Shown: one piece after another, positions 1 to 63,846 of the stretch
How the letters are laid out: every line of letters begins with the position of its first letter
Position numbering within the stretch: position 1 is the stretch's first letter
IMG/VR virus record: IMGVR_UViG_3300036766_002130
Location: 1-63,846 of that record
DNA from: a virus
Taxonomy: Duplodnaviria; Caudoviricetes
DNA: 63,846 nucleotides
Reading direction: 5' to 3' (one strand)
Translations under genes and position numbers: made by a program
Notes under the pieces: generated by a model
Told to the model about the DNA's origin: nothing
The model's input: only the letters and a program-made list of their open reading frames with translations
The model's database searches: none

Positions 1-607
1 CCTGGTCAATTAGAAACAAGGTGGTGTTACTCTCAGCAATAGCTTTGATATACTTTCTAAATCCAAGAGATAGCTGCTTAGCACGATATGCTCCAAAACC
101 TTGCTCATCCATCCTCCTCTCATCTTCAATCTTTGCAGGAAGAGCTGTAACACTATCAGTTACATTAATCTTTGGATTAGTATTTAGTTTCTTTTTCTTA
201 TCATCCTTATAAATAATTGAAGTAATCCAGTCGTCAAACAACTCCTCCAGAGTTCCTGGGTATCCTTTTTTAGTCTTGTTCCAGTCAAATCCATACATTA
301 AAGCAAATTCCGGGTCCATAGTATGTTCAACATCATTATAGTAAGTTTCTATCCCCGCCCGTTGGGCATAGCCAAGAATAGTAGCTGCTAACACAGATTT
401 ACACGTACTCATACCTCCATAGGCCTGCACAATTCTTCCAAGTGGGATGCCACCAGGAAATCTGTTAGCAATAGCAAAATCAAGAACAGTGCACCCTGTT
501 TGAATCCACGTACTTACAGGAGGAAGATCAACTATCTCACTCGCCTTTTCAGAGGTTTTTTCAACTTCCGATTTTTCTTCAACTTCTGGTTTTTCTCTTT
601 TGTTCAT
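1..607 (-). CDS. recA: RecA/UvsX-like recombinase (runs off the left edge; absent from the ORF track)
   Basis: Manual translation from ATG 607 gives ...IQTGCTVLDFAIANRFPGGIPLGRIVQAYGGMSTCKS...DVEHTMDPEFA...VTDSVTAL...RAKQLS...TTLFLIDQ, the RecA motif series. Confidence 0.9.
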   Translation of the reverse strand, partial: MNKREKPEVEEKSEVEKTSEKASEIVDLPPVSTWIQTGCTVLDFAIANRFPGGIPLGRIVQAYGGMSTCKSVLAATILGYAQRAGIETYYNDVEHTMDPEFALMYGFDWNKTKKGYPGTLEELFDDWITSIIYKDDKKKKLNTNPKINVTDSVTALPAKIEDERRMDEQGFGAYRAKQLSLGFRKYIKAIAESNTTLFLIDQ

Positions 608-608
608 C

Positions 609-1142
609 TTATTCCTCCTCTACTTCATGCTCATTTTCTTCTCGATCTTCGTTTGCCTTCTTACCCCGCAAATCCAAAATTGCCTGCTCCGCCGACTTCC
701 AGCCTCCCTGGCTAACTACATCCTCTTGACTATAATAAGAATAGATAAACAGCCGAACCAAATCTCTAAGCATCGACTTTCGCTGCTCAACAGCAGCCAA
801 GAGAACTGAAGCTTCATTAGCCAGCTTGTCAGCTTCAATATAAGTAGTAACAGCACCCTGATACTCATCACTAGTTGTTATTACTGCATCTACTGATCCC
901 TCTGTAACTTTACCAGATAAACTGTATGTCTCTGGGTTCTTTCTTATCTTCAGAGACAAGTCTGCCTTAATAAAATCAAGATGCTCCTTTGATCGTTTAG
1001 CTTCTGCTCTAACAGAAGAAACCCACTCACCAATTTCTTCATACAAAGCGGCTTGCTGTAAACATTCCTGCTCCAAACTAAACTGGTTTATTGGCAAACG
1101 TTGCCTGAAATGGTTCAAAGCTTCTTTACTTTCTTCGTTCAT
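609..1142 (-). CDS. Helical recombination mediator (UvsY-like)
   Basis: Coiled-coil protein with KVTEGSVDAVI...EQRKSML, located between the SSB-like gene and recA. Confidence 0.5.
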   Translation of the reverse strand: MNEESKEALNHFRQRLPINQFSLEQECLQQAALYEEIGEWVSSVRAEAKRSKEHLDFIKADLSLKIRKNPETYSLSGKVTEGSVDAVITTSDEYQGAVTTYIEADKLANEASVLLAAVEQRKSMLRDLVRLFIYSYYSQEDVVSQGGWKSAEQAILDLRGKKANEDREENEHEVEEE

Positions 1143-1231
1143 TATCAGAGCTCCTCAACTCTAATTATAGAATATAATTCCAAAAAGCCTCCGTGCCAGT
1201 TTTCTCCTAACAACAAGACTCTCTTTTATTT

Positions 1232-1456
1232 CTATTTAGTTAAGGTTAAATCAATCTGAGCTATATCCATACAACTGACACCCCTTACAAAAATATCTCC
1301 TAACTTTCCATAATCTTGCTCTCGCGCTGCCAAATAAGCTTTGTCACGTGCTAACTGAATGGATTCAGCTTCCACAAGAACTTGTGCTACTATAGGACAA
1401 TAAACTACACTAGAATCATCTTCAAACTGTACACCAATATCAACCAACCATTTCAT
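1232..1456 (-). CDS. Hypothetical protein
   Basis: ORF with a GAGGTAG RBS. Confidence 0.6.
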   Translation of the reverse strand: MKWLVDIGVQFEDDSSVVYCPIVAQVLVEAESIQLARDKAYLAAREQDYGKLGDIFVRGVSCMDIAQIDLTLTK

Positions 1457-1570
1457 CTTACTACCTCACTTTCTTATCCTAACAAACCCATATCCACTTT
1501 TTTATAAACTTCAAACGTTGTTTTACTACTCAACTTTCAACTCCTAGCCCGCTCTCAAACGCTTGGAGTG

Positions 1571-1615
1571 GTAACCGAACCGAACGCAACTCAACATAAC
1601 TAAACTTAACTTAAC
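1571..1615. repeat. Pentanucleotide array (NNAAC)x9
   Basis: gtAAC cgAAC cgAAC gcAAC tcAAC atAAC taAAC ttAAC ttAAC, intergenic. Confidence 0.85.
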
Positions 1616-1657
1616 AGAAGTGTGGCTTTTTAATACTGTCCACGTCAGCTTGTTCTT

Positions 1658-2617
1658 TTATTCCTTCGCACGCCTTCGAGCTTCGATCTCTGCTAACTTT
1701 TGCCTAACCGAAGCAGCTTGTGCAGAATTCTCAGGTGCTCCATCCCTAGATCGAACTCTACTCTTCCTATTCTCAGCTCCGGCCTCTTCTACAACCTCTT
1801 TTGCTTCATTCTTCCCAGGCTCCTCTACCACACTCTTTTCTGGTTCCTTCACGGATTCGTCTCTAGTCCTCTCCCCTCTTGTAGCAGAACCAGTTTCTTT
1901 TTCCTTATTCTCTTCAGAGGGGGTCATACCAGAAACAGCTTGAACCATTTCTTCTTCATCCGGAACAAGAAGGATATCATCAGGAGAAGGGAGATCCTTA
2001 TACCAGCATTCAGGAACTTCCCCAGCCTCTTTCAGTACAAAGTTACCATAGGAAGTTCTCTTCCCATCAATCCGGGTAAACTCAATATCTCTTCCTTCCT
2101 TTGGATCAGTAGGATCAATCTTTTTGCCTGTTCTCTTGTCCACTGATAGTGAACAGATCTGTTGATAAATAGTAGGTGGGCAGTCAAACCACTTAGGCCC
2201 CTCTTCTTCGGTCTGAGAGGAAGTAGTATCGACAACAAAAAGCAAGTACCTTTTAGCAGCAGCAAGTTCCCCAATAACAATGGGATCTGCATTCTCACTC
2301 TTAAGCTTCTTTATGTAATCACAAACAGGGCATCTCTTCTTAAACATTGCTTGTAAACAAAGAAAGGTATTTCCATCTGCCCCAACATTGGAATGCTTCC
2401 AGATTTCCTTAGCAAAAGGTCCCACCTTACTTGGAGTTACGACCCTAATAAAGTTGTTACCTTTAGGCTTTTTTGTATCGTAGCGATCAATCCCTAATCT
2501 TTCTAGTTTAGCTGTGTCAACATAATTAAAGTTGACTCTCCGGCCAGTAGCCTTTGCACCGGCTGAGATTGCTTCCTCTCTACTTGGATCAATTGAACTC
2601 ATCTGATTTACCTCCAA
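1658..2617 (-). CDS. Single-stranded DNA-binding protein (gp32-like); probable start MSSID at 2602
   Basis: N.IRV, H...C...CPVC zinc site, DPKEGRDIEFTR.GK.T.Y motif, long acidic tail. Confidence 0.7.
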   Translation of the reverse strand: MEVNQMSSIDPSREEAISAGAKATGRRVNFNYVDTAKLERLGIDRYDTKKPKGNNFIRVVTPSKVGPFAKEIWKHSNVGADGNTFLCLQAMFKKRCPVCDYIKKLKSENADPIVIGELAAAKRYLLFVVDTTSSQTEEEGPKWFDCPPTIYQQICSLSVDKRTGKKIDPTDPKEGRDIEFTRIDGKRTSYGNFVLKEAGEVPECWYKDLPSPDDILLVPDEEEMVQAVSGMTPSEENKEKETGSATRGERTRDESVKEPEKSVVEEPGKNEAKEVVEEAGAENRKSRVRSRDGAPENSAQAASVRQKLAEIEARRRAKE

Positions 2618-2765
2618 AAATTGTTTCTATTCTTTTTTGATATCTTTCTTCCAATTTTTCACTTTGTCTGTCCATAGTTCACAAACTATTCCATCAGTAG
2701 CCCACTCCTTTACAGGAATATCTTCACAGATTGAAGCCCTACAATTTCTACAAGTCTTTTTCTTA

Positions 2766-3734
2766 CTATTCATTTTCATCCCCCCAAGTCTCAAAGCAAG
2801 CACGAGCTATCAAAGCTCCTAACTGAGATTTCCCTCCATAGTATACGCTTGTAGCAAATATTCCCAGAAGATGAGTAATATCTTTTGCAGCTTGCATATC
2901 AGTTTGTTTCTTCAATTTATTGAATAGAAAAGTAAGTATAGACCTACGAACTTTCTCTGGCTCTTCATCAATTAAAGAGAACTTTTCAATTATCTGTTTC
3001 CACTTCTTCTCTCTCTGCTCTGGAGCCATTATAAGAAGTTTCAACAAATCCAACATGGTAGCATCTCTTTCTGTACCTTCTACGAGTAACTCAAGAGCTT
3101 CATCCACGTTTGTGATATCAGAAACTTGCTCCAGAGAAACTAAAGCTGCTCTTGGAGATCCCGCACATATTAGAGCTATTGCTTCTATGATATCTTTGTG
3201 AATCTCCAACTTCTTTTCTTTACAAGCTCGCTTCAGTACTTCTACTATCCCTTTTTCAGAAAGTAGGGTAACCTCATACTCAGCACACCTGTTTCGAACG
3301 GTTTCAATAATCCTTGAAGGATCTGTTGTACAAAGGATATAGTAACAATATGAAGGGTTATCCTCTAGAATCTTTAGTAGAGCCTGCTGGGCATCATTGG
3401 TAAGAGCATGGGATTCGTCTATGATATAAGTTTTTGTAGTTCCTCCAAGTCCACGAAAGGATGAGGTTGAACCAATTTCTCGAATAGTATCTATTCCTCT
3501 GGTATTTGCCGCATCTAGTCCAAAAGTGCTATCTCTATTAGAACCAAACGCTGTCGCTAGAATGCGAGCTATTGTGGTCTTTCCACAACCACTAGGACCT
3601 TTCAAAAGAATGGCATGTGGTTGCTCGCTAGCAGGCTTTCTCAGCATCTTTGAAAGAGCACCAATAGTAGATGCGTTTCCTACAATTTCTTCAAGTCTTG
3701 TTGGTCGTACAGCTTGATAAAGGGACATCTTCAA
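2766..3734 (-). CDS. dnaX: Clamp loader, DnaX (gamma/tau)-like AAA+ ATPase
   Basis: SLYQAVRP, GPSGCGKTT, IIDESH, ALLKILE, TVRNRC, GSPRAA. Confidence 0.88.
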   Translation of the reverse strand: MKMSLYQAVRPTRLEEIVGNASTIGALSKMLRKPASEQPHAILLKGPSGCGKTTIARILATAFGSNRDSTFGLDAANTRGIDTIREIGSTSSFRGLGGTTKTYIIDESHALTNDAQQALLKILEDNPSYCYYILCTTDPSRIIETVRNRCAEYEVTLLSEKGIVEVLKRACKEKKLEIHKDIIEAIALICAGSPRAALVSLEQVSDITNVDEALELLVEGTERDATMLDLLKLLIMAPEQREKKWKQIIEKFSLIDEEPEKVRRSILTFLFNKLKKQTDMQAAKDITHLLGIFATSVYYGGKSQLGALIARACFETWGDENE

Positions 3735-3919
3735 TTTACCTCATTCTTTATTTTTATTCTCGTACAAAAAGAATAGCCTCATATCTTGGATTGCACCATT
3801 ATAACCCTTTGACCAATCACAATCTTTTTCAAAACCACCAACATTCCTAACACGATTTCGTAAGTATTCCTCCAGATGTTTAAGTTCTTTCTCTGCCATA
3901 AATCTTCTCCTTATCTTTG

Positions 3920-3951
3920 CTCATAAAGTTAAACTCTTTTAGATTGACCTG
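3920..3951. repeat. 32-bp direct repeat, copy 1 (copy 2 at 7186-7217)
   Basis: ctcataaa(g/a)ttaaactcttttagattgacctg, 31/32 identical. Confidence 0.85.
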
Positions 3952-3968
3952 ACTTTTTGTCTAATTTG

Positions 3969-4361
3969 TTATTCTGCACCACACAAAGGGCAATCGCCTG
4001 GAATATGTGCTTCTTCACATTCTATTGCAGATAATGTACCTTCCGGCCAACCATAAAGCTTTCTAGCAAGAATTTTCTTTTGAAGGGGTAATCTTTTTTC
4101 TCTTTCAATCACAGAATGATAAAACTTATCCTCCCTCCAACCAAAATAAATTATTTTACCTATATTAAGAAAATAGGCTACAGCACCAGAACAGAAGGCG
4201 ATAAAACAACAAAGTTGACTAAATTTGCTATTAGCTATTAGTAAGCCCAAAACTCCTATTAGCATTAACCCAGCCGTTCCCCAGTACAATCGAAAAGATG
4301 GTTCAGGCCTTTTTTCAAAATAATAGTATAACAACATTTCATCTAAGGACATTATTTTCAT
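3969..4361 (-). CDS. Hypothetical membrane protein with C-terminal Cys/His motif
   Basis: Two hydrophobic segments, CEEAHIPGDCPLCG, AGGAGG RBS. Confidence 0.6.
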   Translation of the reverse strand: MKIMSLDEMLLYYYFEKRPEPSFRLYWGTAGLMLIGVLGLLIANSKFSQLCCFIAFCSGAVAYFLNIGKIIYFGWREDKFYHSVIEREKRLPLQKKILARKLYGWPEGTLSAIECEEAHIPGDCPLCGAE

Positions 4362-4441
4362 ATTACTACCTCCTTAACTTTACCTCTTTTACATTATAAT
4401 TATACAAGAACTACCCACCCTTCTTATAATTTTTCCTACCA

Positions 4442-7129
4442 TTAAACCACTTTTAAGGGAAGTTGTTTACTTTCAATCAAACTCCGAAGTAGAACATGAA
4501 ATGCTGTTCCCTGAATAATGTTGTTGCCTAATTGGTTAACACTCAAAGGTCCAACCCTTCGCCAACCAGTAGGAGCTTCTACATAACCATCCTTCAAGTA
4601 ATCATGTATAACTTTATTTTGCCACTCCTTAACATAGTGGTACTCTTCCCAGAATTCTTTTTGTGTTTTAATTATATGCTCAACTGGAACTTCCGGAAAA
4701 GATCGGGCAATACTCTTAGCCGTTGAATTATAAACACTTGGGAATACAAATCCATTCTTACCTCGATATCTTTCATCTTTTGTTACCTCTTCTATCAACT
4801 TTTGAAAAACTTTACCTGCCCACCTTCTATGAGTATCAAAAGGATTCGCTCCACCTTCAGGATGTTCTTTACTCCACTTTTGACCTTCCTTAATCTGTCT
4901 AGTAAGTTCTGGATCTTTGGAAATCATCGCAATAAGCCTTACTTCCATCCCACTATAATCAACTTCGAGAAGAACTCTTGTTCTTCCACTTCCATCATTA
5001 AGAAACTCCTCTAACTTAACTTTCTTGTCTTTTCCAATTCTAACATAAAAACCGGACTCAGTAATCCCAACCGCGTGCATTTCATACCAATTCCATCCTA
5101 CTTCCCATTCAACCTCTAACGGAATATCCCCTTGCCAATCGAACCACTTGGAACACATAATTTCAGTTACTGTGTTAATTGCCTCTTTAACTACATATAT
5201 ATTGGTATCAAATGTAACACTATCATGAACTTCAAAAACTGGAACAATAGGAAACTTTCGTTCTACAGAAGGAATAATACATTTCCGAAACACCTTCAAT
5301 TCTTTATCATGCTTGAACACATTTTGAATGTTAGGGCTATCCGCACTAGATCTATAACTTTCAGCAAAATTCAAATTATATGAAGGATGTACATAACAAT
5401 TAGCATCCATTACATTTCTATAATTAGCTACCCGTTCGGTCAAACTGCAGCACTTCCGAAACCTAAAAAGAGAATTAACTAAAGTTCTTACTTCTTCATT
5501 CCTAGTTTTTTCAAGTATAGTATTTAGAGCTTCTTCATCAGTTGAACCTTTTTTGGTAGCAGTTTCTTTATACTTCTCCTCTCTATAAGTATCATATAAG
5601 ATTTTCTCTAATTGTGCTGGGGAATCTGGGTTAAAAATGCTATTGTGTTCCTCTTCATACTTCTTAACTCCAGGAAGAGAACGCATTTCTAAAACTCGAA
5701 GATCTTTTTCTTCTTGATAATCTTTTTCAAGTTTCTCCAGACAGTTCACATCAAGACGAATCCCATCCTCTCTCATATTCACAAGAGCCTTCGATCCTTC
5801 ATGAAGAAGTTGATAAAACTCTTCTAATCTACCTCTCTCCTCAAGAATTTTCCGTTGCCTATAATATGACATCAAGGTATATTGAACATCCCAACCCGTG
5901 TAATTACAAACATTTTTCAGTGGCTCGGACAGTAATTTTTTCACATCAACTGTTTTCTTGTACTCATGCCCGGTCATTTCATAAGCTTGAAAACCCAAAC
6001 TAGTAGTATAACGAGTATTATTTATAACATGTGCAGCTATCATGGTATCGTGCACATAGTTGTTCATAGGCTGATGTAAAAATACTCTATTCCAAATTTC
6101 CTCCATATTCACATTCTGAACAGCCTTTGGAGTATTACTTGCTAGAAAACTTTGCCATGCTCCAATTATCTTCTTTCGCTCTTCTTCTGTAAAAATTTCT
6201 TTCCCATCATCCCAGTGCAACTTAAGTGGAATAACTACAGCCGATTCAACATCATCCGTTATCGAAATAGACAAAAGATCAGCTCCAGCCTCCCAAGGAG
6301 TTAATGTAGTTGTTTCATAGTCATAAGAAATAACCTGTTTGGAGTCGGAAAAATATTCAAGGAGTTCTGTAATCTCAGAAACATCTGTAACGCATTTATT
6401 TCCATCTTCAGTTAGAGGCTTAGGAAGTGGTGTTCCAAGATATGATATCACATTTGCTAAATCATATCCAAACACAATTTCATCGTCTGGATACTTATCT
6501 GGCTTTCCTTTTCTATGGAGAAAGAATGCAGGATGAAACAAACAGCCAACCCAGCAATTATACTTATGGCAAGGAATAGCTCTTCCATGCATTTGATTTG
6601 CAGTAAAGCTAGATAGGTGCTGAGGTTTGAGAACTGCATTCATAGCAGGAGCACCCAAACATATAATAAAGTCAGGTTTTGTTTCTTCTATATCTTTCTC
6701 AAGTAAAGAATGGCAACACCTAATCTGGTCTTTGGTTGGGTTCTTATCCTTACCCTTCTTATCTTTTCCCGGATAGCACCGAACAACATTTGTTCTCCAA
6801 CAATCTTTATCTACATCAATACCAACGTAGCTAAGATACTTTCTCAACATGCTTCCAGAAGCACCAACAAAGGGAATACCTTGCTTATCTTCATTCCAAC
6901 CAGGGCAAAGTCCAACTATGAGAATCTTTTTCTTTCCATCTCCAAACCTCTCTATCTTTGGACTTCTACAGCTTTCACATAGTTTGCATGTGGAGCAATC
7001 ATAGACTTTTGGGGAAGATTTCCTGCCAGAGGTGCTTCCTCCACTAGATCTTCTCCTTCGAGATTCCTCAGGATGATCTCTCTGATACTCTTCAAAAGTG
7101 CTCATGAAGAAAGCGCGTTGCTTTGACAT
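4442..7129 (-). CDS. polA: Family A DNA polymerase with N-terminal uracil-DNA glycosylase and 3'-5' exonuclease; palm motifs permuted (C-A-B)
   Basis: UDG: CSTCKLC, GLCPGWNED..G.PFVGASG, TNVVRC, HPA. Exonuclease: YDYETT, YTGWD. Polymerase: RSS..SPNIQN, EVHDS, DYSGMEVR, RYRGKNGFVFPSVY, NNIIQGTA. Confidence 0.93.
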   Translation of the reverse strand: MSKQRAFFMSTFEEYQRDHPEESRRRRSSGGSTSGRKSSPKVYDCSTCKLCESCRSPKIERFGDGKKKILIVGLCPGWNEDKQGIPFVGASGSMLRKYLSYVGIDVDKDCWRTNVVRCYPGKDKKGKDKNPTKDQIRCCHSLLEKDIEETKPDFIICLGAPAMNAVLKPQHLSSFTANQMHGRAIPCHKYNCWVGCLFHPAFFLHRKGKPDKYPDDEIVFGYDLANVISYLGTPLPKPLTEDGNKCVTDVSEITELLEYFSDSKQVISYDYETTTLTPWEAGADLLSISITDDVESAVVIPLKLHWDDGKEIFTEEERKKIIGAWQSFLASNTPKAVQNVNMEEIWNRVFLHQPMNNYVHDTMIAAHVINNTRYTTSLGFQAYEMTGHEYKKTVDVKKLLSEPLKNVCNYTGWDVQYTLMSYYRQRKILEERGRLEEFYQLLHEGSKALVNMREDGIRLDVNCLEKLEKDYQEEKDLRVLEMRSLPGVKKYEEEHNSIFNPDSPAQLEKILYDTYREEKYKETATKKGSTDEEALNTILEKTRNEEVRTLVNSLFRFRKCCSLTERVANYRNVMDANCYVHPSYNLNFAESYRSSADSPNIQNVFKHDKELKVFRKCIIPSVERKFPIVPVFEVHDSVTFDTNIYVVKEAINTVTEIMCSKWFDWQGDIPLEVEWEVGWNWYEMHAVGITESGFYVRIGKDKKVKLEEFLNDGSGRTRVLLEVDYSGMEVRLIAMISKDPELTRQIKEGQKWSKEHPEGGANPFDTHRRWAGKVFQKLIEEVTKDERYRGKNGFVFPSVYNSTAKSIARSFPEVPVEHIIKTQKEFWEEYHYVKEWQNKVIHDYLKDGYVEAPTGWRRVGPLSVNQLGNNIIQGTAFHVLLRSLIESKQLPLKVV

Positions 7130-7185
7130 TTACCCTTTCCTTTTGTTTGTAATGAACTGCTCTTCAAAGTAGTTTAATATCCTTA

Positions 7186-7217
7186 CTCATAAAATTAAAC
7201 TCTTTTAGATTGACCTG
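7186..7217. repeat. 32-bp direct repeat, copy 2
   Basis: Matches 3920-3951. Confidence 0.85.
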
Positions 7218-7258
7218 TTAGTTTTATGTTTGGTTTTGGGGAGCTTGGTCCTGGCAAG

Positions 7259-7537
7259 TTATTCATTCATCCCGCCTTTTGGAGAATTAAGGTGATATTC
7301 ATCTAATGCTTCTTTAAGTTTTTTCATAACACGATCTAATTCAATACTTGCCGTCTGATCTCTCGGTTCGTATAATGCTTTTTTAAGTTCTTTCATAACA
7401 TGATCTAAGTTGATGCTTGTTGTCTTATCTCTGGGTCGAGGCCAAGCTTTAGGTGGTTCAATCCAACCTCCGCCACTTTGTAGACACCGGTTTATAATTA
7501 TTGTAAGTAAAGCCAATGTGAACCAACCTAAGACCAT
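7259..7537 (-). CDS. Hypothetical protein with internal tandem repeat
   Basis: PRDKTTSINLDHVMKELKKAL and PRDQTASIELDRVMKKLKEAL; hydrophobic N-terminus. Confidence 0.55.
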   Translation of the reverse strand: MVLGWFTLALLTIIINRCLQSGGGWIEPPKAWPRPRDKTTSINLDHVMKELKKALYEPRDQTASIELDRVMKKLKEALDEYHLNSPKGGMNE

Positions 7538-7581
7538 TCCACCTATAATCTGATCCTAATTCAAATCTGATATATCCATTT

Positions 7582-8640
7582 CTATTCCTCCTCTTCACCT
7601 GATTTTGTTTGTAACAAGTAACGTAAGCTCCCTTTCTCAACTAAAGTTAAGCCTGTATCGGGAAAATACTTGATACTAGAGCACACCCCGGAAACATCTT
7701 TTAGAAAAACAGGGTTAACATTAAATGTAAAATTAGAGTTTAGATTTTCTGTTATCTCAAGTTCTTCTACAAGCTCTCCAAGCTCTGCATTCTTTGAAAT
7801 TACAGTGCATTTATTTTTACAAACTTCCAGAACAATCTCCTTATCAATAGGGTTAACATTAGCAAGAAAGATGGTATGTCGCTCTAACACATCCCCCAAT
7901 CCGCTGATAAATTTAATCTCTACGAAAGGAGAACCAGTAGCAGGAAAATACTGTAGAACATCCCGGTATTCTCCTTCATAAGTACTGGAAGCAATCCGCG
8001 TACCGTCCTCTAGCAAAACTACAAATGAGTTACTCTCTTTATCATAACCTATTGCAGAGATTTCGTGCCTATTTTTGATCATAATGCTGATAAGTTTGAG
8101 GGGCAAAATACATACCAACCCATCAAAACTACTTCCTAGGGACCAGCAAGCTATCCGATACCTATCCGTACTTAGCAAAGTATCCTTATTAATCATAACA
8201 CCACAAATTGGCCCAGCGGTTTCATCTTTAGAAACTGCAAGTCTACAAAAATTGAGACCTTCAACTATGTCTTCTATCTTAGATTTATCATCATAAACAA
8301 GTTGAGGAATTTCTATATCTCTAACATCAATGCTCTTTTGAATAGTAAAAGAGCCTTTCAAACCCCCTGCTTTTACAAGAATACTGCTTTCACTTTGTAC
8401 TAATTCCACTTCCTCTTCAGCCAAACTCCTTAGTAGAGAAAGTATGGGTGCTCCGGGGACTCCACATTCAAATTCTGTATCTTCAGGAAGCTCAGTATGA
8501 ATTCTCATGATTCCATCATAAGCTTGGACAATCTTCCCCTTAAACTGGAAGCACTGGAACTCGGGAACAAGTACATTTACACCCACTACGGGATAGACTT
8601 TTTCCAGACTGTTAACCAAATTTTTTCTGTTCATCTTCAT
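7582..8640 (-). CDS. dnaN: DNA sliding clamp (DnaN-like)
   Basis: 352 aa; AVSKDE..P.ICGV, STDRYRIA, EGEY, FNVNPVFLKD. Confidence 0.82.
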   Translation of the reverse strand: MKMNRKNLVNSLEKVYPVVGVNVLVPEFQCFQFKGKIVQAYDGIMRIHTELPEDTEFECGVPGAPILSLLRSLAEEEVELVQSESSILVKAGGLKGSFTIQKSIDVRDIEIPQLVYDDKSKIEDIVEGLNFCRLAVSKDETAGPICGVMINKDTLLSTDRYRIACWSLGSSFDGLVCILPLKLISIMIKNRHEISAIGYDKESNSFVVLLEDGTRIASSTYEGEYRDVLQYFPATGSPFVEIKFISGLGDVLERHTIFLANVNPIDKEIVLEVCKNKCTVISKNAELGELVEELEITENLNSNFTFNVNPVFLKDVSGVCSSIKYFPDTGLTLVEKGSLRYLLQTKSGEEEE

Positions 8641-8688
8641 ATTCTTTTCTCCAAATTTTTAATCACCCTTAAGCATTTTTTACAAACC

Positions 8689-9798
8689 TTAGAAGAAAGA
8701 CTTACCACTTTTATATTTAGAAGGCTGGTGAATACTTTCACACCCCAGGAGCTGTTCATAGTAATAGATATTAGTTTTCATTCTTTCCAATGCATCGGTT
8801 TTTAGCTTTTCTGGATCAACACCAGCTTCAACAAAGTACTGTTCTATCCTTTCAACTACTTCCTTAGGAAATGCAAGTGTATAGTGGGGTTTTTTCGAAG
8901 ATTTAACCATCGAAATAATAGACACTGGAACTACAAGAGGGGAGTGGGCGTAGTCAAACTTCTCTTTTGCAGGATCGTAGTTAGGGACCATTACTTCCCC
9001 GTATACAGCGTGTTTTAACCAGGTGGTTGAATCCGTAGAATACCACGGGAAGTGCTGCATTAAACTGATTGATGTTACAGCAAAACCATGAACTTTTATT
9101 CCAGGGTTGGTATGAGAAATATATTCAAACGCTCTATTCCCTAATGACTGAACAAACTGCTGAAGAGTAATTCCTCCAGCAACTCCCCCAATTCCTATAT
9201 AGTCATAGTTGTTAACGTAGTGTTCTAACCATTTAAAATCTTCCCCATAATGAAAAACTGGTATTGGTCTAAGTCCATTACTCTCCATGTACTGCTGATT
9301 TTCAAAGGACTCCTCAGCATTGTATATAATATCTAGATTCACATACCCTAACAATTGATTTTTATACTTATGAATGAACTCAATATACTCATCCAAGTAC
9401 TTTCGAACATCTGGCTTCTTATTAAAAGACCAATCTGCAAAGAACTGAACTGCTCCACCCTTTTTAGCAGCATAAGAAATCCTTTGATTTATTGTAAGCC
9501 GATCTTCAAACTCTTCAGATGTAAATGTAATTTTGTCATTCTCAACTTTTTTCTCAGTTTCAACAGTATTTCCTTTGTTGATAAGGCCTACCTGAGCATT
9601 CAGCAAAGAATGAGCACCTGAATCTAGAAAAATCTTTATGTCAGGGTTTGCATCAAGAATTTTTGTTAGTTCTTGTCTTTTCCAAAAAGTTTCCAGTGCG
9701 GTGATCTTGCCCTCTTTAAGCTTCCCCATAACAAACTCATCCCTTGAAGTATAACCATTGCTAAAAAGGCCAGCAAGATGGATAAACTGTACAGACAT
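8689..9798 (-). CDS. dpdA: TGT-fold transglycosylase, DpdA-like (7-deazaguanine insertion into DNA)
   Basis: FLDSGAHS, NLDII, PVFHYGE, IGIGG, VHGFAV, YSTDSTTW; next to queC. Confidence 0.72.
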   Translation of the reverse strand: MSVQFIHLAGLFSNGYTSRDEFVMGKLKEGKITALETFWKRQELTKILDANPDIKIFLDSGAHSLLNAQVGLINKGNTVETEKKVENDKITFTSEEFEDRLTINQRISYAAKKGGAVQFFADWSFNKKPDVRKYLDEYIEFIHKYKNQLLGYVNLDIIYNAEESFENQQYMESNGLRPIPVFHYGEDFKWLEHYVNNYDYIGIGGVAGGITLQQFVQSLGNRAFEYISHTNPGIKVHGFAVTSISLMQHFPWYSTDSTTWLKHAVYGEVMVPNYDPAKEKFDYAHSPLVVPVSIISMVKSSKKPHYTLAFPKEVVERIEQYFVEAGVDPEKLKTDALERMKTNIYYYEQLLGCESIHQPSKYKSGKSFF

Positions 9799-10006
9799 TC
9801 ATTTCTCCTTGTTGAAGGTATCGAGAACCTATTGAGCTGCTTGCAGAACTAACAACACAATGGATTCCCTACCTCTTTTCCCGGGAGTATTAGAATATTG
9901 CATTTCCTGGCTTTCCCAACTCCAACCACCAACATCTTACTTGTGTGCCTCTATTCACTTTAAGTGCTTCAGCCCACTCTTCATCAGATCAAATTTTACT
10001 GGATCT

Positions 10007-10711
10007 TTAGGACTTGGCATTATTATATTTTTTACATCCTGCCCAATCAACCTCAATTTCGTACTCAACTGGATCAATTATCTTATTCAGCTTGAAAGCC
10101 TCTATCCTCTCTACATCTGTGCCACACAAACCGCAGTGCTTCTCCCCTCCTTTATAACAACTCCAGGAGAGCTCCAAAGGCGCACCGATTTCCACCCCAT
10201 ACCTAACAATATCGTTCTTACCCCAATCAACGAAAGGTGAATGAATAATAATCTCTCCATACCCTCCTAATCTAATTCCTGCCGCAAAGGCCTTGATATA
10301 CTCCTTTTGACAATCTGGGTAGATTTCATGATCCCCAGCATGGTTAGCAATAGCAACATACTTTGCTCCAATACTCTCCGCGAATCCAGCAGCAATAGAA
10401 AGCATAATACTATTCCTATAAGGAACAACGGTTCTCCTCATAATTGGGTCTTCGTAATGTCCCTCCGGAATTGTACCACCAGATTGAAGAAGATTGGACT
10501 TGAATAACTCATTTATGAAAGGAAGATTCACTTCAACAAGTTTCACATCTAGTATCTTGCAAACTTTCCTTGCAGCTCCTCTTTCTTTGTCATTGTGTTT
10601 TGAGCCATAATTGAAGTTCAAGGCAACGATCTCATCAAACTCCTTCTTACATTTTGTTAGGAGGACTGTGGAGTCGAGCCCGCCACTGTAGATGATTACT
10701 GCTTTATTCAT
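10007..10711 (-). CDS. queC: 7-cyano-7-deazaguanine synthase
   Basis: SGGLDST, TVVPYRN, YPDC, SWSCY...HCGLCGTD.ER. Confidence 0.95.
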   Translation of the reverse strand: MNKAVIIYSGGLDSTVLLTKCKKEFDEIVALNFNYGSKHNDKERGAARKVCKILDVKLVEVNLPFINELFKSNLLQSGGTIPEGHYEDPIMRRTVVPYRNSIMLSIAAGFAESIGAKYVAIANHAGDHEIYPDCQKEYIKAFAAGIRLGGYGEIIIHSPFVDWGKNDIVRYGVEIGAPLELSWSCYKGGEKHCGLCGTDVERIEAFKLNKIIDPVEYEIEVDWAGCKKYNNAKS

Positions 10712-10765
10712 AACAGTTCCTTTTCTTAATTTCCTTTCGTTCTTTACTACCTTTTTGCCCCCGCG

Positions 10766-11119
10766 TCATACTCGCGCATCGCTAATAAAGGAAGCACTGT
10801 TAGGAATATCACCGATTGTTATCAAACCAGCATCTAAAGCTGCTGCCCTATTAAGAATGAAACTTGCCAGAAATCCTTTATTTTTACATTCCTTTTGTCC
10901 TTTTTGAGTTCCCCAAGCAATTTGATTTTCAACTGCCCCACGAGTGTAGCTTCTACCACTTATTAAGTGTAATGCTGGGATAAGCTTTTCAAGAAACCTG
11001 TTATATTCCTGTCTATCCCCTGGAGGATTTGTCAGTCTCTTCCAACTACTAATAGGACCATACTCCTTTTTTAACGCCTCATACATTATTCTTCTTAAAT
11101 CTTGATTCCACTTTACCAT
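10766..11119 (-). CDS. Hypothetical protein behind a repeated promoter
   Basis: ORF with an AAGGAG RBS. Confidence 0.65.
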   Translation of the reverse strand: MVKWNQDLRRIMYEALKKEYGPISSWKRLTNPPGDRQEYNRFLEKLIPALHLISGRSYTRGAVENQIAWGTQKGQKECKNKGFLASFILNRAAALDAGLITIGDIPNSASFISDARV

Positions 11120-11149
11120 TTTTTCTCCTTTTAAAACTTTGTTTCTTTC

Positions 11150-11215
11150 TTTCTCTATATAAAGTATAACCTATTTTTGAGGGGATACAAATGAAAAATG
11201 GTAAAAATCTAAGAA
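11150..11215 (-). promoter_or_regulatory. Repeated phage promoter (sigma70-like)
   Basis: Minus strand TTTTTACCATTTTTCA-TTTGTA-N17-TATACT-TTATATAG; recurs across the window. Confidence 0.75.
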
Positions 11216-11241
11216 ATTTTTATCGAGTTCTTCCATCTGTT

Positions 11242-11613
11242 TCACAATGTCCTTTCTATCTGCTTCACAACATCTAACCAATTTCCAGTATACCTTATTG
11301 CCTTATCATCAATATAGAACTCTGCTACTGGTTTATCCATACTTTCACTCGTAATAATTTCATCATATGGTAACTGGTTCCTTTTCATAAACTCTTGGAT
11401 GAGTATAAAATGACAAAGTCTCTCTTTTCTGCTACCCCAGTATGTTGCAGTTCGGCAGGAGTGTATCTTAATCACATACCCGAGCTCCTTCATCTTCAAG
11501 AGTGCTTCTCGGACGTTTGGTTCAGGAGAACCTTCATTTGGAAACTCGTCTCGGCATAAGGTTCCATCAAAATCAATTACCACCACTTTAGGTATATCTC
11601 TTTGTGAACCCAT
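11242..11613 (-). CDS. HAD-superfamily phosphatase
   Basis: IDFDGTL, KP..EFYIDDKA. Confidence 0.8.
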   Translation of the reverse strand: MGSQRDIPKVVVIDFDGTLCRDEFPNEGSPEPNVREALLKMKELGYVIKIHSCRTATYWGSRKERLCHFILIQEFMKRNQLPYDEIITSESMDKPVAEFYIDDKAIRYTGNWLDVVKQIERTL

Positions 11614-12062
11614 TACAAACTCCTCTCTTTACTTTCCCTCTTATCTCTCCACACCTTAACTGTAATAGGTATTCCTCCTCTGGGTGCCATAGTTAATTCC
11701 ACCTTAAGATATTTTGGGTCGCAGGCTTTCACCCAGTCATCTGCAATTTGGTTTGATAGAGTTTCGATGAATGCTCCATAGCTTCGATAACTATGGAAAT
11801 AGAACTTTGCAGATTTAGATTCAATACATTTTTCATCCGGAGTATAACTGATCTTCAAGGTATAGAAATCCGGCATACTTGTCAATGGACACAAAGCAGT
11901 TAGTTCATTAGTAGAAATCTCTACTGTAAAATCAATCCCCTTCTTAGGGTTGTCAAAGGTCTTAAGTATTCGGCAATCCGGTTTGCTGAACTGATGCCAG
12001 GATATTCCTTTCCCTGGAAGTAAAGCTTTATCATCATTAAGAAGATGTTCTTCGGTATCCAT
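11613..12062 (-). CDS. queF: preQ0 reductase QueF
   Basis: ELTALCPLTSMPDF, ESKSAKFY, PRGGI. Confidence 0.9.
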   Translation of the reverse strand: MDTEEHLLNDDKALLPGKGISWHQFSKPDCRILKTFDNPKKGIDFTVEISTNELTALCPLTSMPDFYTLKISYTPDEKCIESKSAKFYFHSYRSYGAFIETLSNQIADDWVKACDPKYLKVELTMAPRGGIPITVKVWRDKRESKERSL

Positions 12063-12112
12063 TTTTTTACCTCTCTATTCTACTTCATACCCATTATCAA
12101 ACAACCATTTAT

Positions 12113-12229
12113 GACGAAAGCAACCTTTCATCTCCACAGGCGTTGATTTGGCTGGCCCCCAGCCTATTAAATTTGAATCCTCTTACCTCAACTTCTGTAT
12201 CCTATGGCTAAAGCCCATAGGTTTTAGAA
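12113..12229 (-). mobile_element. Internally deleted IS200/IS605 (tnpB) derivative: left end, RBS and partial omegaRNA
   Basis: 12181-12204 equals 33010-33033; 12131-12167 equals 31917-31953; left-end hairpin TTCTAAAACCTATGGGCTTTAGCCATAGG. Confidence 0.85.
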
Positions 12230-12648
12230 GTTACCCCTCTTTTATAACTTCGAATATCTACCTTCACAGGTACATTAAAAAGTTCAGACATTTCAGAAGC
12301 ATAATTACTTATCTCATTTGGATCACTAGAAGCAAACCAAAGGCAATGCTTTCCGGATTGGTCCTCTGCATATAACCCGCACTCACCAGAAGGAGTCTCC
12401 ATCACTCGAAGTCTAGTAAAGGAGCAAAGGGAGTCCCCTTTACTTTCACTCCGCAGGTCTTTCGCTTTACTTGCATAGAATGCCACTCCAAGAATCCCCG
12501 CAACACGCTTACCAAAGGATTCTGCACTCTCTTTTGTCTCTACTCCAAACAAAGGGAAACCTTGATTAGATCCAGTGCACTTACAAATCTGGAAATTCTT
12601 ATCTCCTGGAAACTGAGTAATGTAAATACTTTTTGTATCAAGTTCCAT
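12208..12648 (-). CDS. Hypothetical protein; stop codon supplied by the IS hairpin
   Basis: ORF behind a repeated promoter. Confidence 0.6.
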   Translation of the reverse strand: MELDTKSIYITQFPGDKNFQICKCTGSNQGFPLFGVETKESAESFGKRVAGILGVAFYASKAKDLRSESKGDSLCSFTRLRVMETPSGECGLYAEDQSGKHCLWFASSDPNEISNYASEMSELFNVPVKVDIRSYKRGVTSKTYGL

Positions 12649-12683
12649 TTTAATTTATCCCCAAAAACTTTGTTTCTGCTCCT

Positions 12684-12742
12684 CTATGTAAAGTATAACC
12701 TATATTTGAGGGGATACAACTAAAAAATGGTAAAAAATTCTA
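12684..12742 (-). promoter_or_regulatory. Repeated phage promoter copy
   Basis: aagtataacctatatttgaggggatacaactaaaaaatggtaaaaa. Confidence 0.75.
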
Positions 12743-13149
12743 AAACTTGCCCACTGGAAATATACTCTGCTTCTGCTAAAGCAATTGCTACCCCAACATC
12801 TGTAGCTTCAATTACCTTGGACAATTTCCATTTCTCTTGGACATTTTTACGAGTTAATATCTTGTACCTGTTCATCCTTTCACCCATTTTATTTATTTTG
12901 TTTCCAACTAATTAAAGTATACCTTGGCATTTCCATATACCCAAGAATTTCCATCATGGGAAAGATTCTTTTCCTTTCATAGCAGTGGTAATAGTAATAA
13001 TGTTCTAAAACATTCGTCCAAATATAATATGCAATTGAAATAACTCAGTGTCATATATATGAATTGCTCCACGGATCCTCATATTGGCATTTAACAAATT
13101 ATTGAATATAGGAAGGACCAATCCCCTCTGGCTTACCTTACATCCCAAA

Positions 13150-13551
13150 TTAGGTATAGTCCTCGTATTCATCACCCATATCTTTATTTGAATTATCCTC
13201 AATTTCTTCTTCAATTATATTATGAATCGTCTGACCGTCTAGTGGGGGGAGTAATTTTCTAATGCATTCCCTGCAACACTTACATTCATAATAATAGTCG
13301 GCCTTCTTACCACAGATATCACAACCTTTGTCTATCCTGCAGGCTTCAGTGCAACATCTATTTTCTTGATCCCAATCGCACTTACTCAAATCACATTTGT
13401 CCTCATCCCCTTTAAAGTACATGTTGATCGGGCAAATTGGCTGCGGTACGTTCTTTAGGTTTTCAGTCATTTGTTTCCCCCTAATTCGAGATTTCATTTC
13501 ATTCCCCTTTCTATATAAAGTATAACACACTCTTGAATAGTGTTCCCTCAC
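13150..13551 (-). CDS. Cys-rich hypothetical protein (true start probably 13497 or later)
   Basis: Multiple CxxC; a partial promoter lies inside the annotated 5' end. Confidence 0.5.
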   Translation of the reverse strand: MREHYSRVCYTLYRKGNEMKSRIRGKQMTENLKNVPQPICPINMYFKGDEDKCDLSKCDWDQENRCCTEACRIDKGCDICGKKADYYYECKCCRECIRKLLPPLDGQTIHNIIEEEIEDNSNKDMGDEYEDYT

Positions 13552-14012
13552 TTTAATCTTGCTTTAATTCTTCTCCACTCCCCCCATTCCCCTCTTTGAG
13601 GTAAAGGTCTTTCAACCACATACCCAACGGAATTTTGAAGCTCATCGTACTTTGTTCCATATCCAGCTGCGGTAATAAACTGATGCACTTGAACTTCCCC
13701 CCAACCAGCCCCGGATAGCTTCCTAGTAAAGTTGAGCATCATAGTATCTAACCCATCCCCAAGTAGGTCGGAGACGTTAAACAAATCTCGGAAGTATTGA
13801 ACAATTTCAGTGGGATTCAGAAGGTCGACTTCTGCAGGTCCTCTACTCCTTTTCTTAATAGATATGATATTTTCATCTCCACAGTTCTTGCAAGGAGCTT
13901 TCTCAACATCCACCATGGTTTCTAGTTCTGGAGAAGTTGAATAGTGAACTATCCCCACTTCCTTGTTACAGTTTTTACACTTCATTACTGGTTGTTTGCT
14001 TTTCTTAGCCAT
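13548..14012 (-). CDS. Zinc-ribbon hypothetical protein
   Basis: CKNC...CKNC; GGAGG RBS. Confidence 0.65.
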   Translation of the reverse strand: MAKKSKQPVMKCKNCNKEVGIVHYSTSPELETMVDVEKAPCKNCGDENIISIKKRSRGPAEVDLLNPTEIVQYFRDLFNVSDLLGDGLDTMMLNFTRKLSGAGWGEVQVHQFITAAGYGTKYDELQNSVGYVVERPLPQRGEWGEWRRIKARLK

Positions 14013-14039
14013 TTTTAATCCTCCAAAATAACTATCTCT

Positions 14040-14135
14040 TATATATAAAGTATAACCTATTTTTGAGGGAATACAACTAAAAAATGGTAAAAATCTAAGA
14101 ATTACTCAATTCCCATTGTAATCCTTATAGACCTT
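14040..14135 (-). promoter_or_regulatory. Repeated phage promoter, long version (inverted match to 35539-35632)
   Basis: Shares aaggtctataaggattacaatgggaattgagta plus the promoter core. Confidence 0.78.
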
Positions 14136-14262
14136 TATTCTCATTACTCCTCCTCCTCCGAGCAGAAAATTTCACCACATTCCTCACAAATGTGAGAATC
14201 GTTGTCAACTTCATCCTCTTGAACATTTCCACAATATGGATATTCAACTTCTTTCAGTTCCA

Positions 14263-15042
14263 TTATCTTTCCTCCTTTGCACCTGGCCACAAGAGTTTGT
14301 GCAACTGGAGCGAAAACTGAGCAGGAATCTTATCTCTAATCATCATCTCAACGAGCTGACGTGGCCAAGACATATTTAATTCTGGAGTCAAATTTAACTT
14401 TGTTCCGGTAGCCCCCCAATAGTTACGTTCAACAAGTTCCATCATTGGGCTAAAGACCATCTTTGCTATCCAATTTGGGTTTTTCTCTATCAATTCACAA
14501 GCTCTCTTGTAATCCTTCTCATCTGAAATAACAAATTTGATTACATCAATATCTCGAAGCTTTTCAAAAAGATTCAAATTCATACAATGTTCAACCCCCG
14601 AACTTGGAAGCTTATAATCAACCACAAAACGAAACATGAAATGGTCTAGTCTGGTATGAGCAGGGAGTTTCACCCCTAAGAATTTTTCTTCTTCATAGAA
14701 CATATCTGATATATCTATTGAACCATTCGTTTCGATTGTAACAAGATATCTTTTTTCTATTAGTTTATATACAAGTTTTTTTAGACCAATTCTCTGGAAA
14801 GCAGGTTCACCCCCGGTGACTGTAACCTTTGGAAAGTGAACTTGCTTCATAATTTCATCTATAGTCATCAAGTTAGCAGGTTCAGATTCTTGGGCATACC
14901 TAGTATCGCAATAGGAACACCCGGGATGAAAGTTACATCCTTTCAAACGGATGAAAGTGCAAAGTTGACCTGCTCCATCAAAGCCGTTGGCTTCCCCGTC
15001 GATGGAGTCGAAAACGGATTGGATGTTAAGTTTGTTATTCAT
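14263..15042 (-). CDS. queE: 7-carboxy-7-deazaguanine synthase (radical SAM)
   Basis: FDSIDGE, FIRLKGCN...CSYCDT.Y, TGGEP, ETNGS, SLQLHK. Confidence 0.92.
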   Translation of the reverse strand: MNNKLNIQSVFDSIDGEANGFDGAGQLCTFIRLKGCNFHPGCSYCDTRYAQESEPANLMTIDEIMKQVHFPKVTVTGGEPAFQRIGLKKLVYKLIEKRYLVTIETNGSIDISDMFYEEEKFLGVKLPAHTRLDHFMFRFVVDYKLPSSGVEHCMNLNLFEKLRDIDVIKFVISDEKDYKRACELIEKNPNWIAKMVFSPMMELVERNYWGATGTKLNLTPELNMSWPRQLVEMMIRDKIPAQFSLQLHKLLWPGAKEER

Positions 15043-15066
15043 CTTTATTCACCTCTCTCTAAGATA

Positions 15067-16002
15067 CTATTCCGCTTGCTTTATCAGTTCAAACAAAGCT
15101 TCCTGCCCATAATCCCTTCCATAGCTATCCGGGTCTTCTCCTTCTGGAAATCTTACAATTCCTACACTTTCAATGAAAGGCTTAAAGAAATCAGCAGCTT
15201 TTCTCGCCTTCCAATAGGCATCCCCATCCCATGCAAAAATTAGTTCCTTCAGGTTCTTCTCAAGAATAAGATACTTCTGTCTCTCAGTAATATGAGTTCC
15301 AAATGTTGCAAGAGCATTCCTCCCAACTCGCCAAGCGTCAAGAATTCCTTCAACAAGAACAACCTTTCCACTTTCTATTTTGTCATATCCATACAAGAAA
15401 TCATTTATGTGATCTGCTGATGTTTTGTACTTCAGTTCAGCAAATCCTGTAAGATCCGCCGCTTGAAATGCTACTACTTCTTGCTGGAAGAAGACCGGTA
15501 TTATTAAACGATTCATGCAAGACCCACTTCTACAGATTCCACAACCATGCTCAATAATAGTATCAATCGAGATACCTCTCCTTTCAAGATAAGAATAAAG
15601 AAGTGGAAACTTTGTATTACGAGTAACCAGTTCAAACCTTTCCGGAAGATTCATCTTTCCATGCACAACTGGAATAGATTCAGGAACATTTTCGGAAAAA
15701 ACTTTATCAATATAATCAATAGCAGATTCTTGGAATGAAACAGAAGGAGTCGAGATAATATCCTTACATTCCTTATAAGAAAGTCCAGTTAGTTCAATAA
15801 GCAGATCAATAAGACTTCCTGTCTTTCCACATTTCCAGCAGTTAAATCTTTCTGTTCTTGGGTCTACCCCACAATGATTTGATTCATCACCGCAGAAAGG
15901 GCACGAAATATTGACCCATCCTTTAGTAACATTTTTTCCGTCGATCCAGTGCGGAATCTCAAAGTGCTTGTAGATATTAATTATCTTTTCTTTATCAATC
16001 AC
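15067..16002 (-). CDS. DNA primase (zinc finger plus TOPRIM)
   Basis: CPFC...FNCWKC, YLERRG, VEGILD, WDGDA, EDP. Confidence 0.88.
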   Translation of the reverse strand: MIDKEKIINIYKHFEIPHWIDGKNVTKGWVNISCPFCGDESNHCGVDPRTERFNCWKCGKTGSLIDLLIELTGLSYKECKDIISTPSVSFQESAIDYIDKVFSENVPESIPVVHGKMNLPERFELVTRNTKFPLLYSYLERRGISIDTIIEHGCGICRSGSCMNRLIIPVFFQQEVVAFQAADLTGFAELKYKTSADHINDFLYGYDKIESGKVVLVEGILDAWRVGRNALATFGTHITERQKYLILEKNLKELIFAWDGDAYWKARKAADFFKPFIESVGIVRFPEGEDPDSYGRDYGQEALFELIKQAE

Positions 16003-16043
16003 TATCTGCCTCTTTCTTCCCCTCCAAAAGCTGAGTCGTTTTT

Positions 16044-16868
16044 TTAGCCACGGATAATTCCAAAAATCTCTTTGCTCGCCTTTAGCAGGCTCTCAAGCCA
16101 ATCTATCGGCATAATACTGGCGGCGTCCGACTTGGCTTTATCCGGCTGAGTATGGACTTCAATAAAAAGCCCGTTCGCCCCGGCGGCTACTGCCGCCTTT
16201 GCCAGTATCGGGGCCATTTCACGTCGACCTGCGCTGGCGTAACCTAAGCCGCCCGGCTGCTGCGTGCTGTGGGTGGCGTCAAAGACCACTGGATAGCCAA
16301 GTTTCTTCATAACCTCGATAGCCGTCATATCGTTGACCAGCCGGTTATAGCCAAAGAAAGTGCCCCGTTCGGTAAGTATAATCTTCTCGTTGTCGCAGGC
16401 ACGAATCTTTTCCACCACGTTCTTCATCTCATCGGGCGAGAGAAACTGGCCCTTTTTGACGTTCACGGGCTTGCCCGTTCGCGCGCAGGCACAAAGAAGG
16501 TCGGTCTGCCTGCACAAAAAAGCCGGCACCTGCAGACAGTCAACAACTTCCCCGGCAAGGCAAGCTTGCGCCGGCTCGTGCACATCGGTCATAACGGGCA
16601 AACTTGTCTTCTGGCGAACTGCTGCCAGAATCTCCAGACCTTTCTCCAGCCCGGGCCCGCGAAAACTGCGCAGGCTGGAGCGATTGGCCTTATCGAAACT
16701 CGCCTTAAAAATCACGCCTACGCCGGTCCTGCAGCCAATATCCGCAAGTCCGCGGGCAATATCCAGACAGCAGGTTTTGCTCTCGATAACGCAGGGCCCA
16801 GCCATGACAAATAAGGGTGCTTCTAAACCAATTTGAACGTTGCCAATCTTGAAATCGCCTCTATTCAT
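16044..16868 (-). CDS. kdsA: Kdo-8-phosphate synthase, GC-rich and host-like; start ATG 16868
   Basis: AGPCVIES, KASFDKANRS, PAFLCRQTD, KKGQF, ERG..FGY, FDATHS.Q.PGG, AKSD. Confidence 0.95.
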   Translation of the reverse strand: MNRGDFKIGNVQIGLEAPLFVMAGPCVIESKTCCLDIARGLADIGCRTGVGVIFKASFDKANRSSLRSFRGPGLEKGLEILAAVRQKTSLPVMTDVHEPAQACLAGEVVDCLQVPAFLCRQTDLLCACARTGKPVNVKKGQFLSPDEMKNVVEKIRACDNEKIILTERGTFFGYNRLVNDMTAIEVMKKLGYPVVFDATHSTQQPGGLGYASAGRREMAPILAKAAVAAGANGLFIEVHTQPDKAKSDAASIMPIDWLESLLKASKEIFGIIRG

Positions 16869-17175
16869 ACCTATCCCAGAGCTCTGAGTGAGAATTATCA
16901 TCCAAACCACTTATTGAGCCATTCTCCTGCTTCTTCTTATCTTCGTATGGGGCAGCAATTTGCCTGTACAACTCCATCTTGGCACATTCAAGTATTCCAA
17001 TTACCTCATTTAGGTGTAAGTAGGAAACTCCTATCCTTTGCAAATAGTTATGCAGAAGCATAGTTATGGTAAAGTTAAGTTCCCCAGCATTGTTTGGCCC
17101 ACCACTCGGGAGCAATGCTAGCATAGTTTGACAAGCTTCGATTCTCGCACGATCTTCTCTTTTAATGTAAGGCAT
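16861..17175 (-). CDS. Conserved phage protein (DUF6899-like)
   Basis: MPYIK, GELNF.IT, LECAK.ELYR...APYED.K...NG. Confidence 0.7.
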   Translation of the reverse strand: MPYIKREDRARIEACQTMLALLPSGGPNNAGELNFTITMLLHNYLQRIGVSYLHLNEVIGILECAKMELYRQIAAPYEDKKKQENGSISGLDDNSHSELWDRYE

Positions 17176-17296
17176 CTTTTATTCCTCCTCGAAAGTTTTA
17201 ACTGGCTTTCTACACTTCTTTTTGTTTTCTTCTTTCTTCTCGTCTTCGTGAACCTTAGCTGGAGGTGGCATTCTACCTCGGGGTAGGCTTGGTCTT

Positions 17297-17602
17297 TTAT
17301 TTTTCTTTTTCATCTTTTCTTAACTCATTTTCCACTTCAAGTACTAACCTCTTAACAATGTGCCTATGGCAGTGTGGGTTTTCTTCTTTCTCATAGCAAA
17401 GTAGCGTAATTGTTTCCCCGTGGAGTGAACGCTTTGCAAGCTCAGCTATCACTTCTTTACTTTGTGGGGACTTCATTTCCTCAATAAAACGCTCCTCATA
17501 CTCATCCCAGCTAATTGATTTTCCTTTCCAGCCTTTATAAGCACCAAGTAAATTTAAACTTGGTCCAAGTACACCAGTATGCTCATCAAAAGGAAGCCCC
17601 AA
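17297..17602 (-). CDS. DUF488-family protein
   Basis: PS..LL, W.EY..RF..EM, TLLCYE....CHR. Confidence 0.75.
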   Translation of the reverse strand: MGLPFDEHTGVLGPSLNLLGAYKGWKGKSISWDEYEERFIEEMKSPQSKEVIAELAKRSLHGETITLLCYEKEENPHCHRHIVKRLVLEVENELRKDEKEK

Positions 17603-17861
17603 GCTATAGTTTGTTATGGGAACACTAACGAATTGGATGCAGCAATTTGTTGATCGTCTTCACCTCCAGTTTTGTAGTCTAATCAACTATAGAGATACTT
17701 TACTAAAATGCAGGGTCTTATTCGGCACTTCTCACAAACTTCAGGATTCTTTTTTAACTGGGGAAGTATTTCTCTTGCCTTAGAGTGGGATAGCTCTAAC
17801 CCTCTTTTACAAAGTCTTCTCACTTTTACGCCTACGGTCGGTTTCATTTTATCCCCCTTGC

Positions 17862-19121
17862 TCATAAATTGTCCTCCACATCTCCAATTTCTTTATCTCT
17901 TAACTCACTTTCTCTAATCAAGAACTCTTCAGACTTGTGCTTGAGGCAGTCCCATTTTCCGTAGATATTCTTGAACCAAACAACAATCCCTTCTCGCATA
18001 GTATTAGCGTCAAGAGCAGATTTACCTTTAGCTAATTTGGTCAAAAGATCAAATTGAGTATACGGTTCCATAACTCCGGGAATAGCTATGGGATCAAGGA
18101 ATAAAAGCTCTTTAGATCTTGTACAATATACATTCAATAAAAGAGTTGGCTTTTCCAATCCAAGCTCTTCAGCTCGTTTGTAAACCTGCTCTCTATCTAA
18201 ATCAATACAGAAACCGTCGGGGGTGGTAATAGTGACTCTGTACAATAACACTTTGTACTGACGAGGCAAACAACCATAGGAAAACCCATGTTGAATTGGC
18301 TTTCCACCTTCTGAGTCAAACCCATAAATTTCGTAGTAAATTTGCTCACCTTTACGAAGGTGTGGAGCAACTTTTTCTTGAATTTCACTCCTAACAGAAG
18401 CAATATGACGGCGTCTAATACTATCTACCCGCCTAGTCCCGCTCATAATCACCCACTTAGTTTCTGGCTTCCAGAATTGCCACCACTTTTTTCCTGTATC
18501 ACAAAGAACACGCCCGGTCCTTCCGGAAGTTCCGTGTATCTTCTCCTCCACATACAACACGCCAGGAGCAATTTTATCTTTCTCACGCATCAAATGTTTA
18601 ACATCATAATGTTTCCAGAAATACTTTGCTCTGGTACCATGTGGTTTTTTACAAGTCAAGAATCGTTCACTATATATTTCGGAGGGAACAATATACTTCT
18701 CGCAAATCTTGACTCCATTTATGCAGGTAAACTCGTCCCCCTCTTGTAACTCCAACTCATCATAGTTTTTGATCGCTCCAGGAAATATCAAACTACCTAG
18801 TGGCATAACAAAGCCATTTGAAATCTCCCCACGAAACTTTTGAGCCTTAACTCGGCCATTCTTGCCAAAATACCCTTTCTGAGAAACATCGTGATTCATC
18901 TCCTTGTTGGAATACAAGTTGTTCCAGTGAAGATACTCGTGAGAGAGTCTAAGGTTGGAATCGAAATAGACAACAGAATCTCCTTCTTCTGCGTCTAGCC
19001 CCACAATTACCTGAGTACCCAAAACAGTAGCTAACTTAAGCCGATCAGCATTTGGGTGCTTCCGAACATTACTTAGGCAAGTAATAATAGCATTGTTACT
19101 GTCTTTAGACTTTTGCAACAT
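17862..19121 (-). CDS. RNA ligase (DRB0094/Rnl-type)
   Basis: HPNADRL, RGEISNG, EKIHGTS, EIYG, EGIVV, KHKS. Confidence 0.85.
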   Translation of the reverse strand: MLQKSKDSNNAIITCLSNVRKHPNADRLKLATVLGTQVIVGLDAEEGDSVVYFDSNLRLSHEYLHWNNLYSNKEMNHDVSQKGYFGKNGRVKAQKFRGEISNGFVMPLGSLIFPGAIKNYDELELQEGDEFTCINGVKICEKYIVPSEIYSERFLTCKKPHGTRAKYFWKHYDVKHLMREKDKIAPGVLYVEEKIHGTSGRTGRVLCDTGKKWWQFWKPETKWVIMSGTRRVDSIRRRHIASVRSEIQEKVAPHLRKGEQIYYEIYGFDSEGGKPIQHGFSYGCLPRQYKVLLYRVTITTPDGFCIDLDREQVYKRAEELGLEKPTLLLNVYCTRSKELLFLDPIAIPGVMEPYTQFDLLTKLAKGKSALDANTMREGIVVWFKNIYGKWDCLKHKSEEFLIRESELRDKEIGDVEDNL

Positions 19122-19341
19122 CCCAAACTCCTAATCCTCAATATTAATTACTTTCTTTTCACTCTGGTTCCTCAAGCTTCTTTATAAGAGCTTCTATATA
19201 CTTTTGCCTCTCCTCTAGATCAGGAATTGCCTGTTCAATGGAAAACTTCATCCTCAAAAGTTCAAGAGCCACCTTTTTTCGGAAAGAGTTCTTCCCCAGT
19301 TATACTACGTCGTTTCTTGAATTTTGGTTTTATCTTACTAC

Positions 19342-19560
19342 TCAACCCCCACCCTTTTTTTCATTATTTGCTACCATTTTCTTTTCATAATATCGCACTT
19401 GACACTGATACTTCTTAACTAACTTGCTTGCTCGCTTCACTTTGCGTTGCCACTCCTCTCTCTTCCTTCTCATATTCTCATAACTTTGGTTCACTATCTC
19501 AGCGAACTTTCCCAGTGTACTCTCTTGTTCTTCTTCTGCCATTTCATTATTCTTCTTCAA
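19342..19560 (-). CDS. Basic coiled-coil hypothetical protein
   Basis: ORF overlapping the upstream stop. Confidence 0.5.
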   Translation of the reverse strand: MKKNNEMAEEEQESTLGKFAEIVNQSYENMRRKREEWQRKVKRASKLVKKYQCQVRYYEKKMVANNEKKGGG

Positions 19561-20098
19561 GCCAAATTGCTAGATCAAGTATCAAATCATCCACCCCATA
19601 AAGTTTCTTAGCCTCAGCAACATATGCATTAGCTCGCTGTTCCTCTATTCGGTCGTCATGTCGAACCCGTCGACCACTTGGAGTTCGAGGGGATACTTCT
19701 CTAACACCTTGTTGGTAATCCCGGATGTGCCCCCATTCATGTTGAGCTACTTCATAGAAATATGCAGCTCGCTTAAGGGAGTCCAAATTTTCAAAAGTGC
19801 TCTTTGCTGGTAATCGTATTTCAACCCAGCCTCCATCCGTTCGAATCAGCTTACCAAGAGGAACTTTACCCAAAGGCACCCTATGGATGTGTCCACGTCT
19901 ACTTTTGAAATTTCTAAGATGCCAAGAATACACAAGTGGTTGTTGATAGGCAACACCACTTCCCTCACGATAGGATTGACGGATCTGAGTTACCTTAACC
20001 ACTACACCTGTAGTTCGTGCCCCTACTGACTTACCTGCAGCTATAAGAAGCGGCTTAAGTATGCTACCCGGGCACTTAGTTTTGTTGTATAGCTTCAT
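19547..20098 (-). CDS. HExxH metallopeptidase-like protein
   Basis: AQHEWGH...E.RAN.Y. Confidence 0.55.
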   Translation of the reverse strand: MKLYNKTKCPGSILKPLLIAAGKSVGARTTGVVVKVTQIRQSYREGSGVAYQQPLVYSWHLRNFKSRRGHIHRVPLGKVPLGKLIRTDGGWVEIRLPAKSTFENLDSLKRAAYFYEVAQHEWGHIRDYQQGVREVSPRTPSGRRVRHDDRIEEQRANAYVAEAKKLYGVDDLILDLAIWLEEE

Positions 20099-20154
20099 AA
20101 TCCTGAACCATCGCGTTATGGTAGAACAATCTTTTTACTAATTTTGTCTCCTTT

Positions 20155-20215
20155 TTTATAAATTATAAGTTATTTTTGAGGATTTCAAAATGAAAAATTG
20201 GAATTTTTCAAATTT
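20155..20215 (-). promoter_or_regulatory. Repeated phage promoter copy
   Basis: TTTGAA...TATAAT on the minus strand with the same upstream tract. Confidence 0.7.
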
Positions 20216-20297
20216 TTGTAAGAATCATTACCCAACTCACGAGAGTATCACCCATTAGAATTCATTAGGCCTTCAATTCTCCAAAACATATCTAACT

Positions 20298-20507
20298 TCA
20301 TCTTGGATATGTGTAACCAAATAAAGATTCATAAACTGCCTGATAAATATCAATTCTATTACAAATCAATACTGCTTTGAACTCATCAACCTCAGCATCC
20401 CGAACACAACGCCAATATTTAATACACTCCTCTAAGTATGCCATCACATCTTTTTTCGTGAACTTAACCACATCCACGCCATTAATTGACTCGGTTTTGT
20501 ACTTCAT
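20298..20507 (-). CDS. Hypothetical protein
   Basis: ORF with RBS. Confidence 0.55.
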   Translation of the reverse strand: MKYKTESINGVDVVKFTKKDVMAYLEECIKYWRCVRDAEVDEFKAVLICNRIDIYQAVYESLFGYTYPR

Positions 20508-20519
20508 TATTTTTCCCTT

Positions 20520-20882
20520 TCAACCTCGCCCAAATTCCTTACCACATTCATTGCAGCGAAAGATCCAAATTTTTTCGAGAGGATCATAATTTGCGCTTAG
20601 ACACCCACAACATTCACCATCATATACCGTACCTTCTGGACAAGCAATTGTAGTCGCCATTGTTTCTGTTTTGTTCGCTGTTGTAATCTTCGGCGGATTT
20701 GTATTCATATTTGACTCTAGTAACTGGCAAATAAAATCTATTGCATCCTTTGGTGTTGCTCCTTTAGATGAAGGATAATTCCATTCAGGAGGCCAATCAT
20801 GGGTGAATTTGCTATAAAACTTTTGTTCCCAACCATCAGTATCTCTACTTCTCTCTTTATTTATAATCTCTTGTTTCGTCAT
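20520..20882 (-). CDS. Hypothetical protein with C-terminal zinc ribbon
   Basis: CP...C...CNECG; AGGAG RBS. Confidence 0.55.
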   Translation of the reverse strand: MTKQEIINKERSRDTDGWEQKFYSKFTHDWPPEWNYPSSKGATPKDAIDFICQLLESNMNTNPPKITTANKTETMATTIACPEGTVYDGECCGCLSANYDPLEKIWIFRCNECGKEFGRG

Positions 20883-21474
20883 TTTATTCTCCTGTTAATG
20901 TACTTAGTCCTTAATTTTTCCACATTCATCATCAAACGCTAATGTAGTAGCTATTATACTTGGAAACCCTGCGGGCCTTTGGCATGCGCTGCAACACGCT
21001 TTGCGATAAGACGGTCTTACCGGTAAAAAAAGAAAAGCCATCCTTGGCTAAGAGTTAACCACTTTGCTTTTTCCGCTTTAATGACAATGTTACCTTTGAA
21101 CCTCCACACATGTATTGTAGACGGAGGTAATTACTAATATCCTCAAAAGCATCGTCTGTAATTTCAAGTATTATCTTTTTCATTAGGTCTTGCCTTCCTC
21201 CTTACGGAAATCCAAAATGTACCACAAGATCAAGAGGTAGTAAAAATTACCAAAAATTTATGTACTTTTTAACTATTGACAATTTCTTCTCTCAAGTTCC
21301 TTCTGTATCTTCGAAACAACAGCTTCCACTGCAGATGTAGGAATATAAACTGCTTTAGATCTTTCAATTAAACTCTCACCATCTGCCAGAAGCTTCTGCA
21401 ACTCCTCTGTAGATATATCTTGTATTTGCTTAGCCATTATCAACCTTTTTAGTAAAGCAGTGCCACCCTAACCT

Positions 21475-21819
21475 TTATATACTGCTCCACAACCACGGTA
21501 GTACTGTGTTGCTTTCTAGCCTCTTCACAATAACATCAAGAAAAAATTCTTCAAACTCAAGAATCCTGCAGTCTTTCATCTTGTATAGCCCTTGATCTAA
21601 CCATATTAATAGACAGGGAGACATCCCCAATCTTTCTCTAATCTCAACACATTTCTTTGGATCTTTTGAATAAGCTACCAATATTTTACGCTTAATTTTT
21701 GCTTGTTCAAGATCTTTTGCAATAGGATTAGTTGAAAATATAAAATCATCTTTAGTTAAAGCGGGACAAGGTATTTCTTCTAATTTAATAGATAGACCAA
21801 GCAAATTCTCATTTGCCAT
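21475..21819 (-). CDS. Hypothetical protein
   Basis: ORF with a GGGAG RBS. Confidence 0.5.
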   Translation of the reverse strand: MANENLLGLSIKLEEIPCPALTKDDFIFSTNPIAKDLEQAKIKRKILVAYSKDPKKCVEIRERLGMSPCLLIWLDQGLYKMKDCRILEFEEFFLDVIVKRLESNTVLPWLWSSI

Positions 21820-21898
21820 TTAACTTTCTCCCTTCATATTTGGCTATCAATAAAGCGTCGCTTCGACCATCAAGTTTCCTTCCTCTCGGAGTAGACAG
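21809..21898 (-). pseudogene. C-terminal remnant of a RuvC-like Holliday junction resolvase
   Basis: Reads LSTPRGRKLDGRSDALLIAKY...stop; the rest of the resolvase is missing. Confidence 0.55.
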
Positions 21899-22182
21899 TT
21901 TTCATTTTTCTCTTTAAGAGCACTTCACTCTAATCCTTCAATTCTCCAAACACTATTCTCACAAATAGCTGGTATATCCTCCTTCAAAAGCTCAATTATC
22001 TCTTGTTCCTTCTCTTCTTTAGTTGTATTCCCCAAACCTTCTAAAAGGTCATCAATGCCCCACCAGTCTTCAATTTCATACTCAATAACAAGTTTTCAGC
22101 TTCATTTTTAACCCCTTCATTCTTCAACTTATTCTCCTGCTCAACTAATATTTTTCATAGTAATAGTCCATTCTTGTTCTCC

Positions 22183-22239
22183 TCAGAAATTCAAAAATTC
22201 TTGTCTCATAGCTTTATTCGTTCGCATCTTACCAAGTAT
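22183..22239 (-). pseudogene. Remnant C-terminus of a second folE
   Basis: Reads ILGKMRTNKAMRQEFLNF-stop directly after the folE stop; parallels the FolE tail IEGSFSEDEVRSEFLSL. Confidence 0.6.
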
Positions 22240-22242
22240 TAG

Positions 22243-23286
22243 TTATTGTTTGATTAAGGATAAAAACTCAGATCGCACCTCATCCTCTGAAAAACTCCCT
22301 TCTATCGCACTCGTAACAAGCTCCGAGGAGTTTGTCTTCACTCCTCGAATCTTCATACACATATGCTCCCCTTTCAACAAAACAAACACCCCTCGGGGTT
22401 TCAACATACTGGAAAGTGAATCCTTTACTTTACTGGTAATATTTTCTTGCAAGTCTGGGACAGAACAAAATAGCTCTACCAATCTCTGAGGTTTGGATGC
22501 TCCAAGAACAAATCCATTAGGAATAATCCCAATATAATACTTGTATAGCACAGGCAACAAATGATGTGGACACATCCCTATAGTCTCTCCTTTATAAATA
22601 ATCATCTCATCATTTTGGGAAGGAAAAACTGTAGATAGGATGTCCTTTACTTCTGCTCCAAAGTTTAGAAACAAACCTGAGCAGAGCTCCATATACATTC
22701 TAGATACTCTTTGGGGGGTTTCCTTGAAATTAGGATCATCTAAAGGAATCTTCATTGAATGCAGGAGGGCATGAATTGCTCGCTTAATCATGTTCATACC
22801 TGCAAATTTTTGTTCTTCTCTTCTAATCCTGTTATGAAGCTTTCCATGGCAACTTTTACATAACAAAATATAGTTGGATAAGTCAGAAGAGTAGTAGTCA
22901 TAGGATAAGTGATGGGAACACAACTGACCAGCACAATCACACTTCTTCCCACACCTCTCACAAACCAACCCCCTCTCATCTACCAACTTCTTTTTGATAG
23001 TTCTATCATTTTTTTGGTAAGTTATTACAAGAGTTTTGCTCCCCCTTCTTTTTATTTGCTTTGCCCTCTTCTTTCCATAAATCTTTTCATATGTTTTACC
23101 TCTAGTATTTTGATTCTTCAACTTCTTGGTTTGCTCTGTCTCAATAGGAGCGTCTGGAAACTTCCCCATATACTCTTTCACGGTTATTCCATGAAACTTT
23201 CCTAGATGAGTATTAGTAATCTCTTTAAAACGTTTTTGACACAATCTACAAACCACAAAATCAACTTCTTCTTTACCTTCCATCAT
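22243..23286 (-). CDS. folE: GTP cyclohydrolase I fused to an N-terminal zinc finger, NUMOD3-like and HNH region
   Basis: N-terminal: CRLC...HL..FH, GKTYEKIYG, CERC...HH...NYILLCKSCH..LH. C-terminal: ETPQRV, MCPHHLLP, LQE, HMCMKIRG. Confidence 0.9.
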   Translation of the reverse strand: MMEGKEEVDFVVCRLCQKRFKEITNTHLGKFHGITVKEYMGKFPDAPIETEQTKKLKNQNTRGKTYEKIYGKKRAKQIKRRGSKTLVITYQKNDRTIKKKLVDERGLVCERCGKKCDCAGQLCSHHLSYDYYSSDLSNYILLCKSCHGKLHNRIRREEQKFAGMNMIKRAIHALLHSMKIPLDDPNFKETPQRVSRMYMELCSGLFLNFGAEVKDILSTVFPSQNDEMIIYKGETIGMCPHHLLPVLYKYYIGIIPNGFVLGASKPQRLVELFCSVPDLQENITSKVKDSLSSMLKPRGVFVLLKGEHMCMKIRGVKTNSSELVTSAIEGSFSEDEVRSEFLSLIKQ

Positions 23287-23365
23287 AGAACACTTCCCCT
23301 TTCAAAAGTAAACAATATCAGTCTTCATCTTTAACTAACACAAAACAAGCCTATCCTAATTGTAA

Positions 23366-24871
23366 TTATACCTCTACCTCACGTGAACTCTTGTGGAAAT
23401 CCTTGATGTAAGCCATTGTTTCTTGTACCAAGTTAAATCGCTCGGATCTCTTCTCAATAACTCTTTCCTCAATCGAATTTTCCATCACCAAATCAACAAC
23501 CAGAGATTTCTTTGTTTGTCCCTTCCTGTGCACTCTCCCCACACATTGTTTCCGCATCTTAGGTGAGGATAATGGGGTGAAGAATACAACCATGTTAGCT
23601 ATAAATGCGTCAAATCCCTCACTCGCACAAGTACATTGTGATAACAAAACTTTAGTATTACCATCTTCAGAGAATCGCGTGATTTCAGCTTCTCTATCCA
23701 AACTGCTCTGCCCCCCAAAAGCCGAACAGAAAGAAATATTCTGCCTTCTAAGAGCTTCTGATATAATGTTTCTCTCCTCAGTATACCAGTAAAAAACAAT
23801 CACCTTTGAACCTGTATCTTCGAGCAAATCAAGAAGTGCCTCAACTTTTGGATTCTTTTTCAATCTATATACTTCATTATCTTCTCCATAGTAGAAAAAT
23901 CCACTCGGGAGTTCTCTTAACACATGTGCTTTCACTTTTATCTTCTTATCAAGTAGAATCTCAGTTTCGGGAAGCTTTAGTAATTTATTCTCTATAATAC
24001 CCTTTTGAAGTTTAAGAAATTGCTCCGAAGGATGAATATACCTGACTATCTCCTGAATAGGAGGTAGCTCAAAACACTCCTCTCTGGAAAAACTTAGGGT
24101 AGTATCGGAGATCCTATTTAGTATTTTCTCCTCACAACCGGGTTTAAGGTTCCACTCAACCCACTTTCTTCCCCACTTGCTCCCGCAAACCTTCCTATCA
24201 AAATACTGATACCGATAGTTGAAGAAGTTAGTACCTAATGACTTCCCAAGATCGATAACCCGAAAAATATTGAACAATTCAAGGTAGCTCTTGTCTACCG
24301 GAGTCCCTGTTAGGCCAATAACATATTTTGCTCTCTTTGATAGTTCAAGACAAATTTTGGATTGTAAGGCGTCGTAGTTCTTGCACTTGTGAACTTCATC
24401 CAGGATAATACAATCAAATTCGTGCACAAAGGAGTCCGGAATTATTTTCCAACCCTCCCCTTTGTATAACTTAGCATAGATCGTCTTTAGGCCCTCATAG
24501 GTAATTATAAATATGTCTTTTTTTCTCTTTATAGCTCTTTTTCTATCCCTTCCACTATCCTTTCCACTACCTGTAAGAAAGGAGTAAGAAAAGTCTGTAT
24601 AGTTTTTGAGGTCTCTTCTCCAAGATCCGAATGCAGAAGAAGGGCAAACCACTAGCGTTTTCCTACAGTCCCAGAGTTTAAGCGTAGCTAGTGCTGCCAA
24701 AGTCTTTCCAACACCAACATCATGAAAGAATGCGACTCTGAATTTCTCAGAAGCAAAAGCCAATGAGATGAGTTGATGCCACATGAGAGGTATCTTGATA
24801 TCTATCTTAGCATCTTCAAATGCAAAATTCAACTCATCTTTAGTAAGTGACTTGTAATCAAGGTTTAGCAC
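23366..24871 (-). CDS. SNF2-family helicase
   Basis: DVGVGKT, LDEVH, LTGTP, GRVHRKGQ. Confidence 0.9.
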   Translation of the reverse strand: MLNLDYKSLTKDELNFAFEDAKIDIKIPLMWHQLISLAFASEKFRVAFFHDVGVGKTLAALATLKLWDCRKTLVVCPSSAFGSWRRDLKNYTDFSYSFLTGSGKDSGRDRKRAIKRKKDIFIITYEGLKTIYAKLYKGEGWKIIPDSFVHEFDCIILDEVHKCKNYDALQSKICLELSKRAKYVIGLTGTPVDKSYLELFNIFRVIDLGKSLGTNFFNYRYQYFDRKVCGSKWGRKWVEWNLKPGCEEKILNRISDTTLSFSREECFELPPIQEIVRYIHPSEQFLKLQKGIIENKLLKLPETEILLDKKIKVKAHVLRELPSGFFYYGEDNEVYRLKKNPKVEALLDLLEDTGSKVIVFYWYTEERNIISEALRRQNISFCSAFGGQSSLDREAEITRFSEDGNTKVLLSQCTCASEGFDAFIANMVVFFTPLSSPKMRKQCVGRVHRKGQTKKSLVVDLVMENSIEERVIEKRSERFNLVQETMAYIKDFHKSSREVEV

Positions 24872-24932
24872 TCTTACCCTCTTCCTTAGAACTACATCCC
24901 ACTAAATCAAATGGTTCCATTAAAATTCTCCT

Positions 24933-25230
24933 TCAGTAGTTAGATGTAATTGTTAGATGAAACGGGTCCTTACACTCATCCTTCTTCGACCACAAGTAGG
25001 TATCAACTTGCTCACAGGTACAACCAGCGTAATCTGCTATCATTTTACAAGCTACTATAGTAGCTGCTCGAATCTCACATTCCATTTGAGAACCTTCCGG
25101 AATTGGATTTCCTACCTTCACATGAAAATTTAACAAGGGGTCATAACCAATACATCCACACCACCTTAACATCTTTGGAACCTGATAATCTACTGGAACC
25201 GGAAGTTTGTAAATACCCTTAGAAAAGAGA
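24933..25230 (-). pseudogene. C-terminal fragment of a queuosine salvage glycosylase (DUF2419/Qng1-like)
   Basis: Frame extends upstream: KLPVPVDYQVPKMLR..G...Y...GSQMECEIRAATI...VDTYLW...PFHLTITSNY. Confidence 0.65.
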
Positions 25231-25437
25231 CTATACCCCCTCTAACTCTTGCTGTATATCTAATACAATATCAGATTCACTAAGTTCCTCTCCATAATGA
25301 AAATTTATTCTATCCAATACCCAATTCAAAGCAGCAATATAACCTTCTTTCTTTTTCTGCCGCCAACCATCAACAATTTGTTGATCCGGAACAGCTGTTA
25401 AAATCTCACGCGGAAATATCTTATCAAATTGACTCAT
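25231..25437 (-). CDS. Hypothetical protein
   Basis: ORF track. Confidence 0.5.
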   Translation of the reverse strand: MSQFDKIFPREILTAVPDQQIVDGWRQKKKEGYIAALNWVLDRINFHYGEELSESDIVLDIQQELEGV

Positions 25438-26200
25438 TTCTACCCTCCTCTAATTCTTTCTCAAGGTCATCAAGTTCTGCACACTTATCCCCAGTAGCTT
25501 GCTTAAGTTCGGATATCATTTCTTTAATATCCTCTTTAACCCCATTCCAAGTTTCATCTCTTTTCTCCGGAACACCAGCAAAACTAATCTCATTCAAAAC
25601 TTCTGAAATCAACTCATATACTGTGAAACAAGTTGTTCCTGATACATAAACATAATCAAAGGGGCTCTCCCACCGCTTTAAGGGAATTCCAAATTTCTTT
25701 CCCAACGTAATAAGAAAACGGATAAACTTTGAAGGGATCTTTAGCTCACTCACCTTAAAAGTTTTATTCAACCGAAGTGGGATATATTTCATCTCATTAA
25801 GTGGGGAAAATTCAATACCATAACCATCGCCGGTTTTTTCATTTACCCCACAAACATCAACCCATATTTCAACTTCTCCGTCGAAACGCTCCCCATATCT
25901 CCTAAGTTCAACATAGTCTATTTTACTCCTTTCCCCACCCTCTGGCATTGGTTTCCTTATTTCATCAATGAAAGCCTGGAGTGGGTGATGCCCAAGATGA
26001 GAACTAAAAACTGCATTGAACAAATCTTTTTCCCTTTCAATGTAGTCAAATAGATCAGCAAAGGTAAAATTGTCGTCAAGTTCAACTACTTCGTTGAAAT
26101 AAGGGGAAAGTTTGTCAACCTCTTTCTCAACATATTTATCACAATTCGGTTTATACCAATGTGTTGCGTAGATAATTTTATTTTTTGTCAATCTAATCAT
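25424..26200 (-). CDS. Hypothetical protein
   Basis: 258-aa ORF with an AGGAG RBS. Confidence 0.7.
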   Translation of the reverse strand: MIRLTKNKIIYATHWYKPNCDKYVEKEVDKLSPYFNEVVELDDNFTFADLFDYIEREKDLFNAVFSSHLGHHPLQAFIDEIRKPMPEGGERSKIDYVELRRYGERFDGEVEIWVDVCGVNEKTGDGYGIEFSPLNEMKYIPLRLNKTFKVSELKIPSKFIRFLITLGKKFGIPLKRWESPFDYVYVSGTTCFTVYELISEVLNEISFAGVPEKRDETWNGVKEDIKEMISELKQATGDKCAELDDLEKELEEGRNESI

Positions 26201-26332
26201 TTCTTATTCTCCTATATTCTATTCTACTATAATCAGAAAAATAAAAGGGAGGAAATAATCTATTTCTAGCTGCCTTGTTTATACAAGGGGTACCATATTG
26301 TTGGTCCGTGTTATAAGCAAATAGTTTATACA

Positions 26333-27232
26333 TCATGCTTTCAATCCTCTTACTTTCTGAAACATTTCTCGAATGTTTAAACCAGCAACATTCACTCTCT
26401 CCGAGATCGAATTCTTTGCATACTGCATTTTAACTGCATCAACATACATTGTAAACTGGCCATCATCCCCCATATAATACTTATCCCAAACCTTCCCCGG
26501 TAACTTGCTCTTCAAATCAAGTTGCTCTATAGCAAGGTTATCAAAGGAGACAAGTAAATCTTCTCTACTCAAAACCATTCCCAGGTGGTATTTCCAGTAA
26601 TCTATTTTGGGTTTATCATTAGCAAAGTAATCTTTACCTCTTCCATATTTCTTATCCCCAAGCAGAAGTACTTTACAAGGTCGCTTCAAAGCCAAAACAT
26701 CAAATGGGGTACTCTCTCCTAAAATACAATGCCAAACAACATCATTAAGTTGATTATCAAGAAGGCTATTTGGTAAGTACCCCCGAATGGAAATACCAAT
26801 TCCATATATCAACCCACATTGTTGCCATTCCTTCAAGAGAACTACTCTCAGAGGATGCAATAAAAATAAATGAAGCTCATTCACAGTTAGGCTAGCAACC
26901 AAGCCCTTATTCTTTAGTAGTATAAGAATTTCCTTTAGTTGTGGGTGCTCAAAAGGATTTCCACCCCCAATAGCAATTTCTACTCCTGGGGGAAGTCCAT
27001 TTGTTACCTTGTCAATATTTTCAACCCTTGCATGGTTTCCATTCTCTCGACCATTCTCGTGACAGTAAGAACAATTCAAGTCACAGACTTCAGTTATTTT
27101 CAGGTCGATAGACTCTGGAAACTCAACTATACCTTCACTGTCAGTCTGCTCCCTTACTTTAGTACCATCGCTGTAAAGCGAAACTAGGAAAGAGCCATTC
27201 CGGTATTGAGCGAGTTTTCTAGTGGTTATCAT
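26333..27232 (-). CDS. Radical SAM protein
   Basis: DLKITEVCDLNCSYCHE, GGGNP, SFDNLA. Confidence 0.88.
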   Translation of the reverse strand: MITTRKLAQYRNGSFLVSLYSDGTKVREQTDSEGIVEFPESIDLKITEVCDLNCSYCHENGRENGNHARVENIDKVTNGLPPGVEIAIGGGNPFEHPQLKEILILLKNKGLVASLTVNELHLFLLHPLRVVLLKEWQQCGLIYGIGISIRGYLPNSLLDNQLNDVVWHCILGESTPFDVLALKRPCKVLLLGDKKYGRGKDYFANDKPKIDYWKYHLGMVLSREDLLVSFDNLAIEQLDLKSKLPGKVWDKYYMGDDGQFTMYVDAVKMQYAKNSISERVNVAGLNIREMFQKVRGLKA

Positions 27233-27656
27233 TGTCTATCACCAAGATTGAATTTGGGTTAAAGATAAAGTTTTCCAAAACATCTTCACTAACAAACAAT
27301 TCTCGTCCTACCTCTGAACTCTGATGGTCAATATGCCCCCATGGAGAATATGTTACACAAGATCCCGCAAACTCTACTTCATATCCCGTAACTTCCATAA
27401 TAACTGTTTCCAGCATCTCTAAACACTCTTCGCTCTCTGCTTGTTTAGCCCAAGTCAGAGCATAGGAAGCTTTCGTTGCAGCATCACTAAACCTCTCTGG
27501 GCCCCATCCAAATTCTCCCGGATATATCCTTATCACCCCTCCTTCTACATCAAATCTGTTGCCAGTTCTCTCGAAATCCCCTTTTCCTAGTATTATAGAA
27601 TGGCAACTAGAGCTATTTGTTTCAAAAATACCTTTCCTCACCTTTTTCTTATACAT
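27219..27656 (-). CDS. Conserved phage protein with FETNSSSxHS motif
   Basis: RKGIFETNSSSCHS, HIDHQS, ends DNDNH; coupled to the radical SAM gene. Confidence 0.7.
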   Translation of the reverse strand: MYKKKVRKGIFETNSSSCHSIILGKGDFERTGNRFDVEGGVIRIYPGEFGWGPERFSDAATKASYALTWAKQAESEECLEMLETVIMEVTGYEVEFAGSCVTYSPWGHIDHQSSEVGRELFVSEDVLENFIFNPNSILVIDNDNH

Positions 27657-27680
27657 AGATAAACCTCACTTTCTATTGTT

Positions 27681-27902
27681 TTATTCTTCTTCTACTAAAG
27701 CTTCCCCAAATAATCTCCAGCACTCAGCAACAGTATACCGCTGCATACCTTCTATTAGATGGTATTCTGTCTTGGAGAAGGTATTAGTTAGCCGGATAAT
27801 CATCTCAAAGTATTCATCCGATTCAGCATCGTACCCAAGGGCCTCTAAATCTCCTCCAAACATTGCTAAATCGCTTAAGTTGACTGTAGAAGTATTATTC
27901 AT
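27681..27902 (-). CDS. Hypothetical protein
   Basis: ORF track. Confidence 0.5.
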   Translation of the reverse strand: MNNTSTVNLSDLAMFGGDLEALGYDAESDEYFEMIIRLTNTFSKTEYHLIEGMQRYTVAECWRLFGEALVEEE

Positions 27903-28015
27903 CTTTTACCCCCTGCACAGTATTAAAATAGGAAGTGGTAAGCATAGCAATATTAGCATCGCCGAAGTGAGCAAGATCACTTTAGCATTACCACCCCCAA
28001 GTTATTATACTCAAC

Positions 28016-28447
28016 TTATCTTGGAATTACCGTCAGGTTTAACATTGCGACCTGTATCTGCTTCCCAGCCATACCCATCAAATCTGAATCGAGTAAATCA
28101 GCCATATTTACTCTAATGCAGACCTCAGTAGTTCCACCTGGCCAATTAATATACTTTCCGGGATTCTGGAACCAGCACTTCCAAGCACCTGCAAATACAG
28201 GGTCTGAAATTGCACATGTAATACTGAAGTTGAAATTACAAGCAAACTGAAGTTGACCACAACCTTGAAAATTTCGCCCAAGCAAGCCCCCTTCTTGTGC
28301 TAGAACTATTGGGCTAACTGGGCTTATCTCGATATACCAAGGAACGTTCATTTTAACTGGAATGTCCACTGGGTAAGTTGGAGCAGAATTTGCCCACAGC
28401 ACCGAACTAAAAAGAACCATAATTAACAATACAATTAGCTTTTTCAT
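28016..28447 (-). CDS. Secreted protein with the MKKLIV signal module
   Basis: Signal peptide; shared leader TTTGAAAGGACAGTAAGATG. Confidence 0.7.
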   Translation of the reverse strand: MKKLIVLLIMVLFSSVLWANSAPTYPVDIPVKMNVPWYIEISPVSPIVLAQEGGLLGRNFQGCGQLQFACNFNFSITCAISDPVFAGAWKCWFQNPGKYINWPGGTTEVCIRVNMADLLDSDLMGMAGKQIQVAMLNLTVIPR

Positions 28448-28448
28448 C

Positions 28449-28640
28449 TTACTGTCCTTTCAAATAAAGTTTAGTTAGCTCTTCGATTGCACAATAAATT
28501 ACCATTATTGGGCACAAAATGAACCCAAGCACTATAAGCGTATAACGCTTACTCCAAAGTCTTCCCCAATTACAAAATATGTATATAGCAAAAACTAAAT
28601 AACAGATAGTGCAGTAATACCGAATAATGCTTGATAGCAT
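28449..28640 (-). CDS. Small membrane protein
   Basis: Two hydrophobic segments. Confidence 0.5.
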   Translation of the reverse strand: MLSSIIRYYCTICYLVFAIYIFCNWGRLWSKRYTLIVLGFILCPIMVIYCAIEELTKLYLKGQ

Positions 28641-28658
28641 TTGCTTTACCCCTCTTTC

Positions 28659-29051
28659 TTATTCCTCTTTTATTTCTTTGACTTCCCGAATGCTAACTGA
28701 AGGATCCCCAACTTTCTTTAACGCATTAATCTCCGGATGACCAACAGCATAACCTTCAAGAGCCCTTGCATCCCAAGTGGTCCTTCCTTTGGTAAATATA
28801 GCTTGCAGCTTTTGACCTTTTCTCGATAACCCAGATTTAACCACCTCCACTTTGATCTCTTCAGTCAGATCGACTTCCTGCTTTGCCATAAGCTTTAGTG
28901 CATCCTGAACTTCATCATTCCTACCTTTGAGATCTGGGCATCTTGATAGAGCCTCATAAATAAGAGTCTGAGCCTCTTTAGTGAAATCCTTCTGAACTTC
29001 CCTAATCTCTGCCAATTGGTCTAACTTTTTTTCTATCTCGATCTTTGCCAT
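28659..29051 (-). CDS. Hypothetical phage protein
   Basis: Behind a repeated promoter; KGRTTWD..LEGYA..HPE. Confidence 0.65.
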   Translation of the reverse strand: MAKIEIEKKLDQLAEIREVQKDFTKEAQTLIYEALSRCPDLKGRNDEVQDALKLMAKQEVDLTEEIKVEVVKSGLSRKGQKLQAIFTKGRTTWDARALEGYAVGHPEINALKKVGDPSVSIREVKEIKEE

Positions 29052-29089
29052 CTGTTTATCCTTTATAAAAACCTTGTTTTTTGTCCTCT

Positions 29090-29152
29090 TTTATAAATTA
29101 TAACCTATTTTTGGGGGAGATACAAATGAAAAATTGGAATTTTTCAAGATTT
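29090..29152 (-). promoter_or_regulatory. Repeated phage promoter copy
   Basis: ttataaattataacctatttttgggggagatacaaatgaaaaattggaatttt. Confidence 0.75.
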
Positions 29153-29182
29153 TTTATTGTCTTTTGCATCTTCTCTTCCTTC

Positions 29183-30565
29183 CTACTCCGGTCTATCTAT
29201 TTGTGTTTCTCGTTGTATGGGCTTACAGAACTGGGCAAACTGCCCTATCTTAAACACATTATAAATTATGCACCCAAAACCTTGCGGTCCGGAACGGTTA
29301 ACTTCTATGTACACATTCATTAGATTTTGAGCTACTTGAGCTTCATTAGTACATAAAGAAATGCCCAAATCAATATTAGCTAACTTACGAATATCTCCCG
29401 CCGGCAGCTGAGCTTGAGAAACATGACTCTTACCATATCCTGCTCTAGTAATCTGACTCGCTGTAACTACTAAGATATTACGCTGATCAGCAATACTTTT
29501 CAAACCAATATAAGTTTCGTTAATAGCCTCGTGCTTTTCTTCGGAATGTGGAAGCTTCATAATCTCAACGTAGTCTGTTATCAAAACATCAGGAATAAAA
29601 TTATTAAAGGCTTCAAGATAATTTAGAACCCTCTCAATCTCTCCTAAACTACATGTACCCATAGGATATTTGCGAATTTTCATTTTACCACCGGACCTAG
29701 TCAGTAACCGGGTTACCTCTTCTTGTTCATTTAAGTCCGAGAGCAGTTTCGGAGAAAATAAGGATTCTTTTTCCACCCCATCCTCCCAGTACTTCGTGAC
29801 GACGGAATCAATCTCTTCCAAGGAGAGACTTCTCACTTTTTGATAGAGGCGTTGCCCCACTTCTGACGCTTTAAGTTCGTGAGTCAAATAAAGAACGTTA
29901 TGTCCAAGAGTTAATGCCTCGTTCGCTACGTTCAGGCATGCCCAGGATTTTGCTCCTTTCGCTGGACCAAAGAAGCATATTAGTTGACCACGTTTTAAAC
30001 CTCCAACTTTCTCATCGAGAAGAGGTACACCAAGGTTACTTATAATCTCGCTCTTCAAATCTTTTTCTTGAAGGAAATCTGAGCCATCATCGGGAATGGT
30101 TAAGAAAGTTTCTTTTTCTGGAACCCCTCTTCTCAAGGCCTTCATCAGAATTTGTTCTACTTCTTCCTCTTCTCCTCTTTCAACTAGAGGTGCAGCCTGC
30201 TTTAATGCTTCTTCAATAGATCGAGCTCTTATAAATTTGTTGATCCTTGCAAGAACATATTCCTTACTAGGGGGTGCCATCTCTTGAAGTTTCTCCAAGT
30301 ATCTAAAATATAGCTTTTTCCTCTCCTCATCAAATCTTTCTACGAAATGTTCAATCTCACCATTAAAATCAGCCCATCCCTCACCTACTGGAGCTCGTCC
30401 AAATTGGTCGTAGTAGTTGTAACACAAGCGAACAATGTCACTCGTGATTGAAGAGAAGTAGTTTGAAGGAATAGATAGCCTGGATATTCTAGCGAATTCG
30501 CTGTCTGTAATTATTAGGTACAGAAAACAATCTTGTAAGTATTGGCCTATAATTTTTTCACCCAT
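29183..30565 (-). CDS. dnaB: Replicative SF4 helicase (DnaB-like)
   Basis: GGLKRGQL...GPAKGAKS, YLTHE, ITDYVEIM, VTASQITR. Confidence 0.85.
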   Translation of the reverse strand: MGEKIIGQYLQDCFLYLIITDSEFARISRLSIPSNYFSSITSDIVRLCYNYYDQFGRAPVGEGWADFNGEIEHFVERFDEERKKLYFRYLEKLQEMAPPSKEYVLARINKFIRARSIEEALKQAAPLVERGEEEEVEQILMKALRRGVPEKETFLTIPDDGSDFLQEKDLKSEIISNLGVPLLDEKVGGLKRGQLICFFGPAKGAKSWACLNVANEALTLGHNVLYLTHELKASEVGQRLYQKVRSLSLEEIDSVVTKYWEDGVEKESLFSPKLLSDLNEQEEVTRLLTRSGGKMKIRKYPMGTCSLGEIERVLNYLEAFNNFIPDVLITDYVEIMKLPHSEEKHEAINETYIGLKSIADQRNILVVTASQITRAGYGKSHVSQAQLPAGDIRKLANIDLGISLCTNEAQVAQNLMNVYIEVNRSGPQGFGCIIYNVFKIGQFAQFCKPIQRETQIDRPE

Positions 30566-30576
30566 TTCTACTCCTT

Positions 30577-31716
30577 TTACAAAATGTTATTTATCTGCTT
30601 CCAGATAGGAAAGTCATTCTCCCACACCATAGGTTTGAGTAACACAGATAATCGAGGAACAATTCCTTTGTTCTTGTATTCACTTTCCAAGAATTTCCCA
30701 AAGGTTGTAATCCAAGTCCACTTATCCTGGATTGGGGAACCTTTATAAGCAACATATAGGTTATTTGCTATTTGAATAAGATCGTTCAAAACTTCAGATG
30801 AGGGTTTCCATTCTTCGGTAGAAGTAGCTTGACCAGTAAATTGCCCCCAGTAGTTAATAAGCAGCTTTGACAATTCAGGGTCCTTTTCTCGAACATCATA
30901 CTTCTTACTCTTCAGTTTTGCTTCTTCGAGAAGAATATCGAATTTCCGAACAATAGCTCCTGCACTGAAGCGATCATTAGGCCACCCAAGTGGGGACATC
31001 ACAAAATCAATAACTTCAACAATCTCGTTATAATCCCTTTCATCTTTTGAAAGAGCTCTCTGGTATTCCTTTGCCCATTTTTGAAGAGTTCTCTCCTTTT
31101 CGAGTTTTCGGTCCGGGTAACATTTGAGAAGAGATAGTGCTTGGTGTTCTGCAAGTTTGTAAGCTGGGGAGCTGTGATTGGTGAGCCTAAGTTGCTTCCC
31201 CTTATCATCCTTCTTATTAGGAGTAGGAAGGTTAGATTCCTGAAAGGGAAAACCTGAAGGGTTATCTTCCGTAGGAAGATTATCTGTCTTTCTAAATACA
31301 TGCTCTTTATTTATATTATTATCTTTATTTATATACACCTGCTTTTCTCGAGCCTTGAGTTTCTTTGACTCTCGAAAAATGTTAAGACTCGAAACATCTA
31401 TTGTCTCGACTACTTCCTTCCATTCAGAGGTGCTCATAGATAGAAATGAGACCACGCGGATAGTACCTTTAAGCTGACCACCTTTCCAGTAAAATAGATA
31501 TCCTTTTTTTTCCAATTCTCGTAGAATAGTGCTTAAAGCATTCTTGTTCATCTTGTAGCGCTTTAGTATTTCTGAATTATGAATTACCCAGTTCTTAGGG
31601 TAGGAAAGGCACTCTACTAATAAACCAAATGCTTGGACACTTAAATTGTAATCTCTCACGAGAGTGTTAGGAATAGCAGTATATTCCCCTCCTTCAGGGA
31701 TATATTTAATTATCAT
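30577..31716 (-). CDS. Putative replication initiator (N-terminal winged helix)
   Basis: YTAIPN.LVRD..LS..A.GL..CLS.P.NW...LRELEKKGY; upstream of dnaB. Confidence 0.65.
   Translation of the reverse strand: MIIKYIPEGGEYTAIPNTLVRDYNLSVQAFGLLVECLSYPKNWVIHNSEILKRYKMNKNALSTILRELEKKGYLFYWKGGQLKGTIRVVSFLSMSTSEWKEVVETIDVSSLNIFRESKKLKAREKQVYINKDNNINKEHVFRKTDNLPTEDNPSGFPFQESNLPTPNKKDDKGKQLRLTNHSSPAYKLAEHQALSLLKCYPDRKLEKERTLQKWAKEYQRALSKDERDYNEIVEVIDFVMSPLGWPNDRFSAGAIVRKFDILLEEAKLKSKKYDVREKDPELSKLLINYWGQFTGQATSTEEWKPSSEVLNDLIQIANNLYVAYKGSPIQDKWTWITTFGKFLESEYKNKGIVPRLSVLLKPMVWENDFPIWKQINNIL
31086..31146. repeat. 61-bp segment of the initiator gene, duplicated at 31753-31813
   Basis: 59/61 identical; both differences are synonymous. 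Confidence 0.92.
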
Positions 31717-31790
31717 CCTTTTACCTCCTCATCAGCGGATCTCTTTCATACTGAGTTCTTTCTTTTTCGAGTTTTCGGTCCGGGTAACAT

Positions 31791-31960
31791 TTGAGAAGAG
31801 ATAGTGCTTGGTGAGCCTCCTATGGCTAAAGCTCATAGGCTTCCAACAGGTTATCCTGTTCTTCTTTTTCCTGCTTCAGCGAGGACCACTGCTCCAAAGG
31901 AGCTGTAACCTTATCCTCTCCACAGGCGTTGATTTGGCTGGCCCCCAGCCTATGTATGTT
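31791..31960 (-). ncRNA. TnpB omegaRNA (scaffold, right-end hairpin ending TCAC, and guide)
   Basis: GCCTGTGGAGA...CTGAAGCAGGAA...GAAGCCTATGAGCTTTAGCCATAGGAGGCTCAC followed by CAAGCACTATCTCTTCTCAA; the 5' boundary is approximate. Confidence 0.75.
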
Positions 31961-33010
31961 TATAGCTGCGTTAAGATCTCTATCTAAGCTAAATCCACAA
32001 ACCTTACAATTAAATACTCTATCACTTAAAGTTAGCTCCTCGTTCTTCCAACCACATCTACTGCAAGTCTTACTACTTGGATAGAATTTATCTATCTTCA
32101 AGAAGTACTTGCTGTTCCAAAGCGCTTTATACTCTAACTGTCTTACAAATTCGGACCAAGCTACATCAGCAACAGATTTTGCAAGGTGATGATTCCTCAT
32201 CATTCCAGATATATTTAGATCTTCAACCACAACACCATCATACTTGGCTATCATATGAGATGTTAGTTTGTGAAGAAAATCTAATCTTACATCCTTTATC
32301 TTCTGATGTATCCTATGGACCTTCTTTCTTTGCTTATTCCTGTTAACACTTCCTTTCTGTTTTCTACTCAATCTTCTTTGTTCTCTAACCAACTTTTCCT
32401 CATACCTCTTCATGTGTTTTGGATTAATAATTATGGTCCCGTCTGATAAAGTAGCAAACGCATTTAACCCTAAATCTACTCCAACAAGATTATTTGCCTT
32501 TTTCTCTTTCTCCCGAATCTCAAATTCACAAGTTACTGAACAATACCATCTATTTCCATCTTGTAAAACCGTAATATGTTTTGGTTTACCTTGAAGAGAT
32601 CGATGTTTTATCCATCTTACTTCTCCTATTTTTGGAATATGAACAAAGCTTTTCTTCAACTTCCATCCTTGAGGACAAGTAAAGGAATCATTGTCTTTCT
32701 TCTTCTTAAACTTTGGAAAACCTCTGTTACTCCTAAAGCTATCTCTTAATGCTCTATCCAATTGTCTTGCTACAGTTTGTAAAGATTGAGAAAAAGATAG
32801 ATTTAGAAAATCAAATTCTTTCTTCAACTTAGGTATGGACATTGACATTTCGTAGAAAAATTTGAATTTCTTTGTTTCCTTATAATAGTCAGTATTGTTC
32901 TTGAGCAAGTAATTCCAGAGAAAACGAGCATTACCTCCCTGCTGAAGCAGCATAACTCTCTGCTCCTCTGTTGGATATATTCTAAATTTAAACCCTTTTT
33001 GAATCTTCAT
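31826..33010 (-). CDS. tnpB: IS200/IS605-family RNA-guided nuclease TnpB with intact catalytic residues
   Basis: KFRIYPT, GFPKFK, GVDLG, VVEDL, SSKTCSRC...CKVC, DRDLNAAINI. Confidence 0.96.
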   Translation of the reverse strand: MKIQKGFKFRIYPTEEQRVMLLQQGGNARFLWNYLLKNNTDYYKETKKFKFFYEMSMSIPKLKKEFDFLNLSFSQSLQTVARQLDRALRDSFRSNRGFPKFKKKKDNDSFTCPQGWKLKKSFVHIPKIGEVRWIKHRSLQGKPKHITVLQDGNRWYCSVTCEFEIREKEKKANNLVGVDLGLNAFATLSDGTIIINPKHMKRYEEKLVREQRRLSRKQKGSVNRNKQRKKVHRIHQKIKDVRLDFLHKLTSHMIAKYDGVVVEDLNISGMMRNHHLAKSVADVAWSEFVRQLEYKALWNSKYFLKIDKFYPSSKTCSRCGWKNEELTLSDRVFNCKVCGFSLDRDLNAAINIHRLGASQINACGEDKVTAPLEQWSSLKQEKEEQDNLLEAYEL

Positions 33011-33034
33011 CTTACCTCAACTTCTGTATCCTAA

Positions 33035-33051
33035 TATCATTATACTGTCTC
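33035..33051 (-). promoter_or_regulatory. Promoter element GAGACAGTATAATGATA upstream of tnpB
   Basis: Identical 17-mer at 34640-34656; contains TATAAT. Confidence 0.65.
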
Positions 33052-33203
33052 CCCTATTCCTTTTTAGTTTTTTTATTTTTTCCTTAAACTTTCCCTTGCT
33101 ATTCCCCGCCCTTCTTCCTCACTCTCTTAACCGACTTACGTAATCCAATCAGCTACTGAGGAAATATGGAAGGGTTATATTTAATTATCATCCTTTTCTC
33201 CTT

Positions 33204-33530
33204 TTACTTCGTCTTCTTACTACTACGTCGAGCCCTATTAGAATTCTTCAACTGCTTTTTAGTGGGATACTCTGTTTCTACCTTAAGTTTCAGATTATCC
33301 AGGATGTTCACAAATTTGTTTAAAACTTCATTTTGATTCTTGGCAATAAGGATGAGCCTATCTATTTGATCATACTGAATATCATTGGTGCTACTTATTT
33401 TGACTACTACAGTCCACAGTTTTGAGATGTCCCTTTCATAGATCTTTGCAGCTCGGCAAAAACCACAGTACAAACCTACTATAAAGCTAAACACAATACA
33501 AGAAATAGTGATCAGAATTGTTGTAACCAT
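33204..33530 (-). CDS. Membrane-anchored hypothetical protein
   Basis: N-terminal transmembrane segment; AAGGAG RBS. Confidence 0.6.
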   Translation of the reverse strand: MVTTILITISCIVFSFIVGLYCGFCRAAKIYERDISKLWTVVVKISSTNDIQYDQIDRLILIAKNQNEVLNKFVNILDNLKLKVETEYPTKKQLKNSNRARRSSKKTK

Positions 33531-33550
33531 CTTCTTTCTCCTTACAAAAT

Positions 33551-34507
33551 TTATTTTAATCTTACAAAATCTTCTAGCTTAATACCTGCCTTCTGCAACG
33601 TTCCAGCTTCTTCCACATCCTTCAAAAATCTGAGCCCATCAACGTAGTATCCTGCGGTTGGCCTTAGACCAGGCTGTAGCTTAGTAAAGAAGTTATTCAT
33701 ATATTCCATCACTTTTTCTCGAACATACTTCCCAACCATTGAAGCCAGAGCTACTGGGAAATAGTTACTATCAGCTCCTACTTCAAATAGAATATCTAAA
33801 CTTGTTTTTCCTGAGCACATTTTATATTCTGATTCTTCCAGACCCGAATTACTTGAAATTAAATTAAAATCTGGTAACTTTGTAAGCATTTCTTCATAGT
33901 AAGTCCGACCCCCAATCCTATCACAAACCACAAAAACCTGTTTTTCATTGAAAAAAGAAGCAAGAGCAGTAGCTGATTGAATATGTTCAAGTACCGAACT
34001 TATTACTAACTCCGCTTTGTTTCCGGTAGCTTGAACTCTCTGGTTAAACTCAGAAACATCAAAATAGCAGCATCTAGTATCCAAAAGCCGGATTCCCTGC
34101 TCTTTCATGTTCTTGGATAATTTAGTCGTAGCATCTACATCCTTCTTGAAGAGAAGGTTCTCACAAGTCTTTGGATACCAAGGGTATTTCCGAAGTTGAG
34201 AATTTGCAGTTATAGATACCGAAGCTAACAAATGAGGGAAGTTATCTATCTCCAAACCAAGTTGACCAAGGAAAGCCAAAGTAGTTCGCTCAAGGTGTTT
34301 GATTCCAGAACTTTGGCTAAAGGCTTTTTTGCTATCGGTAACTAATAGTCGGCTTTTAAGATTTCTTTTCTTCTTAGAAACAGCTTCTTTGAGATAGTAC
34401 CACAAGTCGTCTTTAGGGTTTGGGACCGAGAAGACAGTGGAAGTTACTACTAAAGGGCCTAGAATGGAACCATAACCATTTTCGTCGATTCCAGCAACAA
34501 TTGGCAT
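33551..34507 (-). CDS. rnhB: Ribonuclease HII-like protein (start ATG 34507)
   Basis: GIDENGYGSILGPLVV, DSKK, D..GGR, ALASMVGKY.RE, TAGY. Confidence 0.82.
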   Translation of the reverse strand: MPIVAGIDENGYGSILGPLVVTSTVFSVPNPKDDLWYYLKEAVSKKKRNLKSRLLVTDSKKAFSQSSGIKHLERTTLAFLGQLGLEIDNFPHLLASVSITANSQLRKYPWYPKTCENLLFKKDVDATTKLSKNMKEQGIRLLDTRCCYFDVSEFNQRVQATGNKAELVISSVLEHIQSATALASFFNEKQVFVVCDRIGGRTYYEEMLTKLPDFNLISSNSGLEESEYKMCSGKTSLDILFEVGADSNYFPVALASMVGKYVREKVMEYMNNFFTKLQPGLRPTAGYYVDGLRFLKDVEEAGTLQKAGIKLEDFVRLK

Positions 34508-34510
34508 TTC

Positions 34511-34635
34511 AGATCTCCTTACAGAAGACAGTGAGCTACCTATGGCTGAACCACAGGCTTCCTGCTTCAGCGAAGCGTACTTGTGCTTCTCCACAGGCAT
34601 TGTCTTGATAGGCTCCCTACCAATTTGTAAAGATA
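34511..34635 (-). ncRNA. Orphan TnpB omegaRNA-like locus
   Basis: GCCTGTGGAGAAGCAC...GCTTCGCTGAAGCAGGAAGCCTGTGGTTCAGCCATAGGTAGCTCAC followed by TGTCTTCTGTAAGGAGATCT. Confidence 0.7.
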
Positions 34636-34721
34636 TCACTATCATTATACTGTCTCTCCTTCTCTTCTTTAGAAAAATCTTCGTAAAGAATCTGCATCAT
34701 ACTGGGTGGCGAGAAAAGTGC

Positions 34722-35234
34722 TTAAAACAATAATGTGTCCTCTCCAGTCAAAATTTCTCCACCCATTTCTACTGGTTTCCAAAATCTAATCTCAACTTTA
34801 CCCCACCCTGAAGGTTTGCAACCCAACACTGAGTATTTTAGCCTTCCAAGGCAGCAGGCGACAACTTCGCGTTGGAAAGATCCCAAACCCACGGTTGCTT
34901 TCTGAAAATAATCCTTGGAAACTATAAGAGAAAATGTAAAGATTTCCTTTTCCCCTTCAAAGATGTTTATTGTAACTGTACCACTATTGCAAGCAATTGT
35001 CTTTCCTTGCGCATCTGCCAGAGTAAAGTAAACTACTATGCCATCCGAACCTTCCTTATAGGCACAAACATTTTTAATGTACTCTGGATTCCCATACACA
35101 AGCTCTAACTGCTCCGGTTTAGTTTCGTGAACCGGTATATATCCACATCTTAAATAAGAGCTAGTTACTAATATCACGCTTACTGCTACTATCAACCCCA
35201 CAAACATCAACATTGCCATAATTAGCTTCTTCAT
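34722..35234 (-). CDS. Exported protein with the MKKLI signal module
   Basis: Shared leader and hydrophobic N-terminus. Confidence 0.7.
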   Translation of the reverse strand: MKKLIMAMLMFVGLIVAVSVILVTSSYLRCGYIPVHETKPEQLELVYGNPEYIKNVCAYKEGSDGIVVYFTLADAQGKTIACNSGTVTINIFEGEKEIFTFSLIVSKDYFQKATVGLGSFQREVVACCLGRLKYSVLGCKPSGWGKVEIRFWKPVEMGGEILTGEDTLLF

Positions 35235-35538
35235 TTTACTGTCCTTTCAAAAAGGTTAAAATTAGTTTGTTTTTGTTTCTTCTTATAAATTATATGCACA
35301 AAACCCGAGGCTTCCAAATAAATTTTTGAAATTTTTTATTTTTCATTTGGAACCTTTTCAACAATTCATTATACTTTACATAACAGAAGTACCAAATAGG
35401 AAAGGCAAGGATAGAGGTTTAACCTCCTTCTATCCCTTTAATCTACCTATCGCACTTAACGCAGAACAAGATATCTCCAACTGGAGGATATGTAGGCAGG
35501 TTCAAGGGATTGAGGTAAGTGTTGAGGGGTAAGGATTA

Positions 35539-35632
35539 TAAGGTCTATAAGGATTACAATGGGAATTGAGTATTTCTCAAATTTTTACCATTTTTCATTT
35601 TGATCTCTCCAAAAATAGGTTATACTTTATAT
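35539..35632 (+). promoter_or_regulatory. Repeated phage promoter starting the plus-strand block
   Basis: tttttaccatttttcattttgatctctccaaaaataggttatact. Confidence 0.78.
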
Positions 35633-35664
35633 GAAGAAGAACAAAAGTTTGAGAAAGGGAAAAA

Positions 35665-36039
35665 ATGAAATTTGAAACAATGGTAGTAATAGGTTTTTTG
35701 ATTGTTATAGGTATTCCACTAATCCTAGCAATCGTGAACTTGATTCTTCGCATTGCCTTAGGTTATTGGTCACCTGTCTTTGTATGGATACTATTTGGCT
35801 ACCTCGCTATCTTAGGAGCCATCTATGCTGCGATGGCAGTGTTCTTCCGTGCTCGGGAAAAAGCACTAGAAGTAGAGCGCCAAAGATCCTTAACCTTGAG
35901 CCAGGAAAGATGTGCTAGATCACTAAGCAATATTGAGAACCAGTTATCCTGGGATAGGATGAACCACAGAAACACTAACACTTCCAATGATGCTGCTTAT
36001 GCGAAGTTTGAAAGAGCTTTGAGAAATGTTAGAAGGTAA
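35665..36039 (+). CDS. Membrane protein
   Basis: Two transmembrane segments. Confidence 0.65.
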   Translation: MKFETMVVIGFLIVIGIPLILAIVNLILRIALGYWSPVFVWILFGYLAILGAIYAAMAVFFRAREKALEVERQRSLTLSQERCARSLSNIENQLSWDRMNHRNTNTSNDAAYAKFERALRNVRR

Positions 36040-36069
36040 AAATGCAATCCTTTTTGAAAGGGTAGTAAG

Positions 36070-36501
36070 ATGACAAATAAGTCTTGGAACTGTGATAAGT
36101 TGATCGTGACTATACTGGTAGTTGGGGTGGCCTGGGTGATCTGGGCGGGTACGACAGGAAAAACGGATCTTCAAAAAGCTCAACTCACCACCCAGGCACA
36201 AGTTCAAAAGGAACATAAAATCCAAGAACAGAAGGAATTAAATTCAATAGCTATTGCTTGGATGAATGAAGTTTTACAGAAAGGAGTTTTTACTCACATA
36301 AACGAAGGTGCTCATACTGTTCGTATGAACCCGCTTGTTTGGTTGGGTATATCTTTGGAAGATAAGCAAGGTCTGGTTGCTGGATGTTCAACTTACTTTG
36401 AGGCTCTTACTGGTTTACCTGGGGCAACAATTCTGAATAATCAAAATGATACCAAACTCGGAGAAACGGGTTGGTTAGGTGGAATAAAGATTTACTATTA
36501 G
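36070..36501 (+). CDS. Membrane-anchored exported protein
   Basis: KLIVTILVV anchor; shared leader. Confidence 0.7.
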   Translation: MTNKSWNCDKLIVTILVVGVAWVIWAGTTGKTDLQKAQLTTQAQVQKEHKIQEQKELNSIAIAWMNEVLQKGVFTHINEGAHTVRMNPLVWLGISLEDKQGLVAGCSTYFEALTGLPGATILNNQNDTKLGETGWLGGIKIYY

Positions 36502-36514
36502 AAAGGAAAGAAAG

Positions 36515-36886
36515 ATGAAGAAACTAATTGTGACAATGCTGGTGATGTTAGGAGTGTTGGTGAGTGGGTGTACATCACTTATGCCACATCCACGACCCTG
36601 GACAAATCAGGAGAAGATGGCAGCAGTATTCTTCATAGCTGCTCACACTGCTAATGCATTGACAACTGAAGCTCATCAAGACCACCCAGAGCTTTATTAT
36701 GAACGAAATCCAATCCTGGGAAGACACCCATCTGATGCAGAGATTGGTGGATACTTCTCAATAACTGGCGTTGGAACACTATTGGTAGCCCATCTGTATC
36801 CAGAATTGAGAAAGCCACTACTTGTTGGGTATGGGGCAGTAAATTGTTGTTGGACTGTACACGATTACAAACTTATGAAAGATTAA
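36515..36886 (+). CDS. Putative lipoprotein
   Basis: MKKLIVT...LVSGC lipobox; ERNPILG. Confidence 0.7.
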   Translation: MKKLIVTMLVMLGVLVSGCTSLMPHPRPWTNQEKMAAVFFIAAHTANALTTEAHQDHPELYYERNPILGRHPSDAEIGGYFSITGVGTLLVAHLYPELRKPLLVGYGAVNCCWTVHDYKLMKD

Positions 36887-36978
36887 CAATGGATCCACAA
36901 GCACAATGTAGGAGTTATTTTATAAAAAGAGCTAATTTCTAAAACCTAAAAGGGAACAGAGTTTGAAAGGGTAGAAAG

Positions 36979-37575
36979 ATGAAGAAGCTAATTGTGACAA
37001 TAATAGTGTTGGTGGGGATGTTTGGTTCCCCAATAGTTGCTAGAGAAGGTTACTTTACTATTGGTGGTGGGCATGGTGGTCCAACTGATTCTTCTAACAT
37101 AACTTTTGAATTTGGAAGGATTACGGAGAATTATTTTGACCGCGACAATTTAATCGCTCTGGGTATCCCCATTATTCTAAACAATGAAGGTCTTCCTAAA
37201 GATGCGGTGCGGACAAATGATCCAGATTGGTCGGGATGGTATCGTTTTGAGTCCCGGTATGGATATCTTACCGATGAGGGAGCAGTGCGGAGCATGCCGG
37301 AGTTTGGGTTCTTTGTAAAATATGGTATCGAGACTATCAAACACTCACGGTTATTTGCAACAGTGTTCGGTGGAGTAACATTCGCAGATGAGGTTCACCT
37401 GTATACCTCTGCGTTAGGTCCTCCTGATTACTACAAAGATGAAGGTTGGAATGTTTATGGCTTATATGGTGTTGGGTTAAGCTATTTTCCAATAAATAGC
37501 AAACTTGTTGTAACAGTTGATTGTGATAGTAGGCGGGGTGTTACCGGTAGTGTAGGATGGCGTTGGGAATTCTAA
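36979..37575 (+). CDS. Putative outer-membrane beta-barrel protein
   Basis: Signal peptide, Gly/aromatic-rich strands, C-terminal VGWRWEF. Confidence 0.65.
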   Translation: MKKLIVTIIVLVGMFGSPIVAREGYFTIGGGHGGPTDSSNITFEFGRITENYFDRDNLIALGIPIILNNEGLPKDAVRTNDPDWSGWYRFESRYGYLTDEGAVRSMPEFGFFVKYGIETIKHSRLFATVFGGVTFADEVHLYTSALGPPDYYKDEGWNVYGLYGVGLSYFPINSKLVVTVDCDSRRGVTGSVGWRWEF

Positions 37576-37624
37576 GGAGGATACTGATAGGCTAGCAAGA
37601 TTAACCATTTGAAAGGACAGTAAA

Positions 37625-37786
37625 ATGGCTCTACTATTCTTAATTTGTTTATATTTCCTTCCAACTTTTGTTGCAGCAATAAATAAGAAGCGAAATGGTT
37701 GTGCTATTCTTTTACTTAATTTGCTTCTTGGGTGGACATTAATTGGGTGGGTAGTTGCTCTTGTGTGGGCAGCTTGTAAAGATTAA
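37625..37786 (+). CDS. Superinfection immunity protein (T4 Imm-like), 53 aa, absent from the ORF track
   Basis: MALLFLICLYFLPTFVA...N..AILLLNLLLGWTLIGWVVALVWA. Confidence 0.88.
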   Translation: MALLFLICLYFLPTFVAAINKKRNGCAILLLNLLLGWTLIGWVVALVWAACKD

Positions 37787-37807
37787 CTTTTTTGAAAGGA
37801 CAGTAAG

Positions 37808-38275
37808 ATGAACAAGCTAATTGTGACAATGATAGTAGGATTGCTGGGGGCCTGCCTAATAATAATTGTAGCAGAACATACAAAGAAGCCAGAACCAGAA
37901 CCTACAAAGAAGCCAATTACTTTAGCAACTGAACAGCAGCGAATGGATCAAGTGAATAAACAAGGACGAGCAGTATTAACCAATATACCCTGCCCATATA
38001 TTGGGGATGTCCCCGAAATTAAAGAGTGGAAAGTTGAAGATAACAATTTATTTCTTGCTTTTTCTTCGCGCCCACCAGACTGGAAAACTATTACTTGTGT
38101 GGCAGCTGCGAATTTTTGGGAGAAACATGGTGGTCTAGTTTATGCTTGGGCAATTCGAGGGTGTGACCTAAATAATGGGGTGCTCCGAGACGATTGGCGT
38201 TTCTACGGATATCGAACGCTGGGAGATGGTGAAGATACTTGGCAGTATGGAGGGCGTTCACATTGGGGCCAATAA
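37808..38275 (+). CDS. Membrane-anchored exported protein
   Basis: MNKLIVTMIV module, PEPEP linker. Confidence 0.7.
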   Translation: MNKLIVTMIVGLLGACLIIIVAEHTKKPEPEPTKKPITLATEQQRMDQVNKQGRAVLTNIPCPYIGDVPEIKEWKVEDNNLFLAFSSRPPDWKTITCVAAANFWEKHGGLVYAWAIRGCDLNNGVLRDDWRFYGYRTLGDGEDTWQYGGRSHWGQ

Positions 38276-38295
38276 CTAAACATTTTACTATCCAT

Positions 38296-38331
38296 GCCCG
38301 GTATTGAGAACATTTCTCTGCCGGGCTTTTT
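38296..38331 (+). terminator. Intrinsic terminator
   Basis: GCCCGGTA...TGCCGGGC followed by TTTTT. Confidence 0.7.
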
Positions 38332-38523
38332 GGGATAAAAATGATATGCTCAAAACACTTTGTAATATGGCTGGTATTGAATGGCAAGTAGTGCTACTTG
38401 CTATTTATGCCTATTGTTGTTTATGTTGAAAGTGAGGTGCAGAAGTGAAACCCAAAAACCCCTGTACGTGTAAGAAATGTCAAACTGCTTGTGAGAGACC
38501 AGGTTGGTTTATAAAAGAGTAAC

Positions 38524-38559
38524 TTCTAAACCTATGAGCTTTAGCTATAGGAGGCCCAC
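38524..38559 (+). mobile_element. Minimal IS200/IS605 derivative (single hairpin)
   Basis: TAAC then TTCTAAACCTATGAGCTTTAGCTATAGGAGGCCCAC. Confidence 0.75.
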
Positions 38560-38598
38560 TCTCTTCTTTCTGGCCATTCTAAAAAGAACAAAATAGGG

Positions 38599-39348
38599 AT
38601 GAAAATGAACAACTACCTCAACAAAATACTAACCGGGGACTGCATCAAAGTCTTACAAGAAATGCCAGCCGAGTCTGTAGATCTGGTCGTGACGAGTCCA
38701 CCTTACAACTGCGGGATTGAATATAACAACTACAATGACCCCCGTCCATTTGATGAATACTATTCTTGGTGTAAAGAATGGGTATCTTTATGTTACAAAG
38801 TCTTAAAGGATAACCGGCGAATAGCTCTAAACGTTTTAGTTAACATGGGAAATAGACAGATAGGAAGAGACCTACCATGCGTTAGGTTTAGCAACCTACT
38901 CGAACAGGTAGGGTTTAACTTGAATAACATTATCCTTTGGGAAGACGAAACTAGAGCAACCCTCACTGCCTGGGGAAGTTGGGCTTCTGCTAGTGCTCCC
39001 TACATATACTGTCCTTATGAAGCAATTATCATAGCCAGTAAAGGTGATTGGAAAAGGCAGGATAAAGGAATATCCAATATAACTGGGGATGAGTTCAAAA
39101 AGTGGGTTCGAGGAACGTGGAGGTTTCCCCCGGTAAGGAATAAATCTTTTCCAGTTTCTTTCCCAGAAGAACTTCCAAGAAGATGCATAAAGTTGTTATC
39201 ATATGTTGGGGACATAGTACTTGACCCATTTTGCGGGATTGGAACCACTTGTACAGTCGCGAAAAAGTTGAACCGGGAGTATATTGGAATTGACATATCT
39301 CCGAAGTACTGCAAACTGGCAAGAAATCGACTAAGGACATTTTTTTGA
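38599..39348 (+). CDS. DNA amino-methyltransferase (N4-C/N6-A, beta class)
   Basis: VTSPPYN precedes VLDPFCGIGTT. Confidence 0.92.
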   Translation: MKMNNYLNKILTGDCIKVLQEMPAESVDLVVTSPPYNCGIEYNNYNDPRPFDEYYSWCKEWVSLCYKVLKDNRRIALNVLVNMGNRQIGRDLPCVRFSNLLEQVGFNLNNIILWEDETRATLTAWGSWASASAPYIYCPYEAIIIASKGDWKRQDKGISNITGDEFKKWVRGTWRFPPVRNKSFPVSFPEELPRRCIKLLSYVGDIVLDPFCGIGTTCTVAKKLNREYIGIDISPKYCKLARNRLRTFF

Positions 39349-39650
39349 AGAAAAGAGAGTAGATAAATGGGAAAAGAAAAAATAATAGTCTATCTAAGAA
39401 AACTTACATCGAAGACTCCAGAGTTTACTGGTCAAGCTGGTTACTATATTGTTGATAGTGATCAAGCACACCCCCCTCCTACATAAAGATGGGGGATGGC
39501 GCGGCTCAATAGGATTATACCTAAGCCATACAGCAAATAAGTTTCTTTGGGACGCACCTGGGTGCTTTGAAACAAAAGAAGAAGCAATAAAGCTAGCAGA
39601 AAAACTTGGATACAAATTAGTAGAACAATGTTAAGGATTGGTAAAGTGAA

Positions 39651-40142
39651 ATGGAAACGCAACTTGAACGGTATATCAAACTCATTGAAGATCACGCACG
39701 GGTAGCTTACCACAAGATAAGGAAGCCTTCGCAATACACAACTAAGGATTTAGTTCAGGAAGGAGTGATTGTCTTTTTACTTACTAAAGAGGCCTACTCT
39801 AGCGAAAAAGGCGCTTCCTTCAGGACTTATCTTACTATGAGACTTCGGCAGCGCTTCTATGATATTATAAAAGAATCGTACCAACATTTCAAGGACGGTT
39901 CGGACCGAAAGGAGAAGTTAGAAAGAAGACCAAAAAATAGTGTAAACCCTGTAGAAGCTGCCTCCATCACATTTTTACTCAAAAAACTTACTTCAGAAGA
40001 GTTAGAGTATACCAAAACAATGCTGTGGTTATATGGAGAAAAATACTTTGTGAGGAGGAAAGTAGCTAGGGAAATGCTTGGAATTACCTATGGGAGGGAG
40101 ATTAAACTAAGAAATAGCATTAGAAGTAAAGTAAGAAGATGA
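39651..40142 (+). CDS. Sigma70 region-2-like protein
   Basis: DLVQEG...Y..EKGASFRTYL...LR. Confidence 0.6.
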   Translation: METQLERYIKLIEDHARVAYHKIRKPSQYTTKDLVQEGVIVFLLTKEAYSSEKGASFRTYLTMRLRQRFYDIIKESYQHFKDGSDRKEKLERRPKNSVNPVEAASITFLLKKLTSEELEYTKTMLWLYGEKYFVRRKVAREMLGITYGREIKLRNSIRSKVRR

Positions 40143-40149
40143 GAATTTT

Positions 40150-40208
40150 TAGAAAAATTCCAATTTTTCATTTGTATCCCCCCCAAAAAGAGGTTATAAT
40201 TTATAAAA
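40150..40208 (+). promoter_or_regulatory. Repeated phage promoter copy
   Basis: aaattccaatttttcatttgtatccccccaaaaagaggttataat. Confidence 0.75.
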
Positions 40209-40253
40209 GAGGACCAAAAATGGGTAATCAAATTTATTTTGGAAGGTATCTAG

Positions 40254-41194
40254 ATGGAAGCTAAAGCATATTCAAAGCGAAATGCAGAAGAGCTTAGAAT
40301 CCTTTTAGAAGCAGATTTTTACAATATCAACCGAGACCCACACAAAATTCTAGAAGAGATTTGGAACTACGTCCTATTCCTCGAGAAGAGAATCAAAAAG
40401 TTAGAACGTAAGAACAACAGGATAAAGAAAAATGGATAAGAATAAAATAGATGAAGAAGCAGAACGCGAAGGAATAGCACTTGAAAGGGTAAGGGAATTT
40501 CAAGCAAAGAAGCCCAGTAAAAAATTAAAAGCCAAACCCGTGACCACAAAAGTATTGGATGAGTCATTTTTTGACCACTATGGGTATGGTGGATACACTT
40601 CGAAAAAGGAGAGTGAAAAATGAAACTAAAACAACAATGTCAAGGATTAGATTATAGAAATGGTAGAAGGTGTCGACGGAAAGCAACGCGCAGTCTTAGA
40701 CTTCATCTTGACAATGAATGTCACGGTTGCAACTGGATTCAGATCCCTCTCTGTAGTCGATGTTTACATTTTATAGAAAATCGAGAACCTATTGCCTTTG
40801 GCTAAGAAAAAGTAAGGGATAAATACTAATGCTTTCCAATGTAGAAACTATATATTTATACTGTGCTGCCGCTCTTCGCAAACTTGGTTTCAGCCGAAGT
40901 GAGATTGCAATCCTGGTATTAGGAAAAGATAGCCTTCTATCTGTCTCTTCAAACTACGTACCAGATAGTACTAAGGATTTGATCGAAAAATTTACAAAAG
41001 AGCAGGAAAAAGAGAAGGAAACAACAGATCCACTTGATAAAAAACTCCATAGAATTCAAGCAGAGTTATTATATTTTATGATTAAGAAGCAATTAGATAA
41101 GTACATAAAAGTCTTTGAAGAGGCTGAATCTGTTACAGCCATAAGCCGAGAAGGGTGTGGGGGACCAGAGTATTTGAGAGGAAGAGTTTGCTAA
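40254..41194 (+). other. Run of four small hypothetical ORFs (40254, 40432, 40620, 40829)
   Basis: Closely coupled ORFs behind the promoter. Confidence 0.55.
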
Positions 41195-41470
41195 GTTACT
41201 TGAAGATTTACCTGACAAATAACAACTATTTTTGGGGGTATGAAAAATGAGTGACAGAACAGTAGTATGGTTAACGGGAATTACGTGTACTACATTACTC
41301 GCTCTGGTCCTGGGTATTTTTGCTATGGCTAACTGGAGAACAAAAATTTTTGTCGAGAATGGATATACCCGGCAGACAATTCAGAGCCAGTCCAGTGTAG
41401 AGTGGGTAAAAACTAAGTAGTGTTTTTTAAGAAAAAAATTAAACTACTCATAATTTGGAGGTAAAAAATC

Positions 41471-42499
41471 ATGAAAGTAAACGAACTAAAAGGTGTTCTA
41501 ACAAAGGAGCAGCTATTGGATCAGGTAAAGGACTACGAAGCTTCAGAACCCTTAGAAGTAGAATTAGGAAGTAGTATAGAATTCCAGGTTAATCCAGAAG
41601 GGGTTGTTTCCTTGGCTCATAGAGCAGGAGTGACCACATTAAGTCCGAAAGCACTTGACAACTTGGTATCTTACGTTGGTTTTCCAAGACCATATCTGTC
41701 AAAGATTCCAGCTGAGCAAGTCAAGGACCTAGTAGTTCCTCATCTTAACTACTGGTACCAGCATGAACTCGCTGAGGAAACTCTCCGGCTCCTCACCATT
41801 GGAGACAACGCTGTTATGGCTATTCCAAAAGCCAACTTCAAGCACGTTAAGATATCAGAAGTTGTCAACGCTGCTGAAAGTGTTCTTGGGAAGTCAGTAG
41901 CAGGGTACCATAAAGCTTATTTTGGTCCCCTATCCTTTCAGTTTAGTGTTCTAACACCAAGAGAAGTTAAGCTAACTGACCGAGATACTTACAATGCTGG
42001 GATTAGGATTGAACACAGTCTTGAGGGAAAAGCTTCTACCAGGATTGCACCATACCTGTTTAATCAGTGGTGCACTAATGGTGCAACGACCGAGCACCAA
42101 CTTGAATCATGGAAGAGGAAAAATCAAAAGGAAGATATTGGGATTTGGATGCAGAGGATGGTAACTGAAGCGAGCAAGCTCTTTGATATGGAGGTGGATA
42201 ATCTTAAGCAGCTTTGCGGGATCAAGGTGGATGAGCAGACCTCTGCAGTACTTGATTCAGTCCTTCAGCAGTCAAGAGTACCGGAGAGGCTGCAGAAAGA
42301 GGTCAAGAATGTTCTGATTGACAACAAGGCAGAAACACTCTATGATCTTTATCTTTGTCTAACTAATGTAGATACACACTCAAGCGTTTTTGAAGAGCAT
42401 CCAAATAGCCGAGGTGTATTAAATCGAGTAGCGGCGCATCTAGCTAGCCACTCGAAGCTGTGCCCGGTTTGCCATAAGCAGCTAAATGGTGAAGCGTAG
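41471..42499 (+). CDS. DUF932-like phage protein
   Basis: GIRIEHS..G......PYLF..WCTNG. Confidence 0.55.
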   Translation: MKVNELKGVLTKEQLLDQVKDYEASEPLEVELGSSIEFQVNPEGVVSLAHRAGVTTLSPKALDNLVSYVGFPRPYLSKIPAEQVKDLVVPHLNYWYQHELAEETLRLLTIGDNAVMAIPKANFKHVKISEVVNAAESVLGKSVAGYHKAYFGPLSFQFSVLTPREVKLTDRDTYNAGIRIEHSLEGKASTRIAPYLFNQWCTNGATTEHQLESWKRKNQKEDIGIWMQRMVTEASKLFDMEVDNLKQLCGIKVDEQTSAVLDSVLQQSRVPERLQKEVKNVLIDNKAETLYDLYLCLTNVDTHSSVFEEHPNSRGVLNRVAAHLASHSKLCPVCHKQLNGEA

Positions 42500-42552
42500 T
42501 TTGATAAAAAATAATCAAAACAAATTTCTAACATAATTGAAGGGAGAGTAAA

Positions 42553-42789
42553 ATGAAAGCCGTTTTAGGAATTACTTTAATTCTAATTGGTGTTGTTACT
42601 GGATTGTACATCGGTCTCTGGTGGGCATTCATTGGAGGAATTGTTCAAGTAATTAACGCAATCAGAGCACCTGAAATAGCTCCACTTACTATTGCTCTCG
42701 GAATCGCAAAGATAGTACTTGCTTCCTTTCTAGGGTGCATTAGTGCATTGATCCCTATTGTTCCAGGATGGATGTTAGTTAGCAGGTAA
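42553..42789 (+). CDS. Small membrane protein
   Basis: Hydrophobic; WWAFIGGIVQ. Confidence 0.65.
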   Translation: MKAVLGITLILIGVVTGLYIGLWWAFIGGIVQVINAIRAPEIAPLTIALGIAKIVLASFLGCISALIPIVPGWMLVSR

Positions 42790-42799
42790 AACCGTGCAT

Positions 42800-42859
42800 G
42801 GTGGCCGTAGTGTAACTGGTAGCACAGCAGACCGTGGATCTGTGGGAGTGGATTCAAAT
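42800..42859 (+). pseudogene. 3'-truncated tRNA-His(GTG)
   Basis: G-GTGGCCG-TA-GTGT/GCAC D arm, GCAGA-CCGTGGA-TCTGT anticodon arm, GTGGA-TTCAAAT; the 3' T-stem and acceptor strand are missing. Confidence 0.7.
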
Positions 42860-43043
42860 GAACTTTCCTTATACAGTTGAAGAAGAATATGCAAATCTAA
42901 AAGATGGTAGGTGTTGTCATACAGTAACCGATTCCACAGGATTTCATTTCTATAGATGCAGCAAAAAAGTTAAAGAATACATAGATGGTGTAGGACTTTG
43001 TGGAGTACATACTCGCTCCGTAAAAAGATGGAGAAAAATGTAG
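42858..43043 (+). CDS. Small Cys/His protein (probable start MNFPY)
   Basis: RCC...RCSK...LCGVH. Confidence 0.5.
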   Translation: MNFPYTVEEEYANLKDGRCCHTVTDSTGFHFYRCSKKVKEYIDGVGLCGVHTRSVKRWRKM

Positions 43044-43091
43044 AATTTCTTACAAGAGAGCAAGAATGACCAACTTCTTTAATCAACAGAA

Positions 43092-44192
43092 GTGATAAAA
43101 TATCGTATCGTCGAATTTGGAAAAGATGTGAACGATTTCTTAAAGAAGGTTAAGGGAAAAATGCAGGAACGATATTGGGACAGTTTTGCAAAACGGATAG
43201 ACGAAACGGTTGCCGCGGAGTTGAAAAATACTCACCCACCACTGGGTCGCATTGCTCTGCATATTACCTCCCGGTGCAACTTTAGATGTGATTATTGCAA
43301 TGAGTATCATAATGGTTGCACTTTACCCAAGGAGTTGTTTGCAAAAATTGTCCAAGAATATTCTCAAATAGGTGGTGGTATTTTACACATTACCGGTGGG
43401 GAGCCAACTATGGTAAGTTGGTTGGATGAAGCTATACAAAACAGACCAGAAAATGTAACAATAAATCTTAACTCTAACTGTTTCAAGTTACTTAACAAGG
43501 AAACTTACAAATTTATTGACAGGATAAAAGTATCTCTTGATACCTATAAAGAGCAGTATTTTGATAGCATAGTTCATCATGAAGGAGCTTTCAAAAGAAT
43601 TGTAATAAATCTTTGGCAACTAGAAAATTATGATAAAGCTCGAGATACCAGCATTACATATACCTTAACCAAAGAAAATTATCAAGATACCCCCACATTT
43701 CTGGCTTGGTGTTATAATACACTACCTTCACTCTATGCTATTTTCTTTTCAGTTTATAAAGGAAGTAACAAAAGGTTTCTTTTCACCGAGGAAGACCAGG
43801 AACTGTTTTGGGGTCAAATTGCTCCAGCAATGAAAAGAATGTTTGAAATTAACAATGATAAAGAAAGCCTATGGTTGTTTGAACAATCCTATAATGCTAA
43901 AACTTTATCTTCATCCTGTAAATATCCTGAAAATCTAAACGGCTTATGCTATATTTCCAAAAGTGAGTTAACCATAGATGAACAAGGAAGGGTTTGGAGA
44001 TGCTCACATCTATTTCGGGACAAGTTACCTCCGAGTTTCTTTAACATTAGAGATACAACTTTAGAAGAGATACATCATAGTTTAGACCAACAACTCTACC
44101 CTCAGTGTTTGACTGGATGTAATCTAAAACTCGTAAGATTTAACCAGGAAGTGCAGGCAAAAATAAACCGGGTTTTTGAAAAGAACAAATAA
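43092..44192 (+). CDS. Radical SAM/SPASM-like protein
   Basis: CNFRCDYC, TGGEP, C-terminal C...G.V..C. Confidence 0.88.
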   Translation: MIKYRIVEFGKDVNDFLKKVKGKMQERYWDSFAKRIDETVAAELKNTHPPLGRIALHITSRCNFRCDYCNEYHNGCTLPKELFAKIVQEYSQIGGGILHITGGEPTMVSWLDEAIQNRPENVTINLNSNCFKLLNKETYKFIDRIKVSLDTYKEQYFDSIVHHEGAFKRIVINLWQLENYDKARDTSITYTLTKENYQDTPTFLAWCYNTLPSLYAIFFSVYKGSNKRFLFTEEDQELFWGQIAPAMKRMFEINNDKESLWLFEQSYNAKTLSSSCKYPENLNGLCYISKSELTIDEQGRVWRCSHLFRDKLPPSFFNIRDTTLEEIHHSLDQQLYPQCLTGCNLKLVRFNQEVQAKINRVFEKNK

Positions 44193-44207
44193 GAAAGGGG
44201 AACTAAA

Positions 44208-44504
44208 ATGGAAGTTCAATTTGTAAGAGAAGACCTTAGCGTAAGAAAACAAGCATGGACAAGTGGTCCGCTTGGATTTCCAGCTGTGGATACCCCAGCT
44301 TCACAGTTTGTATTCATACAAACCACCCATGCTGTATACAACCGGGCTAAAGTAATTAGTGAATCACCCAATAGCATTACTATCGAGTATACGAGGAAAA
44401 GTGATGCTGATAAGCCCCAAAATGCTAACAAGTCTCAAATGGAAAAGCGGGTGGAATCACTGAAGAGGTCAGAAATTGTAGTTCTCAGGAATTATGTGGA
44501 CTGA
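44208..44504 (+). CDS. Hypothetical protein
   Basis: ORF with RBS. Confidence 0.6.
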   Translation: MEVQFVREDLSVRKQAWTSGPLGFPAVDTPASQFVFIQTTHAVYNRAKVISESPNSITIEYTRKSDADKPQNANKSQMEKRVESLKRSEIVVLRNYVD

Positions 44505-44505
44505 C

Positions 44506-44542
44506 TTCTAAAACCTATGGGCTTTAGCCATAGGTAGATGAC
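44506..44542 (+). mobile_element. Minimal IS200/IS605 derivative (single hairpin)
   Basis: TGAC then TTCTAAAACCTATGGGCTTTAGCCATAGGTAGATGAC. Confidence 0.78.
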
Positions 44543-44649
44543 AACACCTTAAATTACCTATCTCACTTACAGCAGAACAAATAACCTTTCAAATCAAAGA
44601 AAGGGTGATTTGTACGAAGTGTTATGCCATTGAGAAGGTGCTGGAGGTT

Positions 44650-44687
44650 AAAAGACGAAAGCGGAGCAACGTCCATCGCTGCCCCGC
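44650..44687 (-). terminator. Probable terminator between convergent blocks
   Basis: GCGGGGCAGCG...CGTTGCTCCGC followed by TTTCGTCTTTT on the minus strand. Confidence 0.55.
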
Positions 44688-44788
44688 CCCCGCGAAGGAA
44701 GTGAGAAAAACTTTGCTACTTCTTTGCACACATAAATGTGTAAAGTTACTTTGATATTCTATTTGTCTTTTCCAACAATTCTATTTCT

Positions 44789-45952
44789 TTACATTTGCTT
44801 CCGATAAGAAAGAACGATAGGGAACTCGGCCGTTTTCCCAAACTTTGGGTGTAAAATAAAGAAGCTCTGTTGTGGTGGTTCGTAATCTGCTTTAATTAAC
44901 TCAGCAAACTCAGAGTAGCCAATAACCGATCCATTGATAACATAATCTCTGCTGGTTTCCCGCGTATGCCAATGCGCTAGAATATCCAAATCTGCATGTT
45001 GCGCTTTATTCCACTGGGCAATTGCTTTCCTTAATGGAATATGTATCCCTCCAACTCCACCGTGATAGCCTATTCTCTCTCCATGGTGAAATCTCAACTT
45101 TTTATCAAACACAGTTAGCCAGTTAAAGTAACCTTGTGGAAGCTTGAACTTAATTCGAGTCTCTCCTTGCATAGCAAACCACTTAGCTAAGAACTGATAT
45201 AACAACCATTCGTAAGTCTTTTTGGGAGACTTTTTAGTTTGGATTCTATCCGTAATTCTAGAATGATTTCCACAGCAGCATACCATATCTATCTCTTCAA
45301 GATCCCCCTCATTAAGAAGGAAGTGTAATCCGTTGATCCACAATTCAAATATTTCAACTACAGCTTCAGGAGGGGTCATCGAGCTATCCTCTTTGAGCTC
45401 TTCATGAATCCATCCAGTCATAAAATCCCCTAAAGCTCCTATAACAAGTCTTCTGATATCAGATTCCTTCCTACACATATTGAGAAGCCTTAAGGTATAC
45501 TTGAAATACCACTCAATTCGTTCCTTTCCTATTTTCCTATTGTATTCATTAACCCCACCAACTACAGTTTTGTCCACATTCTCATCAATATGCCAGTCAC
45601 TTGCTAGAGTAAAAGCTACTACCTCTTTTCTATGGGTAGGTTCAATTTTCCAGTTTGCTGGAGCAAGAACAGAGCTTAACTTTGTGAGACTTTCATATTG
45701 ACGGAGTTCTTCTTGAAGAGATTTTACTTCATCTAGTGCAACGTTGTATCTTGATCTTTGATCTGCTAATCCCTGTCTGAGCTCTCGCACTTCTAAATCA
45801 TGGGATACTGTTTTTATACCTTCCCCCTTCACTCCTGACTTAACACGATAAACCGTTCTCTTACTAACTCCGTACGTCTGAGCTATCTCTTTAACTGAAA
45901 GGCCATTGCTAATATCATTACGGATGCCTTGTTTGATAGTTTCGTGGATCAT
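44789..45952 (-). CDS. HTH plus metallophosphoesterase
   Basis: N-terminal HTH; SDWH, GD, GNH, HHG, HWH, NGS. Confidence 0.82.
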   Translation of the reverse strand: MIHETIKQGIRNDISNGLSVKEIAQTYGVSKRTVYRVKSGVKGEGIKTVSHDLEVRELRQGLADQRSRYNVALDEVKSLQEELRQYESLTKLSSVLAPANWKIEPTHRKEVVAFTLASDWHIDENVDKTVVGGVNEYNRKIGKERIEWYFKYTLRLLNMCRKESDIRRLVIGALGDFMTGWIHEELKEDSSMTPPEAVVEIFELWINGLHFLLNEGDLEEIDMVCCCGNHSRITDRIQTKKSPKKTYEWLLYQFLAKWFAMQGETRIKFKLPQGYFNWLTVFDKKLRFHHGERIGYHGGVGGIHIPLRKAIAQWNKAQHADLDILAHWHTRETSRDYVINGSVIGYSEFAELIKADYEPPQQSFFILHPKFGKTAEFPIVLSYRKQM

Positions 45953-46038
45953 ACTTTCTCCTTACAGAAATGGATACTTAAGTTCTCTCACTTACAGATT
46001 TGCCTTCCTAATGGAGTAAACTTCCTTCCTTACTATAA

Positions 46039-46644
46039 TTATACTTTTCTCACTTGTACTCTCTTGAAATTCCTTTTATTTCGAAACTCTCTAGAAGCCT
46101 GGTAATGTTTTATCACAGGATCTTTAACACTACTCATATAATCAAAGATCACGCACAAATTCTCTGGCAACAGGTGATATTTGTGCTGCTTTAGAACTAT
46201 AGCTAATGCACACTGGTCCCACAACTTTGAATCTTTTGAACATTCAGAGATCCACTCTTTAATAATTATACGAACTTCTTCATTGTTTTTAAGAAAAATT
46301 GTACCACTAAGTAACTCAGGGGGATGATTTTTTCTTCTGTACTTTGAGTGATCCAAAATATGAACTGCAATGTTTACATCTGGATCGATATCAAGTTTAT
46401 CGAAATAACCTGGATATTGAAGAAACTCCGCATCAGCATCGACATACACAATAGACTTGGGAAAGTGCTTTTCTAACATTTGTTGAAGAAAAACAGGCTT
46501 AAACTGTGTGTTTTTATACCAATCACCTAAGTCATTAACCAGATGAATATCATTAGGAATATTGAACCTTTTCAAGGATTCAACAAGTCGATTAGCATGT
46601 TTTTGATAATCAGGAGTAAAATAAGAAATGATTAACCAGTTCAT
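46039..46644 (-). CDS. GT-A fold glycosyltransferase (start MNWLII)
   Basis: FKP.F, YVDADA, SGTIF, WDQ, H.QASR. Confidence 0.75.
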   Translation of the reverse strand: MNWLIISYFTPDYQKHANRLVESLKRFNIPNDIHLVNDLGDWYKNTQFKPVFLQQMLEKHFPKSIVYVDADAEFLQYPGYFDKLDIDPDVNIAVHILDHSKYRRKNHPPELLSGTIFLKNNEEVRIIIKEWISECSKDSKLWDQCALAIVLKQHKYHLLPENLCVIFDYMSSVKDPVIKHYQASREFRNKRNFKRVQVRKV

Positions 46645-46745
46645 CTCATCTCCTTCTTCTGCCAAAAATGAAAGCTACACAACACAATAAGACCAATATA
46701 AAAATTGTAGACCATTCCGGAGTATACCAAGAAACTAAATCAAAG

Positions 46746-47633
46746 CTATACATTTGGTGTAATCCTTTCAAAGAAATTAACATAGTTTTGAGCCACTAAT
46801 CGAATGTCATGATTATCAACAGCAAATTTTCTTGCTTCTTCTCGCATACTTCTGTATAGGCTTGGGTTCTCAACCATTTGCAAAATAGCTTTCTTGATTG
46901 ATTCTCCTGCTCTTTCTACAAAAATACACTGTTTGTAATTCTCAAGGGCGTGTCCGTGGTATCCTATTTTGGTGCAAATTGCAGGAACTCCACAAGATAG
47001 TGCTTCAGCAATAACATTTGAACATCCTTCATTCTTGCTTGGAAGCACCAAACAGTCTATTTTATGATAGAAATCAGGAACCATTCGATTGGCAGCGATT
47101 TGATGTTTACCACGAATAGCATTTCTCTGCTCTATCCTGTCTCCCAAAGAATTTACTGCTTCTTGATATGGTGGCCACCCCTTGTAATCGGCATTAGCGC
47201 CCTCGATATTTGCTGCAAATCCAACAGTAAACTTCTCAGTATTTCTCCATGGTAGAGGATAATACGAATCTAAGTTTACACCATTGGGTTGCAAAATTAC
47301 ATTACTGTTCTTAGTGCAGGCGACATCAAACAAAACTTTGTTGGTGCAAATTACACCAGCTACTTTGGAAAGTATCTCTAGTCTTGAAGGAGTTAGCGCA
47401 CGAACACTATCAAGAATAGAAACCAAGTTGTCAAATCTTTTGTATAAATGTAAACACGTTGGATTCATAGCCACCACAATATCAACCCGCCGGCCCAAGT
47501 TCTCCAAAACTTCTTGGAATTTCTTCTTGTATCCGTGATAATGTTTGCACTGAGGCATATTTGCAGCCAGCATTTTGGCATTGATATCATAAGCCCAATC
47601 AGGAACGTCACAAATCCATAGTATACTTTTCAT
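46746..47633 (-). CDS. GT4-like glycosyltransferase
   Basis: PNGV, KG, PSKNEG.SN..AEA.SCGVP. Confidence 0.85.
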   Translation of the reverse strand: MKSILWICDVPDWAYDINAKMLAANMPQCKHYHGYKKKFQEVLENLGRRVDIVVAMNPTCLHLYKRFDNLVSILDSVRALTPSRLEILSKVAGVICTNKVLFDVACTKNSNVILQPNGVNLDSYYPLPWRNTEKFTVGFAANIEGANADYKGWPPYQEAVNSLGDRIEQRNAIRGKHQIAANRMVPDFYHKIDCLVLPSKNEGCSNVIAEALSCGVPAICTKIGYHGHALENYKQCIFVERAGESIKKAILQMVENPSLYRSMREEARKFAVDNHDIRLVAQNYVNFFERITPNV

Positions 47634-48340
47634 GGTATTTCCTTAATAATTGGACTGTTTACAGCACGTTGATTTGCCAACGCTATGATGTCAATTGGAG
47701 TTCTTAGTAACCGCATTACAGAATCTTTTCTATACGTACGGTAATAGAGAATTTCCTGAACGACTCTTCCTTCAAAAAATTGTTGTACTCTTCTGGTATA
47801 GTTGTATGTTTCACCAGTGAGCGCTAGAGGATCAAAGTAACCGACCTTCTCCACAGCAGCCCTAGAGTAAATCATTGAAGGATCAATCATACATAATTTC
47901 TTTGGGTAGATATTTTTTAAATCATCATCTGTACACCGGCAATGAATATCTACATATTTTCTTATTGCTATCCCGTGTTCATCAAATGATTGGCCCCAAC
48001 AACCAACAAACCCGATATTTTGTTCAAACTTTAACAGCTGCTTACTAATTCTCTCTGGATGACTTTCATCATCAGCGTCCATTCTTGCTATAAACTCACC
48101 TTTGGCCAAATCCAAACATTGATTCAACCGAATGGTAAGCCCTTTATTCTCATCTTCTCTAAAAGCTCTTATCCTTGGATCATTGTATGTTTTGATTCTA
48201 TCAAACACAGCCTCTGTAGAACCATCATCAATAATAATAAATTCTAAATCCTTTTCTGTTTGATTAAGAATACTCTGGATAGCTCTGTCCAAAAACCGGA
48301 TTCCGTTGAAAACCGGCATTATAACTGATACTTTAGGCAT
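47630..48340 (-). CDS. GT2 glycosyltransferase (start MPKVSV)
   Basis: SVIMPVFN, DDGSTE, ARMDADD. Confidence 0.9.
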   Translation of the reverse strand: MPKVSVIMPVFNGIRFLDRAIQSILNQTEKDLEFIIIDDGSTEAVFDRIKTYNDPRIRAFREDENKGLTIRLNQCLDLAKGEFIARMDADDESHPERISKQLLKFEQNIGFVGCWGQSFDEHGIAIRKYVDIHCRCTDDDLKNIYPKKLCMIDPSMIYSRAAVEKVGYFDPLALTGETYNYTRRVQQFFEGRVVQEILYYRTYRKDSVMRLLRTPIDIIALANQRAVNSPIIKEIP

Positions 48341-48342
48341 AA

Positions 48343-48984
48343 TTACTTCCTCGCCCAAAACTCCCAAAGCCAATCAAAGCAAAAAACGGAAGTATGCGTC
48401 TTAGATAACCCATCTTGAATTGCTTGTCTTCGAGAGACACTTTCTTCGCCGTATTGATGAAATTGAATAGCTATATGTTCGAATTTATTTACCAATCCAC
48501 TTTCTATCATAGCTGGGAGTATTTCATACTCGCCACCCTCACAATTACACTGCAGCAAATCAATACCTTCTATATGATTCTCAGTTATAAAATCTACAAC
48601 GGATTTTATCTGGATGTTCCTATGTTTTCCTGGACAGAATATTCCGGTGGCATCCTCCTTAACACCCACTTTCTGAAGTCTAGTACTGCTACCTAAACCA
48701 AAAGGAAACATTGTAACCTTAGAATTATTGACAAATTCCTTCTTGCCATCCAAGTACCATTCCTCTATCGGTTCGAACGCAAAGATAAATGGGTTATATC
48801 TTTGCACTATTTCCCTCACCCAGCGGCCGTGCCAGTAACCAACTTCCCAGACTTTGCTTTTTTCATTCAAAAAGGGAAAAATCTCAATCTGGTGATCCCC
48901 ACCGGCTGCAAGCCACCTTTTGTATTCATCTGATTTTTTTACCTTTGCACTCACGTTACTACTTCCTAAAACAAAAATCTGCAT
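48343..48984 (-). CDS. FkbM-family methyltransferase
   Basis: FAFEP, IDLL..NCEGGEY, IQFH. Confidence 0.8.
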   Translation of the reverse strand: MQIFVLGSSNVSAKVKKSDEYKRWLAAGGDHQIEIFPFLNEKSKVWEVGYWHGRWVREIVQRYNPFIFAFEPIEEWYLDGKKEFVNNSKVTMFPFGLGSSTRLQKVGVKEDATGIFCPGKHRNIQIKSVVDFITENHIEGIDLLQCNCEGGEYEILPAMIESGLVNKFEHIAIQFHQYGEESVSRRQAIQDGLSKTHTSVFCFDWLWEFWARK

Positions 48985-49711
48985 TCGTATCTACAGTTGA
49001 AGCATGATTACCCTCAACAAATTCAACTATATTAAAACCTGTTTTTCCTCGTACAACTGGACTATACACCCTGTTTTTATTGAAAAAACCTGCCCAAAAA
49101 CTGAATGTAGAATTAGCCCTCAAGAGAACATCCGCGTTCACCATTAAGAAGAAATCAGGCAAAAATTGCAAATCTCTCTCCAATCTGGGGTCCTCAGTTT
49201 GTGTCTCTTCTGCTACCCATCTAATATTCCCTTTTGGTATATTAAATTTGTCACACGCCCGTAGGTAGGACTCTTTAGATATCTCGCAGTATTCATTTGA
49301 AAACTTACTAACGTAATCACCCTTGCGAAGATGAGCTACCACAGAAAAAGTGGCTTCTTTCGGAAAAAGGCTTACCCATTTATCTTGAAATTGAAGCCAA
49401 CTTCTTATTTTTGCTTCAGACAAAATGTCTATAAATTCTTTCCTTTGAAAGTATCCACACAAATCTATATTTATTGTCCCCCACTTTACACAATCCGTTT
49501 TTGTTGGTGGTAATTTTACAGATGGTTTTGGATGTTCTACATTCTTAAATATCTTCTGACCCACCCAGTTAGGTATTTCAAGAGTAGCACCATACTTTTC
49601 AGCGTAGGTTCTGGCAAATAAATATTGAAATATTTGATTGCCAAAACGTCCCATCTTACCAAGCCGGGCAACTTGTACTATCCCTTTAGGCACCTGGCTG
49701 GCCCCTAGCAT
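48959..49711 (-). CDS. GT11 (alpha-1,2-fucosyltransferase)-like protein
   Basis: GRFGNQIFQY, GYFQ, HLRKGDY, ANSTFSFWA. Confidence 0.8.
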   Translation of the reverse strand: MLGASQVPKGIVQVARLGKMGRFGNQIFQYLFARTYAEKYGATLEIPNWVGQKIFKNVEHPKPSVKLPPTKTDCVKWGTINIDLCGYFQRKEFIDILSEAKIRSWLQFQDKWVSLFPKEATFSVVAHLRKGDYVSKFSNEYCEISKESYLRACDKFNIPKGNIRWVAEETQTEDPRLERDLQFLPDFFLMVNADVLLRANSTFSFWAGFFNKNRVYSPVVRGKTGFNIVEFVEGNHASTVDTNADFCFRK

Positions 49712-50384
49712 CTAAAGCCCAAATCTTGTAATTAGAAACATCATTATCTTTTATCTCAAAAAGTGGAAACAACTGCTTGGTCACAAAGAAAGCGTTAATT
49801 GCACAAACAGATATCAATTCGTAGCCTTTTCTCTTCGCCAATTTCGTTAAGGAAGCTAATGATGTTCCCACATACTTCTTACGTGGGAATGGGATGTGTT
49901 GAATAAACTCCTCACCATTTCTAAGTGTTGGGCTACACTCAACACAGACAATACTGGGGGTATACTCTACAAAAGCTTCCCAAATATAATAATCGGGGCC
50001 GTCAACATCAATCGAAAGAAAGTCAAAATCTTTTGGGCAAGGAGTATTTTTAAGAAGACTATCTAAGCTGTTAATTCCGTCTATCTCTACTTTAGAATTT
50101 AAACACATCACTGGAAAACCTTTATAGGTCGTCTTCAGTTCAGCAAACTTTCCAGCATCTGATTCAATCTCAACCCCATTCCAACCTCTGTTTACAATCA
50201 AATTAAAGGTGTTACTGTAGAGTTTGCCATCCCAAGCTCCAAATTCAACACACCATTTATTTTTAGAACCAATAATCTCAAAAATCTTCTCTATAACACC
50301 ATCCTCTCCGTGCTGGGAAGTAACGACTTTACGATATTCTGCTAGCCAATTCGGTAGATTCATTCTACTATATCTCCGCAGCAA
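49686..50384 (-). CDS. FkbM-like methyltransferase
   Basis: SQHGEDG, EFGAWDG, SIDVDG.DY, NAFFV. Confidence 0.78.
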   Translation of the reverse strand: MLRRYSRMNLPNWLAEYRKVVTSQHGEDGVIEKIFEIIGSKNKWCVEFGAWDGKLYSNTFNLIVNRGWNGVEIESDAGKFAELKTTYKGFPVMCLNSKVEIDGINSLDSLLKNTPCPKDFDFLSIDVDGPDYYIWEAFVEYTPSIVCVECSPTLRNGEEFIQHIPFPRKKYVGTSLASLTKLAKRKGYELISVCAINAFFVTKQLFPLFEIKDNDVSNYKIWALDARGQPGA

Positions 50385-50907
50385 TTATATCGTCTTTGAA
50401 TAATGGGCTGTCTACATAACTTATGTTGTACCCCGGATTTATTTCTTTGAGTTTGGCAATAACATCTGATTCCTTAATAACTGGCCAACTTCCAAAGTTA
50501 TCTGCAAATAATCGTCTGTCGTCTATAAGAAGCGTATGATTCCTAATTGGATGTTGCTTTATCTGCTCCAATTCTAAAAGCAACGGAAATGATTCTGTCA
50601 AAGGTTCAGGCCAACCCAAATCTTTATTGGAATGAGCATCTAGCCAGAAAATAGCGTGTTCAGATACGTCCTTAAGAATATTTTTAAGCTGCTCTGCACT
50701 ACTCCCAAGTACAATTTTAACATTACTATTTTCTCTGAATCTTCTACAACAACGATCATAATACAGCTTGGAAAATTCAATACTATAAATCTGCTGAAAC
50801 CCGGCTTTAATTGCGGTAACAATACCATCTCCCTTGTATGTGCCGGTCTCAACAAAGACGTTTATATCCTTCTTGAACTTTTCCAAAACCTGGAACGACA
50901 AAGGCAT
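50368..50907 (-). CDS. SAM-dependent methyltransferase-like protein
   Basis: FVETGT..G, SIE, FWLDAH, IDD.R. Confidence 0.72.
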   Translation of the reverse strand: MPLSFQVLEKFKKDINVFVETGTYKGDGIVTAIKAGFQQIYSIEFSKLYYDRCCRRFRENSNVKIVLGSSAEQLKNILKDVSEHAIFWLDAHSNKDLGWPEPLTESFPLLLELEQIKQHPIRNHTLLIDDRRLFADNFGSWPVIKESDVIAKLKEINPGYNISYVDSPLFKDDIIAAEI

Positions 50908-50908
50908 T

Positions 50909-51070
50909 CTATCCTCCTTTTACAATATGAAGACGAAGTTTCTCCGTAAAACAGTACTTTTTCTTGTCCTTTAAAGCAAAAAATTCAGACAGCATTTTGT
51001 GTAAACAGTATGCTTGGGCATTACCCCCAACATTATTATGATACGGAGTTAGAAAATACATAGCTCTCAT
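50909..51070 (-). pseudogene. N-terminal fragment of a polysaccharide pyruvyl-transferase-like gene
   Basis: MRAMYFLTPYHNNVGGNAQAYCLHKML..., 53 aa. Confidence 0.4.
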
Positions 51071-51079
51071 ATAACTTTC

Positions 51080-51958
51080 CTAATGTTCAACAATCTTTCG
51101 GTAATACCATTCGCCAATTTTTTCAGGGCGGAGCTTCATCTCCCAAAGATCCACAATATTCTTTCGAATGCAGTTCATCCTCTTAGGATCTTCTAACAAT
51201 TCTATAGCTTTCGACCCAAATTGTTTGGGGTCGCTGCAAAAGACACAATGAACATTATCTTCAAAAATAACGTCGTTAGCAAATGGATAATCCTTTCCCA
51301 AAGGTTCTGTAATCATGATAATCCCTTGCTGAATAAACTCTGGGATCTTCCATCCAAGGTAGGCAGAGGCACTCCAAACAAAGCCCAATTTTGTATCCAG
51401 TAGCAATTTTTCGTATTCACTTTGTGGTGATTTATGTCCGTATCTTGTGTTGAACCCTCTCTCTTCCAAAAGTTTAGCCTGCTCAATGAGGGTTCGCCGA
51501 GCAACAGCCCATGGTTTATTAGAATTTGGGGGAGTACCTCTATTCCAGTATCGCATCAAAGCAACCACATCTATTGGCCTGGCTCGATTGAGCAAATCAG
51601 ATTTGTTAAAGGACCGATTCCGCCACCATCTGTAGAGACCACAAGGTATTATCCTCTTACTATACTCACCATATATAGAGTAATCAAAAAGGTTTGGACT
51701 GTAATGAAACTTAAAAACCCGCTTGTAATCTCTTTCCTGTAGATTTGGCCAGTCAAATTTGTTGAATTCAAAACCATCTGCGTGTGCTATGTAGGCAACA
51801 ATTTCCCCGTCTACAGAAATACTACAGACCGGAATAGTTGGGTCTACCCCCAAAGAAAATCCCAACTTCTTCTCAACTAATTTCATGGCATCAAAGATGG
51901 GACAAAGATACCCCTCATACGGGCCAAGATTCATTCGTATACTTCTGCTCATTGCCAT
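51080..51958 (-). CDS. Putative GT-B glycosyltransferase
   Basis: EY..LL..TK.G, WKIPE, F.DNVHCVF; cluster context. Confidence 0.55.
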   Translation of the reverse strand: MAMSRSIRMNLGPYEGYLCPIFDAMKLVEKKLGFSLGVDPTIPVCSISVDGEIVAYIAHADGFEFNKFDWPNLQERDYKRVFKFHYSPNLFDYSIYGEYSKRIIPCGLYRWWRNRSFNKSDLLNRARPIDVVALMRYWNRGTPPNSNKPWAVARRTLIEQAKLLEERGFNTRYGHKSPQSEYEKLLLDTKLGFVWSASAYLGWKIPEFIQQGIIMITEPLGKDYPFANDVIFEDNVHCVFCSDPKQFGSKAIELLEDPKRMNCIRKNIVDLWEMKLRPEKIGEWYYRKIVEH

Positions 51959-51967
51959 CCCACTTTT

Positions 51968-52762
51968 TTATCCAAATCCGTAATACTCGGTGTTTAACCA
52001 GTCATCTGAAATGTTAATATACTCCAGCATTTTCTTGGCTACATCATCAATCCTTTGGCCCACCCTCTTATATTCCTCTCGGATTGATGTAACAATATCT
52101 GAGGCACCTTTCCAATGAATAGCATTAGGAAGTTCCCCATTATAGATGCATCTACGGCCCATCAGGCCCAGTTCAACAACAGTATTGGATAATCCATCGT
52201 GCTTTATGGGTCTCAGTCCTATAAAACACTGCTTATAAATGTTTTGCATTTCTGCAGGAGAATACTTTCCCCAAGCTGTGGGAAGGATTTCAATATCCTT
52301 AAGAGAAGCCAGAACCTCGTCTATAATACTTTGTCCATATCTCAAACACTTCTGTCCATAATTGTAGATGTAGATTTTGCTACCTAGTTCTGTGGGCTTA
52401 AATTGTTCCACAGGAACATGTGAGATTGGCAGAAAAATGTACGGAACCCCACATAATTTTAAATCTTGAGCTACAAAACTGGAAATGGCTATATGCTTTA
52501 CATTTTTTCTCTGAAAGAGTTCTGCAAAGCCTTTTCTTGCTTCAATATTCTGAAGGGCCTGTGCATCGCTACCACGCCAAACAAGAACCACTAAAGAATC
52601 TGGATCATGCGAAAGTATTTTAGCCAGATTTTTCTGGTTGTAGCAACCAAAGAAGATAACTGGTTCTTTTGTATTTGTGTATTCTACAAAGTTATATTTC
52701 TTGAAAATGCGGGCCTTAAAGGCTTTTATCGCATTACAAACGTAGCACTGCTCTATCCTCAC
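51968..52762 (-). CDS. Putative glycosyltransferase
   Basis: Y..CFIGLR...HDG..NT..E.GLMG; cluster context. Confidence 0.5.
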   Translation of the reverse strand: MRIEQCYVCNAIKAFKARIFKKYNFVEYTNTKEPVIFFGCYNQKNLAKILSHDPDSLVVLVWRGSDAQALQNIEARKGFAELFQRKNVKHIAISSFVAQDLKLCGVPYIFLPISHVPVEQFKPTELGSKIYIYNYGQKCLRYGQSIIDEVLASLKDIEILPTAWGKYSPAEMQNIYKQCFIGLRPIKHDGLSNTVVELGLMGRRCIYNGELPNAIHWKGASDIVTSIREEYKRVGQRIDDVAKKMLEYINISDDWLNTEYYGFG

Positions 52763-53451
52763 CTTTGACCTTTCATATATTCAAGTGTATCTACAAATGA
52801 CATTCCTTTTCTAACATCAGAGGGAAGTTGTTTATATCTTCTCTTTGCCACCCCAATTCTTTCAATATGGGATCTTACATAGTACAATACCTGGTCGAGA
52901 GTATAGGTTTTGTACTCCTTTGTCATTTTTAGATACCATGCTGCATCTGTTCCAAACCAGCTTGTATTCTCCGGAAATCTAATTTTTTTATCTACAGGAA
53001 AAAGTAATGAGCCAGTAACAAATTTAATTACTCTACCCTTATTATCTCTTCGTGGCTCTTCTCGATGGTTAATCTGCTTGCGTTCACTAAACCATACCCC
53101 TCCAGTCGCTATCATCTTTTTTTCTTTTTGAAGAGCTTTTAGTTGTAGTTCAAGTCTATAAATATTTGATACGTCATCACTACCCATCCAACAAGCATAC
53201 TCAGTTTTGCACGCATCAAGAAGCCTGTTCATAGTGTAGGGTACACCTTTATTCAATTTATTTCTAAGCAAGGATATTCTTGGGTCTTTCTTAGCATAGA
53301 CTTTAAGAGCTTTCCAAGTATTGTCTGTTGAACCGTCATCGCAAATAAGAAAGGTAAAATCCTTGTATGTTTGATCGAGAATACTCGCTATCGAAGATCG
53401 CATGAGAGTTTGCCTATTAAACGTCCCCATTAGAACACTTACTTTAGGCAT
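52759..53451 (-). CDS. GT2 glycosyltransferase
   Basis: SVLMGTFN, DDGSTD, GSDD. Confidence 0.88.
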   Translation of the reverse strand: MPKVSVLMGTFNRQTLMRSSIASILDQTYKDFTFLICDDGSTDNTWKALKVYAKKDPRISLLRNKLNKGVPYTMNRLLDACKTEYACWMGSDDVSNIYRLELQLKALQKEKKMIATGGVWFSERKQINHREEPRRDNKGRVIKFVTGSLLFPVDKKIRFPENTSWFGTDAAWYLKMTKEYKTYTLDQVLYYVRSHIERIGVAKRRYKQLPSDVRKGMSFVDTLEYMKGQR

Positions 53452-53499
53452 TATTATAATTTCCTTCCATTCTAAAGTATAGTTGTTTACAAGTATTGT

Positions 53500-53539
53500 G
53501 AACAGGAAAGCCTATGAGCTTTAGCCATAGGTAGCTCAC
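53500..53539 (+). mobile_element. IS200/IS605 right-end remnant
   Basis: CAGGAAAGCCTATGAGCTTTAGCCATAGGTAGCTCAC. Confidence 0.75.
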
Positions 53540-54423
53540 ATTCTTCTATAAGTACTGGGATGATGTAAATTGGTTCCAAGAGTAGTAGCAAGGTGTGAAA
53601 TAGTCTCAAAACTTTTTTCTATTTTTTCTTTCGCAGACTCTGCATATTGATAGGCCTGTAGAACTAACTCTTTTGCTCTTGCTCTTTTCTGTACAATCTC
53701 CTCTTTACTAGTAATTATCAAATCTGAACATCCACAATCCTCCAGTAACCCCTCGATTTTATGGGAATTTGAGGGGATAGCCAAAAAAGGAACTTTTAGC
53801 ATCATAGCTAAGCAAACCCCATGAAATCTTCCAGTAATGTACAAATCTAAACTCTTTAACCAGTTAACATAGGCATACAAATCAGGATGTGTTGCTTCAA
53901 CTTGCATTGGAAAATAGTTGTTTTCTTCCATAAACCTTTTTCTTATATCCATGACACTATCACTAAATCCTATATCATGCATCCTAATACTTCCAGTGCT
54001 ATAAAAACTTAGATCTGGCACGATACAAACCCGTTCTTCTGGAATGCACTTTCTAATCTCGTTATACGATCTACTTTCTCTAACAGAAATATACCAAAAC
54101 TTATCCAGAATACCAGTTGCAAAGTACATTTTCTCCCAAACAGCGTTGATTAAAATTTTAGGTTTTTCACCAAAACATAACAATTTTAGGGCATTTCCAG
54201 CACAGTGATGGCAAGTTCCTTCCCCATTAACTATAATAAAGTCGCAAGCTCCTACTTTACTCATTAACTCTACGTTAGTATCAGAAATGGAATTCCTATC
54301 AAAAGATCCAATTAAATCAATCCCATATTTTCTACAGAGAGTTTTTATATTCTGAATTACCATCTCACACCCAAAATGAAACTCTTTACTTGTATCATTA
54401 AGTAAAATTGCTCTCTTGTTCAT
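53536..54423 (-). CDS. Polysaccharide pyruvyl-transferase family protein
   Basis: NDT...HFGC, NGEG, SVRESRS, PDL, TGRFHG, SNSHKI. Confidence 0.8.
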   Translation of the reverse strand: MNKRAILLNDTSKEFHFGCEMVIQNIKTLCRKYGIDLIGSFDRNSISDTNVELMSKVGACDFIIVNGEGTCHHCAGNALKLLCFGEKPKILINAVWEKMYFATGILDKFWYISVRESRSYNEIRKCIPEERVCIVPDLSFYSTGSIRMHDIGFSDSVMDIRKRFMEENNYFPMQVEATHPDLYAYVNWLKSLDLYITGRFHGVCLAMMLKVPFLAIPSNSHKIEGLLEDCGCSDLIITSKEEIVQKRARAKELVLQAYQYAESAKEKIEKSFETISHLATTLGTNLHHPSTYRRM

Positions 54424-55067
54424 TCAAGAACCTCCTGCACATTTCTGTAGGAAATAATTTTGTTTAGGCTACTTCTCTCCGAACACGAAAAAACTTGAAT
54501 CCTACTTTTCCTTTGTAGCTCTTCTAAGCCAGATTTAAAATAATTATAATACATGGGTAGTTTTGAATCAAACTTCTCTTTAGGTTCACCATAACCCTTA
54601 TGGAAGTGAGAAGATTTGTCTGATGTGTTTAAATCTACTCCAAGTAGATATATCTCTTTATATCCTAATATAATAGCTAATTGTAGTGCACAAAAACCTG
54701 AGTTTTTGCCCGTTCGAAAATCATTGAAGGTAAGCCCTATTCCATCCTGCTTATAACTTTTAATCACCATGTTGTATTCATTTAGACAATATATTAGGTT
54801 AAACCTTGTATCAACAATTCTTCCTTCCTCCTCCCGAAGAAAAGGGTGGCCTAAATCTGCAACAAACACTTTCGTGGTATTAATCTTATTAAAATCTGAA
54901 TGGCTTACTTTTTTAAGGAAGGTATAATCTACAGAAATGAAGAAATTTGGGTTTGGAACATAGAATACTGATTTATTAACAGCAATGGTATCCTCATCTT
55001 GGAGAGAACAAAAATTAAAATTCCCAAGACTTGGTCCTCCAGCTACAACAAATACTCTTTCTCTCAC
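54420..55067 (-). CDS. DUF115/Maf-like glycosyltransferase-fold protein
   Basis: GGPSL, IAVN, NSG..ALQLA..LGY.EIYLLG.D, HFH. Confidence 0.7.
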   Translation of the reverse strand: MRERVFVVAGGPSLGNFNFCSLQDEDTIAVNKSVFYVPNPNFFISVDYTFLKKVSHSDFNKINTTKVFVADLGHPFLREEEGRIVDTRFNLIYCLNEYNMVIKSYKQDGIGLTFNDFRTGKNSGFCALQLAIILGYKEIYLLGVDLNTSDKSSHFHKGYGEPKEKFDSKLPMYYNYFKSGLEELQRKSRIQVFSCSERSSLNKIISYRNVQEVLE

Positions 55068-55084
55068 CTCTTCCTACCTCTTAC

Positions 55085-55828
55085 TTATCTAGATAAAAAT
55101 GCTTGAAAGTCCTCCTTAGGAAAACATTCAAGAGCACTATCCAAATCCAAGTTAACAACCTCGATCCCATTTGACCTTATCGAGGGTGTAAATTCTTCAA
55201 AACACTGAGCAAAACTTCTTAACTTTCTGGGAAGTTCCCTTGAACTTTGACCTGAGTAACCCTCGTGCCAATGGGTTCTACCCTTCTTTTCGTCTACTTT
55301 CATTGAAAATCCCAGCAGTCCTATTTTTTTCGATCCAAGAGCTACAGCTAACATGAGCGCCCCAAATCCTGAATTATTACCACCCCATATTCCTTTCTTA
55401 AGGTCAAAGCTAATAGCTTTATTTGGTAAAGAGTTAACAACATATACACTTGGATCGAATCTAGTCTTCTCAGACCTCTTGAGAAAAACTTTTATTCCCT
55501 TATAGGCAACCCACTTGTTATGTAGTTCAACTGCTTTAAGATCCCTTTTGTCTGGAGAATTAAGAGCATCATAGAATCTTAAATCCATGGCATAGTTTAT
55601 TGTTGGGGAGAAAGCAATAAATGCTTTGTTTACCCCAATAGTTAGTTCCCCATCAAGTTTGTGAAAATCAAAGTTTTCTAAGCTAGGTCCCCCACCAATT
55701 ATAAAACATCGCTTCCCTTGCCACTCGTTAGATGAAAGAATTGATGCTATGTTTGAAGCCTGGCAAAGGCTACATTTAGTTGGAATAGCTATTCTAGTAG
55801 TTTTAGTGTGGTTTATTACACAACTCAT
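55085..55828 (-). CDS. DUF115/Maf-like glycosyltransferase-fold protein (paralog)
   Basis: GGGPSL, IGVN, NSG..AL.LA..LG...I.LLG, HWH. Confidence 0.7.
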   Translation of the reverse strand: MSCVINHTKTTRIAIPTKCSLCQASNIASILSSNEWQGKRCFIIGGGPSLENFDFHKLDGELTIGVNKAFIAFSPTINYAMDLRFYDALNSPDKRDLKAVELHNKWVAYKGIKVFLKRSEKTRFDPSVYVVNSLPNKAISFDLKKGIWGGNNSGFGALMLAVALGSKKIGLLGFSMKVDEKKGRTHWHEGYSGQSSRELPRKLRSFAQCFEEFTPSIRSNGIEVVNLDLDSALECFPKEDFQAFLSR

Positions 55829-55831
55829 TAG

Positions 55832-56881
55832 TTACGTTCCCACTGGCATCCAGTAAACCGTGCTACAATTCTCTGCTTTCCAGTAATCATTTTTTCTTAC
55901 GGGACAAAAAGTAAAACTACCGGAAGGAGCATTTGTTGACTGTGACATCGACGCTCTAACTGTTGTTGGAGGATTACTACCATCGGTTAAAACTCTGCAA
56001 TTCACACCAGCAGCAAACGTAGAACCAACGACAAAACCATCAGTTGCCGCTAGATACACCGTGTTATTTGCTCTAGCTGCCCAACTACCAAAAATTCCAG
56101 AAACTATGGGTGTCGAATTGGTAATAAATGCACGGACATCTGTTATTCTACTAGCTGGGATATATGTATCCCCATTTACTATTCTAACCTCAGCAAGAAC
56201 CAATTTTCCTCCATAAGATGGAGCAGATGGTGAAACTGCTGCGGTACCTTGGAATATATTAACAGTTCCATCTGTATCTACATAAACAAGATCAATACGT
56301 GAATTGGAACCTCCTGGAACACTAAAAGGACCCACCTTCTGATCTGCTATAGGTACATAACCTGTAGTACTTTGGATTCTTCCAGCCCTTACCCTAACAT
56401 ACATTTCACTAGCCTCTGATGGCTCAACCTTTAGAAATAAATTCTGAACATTCAAAAAGGTTCTATCAGCATAATCAAACCCGGTTAAAGTAGCTCCTTC
56501 AAATACACACTTCCCAACTATGATATCGTTAGCCAGAGCAGCAGCTACAGCGTGAATCTCCATATAGTTCCCTGGAGTAGCAGCATAGCTCCATCTTAAA
56601 ACTATATATGGAGTAGCTGAAGCTATTAAACCAGAATCTAAATTACCAGTTTTAAGTGTATATGTATCTGCTGTTCTAACACTTATCTGAAGGGAACTGT
56701 CCCCTATCTCAACAACAAGAGGGGATAATGTAACCTCAGAATCATTTACCTTTGTAAGGTATCCTCCACTGTAGATACCTCTTGGTCGGATATCTTTGTG
56801 CCTTTTATCCCACTGACTAGCAACAGCATCTTCAAAATATTGATGAACTATTGTTTGCGAGCCGCGATTAGTTGCACCCAC
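55832..56881 (-). CDS. Tail fibre or baseplate-attached protein
   Basis: Paralogous N-terminus with 56900; RIDLV; C-terminal AATDGFV...PVRKNDYW. Confidence 0.65.
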   Translation of the reverse strand: MGATNRGSQTIVHQYFEDAVASQWDKRHKDIRPRGIYSGGYLTKVNDSEVTLSPLVVEIGDSSLQISVRTADTYTLKTGNLDSGLIASATPYIVLRWSYAATPGNYMEIHAVAAALANDIIVGKCVFEGATLTGFDYADRTFLNVQNLFLKVEPSEASEMYVRVRAGRIQSTTGYVPIADQKVGPFSVPGGSNSRIDLVYVDTDGTVNIFQGTAAVSPSAPSYGGKLVLAEVRIVNGDTYIPASRITDVRAFITNSTPIVSGIFGSWAARANNTVYLAATDGFVVGSTFAAGVNCRVLTDGSNPPTTVRASMSQSTNAPSGSFTFCPVRKNDYWKAENCSTVYWMPVGT

Positions 56882-56899
56882 GTTTGTTTCCTCCTATTA

Positions 56900-58159
56900 T
56901 TAAGCAACTTTCCAAAATCTTGCTATGGTGTATTGCTCCCAACTACCAAAATTACAAGCTACGCCAAAACCATAAGTTGCTTGGGTTGCTGAGCATCTGT
57001 GTTGGACTTCAAATACTTTAGGGGAGGCTATAGTAAATCTTCCACAGGCCACACTATGGGTAACACACACTTGCGAGTTATACATAACTGCCCCAGAAGT
57101 AACAATTGAAGCATCAGATATATTATATAGCCTTACTTGGTGAGCCCCGACAAGATACCCAGGGGCGGACACTTCAAATTCATACGTACCAGCAGCTAAT
57201 GTAATACGATTAGCTCCTAAACCCGCGTGTCCTCCAACATCAGAAGATAACTCTGTCAAATCCCTAGTACGCCAGGCTCCGGAAGTAAACGTCCCACCAT
57301 TCACACCAGCAGCTTTAATGTCACGAACCAAAATATAATCCCTGAAACAACGCTTAGTTGTTAATTTACCATCAACATCATTTTCAATCATTACATCATC
57401 CGGAACTGCCGGCGAAGATATAAAATTTCGAACATCTTCTATCTTATCCACAGTTATGCTTGTATCCGTACTTGCAAGAGTTACTTCTGCAAGAACTAGT
57501 TTCCCTTTATAACTTGGTGCCACTGGAGTAGCAGATGCTGTTCCGGAACTATCAATTGCAATAACACCTGCTGCAGTAACATACACAAGGTATACTTTGC
57601 TATTTGAAGCAGGAGGGATAAACAAATCACTTTTCTGATCTGGTATATCTATCACTCCACTGTTTGTTTGAATTCTTCCACCTCGTATTCTAACTCTTAG
57701 TTCTACCTCTCCTGTGGACTCAACTCGAAGGAACAAGTGTTGAATATCTGGATCGCTTCTCTCACTATAGTCAAAGCCCTGAAGTACTCCTCCTCCATCA
57801 AACGAGCATTTCCCAACTACAATATCATTTGTTAGTGGGGAAGTAACTGCAAGAATTGCCATGTAATCATCAGCAGCAACCCCAGTATATGTCCATCGAA
57901 GAACAACCCATTCCTTTGTTGTTTTTGCTACTGCCAAGGACACGGCTTCAGTAGTTTCTACCCGAACTTGGTGTGTGCCATCTGATATTTCACACACAAG
58001 TGGTGACAGACTGACATTTAATGGAGGAACCAGAGTTATATACCCCCCTTTGTATATTCCTAACATCCGCGTATCTTTATGCCTTCGATTCACAATAGAA
58101 GATTGTGCAGAAGCGTGGAATATAATGCTAACTACTTGGCTCCCTTGATCTCCAGGCAT
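56900..58159 (-). CDS. Tail fibre or baseplate-attached protein
   Basis: C-terminal GGTFTSGAWRTRDL...TLAAGTY...FEVQH. Confidence 0.65.
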   Translation of the reverse strand: MPGDQGSQVVSIIFHASAQSSIVNRRHKDTRMLGIYKGGYITLVPPLNVSLSPLVCEISDGTHQVRVETTEAVSLAVAKTTKEWVVLRWTYTGVAADDYMAILAVTSPLTNDIVVGKCSFDGGGVLQGFDYSERSDPDIQHLFLRVESTGEVELRVRIRGGRIQTNSGVIDIPDQKSDLFIPPASNSKVYLVYVTAAGVIAIDSSGTASATPVAPSYKGKLVLAEVTLASTDTSITVDKIEDVRNFISSPAVPDDVMIENDVDGKLTTKRCFRDYILVRDIKAAGVNGGTFTSGAWRTRDLTELSSDVGGHAGLGANRITLAAGTYEFEVSAPGYLVGAHQVRLYNISDASIVTSGAVMYNSQVCVTHSVACGRFTIASPKVFEVQHRCSATQATYGFGVACNFGSWEQYTIARFWKVA

Positions 58160-58185
58160 TTTTTATTTCCTTTCACTTAAAAAAT

Positions 58186-59451
58186 TTATATGTGTGGCAA
58201 ATCTTTCCTATAAACTTCGACCAATACACGAAGCTCAACCCTGGTATCGAGATCGATCCTGGGAAAGCAACTTCCTACTACCAACTTGCCGTCAGAGGTA
58301 AACAAACCGAGCTCGGAAATTCCTTTTTTCGCAGACTTAGGCACGACAAATTCAAATGTTATTTTTTCCGGTAATATGTTAATGTTATCTGGATCAATAT
58401 CCCCATCCAAAACTGGATTTTCTACCACAAAATCTGCTCCGGAATCCGCACAAAGACTGCAGGGGTAGTTTCCGGTTCCAAGTTTCCACTTGAGAATACT
58501 CTTAACAAACGCTTCCGGTGACTCATCAAAATTTGTTCCATCATCAAAATTCCAAGCTTCGCTACTTCCCTCTTGGTCAAAGTACTTTGTAGATACTTGC
58601 CAATCCCCCATAACCTTACAATAGATATCTCCGTCTACTTCAATTACATGTCCAAATTCATCGGTTTTTGGATTCAGAAGAAGAATATAATGTGGAACTG
58701 TATGAACTGGTCTAGTATCCTCAATTCTACTATACAAGTTATCTAAGTAGCTGCTTCGCCACAAGTAATTACTGATTACTCCTCCCGATACCCCTGATTC
58801 TCCACTACCAATGGTATAAACTCTATTTAAAAGGATCTCTACTCCAAAGTGTGGACTTTTATAGTAAGAACTATCAAAACCAGGAGGATTTTCATTTTCA
58901 TCCCCAACAAACCATTCTGTCATATAAAAGGTACTGTAGTCCTTAGTATACATATCATATAGGTTTACTGTGAACTTTTGAACTAGAGCTATAATCTGAA
59001 TAGATTTGTATGTTCCCTTGATCTTGTACCAAGGAATTGCCTGGGCAATATCTCTTTTAATTTCTGCTATAGTAGTTTCATCTTCCGGGGGCAAGCCAAG
59101 TCCAATAAGGGCAGCTATATTCTTCAGGTAAGCTCTTGAGGTTACTAAGTCAGGATTGGATAGTTTAACTATATCTCTAACTTTTGTTAACCAGCTTCCA
59201 ACTTCAAGTTCTACTTCATCCACGTAGTCGAGAAGGATTTGGGATGTATGATATTTTACTGGAATTAGTCTAAGAAGGTCTAAAGCTACAGTGTGTTGAA
59301 TATCAGCACTAAACTCCATTTCCATTTCTATTTCAGTATCTAGAAATGGTCTGTGAGCCATAGTATAGCTAACATCGAAATCCATTTCCATTTCTATAGT
59401 AGCAGAGTTCTCCCAGTCTAAGTGGTAACCTTCATCAGCATGCCAACCCAC
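58186..59451 (-). CDS. Baseplate wedge-like protein
   Basis: LIP.KY, L..IA..IG, YKIKGT..SI, RPVH, ISELGLF. Confidence 0.6.
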   Translation of the reverse strand: MGWHADEGYHLDWENSATIEMEMDFDVSYTMAHRPFLDTEIEMEMEFSADIQHTVALDLLRLIPVKYHTSQILLDYVDEVELEVGSWLTKVRDIVKLSNPDLVTSRAYLKNIAALIGLGLPPEDETTIAEIKRDIAQAIPWYKIKGTYKSIQIIALVQKFTVNLYDMYTKDYSTFYMTEWFVGDENENPPGFDSSYYKSPHFGVEILLNRVYTIGSGESGVSGGVISNYLWRSSYLDNLYSRIEDTRPVHTVPHYILLLNPKTDEFGHVIEVDGDIYCKVMGDWQVSTKYFDQEGSSEAWNFDDGTNFDESPEAFVKSILKWKLGTGNYPCSLCADSGADFVVENPVLDGDIDPDNINILPEKITFEFVVPKSAKKGISELGLFTSDGKLVVGSCFPRIDLDTRVELRVLVEVYRKDLPHI

Positions 59452-59454
59452 AGC

Positions 59455-60765
59455 CTAACTCCTATCTATGTCGGATTGCAATCTAAATAGATTGTATCTC
59501 CAAGGATTAGTTGTTACAGTTAAGGTTGCTGGATCGGAATATACCTCGCCAGCTACATTGTAAGCTCTACATTTATAAGTTCCAGCATCACCATAATCTG
59601 CATAAAATGACAAAGTTGAATTTGTCTTACCAGTTAACTCAATATCATCTTTGTACCATTGATAACTTGGGGTTGGAGCACCAACGGCAGTAATCGAAAA
59701 GGAAGCCAACTGTCCCTTAGCAACAGTAATACTATCAGGTTGATACGTGATTACTGGTGATGCTTCTATAGTAAGGATAGAAACATACCCAATCCCACTT
59801 CCATAACTATAACTAGTTACCCCAACCTTATCATCTATTAAAGCAGAACTTCCGGAAATTGTACGGTATTCACTTTCAAAAGATTCTGAGGGTACTACTA
59901 TACCCCCACCCTCATCAACTATTACTATACTTAATCCATCTGCTAAAGTAGAAAACATGATGGGTATGGTATTGTCACTTAACTTTACTGCCGTAATGCC
60001 GTAAGTCGGATGATCCCCTATAAGAGTAGTTTTAGCTTGAACTACACCCCCACCCGGTTCATATATTGCGTAGTAAAGGCCGCCTGTACTGGACCAGAGC
60101 AGCATAAAATTGCCAGTACTTAGAGGAACTGGGATTGCTGAGAGAACTACATCATCTACAATTGTTGGACCCTTAACAACAGTACCACTTTGATTATAGA
60201 TAGCAAACTGTAGTTCCTCACCCAAAAATTCCCAATTTCGGTAAGCTACAACAAAATTCCCCCCTACTAAAGTTGAGACCTTGGCAAAGGTGTTAACATC
60301 ATCTGAAGTAATTGTGGTTTCGGCCTTTATCAGATTTCCATCTGCATCATAGATAACAAAATAAAGACTCTCTGGGGCTGTTGTGTCGTAGACAATAACA
60401 AAATTGCCATTATTTAGGGTACAGCAACCTAATCGGGTTAGAGCATAATTGGCTTTGAAAACTGTAGAAGCTTTTACAACCACCCCAGTTGGTGAATAAA
60501 TAACAAAATTGCAATTAAATGTGTCCCAGTCTCCATAAGCTACGACTACATTTCCATTTAACAATTTAGTTACAGCTAGTGGCCAGGGGGCTAAACTAGC
60601 AAAAGTGCCAGAATAAGCTGCTACCAATTCGTTGGTATAGATAGCAAACTTTCCATAGTTTAGATCCCCTTCTTCTTCATATGCAACAAACAGATTACCT
60701 GTATCCAATGCCACACAATCGGATAAGTAAGTGCTATTAGAGAATACTTCAGATATCCAACTCAT
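59455..60765 (-). CDS. Virion protein: beta-propeller-like repeats plus Ig domain
   Basis: Repeated L.NGNFV; YQWYKD...DAGTYKC. Confidence 0.7.
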   Translation of the reverse strand: MSWISEVFSNSTYLSDCVALDTGNLFVAYEEEGDLNYGKFAIYTNELVAAYSGTFASLAPWPLAVTKLLNGNVVVAYGDWDTFNCNFVIYSPTGVVVKASTVFKANYALTRLGCCTLNNGNFVIVYDTTAPESLYFVIYDADGNLIKAETTITSDDVNTFAKVSTLVGGNFVVAYRNWEFLGEELQFAIYNQSGTVVKGPTIVDDVVLSAIPVPLSTGNFMLLWSSTGGLYYAIYEPGGGVVQAKTTLIGDHPTYGITAVKLSDNTIPIMFSTLADGLSIVIVDEGGGIVVPSESFESEYRTISGSSALIDDKVGVTSYSYGSGIGYVSILTIEASPVITYQPDSITVAKGQLASFSITAVGAPTPSYQWYKDDIELTGKTNSTLSFYADYGDAGTYKCRAYNVAGEVYSDPATLTVTTNPWRYNLFRLQSDIDRS

Positions 60766-60815
60766 TATTTACCCTGGTCTAAATGATAATCTTCGTCGGT
60801 GTACCAACCTATTTA

Positions 60816-63098
60816 CTAACTTCTGTCCACGTCAGATTGCAATTTAAACAAATTGTATCTCCAAGGGTTATCAACAACAGTCAATGTTGCGGAATCGGAA
60901 GACACTGCTTCACCAACACCATTATCAACATAACATTTGTAGGAACCTGCATCTGCAAAATTGCAGTAGAAGGAAAGACTTGGGCCCATTTCTCCAGCAA
61001 GGATCTGGACACCTTTATACCATTGGTAGGAAGGGGTAGGAACACCTATTGCTGTAACTGAAAAAGAAGCCAGTTGCCCTGCAGCAACAGTAATATCTCC
61101 AGATTGGTCAGTTATCTCCAAATACTGAACTGTAAGCTCTATTGGATCAGACCAATCTTCCCCCACTATGTTGTATGCTCTACATTTATAATAACCAGCA
61201 TCAGTCCTACCAGCAGTAAAATCAAGAGTTGAATTGGTCTCCCCAGTAATTAAATCGTACCCTTCTCCACCATCAAACCACCACTCATATTCAGGATCCG
61301 GGTTGCCAGTTGCTGTAACAAATAAACTAACTGGGTCCTCCTCATCAACAGTAGTATCGCTAGATTGATCGGTTATCTCTGGAACTGTAGCCAGCCCTTC
61401 GGTATAAAGATAATTAATCTCATCCCAAGTTAAGCATCTATTCCAAGCCGCAATGGCATCTAACAGCCCATCGTAATCGTCATAATTAGCGTTAATTTGA
61501 CAATTCTGCCCAAACATTAATGCTTGATTGTTTGAAGCATCACTTGCAGCTTTAGAACTTATATCTGTGGCAACTTTCCCGGCACCGTTGTTAACAATTA
61601 TTTCTAAGAATCCATTACGATCAATGTTGACAACTACAAACGCCCACTCATCTATATCTTCTGTGGAAACTGCTACGCTATATTGAGTTGGGAATAAAAC
61701 TTGAACTCCAACTTGGTCAGTAGCATCGTCACAATAAATTGCGTAGCCTAATGTACCCGAAACTTTAAATTTATGGAGGAGTGTCCCATATTTTCCTGCT
61801 TGAATGACCCCTCGTTTCATCCATAAAGCTATGGCTATATCTTGATTCGGGGCAAGATCAATATTATTAATATCCCCACAATTCACAGTATCCGGCAAGG
61901 ATTGATCAAAATCAAAAGCTCCACCAAAATGGCCGGTTGTGTGAAGAAGATTTGTGTTTCTCGAAGATGCTCCAGTATTTCCTTTTCCACTAATATCCTG
62001 AACGGTGGTATTAGCAGCATCATCATCCAATGGCCAAGCCCCTTGCAATCCATCCCAAATACTTGTTGCTGGATCTGGAGCTGGAGGTGCTGTGCCCAGG
62101 ACGAGCGCATTCAAAGAAGATCCAGTTCCAACATCAAGAAAAGCAAGACGGGTTAAATTATCATCAAATGCTCTAACATTACCAGAGCCACCATCCTGAT
62201 CGGTACCCAAAGCTCCAGCACAGAAAACATAATCAGTTGTACCTCTCTCAACTTTAATTTGCGTTGATTGAGCGCCGGTATCATAGGAAGCTAAAAGAGA
62301 ATCGCCACTTGCAGCAACCTTTCGGATTGAAAGATTGGAAGCTCTAGTTGTTGGAATTAAAAGATTGTTATTACTATCATAATCAAGCTTCTGTGGATAT
62401 GCACCATTACCTAAAGCAAACTCATCCCAATATGCTACTCCTTCTTTGTTAAATTTACGTACTGTAGAAGTCCAGGGACTAACATAAATACTCTGTCCTA
62501 TAGCATAGTCGCCATTTGGCCACATACACATACCATAAGAACATCCAGCAGTGGCCCTTGTCCATAGATAAACCATTTTGGAACCATCAGAACGTAAATA
62601 ACGTGTTGCACATTGACCTCCAGAAAATCTTGTACCACAGCCAACCACATTCCCTTCCGGCAAAAATTTAACATCAAAAGAGTATATTGGAGTCCCGGAT
62701 TGGCCCGAAGCACTCCAGACCTTAACACCAGAGGCATTAAGTAACGTAACTGATTTATCCGGTGTTCCAAATTCGACATGAGCTATAGCTAACCAACCAA
62801 ATGAATCCGCATCAAGCCCGTATGGTTTATAAGAGGAAGAACCAATGTTGTACATCCCACCAACCGCCCAGGTGGCGTCTAGAACCATCAAAGAAGTATA
62901 TTTGTAGACTTTTCCTTCATTCGTACCTACATATAAATTGCCAGTTGAATCTTTGGCCAGGGACAAAACACTTGCGGTTGTCCCAACATCCCAACTGTTT
63001 GAAATAGTCAAAGTCTGGGCTACAGTATCATAGGCAACGAGCCATAGATTCTTATTGCTAACTCTATCACCACCAACTAGGAAATTAATTGTAGCCAT
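60816..63098 (-). CDS. Virion adhesin: propeller, LamG/ConA and two Ig domains
   Basis: GAWPLD...QDISG.GN, YDGLLD..AWNR.L; two Ig repeats. Confidence 0.75.
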   Translation of the reverse strand: MATINFLVGGDRVSNKNLWLVAYDTVAQTLTISNSWDVGTTASVLSLAKDSTGNLYVGTNEGKVYKYTSLMVLDATWAVGGMYNIGSSSYKPYGLDADSFGWLAIAHVEFGTPDKSVTLLNASGVKVWSASGQSGTPIYSFDVKFLPEGNVVGCGTRFSGGQCATRYLRSDGSKMVYLWTRATAGCSYGMCMWPNGDYAIGQSIYVSPWTSTVRKFNKEGVAYWDEFALGNGAYPQKLDYDSNNNLLIPTTRASNLSIRKVAASGDSLLASYDTGAQSTQIKVERGTTDYVFCAGALGTDQDGGSGNVRAFDDNLTRLAFLDVGTGSSLNALVLGTAPPAPDPATSIWDGLQGAWPLDDDAANTTVQDISGKGNTGASSRNTNLLHTTGHFGGAFDFDQSLPDTVNCGDINNIDLAPNQDIAIALWMKRGVIQAGKYGTLLHKFKVSGTLGYAIYCDDATDQVGVQVLFPTQYSVAVSTEDIDEWAFVVVNIDRNGFLEIIVNNGAGKVATDISSKAASDASNNQALMFGQNCQINANYDDYDGLLDAIAAWNRCLTWDEINYLYTEGLATVPEITDQSSDTTVDEEDPVSLFVTATGNPDPEYEWWFDGGEGYDLITGETNSTLDFTAGRTDAGYYKCRAYNIVGEDWSDPIELTVQYLEITDQSGDITVAAGQLASFSVTAIGVPTPSYQWYKGVQILAGEMGPSLSFYCNFADAGSYKCYVDNGVGEAVSSDSATLTVVDNPWRYNLFKLQSDVDRS

Positions 63099-63139
63099 TT
63101 TTCACTTTCAACAGAAATCTTGTACTATCTTGAGCAGTT

Positions 63140-63649
63140 CTACTTCTGCCTCATCTTTAACTGGAAGTATATAGTATCACCCGCTAGAATTGTTCTCTCT
63201 GGATCGATGGATACTGCACCAATAAGTACTCCGGAGTTGTCGGATGATGTGCATAAGAACGCCCCATTTATTGGACCAATATCCCCACCAACAGCGGTTA
63301 GGGATACTTCCTTTGTAGTAACCCTCCAGTGCCCTTCATATTGATCAAGGGTCGGGAATCCCACATTAGATCTTTCAATCTGAAGCCTAGAATATCCATT
63401 TCCACTAGGTTCATTGGGAACAGTAACTAAAGTGGTTTCCTCAGAAATAGATCCTTTGCAAAGCCCTGTCCAGAAGTTATCAGAAGCAAAGTAAGTCGAA
63501 TCATTCTTTCTAAAAAAGGTATCGACAACAGCTTTTTCTCCCTCGTCAACCAAGATGTTGGAGCGTTCTTCCTTCCAAACTAACCCACCATTTTTATCAA
63601 AGCACCTTATACACCAGATGCACTCATACCATTCGTGTTTCTTACCCAT
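63140..63649 (-). CDS. Phage tail/baseplate structural protein (start MGKKH)
   Basis: N.LVDEG, EPSGNGYSR, acidic; structural operon context. Confidence 0.55.
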   Translation of the reverse strand: MGKKHEWYECIWCIRCFDKNGGLVWKEERSNILVDEGEKAVVDTFFRKNDSTYFASDNFWTGLCKGSISEETTLVTVPNEPSGNGYSRLQIERSNVGFPTLDQYEGHWRVTTKEVSLTAVGGDIGPINGAFLCTSSDNSGVLIGAVSIDPERTILAGDTIYFQLKMRQK

Positions 63650-63846
63650 TTTTGAACCCTCGAACTCTATCAATAACAGATTCCATATTATCCAACTCAC
63701 GTTCCCAGATAACTAAAGTTTTCCAACCATGGCGTGCGAAATGGTCAGTTCTTTGTTGCTCTTCTTCTGGCTTATGCCAATAACTACCAAAAAATTCAAT
63801 AATTTTCTTTTGTCCGTTGATGTTGATGAAGTCGGGATTCTTCCCT
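63642..63846 (-). CDS. C-terminus of a Vsr-like PD-(D/E)xK endonuclease (partial)
   Basis: Manual translation: GKNPDFININGQKKIIEFFGSYWH...GWKTLVIWEREL. Confidence 0.78.
   Translation of the reverse strand, partial: GKNPDFININGQKKIIEFFGSYWHKPEEEQQRTDHFARHGWKTLVIWERELDNMESVIDRVRGFKNG

What the first reader, a model, noticed from the sequence alone, without database searches (positions are those of the whole stretch)
31086..33197. Immobilised TnpB whose guide matches an allele of the neighbouring initiator gene
Seen: (a) TnpB keeps its RuvC D/E/D residues and zinc finger, and no tnpA is present in the window. (b) Its left-end hairpin, intact in the copy at 12201-12229, is cut to TAGG and replaced by a TATAAT promoter. 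(c) After the right end TCAC, the flank (31753-31813) matches the initiator gene (31086-31146) at 59/61, and both differences are synonymous (AAG/AAA, GAG/GAA), so it appears to come from a diverged coding allele. (d) The gene's first codons and leader are also duplicated upstream of tnpB (33176-33197 equals 31701-31722). (e) The motif before left ends elsewhere is TAAC, TAAC, TGAC, while the phage's own target is preceded by ACAC. Inference: a domesticated RNA-guided nuclease that cuts the initiator allele of related phages while the resident escapes by lacking the TAM, or one that regulates its own gene.
Basis: partly seen in the sequence, partly recalled or inferred. Interest (0 to 1): 0.85.

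Follow-up and report, generated by a model that had tools for sequence, protein, structure and literature searches.

The report
Immobilised phage TnpB aimed at initiator gene
A phage carries a stranded but intact RNA-guided nuclease (TnpB) whose built-in guide matches the phage's own replication-initiator gene, a leftover of an old insertion into that gene; one base change beside the target may protect the resident copy while close relatives stay exposed.

Summary
The observations hold. An intact 394-aa TnpB (31826-33010, minus strand) keeps its RuvC D/E/D residues and zinc finger. Its left end is cut down to TAGG and abuts a copy of a conserved phage promoter-like 17-mer. The window has no tnpA. 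The DNA after the right end (TCAC) repeats initiator codons 192-211 (56/58; 59/61 counting CAC), and the initiator's RBS and first codons are duplicated upstream.

Relatives explain the history. L002 has the empty site, with orf108 running straight into the initiator. The element's right boundary is exactly the canonical one, so the IS transposed into an initiator gene after codon 191. An intact copy was then restored by illegitimate recombination, and the left end was deleted.

New here: every other allele has Tyr at codon 191 (TAT, or TAC in the 99% strain L003). Only this genome has His (CAC), the same three bases that end the element (its TEM). L003 has ATAC plus a perfect target.

Best reading (about 0.4): an insertion scar that still works as an RNA-guided free-standing homing or exclusion nuclease against TAC alleles. 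An inert relic is nearly as likely. There is one genome and no expression data.

The parts
33204..33530 (-). orf108, small membrane-type protein. In relative L002 its stop is followed after 12 nt by the initiator start (the empty site).
33171..33202 (-). Copy A: RBS plus the first 21 nt of the initiator gene (ATG at 33189-33191). It is an L002-like allele (Asn6) and is cut off after AACCCT.
33034..33170 (-). S3, filler of unknown origin. Its 3' end (33035-33051) is a 17-mer with TATAAT (33039-33044), identical to the conserved promoter-like element upstream of the RNase HII gene.
   Evidence: (an X3 contig links its 5' half to another initiator allele)
33011..33033 (-). Remnant of the IS left end: the last 4 nt (TAGG) of the hairpin, then the leader with the RBS of tnpB. 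About 27 nt (TTCTAAAA plus most of the hairpin) are missing.
31826..33010 (-). tnpB, 394 aa, with intact RuvC D179/E263/D345 and a CxxC..CxxC zinc finger.
31811..31990 (-). Predicted omegaRNA scaffold, overlapping the 3' end of tnpB. It holds a RAGATH-18-like core (31868-31926), the right-end hairpin (31819-31839) and the element end (TEM) TCAC (31811-31814). The 5' limit is approximate.
31795..31810 (-). Predicted 16-nt guide CAAGCACTATCTCTTC, the first bases after the element end.
31753..31810 (-). S5: copy of initiator codons 192-211 (56/58 to the resident gene), the flank into which the IS once inserted.
31717..31752 (-). S6: 36 nt joining S5 to the intact gene. Its last 17 nt resemble the orf108 tail plus RBS (14/17). 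The S5|S6 junction lies in the 9-11-nt words AGAGAACTC / ACTCAGTATGA, which occur upstream of the initiator in relatives.
30577..31716 (-). Intact replication-initiator / helicase-loader-like gene (379 aa), followed by the DnaB-like helicase gene (29183-30565).
31128..31147 (-). Resident protospacer (31128-31143, 16/16 to the guide, 45 nt in a row identical) preceded by ACAC (31144-31147). Codon 191 is CAC (His) where all relatives have TAT/TAC (Tyr).

Best explanation
What it is: the scar of an IS200/IS605-type transposition into the phage's replication-initiator gene, which left a stranded but complete TnpB-omegaRNA unit.

Steps:
1. The IS inserted after codon 191 (..GAA TAC | CAA GCA..) of an initiator allele of this lineage.
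2. An intact initiator was regained by illegitimate (microhomology) recombination with an intact genome. This left initiator codons 192-211 (S5) stuck to the right end, followed by upstream-type sequence (S6) and a whole gene.
3. The broken 5' gene part and about 27 nt of the left end were lost. TnpA can therefore no longer move the element, and tnpB now sits behind a copy of a phage promoter-like element.
4. The guide is by construction the old insertion flank, so it matches the intact gene 667 nt downstream. That gene carries T>C at position -3 of the TAM place (Tyr191His). Its flank now reads ..CAC like the element's own end (TEM), which TnpB must ignore.

How it most likely works now: TnpB and its omegaRNA are made from the phage operon and spare the resident gene. 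In mixed infection they cut initiator alleles that keep ..TAC before the same target (as in L003). Repair from the resident genome would copy the resident allele and possibly the cassette. This is RNA-guided 'intronless homing' or marker exclusion.

Shown: the anatomy, the empty site, the exact right boundary, the truncated left end, the intact catalytic residues, the unique His codon, and the TAC allele in L003.

Inferred: the order of events, expression, that NTAC is a usable TAM and CAC is not, and any benefit.

My confidence in the history is about 0.8. My confidence in present-day targeting of relatives is about 0.3-0.35. The figure given for the whole statement is 0.4.
For: Empty site:
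- L002 has orf106 stop, 12 nt, then the initiator. The window has about 1.44 kb extra, flanked by a 27-32-nt repeat.
- An X4 contig joins 31684 to 33171.

Transposition origin:
- The right boundary ..GGCTCAC| is the boundary seen in other copies: TAGCTCAC| at 53.5 kb and in the RNase HII mini-element of the window, L002 and L005.
- After it comes in-frame initiator sequence.

Rescue junction:
- The 9-mer AGAGAACTC occurs in 184 kb of held sequence only at initiator codons 209-211, in the L002 orf106 tail and at one unrelated place.
- The 11-mer ACTCAGTATGA occurs only at S5|S6 and at the end of the TnpB-like ORF upstream of orf108 in L004/L005.

Immobilisation: the left-end hairpin is reduced to TAGG, while X2 and X3 copies keep it with TAAC.

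Competence:
- D/E/D and zinc finger are present.
- The scaffold has a RAGATH-18-like core (E 0.0015, below the gathering score) and is conserved in four copies.
- The promoter-like 17-mer is shared with a conserved upstream region.

TAM place:
- Tyr191 is present in 3 of 3 database homologues, in L003, L004 and L005, and in contigs of 3 of 3 other runs.
- Against L003, this is the only isolated non-synonymous change in the 230 aligned initiator codons. The 5 other isolated changes are synonymous, and the rest fall in two variable patches.
- A left end of this family sits after CTAC in L016/L017, so NTAC is used by the transposase.

Literature (passages read): for G. stearothermophilus TnpB, single-base TAM changes abolish cleavage, and the TEM at the right end differs from the TAM, so the element's own site is not recognised. 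The 2026 review lists intronless homing by sequence substitutions and treats copying of the transposon into coinfected phages as theoretical (sections read).
Against: - Only one genome shows the cassette. L003's contig starts inside the gene, so it is unknown whether L003 carries the cassette.
- The commonest left-end flank is TAAC (12.2 kb, 38.5 kb, X2, X3). ATAC differs from it at two places. In the one TnpB tested in the paper read, single TAM changes abolish cutting. ATAC may therefore not be cut at all, and T>C would then be drift.
- Most relatives have ATAT, which lacks the AC shared by all flanks. At best few alleles are targets.
- The T>C could be copied from the adjacent RE-S5 junction by gene conversion, because CAC is part of the 59/61 repeat.
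- The insertion is young (1 derived change in 58 nt of S5), so an intact ORF is weak evidence of selection.
- Differences to the X2 copy are 7 non-synonymous to 4 synonymous.
- The promoter-like element failed the sigma-70 scan.
- No Logan contig of run X1 covers 31127-31367. The CAC codon and its linkage to the cassette therefore rest on the original assembly.
- The origin of S3 and S6 is only weakly traced.
Confidence: 0.4

Rival explanations
1. Inert relic. The same history applies (insertion into the initiator, rescue by recombination, loss of the left end), but the nuclease has no target. Its TAM is strictly TAAC-like, no initiator allele carries it, and the Tyr191His change is drift or gene conversion from the neighbouring repeat. 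The cassette is simply too young to have decayed.
For: TAAC flanks dominate. Single-base TAM changes abolish cleavage in the tested homologue. S5 is only about 2% diverged. The 7:4 non-synonymous to synonymous ratio against the X2 copy gives no sign of constraint. The phage is littered with dead mini-elements.
Against: The IS did insert at this N(T/C)AC site, and another family member sits after CTAC. The only isolated amino-acid change in the initiator against its 99% relative hits the codon that forms the TAM place, at a residue otherwise invariant down to 45-50% identity. The deletions removed the gene debris on both sides but spared the RBS, ORF, scaffold and guide, and placed a conserved promoter-like element 25 nt before the ATG.
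Confidence: 0.35
2. TnpB is kept for ordinary transposon homing in trans. The nuclease serves the omegaRNA-bearing mini-element at the RNase HII promoter (34531-34626), and perhaps others, cutting relatives that lack that mini-element. The initiator-matching guide is a by-product.
For: The mini-element keeps the RAGATH-18-like core, hairpin and TCAC end. Its flank TGTCTTCTGTAAGGAG matches the empty site of L004 (CTTTAC|TATCTTCTGTAAGGAG) at 15/16, behind a TTTAC motif.
Against: That mini-element has another type of left end and another flank motif (TTTAC, not TAAC). Its scaffold lacks about 45 nt present in the full element. Nothing shows that one TnpB accepts both.
Confidence: 0.1
3. Self-regulation. 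The TnpB-omegaRNA complex binds the initiator gene or its mRNA (the omegaRNA lies in the 5' leader of the initiator transcript) and tunes initiator expression.
For: tnpB, omegaRNA, S5, S6 and the initiator lie head to tail on one strand with no terminator-like site called on that strand between them. TnpB is reported to process its own mRNA into omegaRNA (PMC10278001, abstract in the search listing only).
Against: The catalytic residues are intact, unlike the TldR repressors. Binding without a TAM is not expected for TnpB. There is no conservation of the arrangement to lean on.
Confidence: 0.05
4. Assembly artefact. The duplication or the CAC codon is a chimera of strains in the metagenome.
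For: The region is strain-variable. Logan contigs of X1 break at the repeats and leave 31127-31367 uncovered.
Against: X1 contigs with 0 differences span every junction: 31368-31793 (initiator start/S6/S5), 31784-31946 (S5/right end) and 33004-35000 (tnpB start/S3/copy A/orf108). X1 is probably the source sample, so this is a second assembler and not a second sample. A graph mis-join cannot create GAACACCAAGC without reads that hold it.
Confidence: 0.04

Closest known systems
IS200/IS605-family TnpB-omegaRNA (OMEGA) nucleases, e.g. ISDra2 and the G. stearothermophilus ISGst TnpBs
   Same: Same protein family (E 1e-61 to ISDra2 TnpB structures). The guide RNA is encoded at the 3' end and reads into the flank. 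TAM and TEM logic applies, and the nuclease cuts copies of the site that lack the element (passages read).
   Different: The left end is destroyed and no tnpA was found, so the unit cannot transpose. The guide's match is not a vacated donor joint but an intact essential gene 667 nt away in the same genome. Self and non-self would differ by one TAM base rather than by presence of the element.
Free-standing homing endonucleases of phages (T4 SegF, SegG, MobE; 'intronless homing', localized marker exclusion)
   Same: A nuclease gene wedged between conserved genes. The target lies in a nearby conserved gene, and the resident allele differs by substitutions. The expected outcome is conversion of a co-infecting relative (review PMC13565253, sections 3.2 and 6.1 read).
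   Different: Those enzymes recognise DNA by protein contacts (GIY-YIG, HNH). Here recognition would be by a guide RNA plus a TAM. No cleavage or co-conversion has been shown here.
TldR, TnpB-like nuclease-dead repressors encoded by prophages
   Same: A TnpB relative fixed in a phage genome, no longer mobile, with a natural guide against a specific gene (abstracts in search listings).
   Different: TldR has lost the RuvC catalytic residues and targets a host promoter. This protein keeps D/E/D and its guide matches a phage coding sequence.
Phage-borne tnpB copies described as passengers (e.g. cyanophage A-1(L))
   Same: tnpB present in one phage and absent from close relatives (10.64898/2026.02.14.705889, passages read).
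   Different: In the passages read, that copy is identical to host IS copies and no guide-target relation is reported. Here the guide, its target and a target-adjacent change can be read from the sequence.

Membership tests
TnpB (IS200/IS605 accessory RNA-guided nuclease) | Domain set: HTH_OrfB_IS605 + OrfB_IS605 (RuvC) + TNB zinc-ribbon | tested here: met
   Pfam E 9e-17, 1.5e-32 and 7e-24, all above the curated cut-offs.
TnpB (IS200/IS605 accessory RNA-guided nuclease) | RuvC catalytic D, E, D and CxxC..CxxC | tested here: met
   Aligned to 8h1j/8bf8: D179, E263, D345, C316/C319, C335/C338. The ISDra2 residue numbers are recalled, not taken from a call.
TnpB (IS200/IS605 accessory RNA-guided nuclease) | omegaRNA scaffold overlapping the ORF 3' end and ending at the right end | tested here: inconclusive
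   RAGATH-18 hit of 31.5 bits, below the gathering score of 44.9 (E 0.0015). The core and hairpin are conserved in 4 copies with 3 compensatory pairs. The fold z-score is only -1.9. No RNA data.
Mobile IS200/IS605 element | Both subterminal hairpins with cleavage motifs (TAM at the left, TEM at the right) | tested here: not met
   The right end is complete. The left end lacks TTCTAAAA and all but 4 nt of the hairpin, and no TAM is next to it.
Mobile IS200/IS605 element | Y1 transposase TnpA available | tested here: not met
   No PF01797 match in the window, and the controls ring. The record is about 41% complete and a host copy cannot be excluded.
TldR (nuclease-dead TnpB-like repressor) | Loss of RuvC catalytic residues | tested here: not met
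   All three are present.
IStron | Group I intron fused to the IS | tested here: not met
   No intron family among the Rfam matches at E<=1 in 31600-33300.
Free-standing homing endonuclease (intronless homing), functional class | Nuclease gene present or absent between conserved genes in relatives | tested here: met
   L002 and an X4 contig have the empty site.
Free-standing homing endonuclease (intronless homing), functional class | Target in a nearby conserved gene; resident allele differs from susceptible alleles | tested here: inconclusive
   The guide matches the resident and L003 alleles 16/16. The flank is ACAC against ATAC. Whether that difference decides cleavage is not known.
Free-standing homing endonuclease (intronless homing), functional class | Cleavage of the relative's allele and co-conversion in mixed infection | not testable with these tools
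   Needs bench assays. The phage is uncultured.

The most novel reading that the evidence does not exclude
A lytic-type phage has turned a transposon's TnpB into an RNA-guided free-standing homing endonuclease. Fixed next to the replication-initiator gene and driven by a phage promoter, it cuts the initiator allele of co-infecting close relatives. It tells self from non-self by a single TAM base (TAC against CAC, at the price of a Tyr-to-His change in the initiator). It thereby spreads itself and its linked replication module. This would be the first natural case of intronless homing by an RNA guide, and a snapshot of how an OMEGA nuclease gets domesticated.
Probability: 0.27. Interest if true: 0.85.

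Novelty: new variant of a known kind. Interest (0 to 1): 0.6.

Why it matters
TnpB is the ancestor of Cas12, and the known routes out of transposon life are CRISPR effectors and nuclease-dead TldR regulators. A nuclease-competent TnpB that has lost mobility, sits in a phage replication module and carries a guide against an allele series of an essential phage gene would be a third route. It would be an RNA-guided counterpart of the Seg/Mob endonucleases that shape phage mosaicism.

The case is directly testable with one protein, one RNA and two target plasmids that differ by one base. Even if the cassette proves inert, the locus documents two things: how an IS insertion into an essential phage gene can be survived through partial duplication, and that this phage group's RNase HII-initiator region is a hot spot for TnpB-family elements.

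Tried and rejected
- Close relatives of the initiator in IMG/VR: none with the window's protein or with P0003.
- Annotated phage records: one 270-bp transposase match only.
- Close relatives of this TnpB, to read its TAM: the best were 40-48% in genome contigs and 42% in viral contigs.
- The hairpin pattern in IMG/VR gave only L016/L017, another locus of related phages.
- The S6 21-mer in IMG/VR: 0 hits.
- The guide 18-mer in IMG/VR: 2 unrelated chance hits.
- S3 as a decayed copy of initiator codons 153-191: the local alignment scores no better than shuffles. Rejected.
- S6 as a later part of the initiator: 169 of 500 shuffles score as well. Rejected.
- A simple tandem duplication of the resident's own sequence: rejected, because the two copies of the start region differ by an 8-nt indel and 4 of 17 upstream bases.
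- Other initiator-like fragments in the window: none (tblastn).
- tRNA genes as a host hint: none.
- Sequencing runs: no RNA holder listed, so nothing can be said on expression.
- In X1 no listed contig covers 31127-31367. A hole proves nothing.
- An X2 82-nt contig joins S6 to window 11036 downwards. It may be a deletion variant or a chimera and was left open.
- An X3 contig links 31321 to 33116. It hints that the 5' half of S3 lies upstream of another initiator allele, but I could not see its letters.
- Supplementary files of papers were not consulted. TAM tables in the supplements of the TnpB papers might bear on how strict such TAMs are.


Full report
SETTING

The window is an IMG/VR virus record of 63,846 bases, judged about 41% complete. 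It is 38.7% G+C. It carries a family-A DNA polymerase fused to a UDG-like domain, an SNF2 helicase, GTP cyclohydrolase I and Ig-domain structural proteins. I read it as a tailed bacteriophage of unknown host, and runs holding it are labelled sediment metagenomes.

All genes around the finding lie on the minus strand. In reading order they are:
- RNase HII-like gene
- orf108 (33530-33204)
- the tnpB region
- a 379-aa gene with an N-terminal HTH that matches PHROGs named DnaD-like helicase loader, replication initiation protein and replisome organizer (30577-31716)
- a DnaB-like helicase gene (29183-30565)

'Initiator' is thus a fair name for the 379-aa gene, by family resemblance and position only.

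THE OBSERVATION

TnpB (31826-33010) has the three Pfam domains of the family. It aligns over 352 residues with the ISDra2 TnpB structures (E 1e-61), with the RuvC D, E, D and both CxxC pairs in place.

No Y1 transposase is in the window.

The repeat 31753-31813 / 31086-31146 is 59/61. Its last three letters, CAC, are the end of the element (TCAC, 31811-31814). The flank proper is therefore 58 nt, matching at 56/58, and both differences are synonymous. The first 45 nt after the element end are identical to the resident gene.

The start of the initiator with its RBS is repeated at 33171-33197 (26/27).

The left end is truncated. The mini-copy at 12.2 kb reads TAAC|TTCTAAAA-hairpin-ATACAGAAG. The full copy keeps only TAGG-ATACAGAAG. 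Contigs of two other runs (X2, X3) that match tnpB up to 33033 go on into a whole hairpin and a TAAC flank.

WHAT REPLACES THE LEFT END

The 17 bases GAGACAGTATAATGATA directly upstream (33035-33051) recur once in the window, upstream of the RNase HII gene. There they are conserved in three related contigs, about 30 nt before the RBS.

That is good evidence for a borrowed phage control element. That it is a promoter is inference. The consensus scan did not call it, because no good -35 is present.

RELATIVES AND THE EMPTY SITE

The protein library holds three relatives of the initiator, at 84, 73 and 50% identity. A metagenome scan brought their loci.
- L002 (84%) is syntenic over 10 kb. Its orf108 homologue stops 12 nt before the initiator ATG. 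Relative to it, the window has about 1.44 kb extra, bounded by the 27-32-nt repeat.
- A contig in run X4 shows the same empty join.
- L003 is a 99%-identical strain whose contig starts at initiator codon about 149.
- L004 and L005 (45-50%) are more distant.

HOW THE STRUCTURE AROSE

The right boundary of the element..GGCTCAC|, is the boundary seen at the other right ends of this family. Random breakage would not hit it. The DNA after it is in-frame initiator sequence from codon 192. So the IS transposed into an initiator gene after codon 191.

S5 is as close to the resident gene as to L003 (2 differences each) and farther from L002 (5). The hit allele therefore belonged to this lineage. It is not a 'diverged' one.

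S5 ends at ..AGAACTC. The 9-mer AGAGAACTC occurs in 184 kb of held sequence only at initiator codons 209-211, in the tail of L002's orf106 (666 nt upstream of the other) and at one unrelated place. The 11-mer ACTCAGTATGA that spans the S5|S6 junction occurs otherwise only at the end of a TnpB-like ORF that sits upstream of orf108 in L004/L005. The last 17 nt of S6 resemble the orf108 tail and RBS (14/17).

I read S5|S6 as an illegitimate, microhomology-guided join. It links the broken gene of an IS-bearing genome to sequence that natively lies just upstream of the initiator in an intact genome. That single event puts a whole initiator behind the broken one.

The two copies of the start region differ by an 8-nt indel and several bases. 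This argues for two parental alleles and against a duplication within one genome.

The loss of initiator codons 8-191 and of the left-end hairpin, and the origin of the 135-nt filler S3, are not explained. S3 has no significant likeness to any initiator allele. One X3 contig hints that its 5' half lies upstream of another initiator allele. These parts of the history are inference.

THE TAM PLACE

On the minus strand the resident gene reads GCA GAA CAC | CAA GCA CTA TCT CTT C. L003 reads GAA TAC before the same target. L002, L004 and L005 read TAT. Contigs of runs X2, X3 and X4 also read TAT.

At the protein level Tyr is invariant in the three database homologues, down to 50% identity. His191 is therefore derived and, so far, unique to the genome with the cassette.

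Against L003 the initiator shows two short variable patches (codons 168-180 and 246-247) and six isolated substitutions. Five of the six are synonymous, and the sixth is Tyr191His. The helicase gene has only two synonymous differences.

A single isolated amino-acid change landing on the one codon that abuts the protospacer would be a 1-in-100-or-so coincidence among 230 codons. It is less striking (about 1 in 10) if one only asks for any substitution within four bases.

The new flank, CAC, equals the last three bases of the element (its TEM). In the G. stearothermophilus system the TEM differs from the TAM at two positions, single-base TAM changes abolish TnpB cleavage, and the site of omegaRNA biogenesis is thereby 'completely unrecognizable' (passages read in PMC10055086). 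By the same logic, a genome that holds both the guide and an intact matching gene must lose the TAM, and T>C is a one-step way to do so.

WHAT SPEAKS AGAINST A WORKING WEAPON

- The left-end flanks of this family are TAAC (12.2 kb, 38.5 kb, X2, X3), TGAC (44.5 kb) and CTAC (L016/L017).
L003 has ATAC and the others ATAT.
- If the nuclease is as strict as the tested homologue, ATAC may not be cut. CTAC shows only that the transposase accepts NTAC.
- T>C might also have been copied from the RE-S5 junction by gene conversion, since CAC lies at the edge of the repeat.
- The insertion is young, so an open reading frame is weak evidence of selection. The differences from the X2 copy are 7 non-synonymous to 4 synonymous.
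- No RNA run holds the stretch.
- The Logan contigs of X1, the probable source sample, confirm every junction of the structure with zero differences. They leave 31127-31367 uncovered. The His codon and its phase with the cassette therefore rest on the original assembly.
- No second genome with the cassette was found.

THE GUIDE RNA

The 3' end of tnpB and the following 15 nt hold a sub-threshold match to Rfam RAGATH-18 (31.5 bits against a gathering score of 44.9, E 0.0015). After this come a short stem, the right-end hairpin and TCAC.

The same core, hairpin and end are kept in the mini-element between the RNase HII promoter and RBS in the window, L002 and L005, with three compensatory pairs among four sequences. 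That link of RAGATH-18 with tnpB is my recollection, not a call. The guide has no other close match in the window.

VERDICT

The history is well supported (about 0.8): an IS605-type element landed in an essential phage gene, the phage survived through partial duplication, and the element lost its left end.

The present function is open. I put about 0.3-0.35 on real, TAM-discriminated cutting of TAC alleles in relatives. That would make this an RNA-guided analogue of the free-standing homing endonucleases of T-even phages. A 2026 review of OMEGA systems lists that mode for protein endonucleases and treats transposon copying into coinfected phages as theoretical (sections 3.2 and 6.1 read). I put about 0.35 on an inert young relic, and the rest on trans-service to other mini-elements, self-regulation or artefact.

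My two literature searches returned no paper describing a nuclease-active, immobilised phage TnpB with a guide against a phage gene. TldR, which is nuclease-dead and has a host target, and passenger tnpB copies in cyanophages are the nearest. Two searches are not proof of absence.

I rate it a new variant of a known kind, interest 0.6.

Noticed in passing
window 34531-34626 (-), with L002:4620-4795, L005:1520-1712 and L004:160-200: A mini-IS sits between the conserved promoter-like element and the RBS of the RNase HII gene. It has a different left end (after TTTAC) but the same omegaRNA-like core, hairpin and TCAC end. L004 has the empty site CTTTAC|TATCTTCTGTAAGGAG, which matches the window's flank at 15/16. 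This is a canonical homing set-up that the phage's TnpB might serve in trans.
   Followed up: partly
L004:1269-2375 and L005:2797-3903: Two relatives carry a second, very divergent TnpB-like ORF (26% identical to the window's, D/E/D kept) between RNase HII and orf108, behind a solo right-end-like hairpin. Its last bases overlap and supply a new start (MRFE..) to the orf108 homologue. The RNase HII-initiator stretch looks like a hot spot for TnpB-family elements.
   Followed up: partly
window 12124-12229 (-), 38524-38559 (+), 44506-44542 (+), 53491-53539 (+); L016:2943-2979, L017:4946-4982: These are hairpin-only or internally deleted mini-elements (PATE-like) of the same IS family. They have flanks TAAC, TAAC, TGAC, TTTAC and CTAC and ends TCAC, CCAC or TGAC.
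   Followed up: partly
run X2 contig on window 31728-31782, continuing as window 11036-11010 (-): An 82-nt contig joins the end of S6 to the inside of ORF 10766-11119, 20.7 kb away and out of frame. This may be a deletion variant of a cassette-bearing phage, or a chimera.
   Followed up: partly
initiator alleles P0001-P0004; window 31177-31214 and 30976-30981: The initiator is mosaic. P0003 has an unrelated N-terminal part of about 140 aa but a near-identical C-terminal part. Against the 99% strain L003, changes cluster in two short patches (codons 168-180 with a 9-nt indel, and 246-247).
   Followed up: no
L004:1236-1260 / L005:2764-2788: The flank after the solo right end in L004/L005 (TTAC|TAGATAGTGCTCAAC) contains AGATAGTGCT, the reverse complement of 10 nt of the window's guide core. 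This may be chance. It is unexplained.
   Followed up: no
window 22243-23286 (-) and 4442-7129 (-): There is a GTP cyclohydrolase I homologue and a family-A polymerase with an N-terminal UDG-superfamily domain. The former may hint at a modified-base pathway (my recollection), which could affect nuclease sensitivity of the phage DNA.
   Followed up: no
run X3 contig ending at window 33193: In X3 a strain with near-identical orf108 (2 differences in 1336 nt) diverges exactly at the initiator RBS into sequence that resembles the second type of IS left end (..AAAAGATATTGTGAGAA..). This may be another insertion at the same junction.
   Followed up: no
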